Assembly: GCA_030587475.2 (NCBI GenBank)
Contig: JAUQYZ020000196.1
Coordinates: forward strand, 1-11,141
Direction of reading: 5' to 3'
DNA: 11,141 nucleotides
Origin: Candidatus Sigynarchaeum calidifontis
Lineage (GTDB): Archaea; Asgardarchaeota; Lokiarchaeia; Sigyniarchaeales; Sigyniarchaeaceae
The position numbers and the translations under genes are program-made. Positions within the stretch are counted from its first letter, which is position 1; each line of letters opens with the position of its first letter. This document shows positions 1 to 11,141 of this stretch, in pieces. The notes beneath the pieces were generated by a model. That model did no database searches, was not told the origin of the DNA, and worked only from the letters and a program-made list of their open reading frames with translations.

Positions 1-333
1 GTCCTCGTTGATCGGCGTGGGCAGGCAGATGATGATGAAGTCGCTGTTCTGGATCGCGTGAACTGTATCGTTACTATACTCGATCATCTTCTTTTCATTG
101 CAAGCCACGAGCAGTTCCTCGAGCCGCGGCTCGTCAACGAACGTCTTGTTCTTCTTCAAGTCATCCAACAACGATGCGTTGATATCGACCCCGATCACGC
201 GGAACCCGTGCGATGCGAACTCGACAGCAGTCGGCAAGCCGATTCGTCCCAGGCCCAGCACGGAAATAACGGCCGATTTCGCCAGTACCTTGTCTTCCAG
301 GATCGCGAAGTTGGATGGTTGCATCATGATCAT
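1..333 (-). CDS. Nucleotide-sugar 6-dehydrogenase (UDP-glucose/GDP-mannose/UDP-HexNAc dehydrogenase family), N-terminal part; runs off the left edge
   Basis: Not in the ORF track. Manual translation gives MIMMQPSNFAILEDKVLAKSAVISVLGLGRIGLPTAVEFASHGFRVIGVDIN...DEPRLEELL...SDFIIICLPTPINED, with the Rossmann GLGxIGLP, GxDI, EP and ICxPTP motifs. An in-frame TGA lies directly upstream of ATG 333. Alternative starts at 327 and 324. Confidence 0.92.
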   Translation of the reverse strand, partial: MIMMQPSNFAILEDKVLAKSAVISVLGLGRIGLPTAVEFASHGFRVIGVDINASLLDDLKKNKTFVDEPRLEELLVACNEKKMIEYSNDTVHAIQNSDFIIICLPTPINED

Positions 334-408
334 TCAGAAAGCATCTTGAAATAAGACACGTTATGCTTCGCACGGTTCCCCTGGTGAAAGCATGTGACCA
401 CGTCCGGT

Positions 409-3081
409 TCAGAAGATGCCCGATCCGAGGATAGGCCGGCTCACCAGCACGTCCGGCTCGACGTGCCATTTCGAGACATGCGCATCCTTGAACGCGTCAA
501 CGACGTGCCTGGTATGTTCCCGTTCGACGAGCACCATGACGCAACCGCCCAGCCCTGCTCCCGATATTTGCGCTCCCAAGACACCAGGTCGTGTTTTCAT
601 GTAGTCCACGATGAAATCGATTTCTGGAATGCTGCACCGGTAACCACCAGGCACGTTTTCTATCGGTGTATCAGCATCGTATAGGCAATCAAGAAACGCC
701 TCGCTGAAAACGAGCCGGAATGGTCGAGGCTGCGAGCCTTGCGAGAAATCATCAAACGAAACAACGCGATCCCCGTCGTGAGACACGCACATCATCTGCC
801 CGATGGCGCCGATCGAACCGCTGGACAAGAGGTCCATGAACCGCCGGCTCCTGTGGCACTCGGCGATGCCATACACGAGCACTTCCCGCAGCGAGATCAC
901 GTCATCATCATCATCGAACGAGCTGAATTTCTTGCGCAGCGATTGGATGGTCTCGGAATGGAGATACAAGTTCAGATCGCCGAGCCGAATCGATTCCGAA
1001 ACGGCCTTCAACAGGCGATACACGTCACGGGGCGGCACGTGCAAGTTTTCGCCCGACACGTCCCGCAAATGATGCAGCCTGGCCTCGTGCTCGGGATGCC
1101 GCTCGCGCAGGATCTGGAAGCCGATTTCATAGGCGAGCACCTTCTCGTTGAACTGCCGCAGCTCGCTGCCGGACTTCTTGGCCTTCCGCATCGAGTTGAT
1201 CACGAGCAAATCGATGCCGGGCGGGAACGATGCAGACCCCTTGATCTCGAAGGGGAAAAAGCCCATGCGGGTCACGTGCCCGGGGCGGGCGAGCTTGATC
1301 GCCGCGTGGTCCGACGAGCCGCCCCGCGTCCCGACGAACCACTCGCCCTCGCCGCACAGGTCGATGAACTCCGACGGCTTCAGCGGGACGCCGTTCACGT
1401 TGATCAAGCACTCCAACATCGCCACGACGAGTGCCGACGAGCTCGACAGCCCGGCTGCTTGTGGTATGTCACCATGCACGTAGACGCTCGCCCCGTGCAG
1501 CGTCTTGGTAGGCATGCTGGCCTGGAGCCGCAACGCCGCGGCCTTCAAGTAGTTCGACCAGTCCCCCCCGGCATCCCGCACCATGGCATTTATTCGCTCG
1601 TTCGTGATGAAGCCGAACCAGTCGCTCCACTCGACTGACGAGATGATTTCCCCGATATCGAACACGCATGCCTTGTGCACGTCGTGGTCGTGGTTATACG
1701 CGACGATGACCGGGTCTTCGCGCGGCGCCGCGACGACGATGACCTCGCGGTCGATCGCGATCATGTTGACATCGCCACCGCGGTGGTCGACGTGGCGGCC
1801 CATGAGGTTCACGCGCCCCGGCGCCCTCGCGATGAAGGCTCCGGCGGCCTCGGGAAACTTCTCCTTGAACCCCGCGAGCGCCGCCAGGTACTGCGCAACC
1901 TTCTCATTAATGCGAGTATAGCCGACCCCGTAGATTTGCTCCATGCGAGCGAGCACCCGAGCGTCCCGCGCCTCGAAAGCACGGATCCAATCGTCGACAG
2001 GTCGCAAGCCGGGGATCATGCCCCGCGCCTCCCGGTCATGATCGACCGCTCGCTCCTTCGACGCGACGTACTCGTTAATTTTGACGAGCTCCTCCGGATT
2101 GTTGAAGGAGAGCAGCTCCTCGGGCCGCAGGAGGGGAACGGGAAGGATCTCGTGCCCGTGTTCGCTGAAAATCTGGACGATGTCCGTCAAGTATTCCTCG
2201 TTCTGTGCATTGTCGGACAGGATGCGGTCGATGTACATGTACCACAAAGCGCTCCTCGCGAGGTAGACGGAGACGTTCACGTGGCGGGCGGTTCGCTCGA
2301 TGTCTTCGGGATCCAGCAGCTCGCCTCGCAACCGGAATGCCCGGGGAACCGGCCCGATAGCCCGATGGATCGCTTCGAGCGTCACTTGGCCACGAGGCAC
2401 CGCCGCCGCGCCGCCGAACACGATGCCGGCAATCTCGGGGAACAGTTTCCGCGCCCGCTGCTCGTCCTTCAAGATGCGGATCATGGCTTGCCGTGTCGCC
2501 TCGATGATTTGGACGATATCGACGGGTTCCCGAGCCGAACCGATCACGCCCTCGATTTCCTTGGCGACGGCAGCCTTCATGATGTCCCAGTACTCGATGG
2601 ATGCGACGACCGCCCCGTCCTTCCCAGTCACGATCCTGCCGGAGTCGGGCGAGAACCGTTTTTCCTTGACGAGGAGGGCCATGCCGGGCGCATCCGCCTT
2701 GTATCGCGCGATCAGCCGCTCGATCGCCCCGGGCTCGACATGGGCATCGCCAGGCACGATGAGCACGTCGCCAGCAAAGCCCGATGCCTGGAGATAATGT
2801 AGCCCCGCCTTTGCTGCGTTTCCAGTCCCTCGCGGCATGGCCTGGTAGACGTAGGCGACGTCCGGGAACCGCTTCGACACCACGCCCATGACCTGGTCGC
2901 TGAATGCGCCGACGACGATGACGTTATGCACCACTCCCGCAGCACGCAAGTTTTCAAGCAGCCTGATGATGGCCGGCTTCCCCGCGATCTCGAACGTCGA
3001 CTTGTGCTTGTCCTTGACGCCCATGCGGGTGCCTTTCCCGCCGGCCATGATAATGGCGGCGATGCGCTGCGACTCGACCAT
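409..3081 (-). CDS. Bifunctional sugar-1-phosphate nucleotidyltransferase (GlmU N-domain-like) / GHMP sugar kinase (galactokinase/galacturonokinase-like) fusion
   Basis: N-half has AIIMAGGKGTRM, QxxPRGTGxA, VPGD, NAQNEEYLTDIV and SFNNPEEL. C-half has APGRVNLMGRHVDH, IPQAAGLSSSSAL, the catalytic-Asp region GGSSDH and GAQISGAGLGGC. Start placed at ATG 3081 (MVESQRIAAII, ~890 aa); the ORF is open to 3138. Confidence 0.9.
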   Translation of the reverse strand: MVESQRIAAIIMAGGKGTRMGVKDKHKSTFEIAGKPAIIRLLENLRAAGVVHNVIVVGAFSDQVMGVVSKRFPDVAYVYQAMPRGTGNAAKAGLHYLQASGFAGDVLIVPGDAHVEPGAIERLIARYKADAPGMALLVKEKRFSPDSGRIVTGKDGAVVASIEYWDIMKAAVAKEIEGVIGSAREPVDIVQIIEATRQAMIRILKDEQRARKLFPEIAGIVFGGAAAVPRGQVTLEAIHRAIGPVPRAFRLRGELLDPEDIERTARHVNVSVYLARSALWYMYIDRILSDNAQNEEYLTDIVQIFSEHGHEILPVPLLRPEELLSFNNPEELVKINEYVASKERAVDHDREARGMIPGLRPVDDWIRAFEARDARVLARMEQIYGVGYTRINEKVAQYLAALAGFKEKFPEAAGAFIARAPGRVNLMGRHVDHRGGDVNMIAIDREVIVVAAPREDPVIVAYNHDHDVHKACVFDIGEIISSVEWSDWFGFITNERINAMVRDAGGDWSNYLKAAALRLQASMPTKTLHGASVYVHGDIPQAAGLSSSSALVVAMLECLINVNGVPLKPSEFIDLCGEGEWFVGTRGGSSDHAAIKLARPGHVTRMGFFPFEIKGSASFPPGIDLLVINSMRKAKKSGSELRQFNEKVLAYEIGFQILRERHPEHEARLHHLRDVSGENLHVPPRDVYRLLKAVSESIRLGDLNLYLHSETIQSLRKKFSSFDDDDDVISLREVLVYGIAECHRSRRFMDLLSSGSIGAIGQMMCVSHDGDRVVSFDDFSQGSQPRPFRLVFSEAFLDCLYDADTPIENVPGGYRCSIPEIDFIVDYMKTRPGVLGAQISGAGLGGCVMVLVEREHTRHVVDAFKDAHVSKWHVEPDVLVSRPILGSGIF

Positions 3082-3235
3082 GAGATCGGCAACTCCCTGG
3101 ATACGAGTGCTATTACGGAACGGGACCATTTGAACCAAGTGGATGGACCGCGCCTTGATAATGCGGGAACGACATCGGCCGTGAAGGATCCATGTCGATC
3201 CACGAATCGCTGGCCATTACTCCCCCGCCACGATA

Positions 3236-3406
3236 TCACGATTCTTGCCGGCGTTCGCTCGTTTCACCAGAGAAGATGCGTTTCGTTCGTTCCAGGTCGG
3301 CCGCCATCTCCTCTCGTGTTTCTTCTTTCGGGTGGACGTGCCCGGCCGCGATGTATTCCATCATCTCGTTGATCGCGACCTTTGCGGCAGGGATCGCGGG
3401 ACGCAT
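3236..3406 (-). CDS. Small 56-aa hypothetical protein or gene remnant
   Basis: Manual translation: MRPAIPAAKVAINEMMEYIAAGHVHPKEETREEMAADLERTKRIFSGETSERRQES*. Protein-like composition and host-like codons (ATC, AAG, GAG). It fills the gap upstream of the fusion gene. No family recognised. Confidence 0.4.
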   Translation of the reverse strand: MRPAIPAAKVAINEMMEYIAAGHVHPKEETREEMAADLERTKRIFSGETSERRQES

Positions 3407-3573
3407 CCGCGGAGGGACGGATGCAAATCATAACGTCCACCGATAAGGCTTGAATAGGAGGTAGTTGATTACTTTAGCTATCGATCGCGGTGTTAGCCAT
3501 GTCGTGGAGTGCCATTCTTCGCGCTTGAACCGAACGGGATAAAAAAACGCGGCACGTCGTCGACGATGCAAGC

Positions 3574-3579
3574 AGGTGA
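3574..3579 (+). promoter_or_regulatory. Putative ribosome-binding site (AGGTGA)
   Basis: AGGTGA lies 6 nt before the TTG start at 3586. Confidence 0.5.
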
Positions 3580-3585
3580 AGCTTC

Positions 3586-4608
3586 TTGAACCTCATGATC
3601 ACGGGCGCGTGTGGTTTCATCGGTTCCCATCTGGTGGACTTTTGCCTGTCGAAAGGGCATCGCGTCCTCGCTACAGTCAAGCCAGGCATGGATCCGGTCA
3701 ATCTACGCCATGTCAATTGCAAGGGAAAGAAGCCACCATCGGGACTCGAGATCGTGGAGATGGACGTCCGCGACGCGATGAGCGTGCACTCGATCATCGA
3801 GCGATTCAAACCGGACGCCATCTTCCACATGGCCGCGCAGAGCCTCGTCCAGCCATCCTGGGAGGATCCCGTGGAGACCATCGACACGAACGTGAACGGC
3901 ACCGTGAACGTGTTCGAGGCAGTGAAGCGGTCGGGATTGAAGACACGCATCGTGGTCGCGTGCAGCAGCGCGGAATACGGCGTGATCTCGAAAGACGACG
4001 TGCCCATCAAGGAGACACTTCCCTTGCAGCCGCTCCATCCCTACGGAATCAGCAAGGTCGGTCAAGACTTGATGGCACGCCAGTACTTCGCCAACTTCGG
4101 CATCGACACGGTCAGGCTGCGGTACTTCAACCAGACTGGCATCCGGAAGGTGAGAGACGCGTGCGCCGATTTCGCCATGAAAATAGCCGAGATTGATGCC
4201 GGAAAAGCCGAGCCGGTGATGCATGTAGGCAATCTAGAGACGCAGCGCGACATTCAGGACATCCGGGACACGATCGCGGCCACGTGGCTGGCGTTCGAGA
4301 AAGGCGAGAAAGGCGAGGTCTACAACATCTGCACGGGCGTGCCGACCCGCATACGTGATGCGCTCGAGGTGCTGCTCAGCTTTTCATCGAAGCGGATCAC
4401 GATAATCGAAGGCACACCCGAGAAGATGCGGATCCAGGACGAGCCGGTCATCGTCGGGGATAATTCGCGTTTCATCAAGGCGACCGGCTTTCGCCCGGTT
4501 TACACCATCCGTGACACGCTGCGGTCGATGTTCGATTATTGGAAGGGCTATTACTCGTCGAATAACCCGGCAGGATATTACCAATCTTTTTACTTGAACG
4601 TGGCTTGA
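3586..4608 (+). CDS. Extended SDR, GDP-mannose 4,6-dehydratase / GDP-4-keto-6-deoxy-sugar reductase (Rmd-like) family
   Basis: ITGACGFIGSHL, HMAAQS..SWEDP...NVNGT, SSAEYG, YGISK (YxxxK), RYFNQTG and VGNLETQRD. It lacks the GMD-type STSE signature, so it is more reductase (Rmd)-like. Confidence 0.85.
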   Translation: MNLMITGACGFIGSHLVDFCLSKGHRVLATVKPGMDPVNLRHVNCKGKKPPSGLEIVEMDVRDAMSVHSIIERFKPDAIFHMAAQSLVQPSWEDPVETIDTNVNGTVNVFEAVKRSGLKTRIVVACSSAEYGVISKDDVPIKETLPLQPLHPYGISKVGQDLMARQYFANFGIDTVRLRYFNQTGIRKVRDACADFAMKIAEIDAGKAEPVMHVGNLETQRDIQDIRDTIAATWLAFEKGEKGEVYNICTGVPTRIRDALEVLLSFSSKRITIIEGTPEKMRIQDEPVIVGDNSRFIKATGFRPVYTIRDTLRSMFDYWKGYYSSNNPAGYYQSFYLNVA

Positions 4609-4809
4609 AACCCTTCTAACAGCACGTGGCTCATCCTGCTCGCCACGAGCCCATTTGATTCTCGCGGCTGGACACGTAAACCACGATGCCGGGTCCGGTC
4701 GGCGGGGAGATATAACGCCCGTGCGATTGTTTTTCAACGCACGATGCCTAATTAGGATCGCGGATCCCCCTGGTCATGCGAGGGTTCCTTCGTTCGAGGC
4801 GATCGATGG

Positions 4810-5754
4810 ATGCTGAAGGACAAGAACGTCCTGGTCACTGGCGCCGCTGGTTTCATCGGTAGTAACCTGGTGGACGCGCTGCTTGCTGACGGCGCCCGTG
4901 TCGTCGGCTTGGACAACATGTTCAACGGCCGGATGGAAAACCTCGCCACGGCATCAACCTCGCCCCGCTTCACGTTCGTGAAGGGCGACGTCCGGGACAT
5001 GGATTTCTTGCTCGAAGCCATGAAAGGCATCGACATCGTCTACCACGAGGCCGCGTTCACGAGCGTCCCGCAGTCCGTCAAGATGCCGCAGCTCTGCAAC
5101 GACGTCAACGTCGGCGGCATGGTCAACGTCTTGAACGCGGCGAGGATCCGGGACGTGAAACGGGTCGTGTTCGCGTCCAGCTCGGCAGTCTACGGGGACA
5201 CCCCGACGCTGCCGAAACACGAGGAGATGCCGCTGCACCCGATCTCGCCCTACGGCGTCTCCAAGATGGCGGCCGAGGCATATTGCATCGCCTACCACCA
5301 CGTCTACGGCCTTGAAACCGTCGCTCTCCGTTATTTCAACGTTTTCGGCTCCCGCCAGAAGGATTCCCCATACAGCGGCGTCATCGCTATTTTCCTCGCC
5401 AAGATCATGAAAGGCGAGAACCCGACCATCTTCGGCGACGGCAAGCAGTCCCGCGACTTCACCTACGTGAAGGACGTCGTCCGCGCCAACATGCTGGCGG
5501 CCACGTCGGTAAACGCCGCCGGCAAGGCCATCAACGTCGCGTCGGGCAAGCCCATCACGCTGAACGAGCTCACGGGGATCATGTTCAAGGCTTGCAAGCA
5601 AGACAAGTTGAAGATCCAGTACGCCGCCAAGCGGACGGGCGACATCCTCCACAGCTTCGCGGACATCGCGCTCGCGAAAAAAGTCCTGGACTTCGTCCCG
5701 CAGTACGATGCCGTGAGCGGCTTCGAGGATCTCGTGAAATCAATGAAGGGATGA
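4810..5754 (+). CDS. NAD-dependent epimerase/dehydratase, UDP-glucose/UDP-GlcNAc 4-epimerase (WbpP/GalE-like extended SDR)
   Basis: VTGAAGFIGSNL, ASSSAVYG, SPYGVSK, LRYFNVFGxRQ, YSGVI, IFGDGKQSRDFTYV and RTGDILHS. Confidence 0.9.
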   Translation: MLKDKNVLVTGAAGFIGSNLVDALLADGARVVGLDNMFNGRMENLATASTSPRFTFVKGDVRDMDFLLEAMKGIDIVYHEAAFTSVPQSVKMPQLCNDVNVGGMVNVLNAARIRDVKRVVFASSSAVYGDTPTLPKHEEMPLHPISPYGVSKMAAEAYCIAYHHVYGLETVALRYFNVFGSRQKDSPYSGVIAIFLAKIMKGENPTIFGDGKQSRDFTYVKDVVRANMLAATSVNAAGKAINVASGKPITLNELTGIMFKACKQDKLKIQYAAKRTGDILHSFADIALAKKVLDFVPQYDAVSGFEDLVKSMKG

Positions 5755-5774
5755 ATCTCGTTCCCGATTGGCAT

Positions 5775-5828
5775 TCATTTTTGCCAGACTTCCAGCCCCG
5801 TGAAGTTGAACTTGAACGGCAGGATCTG
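5775..5828 (-). repeat. Direct repeat copy A: orphan 3' end of the GHMP kinase gene (QILPFKFNFTGLEVWQK*); att-like
   Basis: 48/54 nt identical to 6717-6770. 5797-5828 is identical to 6739-6770 (CCCGTGAAGTTGAACTTGAACGGCAGGATCTG). Confidence 0.95.
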
Positions 5829-5918
5829 CCGCCGTGTTAAGCGTGCAGGCGATGGCCTAGAGCTGTTTAATGGGTATATATGCGTTGATTTATGCAAAAG
5901 ACAACCAATACAGATTAA

Positions 5919-5946
5919 TTCTCAAAACACTTGATCTTGTTGAGAA
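5919..5946. promoter_or_regulatory. Inverted repeat TTCTCAA-N14-TTGAGAA in the AT-rich TA promoter region; possible operator
   Basis: Perfect 7-bp arms about 40 bp upstream of ATG 5983. TATATA at 5876-5881 and SD-like GAGGTG at 5966-5971. Confidence 0.35.
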
Positions 5947-5982
5947 AAACAGTCCCATCGCACGAGAGGTGCCGGTATTACC

Positions 5983-6296
5983 ATGAAAGGTAAAAAAAAA
6001 AGAATGGAGACCTCGTAAGTCTTCTATCCATTCTTCGATCCAACTCGAACATTCTTCAACGCGAGTACAAGGTCGCTCGCATCGGTATATTTGGTTCACG
6101 AGCACGTGGCGATAGCTTACCTCGCAGTGATATAGACATCCTCGTGCAATTCAAGGAACCGGTTGGTTTGTTCCTTTTTTCCGGGCTCAAACAGTTCCTC
6201 GAGTCGATCTTCGGGCTTGATGTGGATCTTGCAACTCCTGATGCCCTGCGGGACGAGTTTCGCGAGGACGTGTTAAAAGAGGTGGCTTATGCATGA
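5983..6296 (+). pseudogene. mntA: Minimal nucleotidyltransferase (MNT, MntA-type antitoxin), frameshifted at an A10 tract
   Basis: The ATG 5983 frame gives MKGKKKRMETS*. The -1 frame, opening after TAA 5991-5993, gives KNGDLVSLLSILRSNSNILQREYKVARIGIFGSRARGDSLPRSDIDILVQFKEPVGLF...VDLATPDALRDEFREDVLKEVAYA*, with GS and DxD motifs. That frame has no ATG/GTG/TTG before the catalytic motifs. Its stop overlaps the HEPN start (ATGA). Confidence 0.88.
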
Positions 6297-6685
6297 AACC
6301 ACCAGCAAAATCCTCGAAGCCACAACGCCAACGCAAGCCAGCAAAGGGTCGGTCTGTCAAGCTATACTTGAAAGATATTCTTTCAGCGATTAACAAGATT
6401 ATTACGTGGACAAAAGGAATGAATTTCGAAGAATTCTCCAAGAATGACATTCTCGTTGATGCAATCGTTCGGAACTTGGAAATTATCGGGGAGGCAGCAA
6501 GTGTTCTCCCTCGGAATGTAACATCAACACATTCAGAAGTTCAATGGAAGCAAGTTGTCGGTATGCGAGATATCATCGCCTATGGATATTTTAAGGTGGA
6601 TCTCAATATTATCTGGACGACAATCTCAGAAAACCTACCTAAACTGCATCCGGTAATCGAGAAAATGATATCTGAAACCGAGTAA
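6293..6685 (+). CDS. hepT: HEPN/DUF86 family toxin (HepT-like RNase) with altered catalytic motif
   Basis: LYLKDIL..I..I, DAIVRNLEIIGEAA, W..VVGMRDIIAYGYF.VD..IIW. The canonical RX4HxY motif reads RDIIAYGY. Confidence 0.9.
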   Translation: MKPPAKSSKPQRQRKPAKGRSVKLYLKDILSAINKIITWTKGMNFEEFSKNDILVDAIVRNLEIIGEAASVLPRNVTSTHSEVQWKQVVGMRDIIAYGYFKVDLNIIWTTISENLPKLHPVIEKMISETE

Positions 6686-6716
6686 AGAAACCAGGAATAA
6701 ATTATAGCCATTATCC

Positions 6717-6770
6717 TTATTTCTGCCACACTTGCAAGCCCGTGAAGTTGAACTTGAACGGCAGGATCTG
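6717..6770 (-). repeat. Direct repeat copy B: current 3' end of the GHMP kinase gene (QILPFKFNFTGLQVWQK*)
   Basis: Matches 5775-5828 with 6 mismatches, all in the distal 22 nt. Confidence 0.95.
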
Positions 6771-7718
6771 GAACCCGGCGGCGACGATGTCCTTCTTCAA
6801 GCCGTATTCCTTGCCGGTTGCCGACAAGATGACCGCAGACCCGCCGCCGCCCGCCCCGTTCACCTTGAAGCCGAGCGCCCCGTGCTTCGTCGCGAGCTGC
6901 TCAAGGGTCGCGATCTCGCTCGTCGTGATCCTCTCGTGCAGCGCCTTCTGCGCGGCCCAATTCTTGTTCATGATGGCCCCGATGCGGTCGATGTCGCAGC
7001 GGTGCACGGCCTGGACCATTTCCTTGGGGCACGCCTGGAGCGTGTTGAACGCGTCGATGGTTCGTTTTTCTCCTTTTTCGTAGTTCTCGATGACCTTCAA
7101 GTGCATGTCGCTGGAGCTGCGGGATCCGAGGTACACGAGGATCATCTGCTGCTCCAGCTGCCATGTTAGCTCGGGCTTGACATCGATCTGGGATATTCGG
7201 ACCTTCGGGTACTCGATCTCCATGTAATTGAAGCCACCGAACGCCGCCGCGTATTGATCCTGGACGCCGCTTTGCAAGTGAAGCTCTTCGGTCTCTAACT
7301 TGTGCGCTAGCTCGGCAATCTCGTGGTTCACGTAATGGTGGCCATTCAGCACTGACAGCGCACCGATCATGGCGACGGCGATGCTGGCACTCGTTCCCGT
7401 GCCGCAACCGGGCGGGGCATCGGACCGGGCGTAGATCTTGAGCCCTTGCTTGATGCCCAGGCGTTTGATCGCCGACTTGAGGATGTCGAGGATGCCGTTG
7501 TACTCGATCTTGCGGTAATCTTGGATTTCGGTCGAGATGTCCAAGTTCTCCGAGATGATGTCGATCACGGGCGACCCCGCTTGCGGGTACACGCGCACGT
7601 AGCTGTACAAGTCGATGCAGAAGTTGAAGACAGCGCCCGCCTTGCAAAACCACGTGTCTGTCCAGCCGCCCACGTCGCAGATCCGCACGGGCGCCCGCGC
7701 GAAGATGATTTGTTCCAT
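6717..7718 (-). CDS. GHMP sugar kinase, HddA (D-glycero-D-manno-heptose-7-phosphate kinase)/fucokinase-like family
   Basis: RAPVRICDVGGWTD, DAPPGCGTGTSAS, ETEELHLQSGVQDQYAAAFGGFN and KVNGAGGGG. Start reassigned to ATG 7718 (MEQIIFARAP, 333 aa). Confidence 0.88.
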   Translation of the reverse strand: MEQIIFARAPVRICDVGGWTDTWFCKAGAVFNFCIDLYSYVRVYPQAGSPVIDIISENLDISTEIQDYRKIEYNGILDILKSAIKRLGIKQGLKIYARSDAPPGCGTGTSASIAVAMIGALSVLNGHHYVNHEIAELAHKLETEELHLQSGVQDQYAAAFGGFNYMEIEYPKVRISQIDVKPELTWQLEQQMILVYLGSRSSSDMHLKVIENYEKGEKRTIDAFNTLQACPKEMVQAVHRCDIDRIGAIMNKNWAAQKALHERITTSEIATLEQLATKHGALGFKVNGAGGGGSAVILSATGKEYGLKKDIVAAGFQILPFKFNFTGLQVWQK

Positions 7719-7830
7719 CGGGCCATCGCCCCGGCACGACCCGGCTTCGTGCCAGGCAAGGAATACAATGCAAGGATGTGCGCGGGAATAATTAAATGCG
7801 ATGCGGTGCCACGGTCTCGCCTTCAAGGGG

Positions 7831-7869
7831 ATTCGCCCGCCAATACCTTCAAATCAACCCCGGGCGAAT
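7831..7869. promoter_or_regulatory. 9-bp inverted repeat ATTCGCCCG-N21-CGGGCGAAT enclosing a TATA-like element in the divergent promoter region
   Basis: Perfect arms at 7831-7839 and 7861-7869. AATACCTTCAAAT in the spacer lies about 30 nt upstream of ATG 7884. Confidence 0.4.
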
Positions 7870-7883
7870 TAGTATCGATCGCG

Positions 7884-9164
7884 ATGGCCAAGCAATGGAT
7901 AAACGTGGCGGCCGTTGGCACGGGCCATATATTCGCGGACGCGCACCGCAAGGCATACACGAACGCCGCGAGCACGAACAACGTCGTCGTCGCGCTTTGC
8001 GACATTCGAAAAGATCTTGTTGAAGAACAATTGAAAATCTTGAAAAAGGAATATGAAAAACAGCTGGTCAAGGTTAAAAAAAAGGAGAATGCTGCTCAAG
8101 CCGAGCGGATAAAATTTGGCCTCGATCACTTGAAAAGCTTCACGGATTTTGGCAAGATGCTCGATGCAGTCGAGGGCAATTGCGACCTGGTCGATAATTG
8201 CACGCCCGGGCGCACGCACGTGCCGCTGTCGGTGCAGGCCATGGAGCACGGGTACCACGCCATGGCCGAGAAGCCCCCAGGCCTCAACTGGTGGGACGTC
8301 AAGCGCCTCGTCGATGCCGAGAAGCGAACGGGCAAGTGCTACCAGCTCAATGAAAACGTGTGCTACGAGCGCCCGGTGCAGGCGATGCGCCGGGTGATAG
8401 CCAACGGCGACCTCGGTGCCGTCGTCGAGATCGATGTGCACTTCGGTCACGGTGGCCCGTATGTCGGGTACCATTTTGGGGAGTCTGGCCTCCCCCACTT
8501 CATCGACCCCGTGTGGTCGGGTGGTGGCTGCCTGCAAGACCTCGCGCCCCACGGCATCTCCCGGGCCTTCTGGCCCGTGGGCACCGGAGCCAAGGTCCTC
8601 TCGTGCACCACCAAGATACTCGAGCGCCGCCAGGCCCCTCGCATGATGTCCGGCAAGCCGTTCGACAACAAGCTTGACGATTACGCGGAAGCGGAGCTCG
8701 AGATGTGGGATCCCCGCACGAAGCGGCCCTTTGCCATGAAGGTCACGACATCGTGGTGCGGCGGCTTCGCGTTCCCGTTCAGCATCGAGGGCGAGAAGGG
8801 AACCATGAGCATCGGTCACGACCCGCAAAGGAAGGTCTATGCTCCCGTCATCTTTGCCGACGACGGGGACAAGTATTTCCCACTCGACGAGGACAACTGG
8901 GATCCCTTCGAGGGTTACGCGCGCGAGGTGCAGATCTTTTGCGAGAACTTGCTCCATGGCAAGCCATCGAACACGCCCGCCGAATACGCCCTGCGTTTGC
9001 AAGAATGCCTCTCCATCCAGTATTTTTCCAAGCTCGTGAAGAAGAAAGTGACCATCGAGGAGATGGAAGAGTGGGGGGCGGGCATCGCTGCCAAGAACAA
9101 GAGCTACCAGGATGGCGTGGACGAGATCGCCAAGGCACTCACGGGAGCCGTCGACTTGAAATGA
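7884..9164 (+). CDS. Gfo/Idh/MocA family oxidoreductase
   Basis: N-terminal Rossmann VAAVGTGHI..AH, ALCD, CTP..H, EKP and GGGCLQDLAPH (GGGxLxDxxxH). Start reassigned to ATG 7884 (426 aa) because the upstream part of the track ORF overlaps the kinase on the opposite strand. Confidence 0.9.
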   Translation: MAKQWINVAAVGTGHIFADAHRKAYTNAASTNNVVVALCDIRKDLVEEQLKILKKEYEKQLVKVKKKENAAQAERIKFGLDHLKSFTDFGKMLDAVEGNCDLVDNCTPGRTHVPLSVQAMEHGYHAMAEKPPGLNWWDVKRLVDAEKRTGKCYQLNENVCYERPVQAMRRVIANGDLGAVVEIDVHFGHGGPYVGYHFGESGLPHFIDPVWSGGGCLQDLAPHGISRAFWPVGTGAKVLSCTTKILERRQAPRMMSGKPFDNKLDDYAEAELEMWDPRTKRPFAMKVTTSWCGGFAFPFSIEGEKGTMSIGHDPQRKVYAPVIFADDGDKYFPLDEDNWDPFEGYAREVQIFCENLLHGKPSNTPAEYALRLQECLSIQYFSKLVKKKVTIEEMEEWGAGIAAKNKSYQDGVDEIAKALTGAVDLK

Positions 9165-9727
9165 ACGCGCGGATCAAGATCATTGCAAAGATTGCCGTGT
9201 TCGGCGGTTTCATCCTTTTTTCTTGTCTTTTTGGCACTATCATTTTACTCGATCCCCCGGCACCTTCCCGGGTCGGTGATGCCCCTTACGTCGTTAACCT
9301 GAAACAGCTGGTCGATTATCGCATCCAGCTAGAGGGGCAGCCCGTCGTGATCCTGAGCTGGACCAGCGATTTCCACGTGAACGCCACGACCGGGGATGTT
9401 CGGTTCAACGTCTCGGATCATTTTTACAACATCTCGAGACAAGTGTTGCTCAAGGCCTGGGCGCCGGGCGGCGTGAAACCCGCGGGATCGCCGATCGGGA
9501 ACGGTACCTACGTCGTTGTCAAGGGCATCTGCAAGCTCCTCTCGGATGCGATAATAGAAGGGATGGAGATCCACGTGCTCGACCCGGACAACGCCTACGT
9601 GGTTTCCATATCCGGGCTCGTGGTGATCGTCGTGATGCTGTTTGTCTATTTCCGTCTCGACATCAAGCGACTCCAGTTCCAGGTAAAGACGAAACCAGAC
9701 AAGGACCGTGAAAGCGGGGGTGCATGA
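9161..9727 (+). CDS. Hypothetical membrane protein: N- and C-terminal TM helices around a beta-rich, possibly OB-fold-like, external domain
   Basis: ATGA overlap with the upstream gene; 188 aa from MNARIKII. Hydrophobic segments IAVFGGFILFSCLFGTIILL and YVVSISGLVVIVVMLFVYF. Confidence 0.8.
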   Translation: MNARIKIIAKIAVFGGFILFSCLFGTIILLDPPAPSRVGDAPYVVNLKQLVDYRIQLEGQPVVILSWTSDFHVNATTGDVRFNVSDHFYNISRQVLLKAWAPGGVKPAGSPIGNGTYVVVKGICKLLSDAIIEGMEIHVLDPDNAYVVSISGLVVIVVMLFVYFRLDIKRLQFQVKTKPDKDRESGGA

Positions 9728-9730
9728 CCT

Positions 9731-10312
9731 TTGCCAGATTGGTTCGCCCATCTCATGCTCGCGTACGTCGTGTCAGCGTGCTTGCGACTCGATGCGAGGA
9801 AATGTACGATTTTTTTCATCGGGAACGTGATGCCCGACCTCGTCCGCATCATGGTCCTGGCGGACAACATCGTTCATTCCGATTTCTTGTATTATTTCAT
9901 CGCGCTGCCGATCAATACTGCATCGCATTCACTCCTGGGCGTGTTCGCATTCGCGCTGTTCATCTCGCTCTTCTTCGAGCCAACACTCCCGGCAGGCATC
10001 TCGGGCGGGAATTTACACGCTATCAATGCCAGGAAGCCCGTGCTCCTCGACCACCTTGCCCGATGGTGGCAAAAAGTATCGATACGCCCATTTTTCTTGC
10101 TAATCTTCGGAGGCATCGTACACTTGTTACTAGATACGTTCATGTGGCCATACGGCGGGGGCATCTTCTGGCTCTACCCGCTCACCGATGCATGGTTCAG
10201 GTGGTCGTTCGGCGCGTGGTGGCCCTCCACGTTTGATGGAATCCTCTGGCTCTTGCCTTTTTTCGTCGCTACCATCGCTTGCGAAACCATTTTCAAGATC
10301 AAGCACGCGTAG
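9731..10312 (+). CDS. Membrane-bound metal-dependent hydrolase (YdjM-like)
   Basis: MPDWFAH, PDL, SHSL and HLLLD motifs; multiple TM segments; TTG start 3 nt after the upstream stop. Confidence 0.82.
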   Translation: MPDWFAHLMLAYVVSACLRLDARKCTIFFIGNVMPDLVRIMVLADNIVHSDFLYYFIALPINTASHSLLGVFAFALFISLFFEPTLPAGISGGNLHAINARKPVLLDHLARWWQKVSIRPFFLLIFGGIVHLLLDTFMWPYGGGIFWLYPLTDAWFRWSFGAWWPSTFDGILWLLPFFVATIACETIFKIKHA

Positions 10313-10323
10313 ATGCACGAACC

Positions 10324-10995
10324 ATGACAGAACCCAAGACACCACCCCCCGAGTACCACGCGACGAGCGCCGCGATCAACGCTGCCGGAGCCGTGTGCTT
10401 CTCGATCGCGGCGGCTTGGCTCTTGCAATCACTGGAAATCTCGGCACCAGCCGGTCATGCCAACTACGCGGCGATCTACGCCGCTGCAACGATCTCCTTC
10501 TGGTCCTTGCAATCCGCGTATCACGTTTTCTTGCACGCCGGGCGACAAAGTCTCAGGTTCAGGAACCTTGATCGCGGCAGCACCTTCGTCTTGATCGCGG
10601 GCATCTTCACCCCGCTCATCGCGGCACGCCAGGCCATCCCCGGGGCTTTCATCGTGCCGCTCCTCGCCTTGTGGGTAGCCGCGGCCGGGGGCATGGTCTT
10701 GTTGATATCGTGGAAGCTAGTGCCACGCAAGCTCACGCCGCTGGCGTCGCTCGCCATGCTGTCGGCCGGCATCGCCGCCACGGCCGCGTTCCAGATAGCT
10801 AGCGGGACCATCCCGGTTTGGGGCATCATCTCGCTCGTCGCGGGCATCCTCCTCGTCCTCGCCGGCGGCGCCGTGTACGCGATCCAGAAGCCGAACTTGG
10901 CACCGGGACATTTCGGGTTCCACGAGCTCCACCATTCACTGGTTCTCGCGGGCTCGCTGGTGTTACACATGCTCGTCGCGGCCTTGCTCGCGTGA
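10324..10995 (+). CDS. Hemolysin-III / PAQR (CREST superfamily) 7-TM protein
   Basis: SAYH, RNLDRGSTFVLIAGIFTP (cf. RLDHxxIYxLIAGxYTP), GGAVYAIQKPN and FGFHELHHSLV...H. Start reassigned to ATG 10324 (223 aa). Confidence 0.88.
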   Translation: MTEPKTPPPEYHATSAAINAAGAVCFSIAAAWLLQSLEISAPAGHANYAAIYAAATISFWSLQSAYHVFLHAGRQSLRFRNLDRGSTFVLIAGIFTPLIAARQAIPGAFIVPLLALWVAAAGGMVLLISWKLVPRKLTPLASLAMLSAGIAATAAFQIASGTIPVWGIISLVAGILLVLAGGAVYAIQKPNLAPGHFGFHELHHSLVLAGSLVLHMLVAALLA

Positions 10996-11141
10996 ACGAT
11001 ACCCGGCGTGCATGAATCGTGCGCATGCATTCATCGGTTTGGCGCGAATGAACCATGCAAACCGGATATTTCTTTGTAATACCTTTGTATAGCGAAGCGC
11101 GGGCCCACGAGTGCCATCCATTAGCATTCACAAGCGGGCCT

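Follow-up and report, generated by a model that had tools for sequence, protein, structure and literature searches.

A single uninterrupted ORF of Candidatus Sigynarchaeum calidifontis (409..3081, minus strand; 890 aa by translation) joins a GlmU-type nucleotidyltransferase to a galactokinase-type GHMP kinase, and the best overall explanation, which we consider likely, is a bifunctional sugar-salvage enzyme that supplies a UDP-sugar, probably from an acidic substrate. The kinase half would use ATP to phosphorylate a free monosaccharide at its anomeric position, and the nucleotidyltransferase half would convert the sugar-1-phosphate and UTP into UDP-sugar and pyrophosphate; both the order of the reactions and the use of UTP are deduced from the chemistry of GalK and GlmU. 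This general function, a kinase followed by a uridylyltransferase, is the part of the proposal that we hold most firmly, and the kinase-plus-pyrophosphorylase salvage logic put forward in an earlier sequence-only reading of this DNA fits the presence of these two domains on one chain. The acidic (uronic) nature of the sugar is more tentative, with a chance that we place just short of even; within that class, the galacto-configured GalNAcA or GalA are the most likely substrates.

Domain architecture of the fusion

The window, i.e., the whole stretch of DNA that was analysed, spans 11,141 nucleotides. The elements of the fusion are as follows:

409..3081 (-): whole gene, nucleotidyltransferase-kinase fusion, 890 aa, stop codon TGA at 409-411
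2026..3081 (-): GlmU-type sugar-1-phosphate uridylyltransferase domain, residues 1-352 (Pfam, NCBIfam, PDB alignments, AlphaFold2, Foldseek)
3001..3048 (-): nucleotide-binding signature MAGGKGTRMGVKDKHK, residues 12-27 (alignment to GlmU, 99 homologues)
2314..2592 (-): helical insert of about 90 residues, five helices and a hairpin, residues 164-256 (alignments, AlphaFold2)
412..2025 (-): galactokinase-subfamily GHMP kinase, residues 353-890 (Pfam, NCBIfam, PDB alignment, Foldseek)
1774..1815 (-): sugar-binding signature RVNLMGRHVDHRGG, residues 423-436 (residue mapping, invariance in homologues)
1423..1464 (-): GHMP motif II, phosphate-binding loop PQAAGLSSSSALVV, residues 540-553 (Pfam, GALK2 alignment)
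1303..1332 (-): catalytic-base loop GTRGGSSDHA, residues 584-593 (GALK2 alignment, 99 homologues)
541..561 (-): GHMP motif III, GAGLGGC, residues 841-847 (GALK2 alignment, 99 homologues)

The ORF opens with an ATG at 3081, which GGGAG precedes by about 10 nt; other in-frame starts lie at ATG 3129, giving 906 aa, which is the length of the database copy of the fusion (P0003), and at TTG 3138. A Pfam scan at E <= 0.1 returned only NTP_transf_3, NTP_transferase, IspD and the GalK/GHMP domains, and found no Hexapep domain. NTP_transf_3 and NTP_transferase in the N-terminal half (residues 9-184) and GalKase_gal_bdg (404-453), GHMP_kinases_N (510-595) and GHMP_kinases_C (813-865) in the C-terminal half all score above their curated cut-offs. 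The NCBIfam galactokinase models match the C-terminal half, while the match to the NCBIfam GlmU models is limited to the N-terminal ~170 positions of these models; over the NCBIfam and PDB searches, coverage of GlmU is limited to its first ~170 and 157-241 positions. The AlphaFold2 models are confident (pLDDT 92.7 for the whole fusion and 94.6 for the N-domain), the pTM of 0.68 for the whole fusion leaving the inter-domain geometry uncertain. The sequence-only reading had described one ORF carrying both domains, a GlmU-type nucleotidyltransferase devoid of the hexapeptide acetyltransferase domain and a complete GHMP kinase; the Pfam, NCBIfam, AlphaFold2 and Foldseek results confirm this, and the kinase is of the GalK type. 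The stop or frameshift between the domains that it had named as refuting is absent from the ORF.

Catalytic residues and sugar pocket

The N-domain, including its C-terminal helical arm (helix 329-351), is structurally of the GlmU type: the best 35 Foldseek matches of its model are all GlmU. In GlmU, the catalytic lysine is K25, the uracil is read by Q76 and G81, and the metal is bound by D105 and N227. The G-x-G-T-R-M...K signature and the equivalents of Q76, G81, D105, N169 and N227 are all present in the fusion; signature residues G15, G17, R19, M20 and K27 align with GlmU G14, G16, R18, M19 and K25, and 99 of 99 homologues keep K27, Q80, G85, T86, G111, D112, E163, N269 and N327, which the alignment equates with E. 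coli GlmU K25, Q76, G81, T82, G104, D105, E154, N169 and N227, respectively. The helical insert sits between the equivalents of E154 and N169, varies in sequence among homologues and is nearly absent from two Hydrogenedentes homologues. No new invariant basic residue that could meet a carboxylate was found in the nucleotidyltransferase pocket across the 99 homologues.

The kinase half resembles GalK and GALK2 (Foldseek TM 0.81-0.86 on target), the nearest solved kinase and best PDB match being the human GalNAc kinase GALK2 (95 bits). It scores 57 bits against PF10509 (cut-off 23), but 129.8 bits against TIGR00131, below the equivalog cut-off of 226.65. The galactokinase signature, motifs II and III and the equivalents of Arg37 and Asp186 are present: R423, H430 and D432 map onto R37, H44 and D46 of GALK1, and D591 occupies the catalytic Asp position, that of the Asp in GALK2 GGGMDQ. 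R423, the GLSSSS loop and GAGLGGC are invariant among the 99 homologues, and D591 is at least 90% conserved. Homology and the complete or near-complete conservation of the catalytic residues show both catalytic machineries to be intact, so that both halves look active. The sugar pocket departs from this picture, as the GalK motif GEHxDY reads GRHVDH and both Glu43 and Tyr47 of galactokinases are replaced. By residue mapping, E43 of GALK1 becomes R429, which is invariant in the 99 homologues and also aligns with the Glu of the GALK2 GEH motif, and Y47 becomes H433, which is at least 90% conserved. A further invariant arginine, R586, stands where GALK2 has its second Glu (TEGG). In GalK, Glu43 holds the C6 hydroxyl of the sugar; in the plant galacturonokinase GalAK, whose pocket includes Ala41, this Glu is reportedly lost.

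Distribution and origin of the family

The sequence-only reading had taken the gene for an independent fusion. It is no one-off of this genome but belongs to a large family: full-length homologues exceed 1000 proteins, and an alignment-based scan of genome contigs recovered relatives in at least 537 species genomes, whereas the same scan with a single protein as query found none. Most carriers belong to Planctomycetota, Verrucomicrobiota, Chloroflexota, Bacillota and Spirochaetota, and a small archaeal clan takes in the Sigynarchaeum fusion. Literature and PDB searches found no paper or structure on the family, no assayed member, no characterised enzyme with exactly this pairing of GlmU-type nucleotidyltransferase and GalK-type kinase, and no paper describing 'AbGHMP' (PDB 9ulx). 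Two short 'standalone' kinases (P0131 and P0148) directly follow nucleotidyltransferase fragments, and further broken genes occur on the same long-read contigs; we read these kinases as frameshift artefacts and rejected them as natural split genes. A hidden kinase in a 486-aa protein beside a standalone nucleotidyltransferase paralogue was also rejected on examination.

The prevalence of bacterial carriers raises the question of whether this contig entered the archaeal bin as bacterial contamination, in which case the gene would not be archaeal at all. The estimated contamination of the bin is 5.2%, the window is an entire 11-kb contig, and none of 150 further genomes sampled from this phylum holds an orthologue of the fusion. 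We nevertheless judge contamination improbable. The tetranucleotide profile of the contig correlates at 0.95 with the genomic one, which ranks it 32nd of 175 contigs, and its GC content is 57.7%, compared with 54.2% genome-wide. The nearest relatives, the closest archaeal one at 71% identity, bear the label Lokiarchaeota or Promethearchaeota and group into a single clan in the tree; one relative lies on a contig with the Asgard-type genes TBP, Arf-like GTPases and Roadblock, and a paralogue of the N-domain (46% identical) is found on a 70-kb contig of the same Sigynarchaeum genome.

Gene neighbourhood

The neighbours of the fusion in the window are the following:

1..333 (-): nucleotide-sugar 6-dehydrogenase, N-terminal part only as the contig ends within the gene, co-oriented and 75 nt past the fusion stop
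3586..4608 (+): SDR of the epimerase/dehydratase family, LegB/GalE-like, divergent
4810..5754 (+): SDR, best model TviC (UDP-GlcNAcA C4-epimerase; 222 bits, under the equivalog cut-off), divergent
6717..7718 (-): HddA-like GHMP kinase, 333 aa, common to Lokiarchaeota contig L110
7884..9164 (+): GFO/IDH/MocA oxidoreductase, 426 aa, common to L110

The archaeal relative of 71% identity (L110) shares the set of fusion, SDRs, HddA-like kinase and GFO/IDH/MocA oxidoreductase. We surveyed 82 loci with the fusion and counted neighbour families over 88 loci. Conservation is weak overall, most loci have no sugar context, and no single conserved operon was found, the commonest neighbour family, SDR, reaching only 12 of the 88 loci (GFO/IDH/MocA 10/88, dehydrogenase 3/88). 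A TviC-like epimerase adjoins the fusion, co-oriented and within 46 bp, in L022, L063, L064 and L087, and is adjacent or near in L018 and in the Sigynarchaeum window; a nucleotide-sugar dehydrogenase adjoins it in L022 (TviB-like, 482 bits) and L035, and lies about 5 kb away in L081. These loci with TviB/TviC-type neighbours are spread over several separate clades of the tree. Elsewhere the fusion adjoins GH127, PIG-L, KduI or NagA/NagB-like genes. Sulfatases are neighbours in 5 of the 88 loci; the phyla concerned are generally rich in sulfatase genes, and a sulfated-sugar substrate was set aside for this reason.

Substrate and alternative readings

GalK-type kinases prefer galacto-configured sugars. 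The invariant Arg in place of the C6-binding Glu of GalK and the recurrence of TviC-like epimerases and 6-dehydrogenases point to GalNAcA or GalA, and the product would then be the same UDP-uronic acid that the neighbouring 6-dehydrogenase and TviC-like 4-epimerase would make de novo. The sequence-only reading had instead placed the fusion upstream of the dehydrogenase and the SDRs, its product feeding them. Such a feed survives as one of two readings, in which GalNAc, GlcNAc or a neutral hexose would be phosphorylated and the resulting UDP-HexNAc oxidised and epimerised by the neighbours. The kinship with human GalNAc kinase, nucleotidyltransferase pocket residues identical to those of GlmU, a HexNAc-1-phosphate enzyme, the co-oriented dehydrogenase just downstream, the PIG-L and NagA/NagB-like neighbours of other genomes and the JGI name 'N-acetylgalactosamine kinase' of homologues all speak for it, but that name is an automatic label, and neutral salvage leaves unexplained why both Glu near the sugar in GALK2 are invariant Arg in 99 of 99 homologues. 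Moreover, every cell makes UDP-GlcNAc de novo, so that a dedicated feed into TviB/TviC-like enzymes is unneeded. We therefore regard a neutral substrate as unlikely; the invariant Glu-to-Arg exchange in the sugar pocket and the recurrent TviB/TviC-like neighbours fit better with a salvage route alongside that of dehydrogenase and epimerase, the two converging on one UDP-uronic acid.

Two arginines would also suit another anionic substrate, MurNAc, whose lactyl carboxylate they might bind, the fusion acting as a GHMP-based analogue of AmgK/MurU (MurNAc to MurNAc-1-phosphate to UDP-MurNAc) in peptidoglycan recycling. The logic of the AmgK/MurU route is identical, and most carriers are peptidoglycan-bearing bacteria; yet Asgard archaea, although devoid of murein, retain the family (one such gene being that on the TBP/Arf-like/Roadblock contig), no mur or peptidoglycan-recycling genes recur beside the fusion in the surveyed loci, and the galacto preference of GalK-type kinases is at odds with it, making this the least probable of the readings. 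Hardly more credible is a silent half, the kinase-like part serving as a sugar sensor like Gal3p, a galactokinase-like protein found among the PDB matches of the fusion, or the nucleotidyltransferase being vestigial. The latter is suspected for the zebrafish enzyme DrGKUP, whose pyrophosphorylase half is nearly inactive in vitro, its activity being barely detectable, so that intact motifs are no guarantee of activity (PMC3938481). In the fusion, every catalytic position of the two halves is either invariant or conserved to at least 90%, between phyla as well as between two domains of life; such a signature of selection on catalysis makes a silent half very unlikely.

Taking parallel acid-sugar salvage as the preferred reading, it is tempting to speculate that the family forms a prokaryotic one-polypeptide route from free hexuronic or N-acetylhexosaminuronic acids (GalNAcA, GalA) to their UDP derivatives, acquired once by the Loki lineage of Asgard archaea, a wider proposal that we advance with more reserve than the acidic substrate itself.

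Significance

Fusions of kinase and pyrophosphorylase are prized tools for one-pot nucleotide-sugar synthesis, for which nature is known to provide only Fkp (fucose) and the weakly active zebrafish glucuronate enzyme; if uronic or N-acetyl-uronic acids are indeed taken, the present family would open a direct path to UDP-GalA or UDP-GalNAcA. In that case it would further represent a new salvage branch in prokaryotic nucleotide-sugar metabolism, spread over many polysaccharide-degrading phyla and now annotated as 'NTP transferase domain-containing protein', and its phosphorylation of uronic acids at the anomeric position would be a kinase activity so far not known from bacteria or archaea. The few Asgard archaea within an otherwise bacterial tree illustrate neatly how a gene of glycan metabolism can pass between two domains of life.

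Comparison with known systems

Fkp/FKGP of Bacteroides and plants has the same layout as the fusion, a nucleotidyltransferase followed by a GHMP anomeric kinase in one polypeptide, and works by the two-step conversion of free sugar into NDP-sugar that is proposed for the fusion. Fkp, however, combines a GDP-fucose pyrophosphorylase domain (Pfam Fucokinase, PF07959) with a fucokinase-type GHMP kinase and uses GTP, whereas the fusion has a GlmU-type nucleotidyltransferase with the uracil-reading Gln and Gly and a kinase with the galactokinase signature. PF07959 has no match in the fusion (Pfam, E <= 0.1), none of the 38 PDB sequences with a match at E <= 0.001 is an Fkp chain, and NF009948, which matches the neighbouring HddA-like kinase instead, is absent from the 25 best NCBIfam matches. 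The sequence-only reading was thus right to draw the domains from subfamilies other than those of Fkp, as galactokinase and GlmU models match best. From GlmU, the fusion retains the fold of the N-domain together with the signature motif, the long helical arm and the residues that bind uracil, metal and sugar; it differs by a kinase in place of the LbH acetyltransferase, by the helical insert and by an NCBIfam score of 108 bits against an equivalog cut-off of 611. On these sequence comparisons, it is outside both the Fkp and GlmU families. From GALK1 and GALK2, with which it has the fold, signature, catalytic Arg and Asp and motifs II and III in common, the kinase half differs by the exchanged pocket residues and by being fused to its own pyrophosphorylase. 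In plants, GalAK and UDP-sugar pyrophosphorylase (USP) are said to carry out the same two steps on GalA.

Both activities are also found on one chain in the man-made chimeras NahK-GlmU and ScGalK-ScGPUT, and in this engineered set the nucleotidyltransferase-first order was generally more productive; the same 2024 paper mentions no natural kinase-nucleotidyltransferase fusions besides Fkp and GKUP (PMC11267548). The existence of the latter in zebrafish means that such a fusion is not unprecedented outside Fkp: DrGKUP joins an N-terminal bacterial-type nucleotidyltransferase to a C-terminal uronic-acid GHMP kinase for UDP-uronic acid salvage (PMC3938481). Its nucleotidyltransferase of about 260 aa was aligned to RmlA-type enzymes, its kinase is of the glucuronokinase subfamily, and GKUP is fused only in eukaryotes, the prokaryotic nucleotidyltransferase relatives being unfused (PMC3938481). 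Compared with this published description, the fusion has a larger, GlmU-type nucleotidyltransferase of 352 aa with a helical insert, and a kinase of the GalK subfamily.

Architecture of the fused protein

The fusion is encoded by a single open frame of 890 codons (409..3081, minus strand), and the window is a whole contig of 11,141 bp (C151) whose composition fits that of the host genome bin (tetranucleotide correlation 0.95; GC 57.7% vs 54.2%). The bin (4.99 Mb in 269 contigs, 89% complete, contamination 5.2%) is that of an Asgard archaeon and encodes an actin-family protein (436 bits). We favour the ATG at 3081, with GGGAG about 10 nt before it, over the alternative in-frame starts at 3129 and 3138 because homologues of the fusion begin 8-10 residues ahead of the first strand. 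A 56-codon candidate ORF (3236-3406, minus strand), beginning MRPAIPAAKVAINEMMEY, lies within the 504-nt gap between the fusion and the divergent SDR. Pfam assigns the following domains.

Pfam domains of the fusion (residues)
9-184: NTP_transf_3/NTP_transferase
404-453: galactokinase galactose-binding signature
510-595: GHMP_kinases_N
813-865: GHMP_kinases_C

The Pfam scan found no hexapeptide repeat. GlmU models of NCBIfam match solely through their N-terminal pyrophosphorylase part and galactokinase models match the C-terminal half, all far under their respective equivalog cut-offs. Since these Pfam and NCBIfam matches fall on one open frame, the sequence-only reading was correct in placing a GlmU-type nucleotidyltransferase (NTase) devoid of the hexapeptide domain and a GHMP kinase in one ORF.

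PDB alignments run the N-domain in step with GlmU residues 3-169 and 157-241, apart from some 90 additional residues (164-256) that fall between the positions of GlmU E154 and N169. AlphaFold2 models of the whole fusion (pLDDT 92.7, pTM 0.68) and of the N-domain alone (pLDDT 94.6, pTM 0.92) fold this insert as five helices and a hairpin, and give a long helix (329-351) as counterpart of the GlmU helical arm, which normally leads into the acetyltransferase domain. The best 35 PDB matches of the N-domain in Foldseek are all GlmU, with ST0452 and RmlA ranking behind, and the kinase half retrieves human GalK, GalNAc kinase and Pyrococcus GalK (TM-score 0.81-0.86 on target). The fusion is thus a GlmU pyrophosphorylase domain whose acetyltransferase is swapped for a galactokinase-type kinase.

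Catalytic residues and sugar pocket

Conservation was assessed over 99 full-length homologues (35-54% identity to the query). Nine NTase residues are invariant (K27, Q80, G85, T86, G111, D112, E163, N269 and N327) and align respectively with E. coli GlmU K25, Q76, G81, T82, G104, D105, E154, N169 and N227, positions that in GlmU provide the catalytic lysine, a Gln and a Gly that read uracil, and the ligands of metal and sugar. Because the uracil-reading and other ligand positions are invariant, the nucleotide is probably UTP. No variation occurs in the kinase half at R423 (GALK1 R37), in the phosphate loop GLSSSS or in GAGLGGC, and at least 90% of the homologues retain D591 at the position of the catalytic base. 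Such conservation in both halves argues against a dead domain.

Mapped onto human GALK1, R423, R429, H430, D432 and H433 of the fusion correspond to R37, E43, H44, D46 and Y47. R429 is invariant (99/99 sequences), as is R586, where GALK2 has Glu (TEGG vs TRGG in the fusion). Glu43 of GalK presumably holds the C6 hydroxyl of galactose, and plant galacturonokinase probably lacks its equivalent; both points serve as leads. With the charge of its sugar pocket reversed at two positions, R429 and R586, the fusion may well act on an anionic sugar. The Glu43 position varies between paralogues of this genome, since a second GalK-like GHMP kinase (contig C153, locus L107:7710-9116, plus strand, 468 aa) has Gly there in its signature APGRLDVMGGIADYSG, which we assume to resemble plant L-arabinokinase.

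Gene neighbourhood and candidate substrate

A co-oriented nucleotide-sugar 6-dehydrogenase, cut by the contig end, lies 75 nt downstream of the fusion. Upstream are two divergent SDRs, the best model of the second being TviC (UDP-GlcNAcA 4-epimerase), followed by an HddA-like GHMP kinase and a GFO/IDH/MocA oxidoreductase. The Lokiarchaeota contig L110, whose fusion is 71% identical, keeps this set of fusion, SDR, HddA-like kinase and GFO/IDH/MocA. Between SDR and HddA-like kinase both carry a toxin-antitoxin-like insert, which differs (window 5775-6770 vs L110:4468-6026; VapB antitoxin and PDDEXK in the latter). Downstream of the GFO/IDH/MocA gene, ORFs at 8705-10236 (plus strand) have no Pfam or NCBIfam match and precede an HlyIII-family membrane protein (10279-10995).

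We called and clustered ORFs at 88 loci, 82 with a recognisable fusion ORF, 62 of these 82 having at least 8 kb of total flank. The neighbourhood is weakly conserved.

Gene families around the fusion (loci out of 88)
SDR epimerases: 12
GFO/IDH/MocA: 10
ABC ATPase: 9
Sulfatase: 5
Nucleotide-sugar dehydrogenase: 3, plus the window's truncated copy, left unclustered

Many loci have nothing sugar-related around the fusion, and others carry GH127 and GH42-like hydrolases, PIG-L, or KduI and NagA/NagB-like genes. Although only some of the loci, a minority, lend neighbourhood support, the SDR signal is specific: a TviC-like epimerase lies directly beside the fusion, co-oriented and within 46 bp, in four bacterial loci of different clades, and adjoins it in a second archaeal locus; these epimerases share 44-71% identity. 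In a Clostridiaceae locus a TviB-like dehydrogenase and a TviC-like epimerase stand immediately ahead of the fusion.

Judging by homology and the intact catalytic sets of both halves, the kinase half would phosphorylate the anomeric position of a sugar at the expense of ATP, and the GlmU-type half would then transfer uridylyl from UTP and release a UDP-sugar. GalNAcA, or alternatively GalA, would fit as the substrate because the NTase pocket is of HexNAc type, the GalNAc-kinase-like fold carries two Glu-to-Arg swaps, and TviB/TviC-like partners recur that together would make UDP-GalNAcA or UDP-GalA. The fusion may accordingly be a salvage branch that arrives at the UDP-uronic acid also made by the adjacent de novo enzymes. 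In line with the sequence-only reading, in which the NDP-sugar made by the fusion feeds the downstream dehydrogenase, the product could instead be a neutral UDP-HexNAc for this enzyme to oxidise; however, this does not account for the invariant arginines, and GalNAcA or GalA is the reading we prefer.

Distribution and phylogeny

The fusion is no private invention of its host: more than 1000 proteins (489-1558 aa) match it at E <= 0.001, nearly all of the best 120 with the full domain set, and a pattern scan in which each species was represented by one genome confirmed relatives in at least 537 stretches. Most of these are from MAGs of Planctomycetota, Verrucomicrobiota, Lentisphaerota (including Victivallis vadensis), Chloroflexota, Bacillota, Spirochaetota, Armatimonadota, Latescibacterota and Hydrogenedentota. 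Databases describe them generically, as "NTP transferase domain-containing protein" or "galactokinase family protein", except for an automatic JGI label, "N-acetylgalactosamine kinase". Split NTase and kinase genes on two metagenome contigs (L108:4622-7419 and L109:4623-7422) are probably frameshift errors, these being long-read contigs with other fragmented genes.

Closest to the fusion are homologues labelled Lokiarchaeota (71% identity) and Promethearchaeota (47, 43 and 40%), and the contig of one archaeal-labelled relative carries TBP, Arf-like GTPases, Roadblock and CDC48. Among 150 other genomes sampled from the phylum, however, none holds an orthologue; the strongest hits (E-value 5e-13) are to generic NTases or kinases. 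A quick, unrooted FastTree tree (84 proteins) groups the archaeal-labelled sequences with their unlabelled nearest relatives in a single clan of 11 (support 99), which adjoins a Latescibacterota pair (support 96); all else in the tree is bacterial. This topology is consistent with one transfer between domains of life, probably from bacteria to archaea, as far as a quick unrooted tree can indicate.

The genome has a standalone 348-aa copy of the N-domain (contig C247, locus L106, 5168-6214, minus strand), 46% identical and with the helical insert, with an SDR on one side and, on the other, a 486-aa protein that has no Pfam match. It nests in the archaeal clan beside the window's N-domain (support 99, IQ-TREE quick tree), which suggests that part of the fused gene was duplicated.

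Comparison with known systems

Among natural fusions of a kinase with an NTase, those acting on fucose (Fkp/FKGP) and on glucuronate (zebrafish GKUP; PMC3938481) are known, and a 2024 study of engineered GalK-uridylyltransferase chimeras names these two natural cases alone (PMC11267548); a 2025 phylogenetic study of Fkp makes no mention of galactokinase-type relatives. We found no structure of, or paper on, the present family. As had been proposed from the sequence, the fusion is built from subfamilies other than those of Fkp: it has no Pfam Fucokinase domain (PF07959), no Fkp chain stands among the 38 PDB sequences matched at E <= 0.001, and its matches are to GlmU and galactokinase models. 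It differs from GlmU in missing the acetyltransferase and from galactokinases in missing their Glu43 and Tyr47 pocket. For these reasons, and because every equivalog match stays under its cut-off, we class it apart, within a large and uncharacterised family of putative bifunctional salvage enzymes.

Follow-up and report, generated by a model that had tools for sequence, protein, structure and literature searches.

A sugar-kinase gene end duplicated around an MNT-HepT pair at a cargo hotspot in the Asgard archaeon Candidatus Sigynarchaeum calidifontis

Described systems and how the locus compares with them

Integrative elements that target the 3' ends of genes carry a replacement terminus, and their integrase-less derivatives are known as CIMEs. 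The locus analyzed here, found in a genome of Candidatus Sigynarchaeum calidifontis, resembles these elements in its direct repeats of a gene end, its restored reading frame and its foreign cargo, but it has no integrase, apparently no constant crossover point and no conserved ends, and the same genome contains many unrelated targets. Unlike an integron gene cassette, it has no attC-type inverted repeat at its boundaries and no integrase nearby. The Asgard mobile elements presented in the relevant passages of PMC8813620 and PMC11529989 bear integrases and use tRNA genes or short motifs; as far as term matches in these two papers show, neither of them mentions the orphan-end pattern described below.

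A closer parallel is offered by homology-facilitated illegitimate recombination (HFIR), known from transformable bacteria and from conjugation in E. coli (PMC3240628), a model that is also cited in PMC5361080. In both HFIR and the window, one end is anchored by homology (here the kinase gene) and the other joins without homology; no element-encoded enzyme is required, and where the insertion joins illegitimately, a short stretch is duplicated or deleted. The HFIR experiments, however, are bacterial only, whereas here the process is read from scars in an uncultured Asgard archaeon. The same type of recombination has been held responsible for the displacement that produces the orphan 3' ends of Rhs/CDI genes and the effector-immunity arrays of the Vibrio cholerae type VI secretion system (T6SS) (PMC5361080). 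In such C-terminal displacement arrays, as is proposed for the window, a new gene end arrives with the module and the resident one is left as an orphan downstream; cargo stacks up without an integrase. There, however, the displaced end is a variable toxic domain and its exchange is the point of the process, whereas in the window the displaced end comes from a housekeeping sugar kinase, stays synonymous and is a by-product, and the cargo consists of toxin-antitoxin (TA) or ATPase genes.

Campbell-type insertion-duplication also predicts the order seen here, namely a hybrid live end, cargo, a fragment boundary and the resident end, but it needs a circular intermediate, which is hypothetical in this case, and the homology available amounts to only about 32-54 nt. 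Finally, there are bacterial hotspots without mobile elements whose content is exchanged through recombination within the core genes on either side (Oliveira et al. 2017, PMC5635113). They share with the present locus a fixed interval between conserved genes, a varying content of accessory or defence genes and the absence of mobility genes; these hotspots are bacterial, however, and that study describes no orphaned gene ends, whereas the scars in the window record the joins.

The duplicated kinase terminus and the cassette

The window, by which we mean the whole stretch of DNA that was analyzed (11,141 nt), is the entire contig C151 of a metagenome bin of 4.99 Mb that is 89% complete, with 5% contamination and a mean GC content of 0.54. 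Profile matches to the neighboring genes place the finding within a sugar-nucleotide gene cluster, which includes a nucleotidyltransferase-GHMP kinase fusion of 909 aa (409-3138, minus strand), a 4,6-dehydratase-like gene (3586-4608) and, on the plus strand, an NAD-dependent sugar epimerase/dehydratase (4810-5754; PF01370, 4e-67). The epimerase gene is the convergent neighbor of a GHMP sugar kinase gene (6717-7718, minus strand; 333 aa from the ATG at 7718; PF00288 and PF08544) and forms the left edge of the hotspot described below. The best NCBIfam match of the kinase is HddA (NF049969), which spans the full length of the protein yet scores far below the equivalog cut-off (159 versus 600 bits), so that the label "HddA-like" is a fair one. 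At the amino acid level the kinase is 89% identical to that of the sister species (G001) and 93-94% identical to those of three metagenome contigs (L033, L034 and L035); the epimerase gene is 84% identical at the nucleotide level to that of the sister species and 90% identical to that of L034.

As the first-pass annotation had claimed, the last 17 codons of the kinase gene and its stop are present twice, 942 bp apart, on which the sequence and a repeat search agree. The live copy (6717-6770, minus strand) reads QILPFKFNFTGLQVWQK followed by the stop TAA (6717-6719), and the orphan copy (5775-5828, minus strand) reads QILPFKFNFTGLEVWQK followed by the stop TGA (5775-5777). The two form a direct repeat of 52 nt (5777-5828 and 6719-6770) with 90% identity, a spacing of 942 and a blastn E-value of 6e-14, or of 54 nt when the stop codons are included. 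A part of 32 nt (5797-5828 and 6739-6770) is 100% identical and has no further occurrence in the 4.99-Mb genome. The six differences that follow this core are exactly those listed in the first-pass annotation: four are synonymous, one exchanges E for Q and one replaces a stop codon by another. The homology of the orphan to the live end breaks off abruptly at 5828/5829. On its other side, a spacer of 20 nt (5755-5774) separates the orphan stop (5775-5777) from the convergent epimerase, whose end at 5754 confirms the reported distance of 20 bp. This spacer is probably the former tail-to-tail intergenic spacer, and the orphan, the spacer and the epimerase gene align as a single block with a further metagenome contig, L036.

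Between the two copies lie only an AT-rich stretch and genes for an MNT (PF01909) and a HepT (PF01934) protein, so that a profile search agrees with the content proposed in the first-pass annotation. The GC content is 0.40-0.50 inside the repeat pair and 0.58-0.65 outside it. These observations support a foreign composition of the cargo and a topology in which an insertion displaced the gene end. There are no inverted repeats at the 32-nt core or at the cassette ends, and tRNA and Rfam searches gave no match at the site.

The cassette begins with an AT-rich non-coding leader (5829-5982, plus strand; GC about 0.42), which contains TATATAT at 5875-5881 and is presumed to be the promoter region. 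It is followed on the same strand by the gene for an MNT (MntA-type) nucleotidyltransferase antitoxin (5983-6296; PF01909, 3e-17) and by that for a HepT (DUF86/HEPN) toxin (6293-6685; PF01934, 1e-26). The two genes are adjacent and form one operon, the start of hepT overlapping the stop of the MNT gene by 4 nt (ATGA, 6293-6296), and both Pfam matches are above the cut-off, in agreement with the cargo having been called an MNT-HEPN pair; the NCBIfam equivalog scores of the pair are below the cut-off (about 40 versus 60 bits). The HepT stop is followed by a cassette-side spacer (6686-6705), which a comparison of the sequences downstream of the kinase among relatives identifies as the right limit of the window-unique DNA.

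The pair shares with type VII HepT-MntA systems the order of MNT and then HepT, the 4-nt overlap, Pfam scores above the cut-off, the GS...DxD motif of the antitoxin (GSRARGD...SDIDI) and the HepT Tyr located two residues past its motif. It departs from them in two respects. The Rx4-6H motif of HepT reads R92-D-I-I-A-Y97-G-Y99, with a Tyr (TAT, 6581-6583) in place of the catalytic His that occupies the Y97 column in eight of nine HepT homologues. Moreover, the MNT gene as assembled has no in-frame start: the conserved frame is open from 5994 without an in-frame ATG, GTG or TTG before 6144, whereas the ATG at 5983 yields only MKGKKKRMETS before a stop, because a run of ten A (A10, 5992-6001) puts it one nucleotide off the MNT frame. 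One extra A in this run would join the ATG at 5983 to the MNT frame; a true frameshift, slippage and a homopolymer error are all compatible with the break. Since the catalytic His of HepT is lost and the MNT frame is broken as assembled, the TA module is, judging from the sequence, probably dead or dying, unless the homopolymer was misread.

A relative of the cassette, 83-84% identical, was found on a 942-nt contig from another metagenome (sequencing run X2). This contig ends near the repeat positions and carries a net change of -2 nt at the A10 region, which places the corresponding ATG in frame. In species-representative genomes, the best relatives of HepT are at most 49% identical and mostly bacterial; none was found in IMG/VR, and phmmer gave no match in the PDB. 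Forty relatives lack the cassette, and a search for a donor sequence gave no result.

The junction in relatives and similar loci in the genome

We compared the kinase/epimerase junction of the window with that of the sister species G001, which belongs to the same genus, and with twelve metagenome contigs found by means of the kinase protein. Contigs from two sequencing runs, X1 and X2, with a low share of the window (5% of words), were also included; they contained neither a joint across the cassette nor a circle junction, an absence that carries no weight in assembled contigs. The junction is a hotspot for cargo: its content differs in every close relative and consists of HEPN-MNT, VapBC, an AAA ATPase or unknown ORFs. 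Each of them has some cargo, and no empty site was found among them. In G001, two small ORFs lacking Pfam matches lie at the junction together with a 241-nt internal fragment of the epimerase gene, which shares 79-83% identity with the live genes.

The most similar arrangement is that of L036 (kinase 81% identical at the amino acid level), an independent assembly from another study. Its cargo is a HEPN(PF05168)-MNT pair in the opposite gene order to that of the window, with a GC content of 0.40 versus 0.58, and it lies between live and orphan kinase ends of 106 nt that are 95% identical, have the stops TGA and TAA, and share a 61-nt identical center; the orphan is 6 nt from the epimerase gene. 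The starts of the cargo and of the orphan in L036 are both marked by a 5-nt sequence, TCGAG, that has no counterpart in the window. L035 (kinase 94%) contains at least 2.75 kb of cargo, made up of a 206-aa ORF, a VapB-PIN pair and then a 5'-truncated HEPN gene with an MNT gene, the latter two being 70% identical at the nucleotide level to the L036 cargo. In L034 (kinase 93%), an AAA_14-DUF4143 ATPase gene abuts the epimerase stop and there is no orphan. The more distant L039 (kinase 68%) has a compact tail-to-tail junction with a different dehydratase. In an X1 contig, which matches the epimerase at about 90% identity, the 431 nt that follow this gene are unlike the window.

The 28 distant kinase orthologues of the order that were compared (50-64% amino acid identity) have neither an orphan kinase end within 1.5 kb nor an epimerase gene beside them, and the hotspot is therefore confined to the family. 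An exact-pattern scan detected the 32-nt core outside the window only in the sister species, and the orphan-type tail plus spacer had no match in GTDB genomes.

The right boundary of the cassette can be placed by comparison with relatives carrying other cargo. The 11 nt located right after the live kinase stop (6706-6716, minus strand; GGATAATGGCT in the kinase orientation) are common to L033-L035, and beyond them the sequences of the window and of these contigs diverge. Since the live terminus and these 11 nt also occur next to other cargo, the cassette proper ends at about 6705, and the DNA unique to the window spans about 5829-6705. L034 and L035 share about 128 nt after the kinase before they diverge in turn. 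These nested boundaries, together with the truncated HEPN gene of L035, fit repeated insertions beside the kinase stop, each pushing away or cutting what had entered before. The MNT-HepT cassette therefore did not specifically import the live terminus.

Over 54 nt, the live end differs from the corresponding ends of L033/L034, L035 and G001 at 3, 4 and 4 positions, respectively, and the orphan at 7, 6 and 4 positions. The orphan has E where Q stands in all nine live ends compared, and its tail differs from L033-L035 at 5-6 of 22 positions, while the live end looks typical of the clade. The orphan would presumably be the resident end under both the Campbell and the HFIR topology. The identity of the kinase gene to that of L034 is even along the gene and upstream of it (85-94%), its identity to that of G001 is likewise even along the gene, and no breakpoint emerged when the kinase was tested for mosaicism with L033-L036 and G001 as references. 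Given this even identity, there is no sign that the gene was recently imported from one of the lineages sampled.

We also considered the 32-nt identical core as evidence for an attachment (att) site and rejected it. The live copies of the clade vary at 1 of the 32 core positions and at 5 of the 22 tail positions, so that this part of the gene is nearly invariant across the clade regardless of any insertion, and its identity in the two copies says little. The clustering of the six differences in the last 22 nt (hypergeometric probability about 0.003, a nominal value) could likewise result from crossing over at one fixed core.

The same architecture recurs in the genome. A self-comparison of the genome, which covered direct repeats separated by 150-8000 nt, yielded at least eight further loci in which a segment of a host gene is duplicated, with 85-95% identity, around cargo of lower GC content. 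At three of these the duplicated segment is a gene 3' end including the stop: C48 (193-nt repeat; an unknown protein and a BNR protein), C103 (107-nt repeat; an Ig-like protein) and C268 (87-nt repeat; an LRR protein). The cargo of C215 and C131 is an ATPase_2-DUF234 gene (archaeal ATPase), that of C252 a wHTH protein and an unknown protein, that of C144 (150-nt repeat) a ParE toxin with an overlapping 77-aa partner, and that of C27 (219-nt repeat) a PIN-like pair. Two of the eight loci, C144 and C27, thus carry TA pairs, which the first-pass annotation had suggested looking for between duplicated gene ends. The two other MNT-HepT pairs of the genome, on C158 and C10 (45% and 32% amino acid identity), are not bracketed by duplicated ends. 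On a further contig, C63, 66-nt copies of gene ends are arrayed at intervals of about 1.1 kb.

No integrase was found in the cargo of the window, of L036, L035 and L034, or of the other genome loci examined. In the 89%-complete genome, PF00589 has only two matches, one on C86 and one in a contig-end fragment on C48, neither of them inside or beside any locus examined, and PF00239 has no match genome-wide; at another place, the genome does contain a gene for at least one full-length tyrosine recombinase. The description of the cassette as integrase-less therefore holds. Its description as a dedicated element, defined as a 0.94-kb TA unit with its own att site, does not agree with these data: what occupies this site changes from one relative to the next, the scars differ in length (54 versus 106 nt) or derive from the other flanking gene (G001), and at least eight other loci have unrelated repeats, with no shared motif among the junctions of ten loci.

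The divergence between live and orphan ends bears the signature of coding selection. Codon differences were counted over five loci, namely the window, L036, C48, C103 and C268; C215 was excluded, its differences being even over codon positions and its orphan lacking a stop. The window has five silent or stop-to-stop differences and one replacement, and the five loci together have 25 silent or stop-to-stop codon differences against 12 replacements. Twenty-five of the 39 base differences fall at third codon positions, a stop is kept in every orphan, and internal stops occur in none, as expected from the earlier suggestion that the ends had diverged under coding selection. Because the differences are mostly silent and the orphans have kept their stops, two diverged functional alleles, which had been working gene ends in different genomes, were therefore joined. 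The silent divergence also argues against duplication in situ followed by decay.

Possible origin of the insertion and its significance

We regard a homology-anchored insertion, or C-terminal displacement, by host recombination as the best explanation of these observations and as a rather probable one; the recombination pathway, the identity of the incoming copy, and the order, direction and date of the events are what we infer from the scars. Foreign cassettes, mostly TA pairs, would enter the junction by host recombination without a dedicated integrase. In the window, DNA of a related archaeon would have brought the 3' part of a kinase gene followed by the cargo, and this DNA would have paired with the resident kinase gene as homologous anchor; equivalently, a circle may have entered by a single crossover in the conserved 32-nt stretch. 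The other end would then have joined without homology, 54 nt ahead of the resident stop codon, with the result that the kinase would retain a working end and the resident end would be displaced downstream as an orphan beside the epimerase. The scar has the form of an HFIR product: the kinase body runs on from the live copy, whereas the homology of the orphan ends at 5828/5829 and the orphan abuts the spacer and the epimerase. Cargo may later have been swapped or stacked adjacent to the kinase stop, which would account for the live end and the 11 nt common to relatives with other cargo. The MNT-HepT pair probably persisted for some time as an addiction or defence module and would now be decaying.

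The topology is also like that of attL and attR, with a 32-nt identical stretch and a replacement terminus, and the cassette together with a kinase-end attP might thus be a non-autonomous mini-element, similar to a CIME or satellite, that recombines at a fixed core by means of a site-specific recombinase acting in trans. The identical stretches of the window (32 nt) and L036 (61 nt) overlap in the same part of the gene, the relative of the cassette occupies a 942-nt contig ending near the repeat positions, and the genome encodes at least one full-length tyrosine recombinase elsewhere. We nevertheless consider such an element unlikely. The cargo has no recombinase here or at the other loci examined, the duplicated ends of this one gene are 54 nt long in one case and 106 nt in the other, and the scar in G001 comes from the epimerase. 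As the repeats elsewhere are unrelated and no junction motif is shared, one recombinase could not serve all the loci. The core, in addition, is almost invariant in the clade anyway, the live end and its 11 nt are not specific to the cassette, and neither the core nor the cassette ends have inverted repeats. A further reading, which seems to us decidedly doubtful, is an undescribed dedicated route of gene capture in this Asgard family: small circles, each made up of cargo and a gene end, would be released between the duplicated ends and then integrate at the homologous end of the gene in another cell, so that host termini would act as universal attachment sites for TA, ATPase and surface-protein genes, driven by an unrecognized enzyme in trans or by short-homology recombination.

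Part of the evidence could be reconciled with a single old insertion in the ancestor of the clade, followed by cargo turnover, with gene conversion keeping the orphan core identical. The collinearity of orphan, spacer and epimerase in the window and L036, the live end and 11 nt common to L033-L035, and the stacked, truncated older cargo of L035 all fit such a history, but it is made improbable by the orphans themselves: that of L036 is 95% identical to its own live end and at most 82% to others, each orphan is most like the alleles of its own lineage, their lengths are unequal, and L034 has none. Mostly silent differences and kept stops would also be unexpected after long neutral decay. Much less probable still is a tandem duplication of the kinase gene after which one copy was largely deleted, or a chimeric assembly from two strains, even though the sequence comes from a metagenome bin with 5% contamination and the divergence of the two ends is about as large as that between species. 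A second full-length kinase, the trace of tandem duplication named in the first-pass annotation, was found at the site in none of the relatives compared, and the cargo between the copies has a foreign composition. A chimera, moreover, would not explain away the direct junction of the core with the left cassette end, for which a source DNA would be needed in any case, and the independent assembly L036 repeats the architecture with sequences of its own, which makes an artefact or a tandem duplication unlikely.

For annotation, the locus carries a warning that orphan gene ends and dead TA genes, such as a HepT with His changed to Tyr and a frameshifted MNT gene, are not to be called functional. 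For the biology of the Asgard archaea, it represents a dated and readable scar of accessory-gene gain without a mobile-element enzyme, at one interval of a sugar-nucleotide cluster that collects and discards TA modules. If the pattern proves to be general, insertion by host recombination that leaves displaced gene ends behind would count among the main routes by which genes move within the archaeal lineage closest to eukaryotes.

Reading frame and active site of the MNT-HepT pair

In the low-GC cassette located between the live and orphan copies of the HddA-like kinase end, the MNT antitoxin frame was found to have no in-frame start codon (window positions 5983-6018). An ATG is present upstream of MNT, at 5983, and across the A10 run at 5992-6001 it is one A short of matching the MNT frame. 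In the relative of the cassette detected in run X2, a sequencing run of another metagenome, a net difference of -2 nt in the region of the A10 run restores the frame. The missing MNT start may reflect a frameshift, slippage during transcription or an error in the homopolymer run. The active-site motif of the HepT toxin was identified as RDIIAYGY (6566-6589), in which a Tyr (TAT, 6581-6583) occupies the position of the catalytic His of the HepT Rx4-6H motif; His is retained in this column in eight of the nine HepT homologues. The HepT toxin of the window is probably inactive.

The X2 relative is a contig of 942 nt that is 83-84% identical to the cassette and aligns on window positions 5903-6702. 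Its ends lie near the positions of both repeat copies in the window, and the genes flanking the cassette in X2 are found on separate contigs. The X2 assembly was broken at the cassette ends by either the repeat or population polymorphism, and the fact that 942 nt is also the spacing of the repeat copies in the window may be a coincidence.

Glycan-cluster fusion gene and other cargo at the hotspot

The minus strand of the window (409-3138) encodes a 909-aa fusion protein in which an NTP-transferase is joined to a GHMP sugar kinase and a galactokinase signature is present. This fusion, part of an Asgard glycan cluster, recalls the bifunctional fucokinase/GDP-fucose pyrophosphorylase.

In the sister species (L013, G001:C353), a piece from the interior of the epimerase gene (1372-1612) lies beside the live gene, and the kinase/epimerase hotspot holds two adjacent small ORFs of 129 and 126 aa (1726-2507). 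Neither ORF has a Pfam match, and together they could represent an undescribed two-gene module. In L035, a metagenome contig of another relative, a HEPN-MNT pair has kept just the C-terminal half (77 aa) of its HEPN gene, next to an inserted VapBC pair (3040-3692); newer cargo appears to have truncated older cargo.

Bracketed loci elsewhere in the genome

Duplicated host gene segments also bracket two other toxin-antitoxin pairs, namely ParE with an overlapping 77-aa partner (L028, G000:C144 9497-10846; 150-nt segments) and a PIN-like ORF with a 122-aa partner (L026, G000:C27 1073-2526; 219-nt segments).

A 51-nt direct repeat, 96% identical (L030, G000:C132 23183-23232 and 26975-27025), resembles a tRNA end (GGGAATTGAACC). 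Its copies enclose 3.7 kb with ORFs of 840 and 351 aa, both lacking a Pfam match, and this unit may represent an integrative element whose integrase has escaped recognition.

At G000:C63 1-8000 (L029), gene ends are repeated as arrays of 66-nt copies, with one or two genes per interval. The first family comprises copies of an LRR-protein end (...RYCREHGL*) at 84, 1233, 3994 and 5045, and the second comprises gene-end copies at 5297, 6407 and 7511. These arrays look like a stacked displacement array, in which each arrival pushes the older gene end downstream as an orphan.
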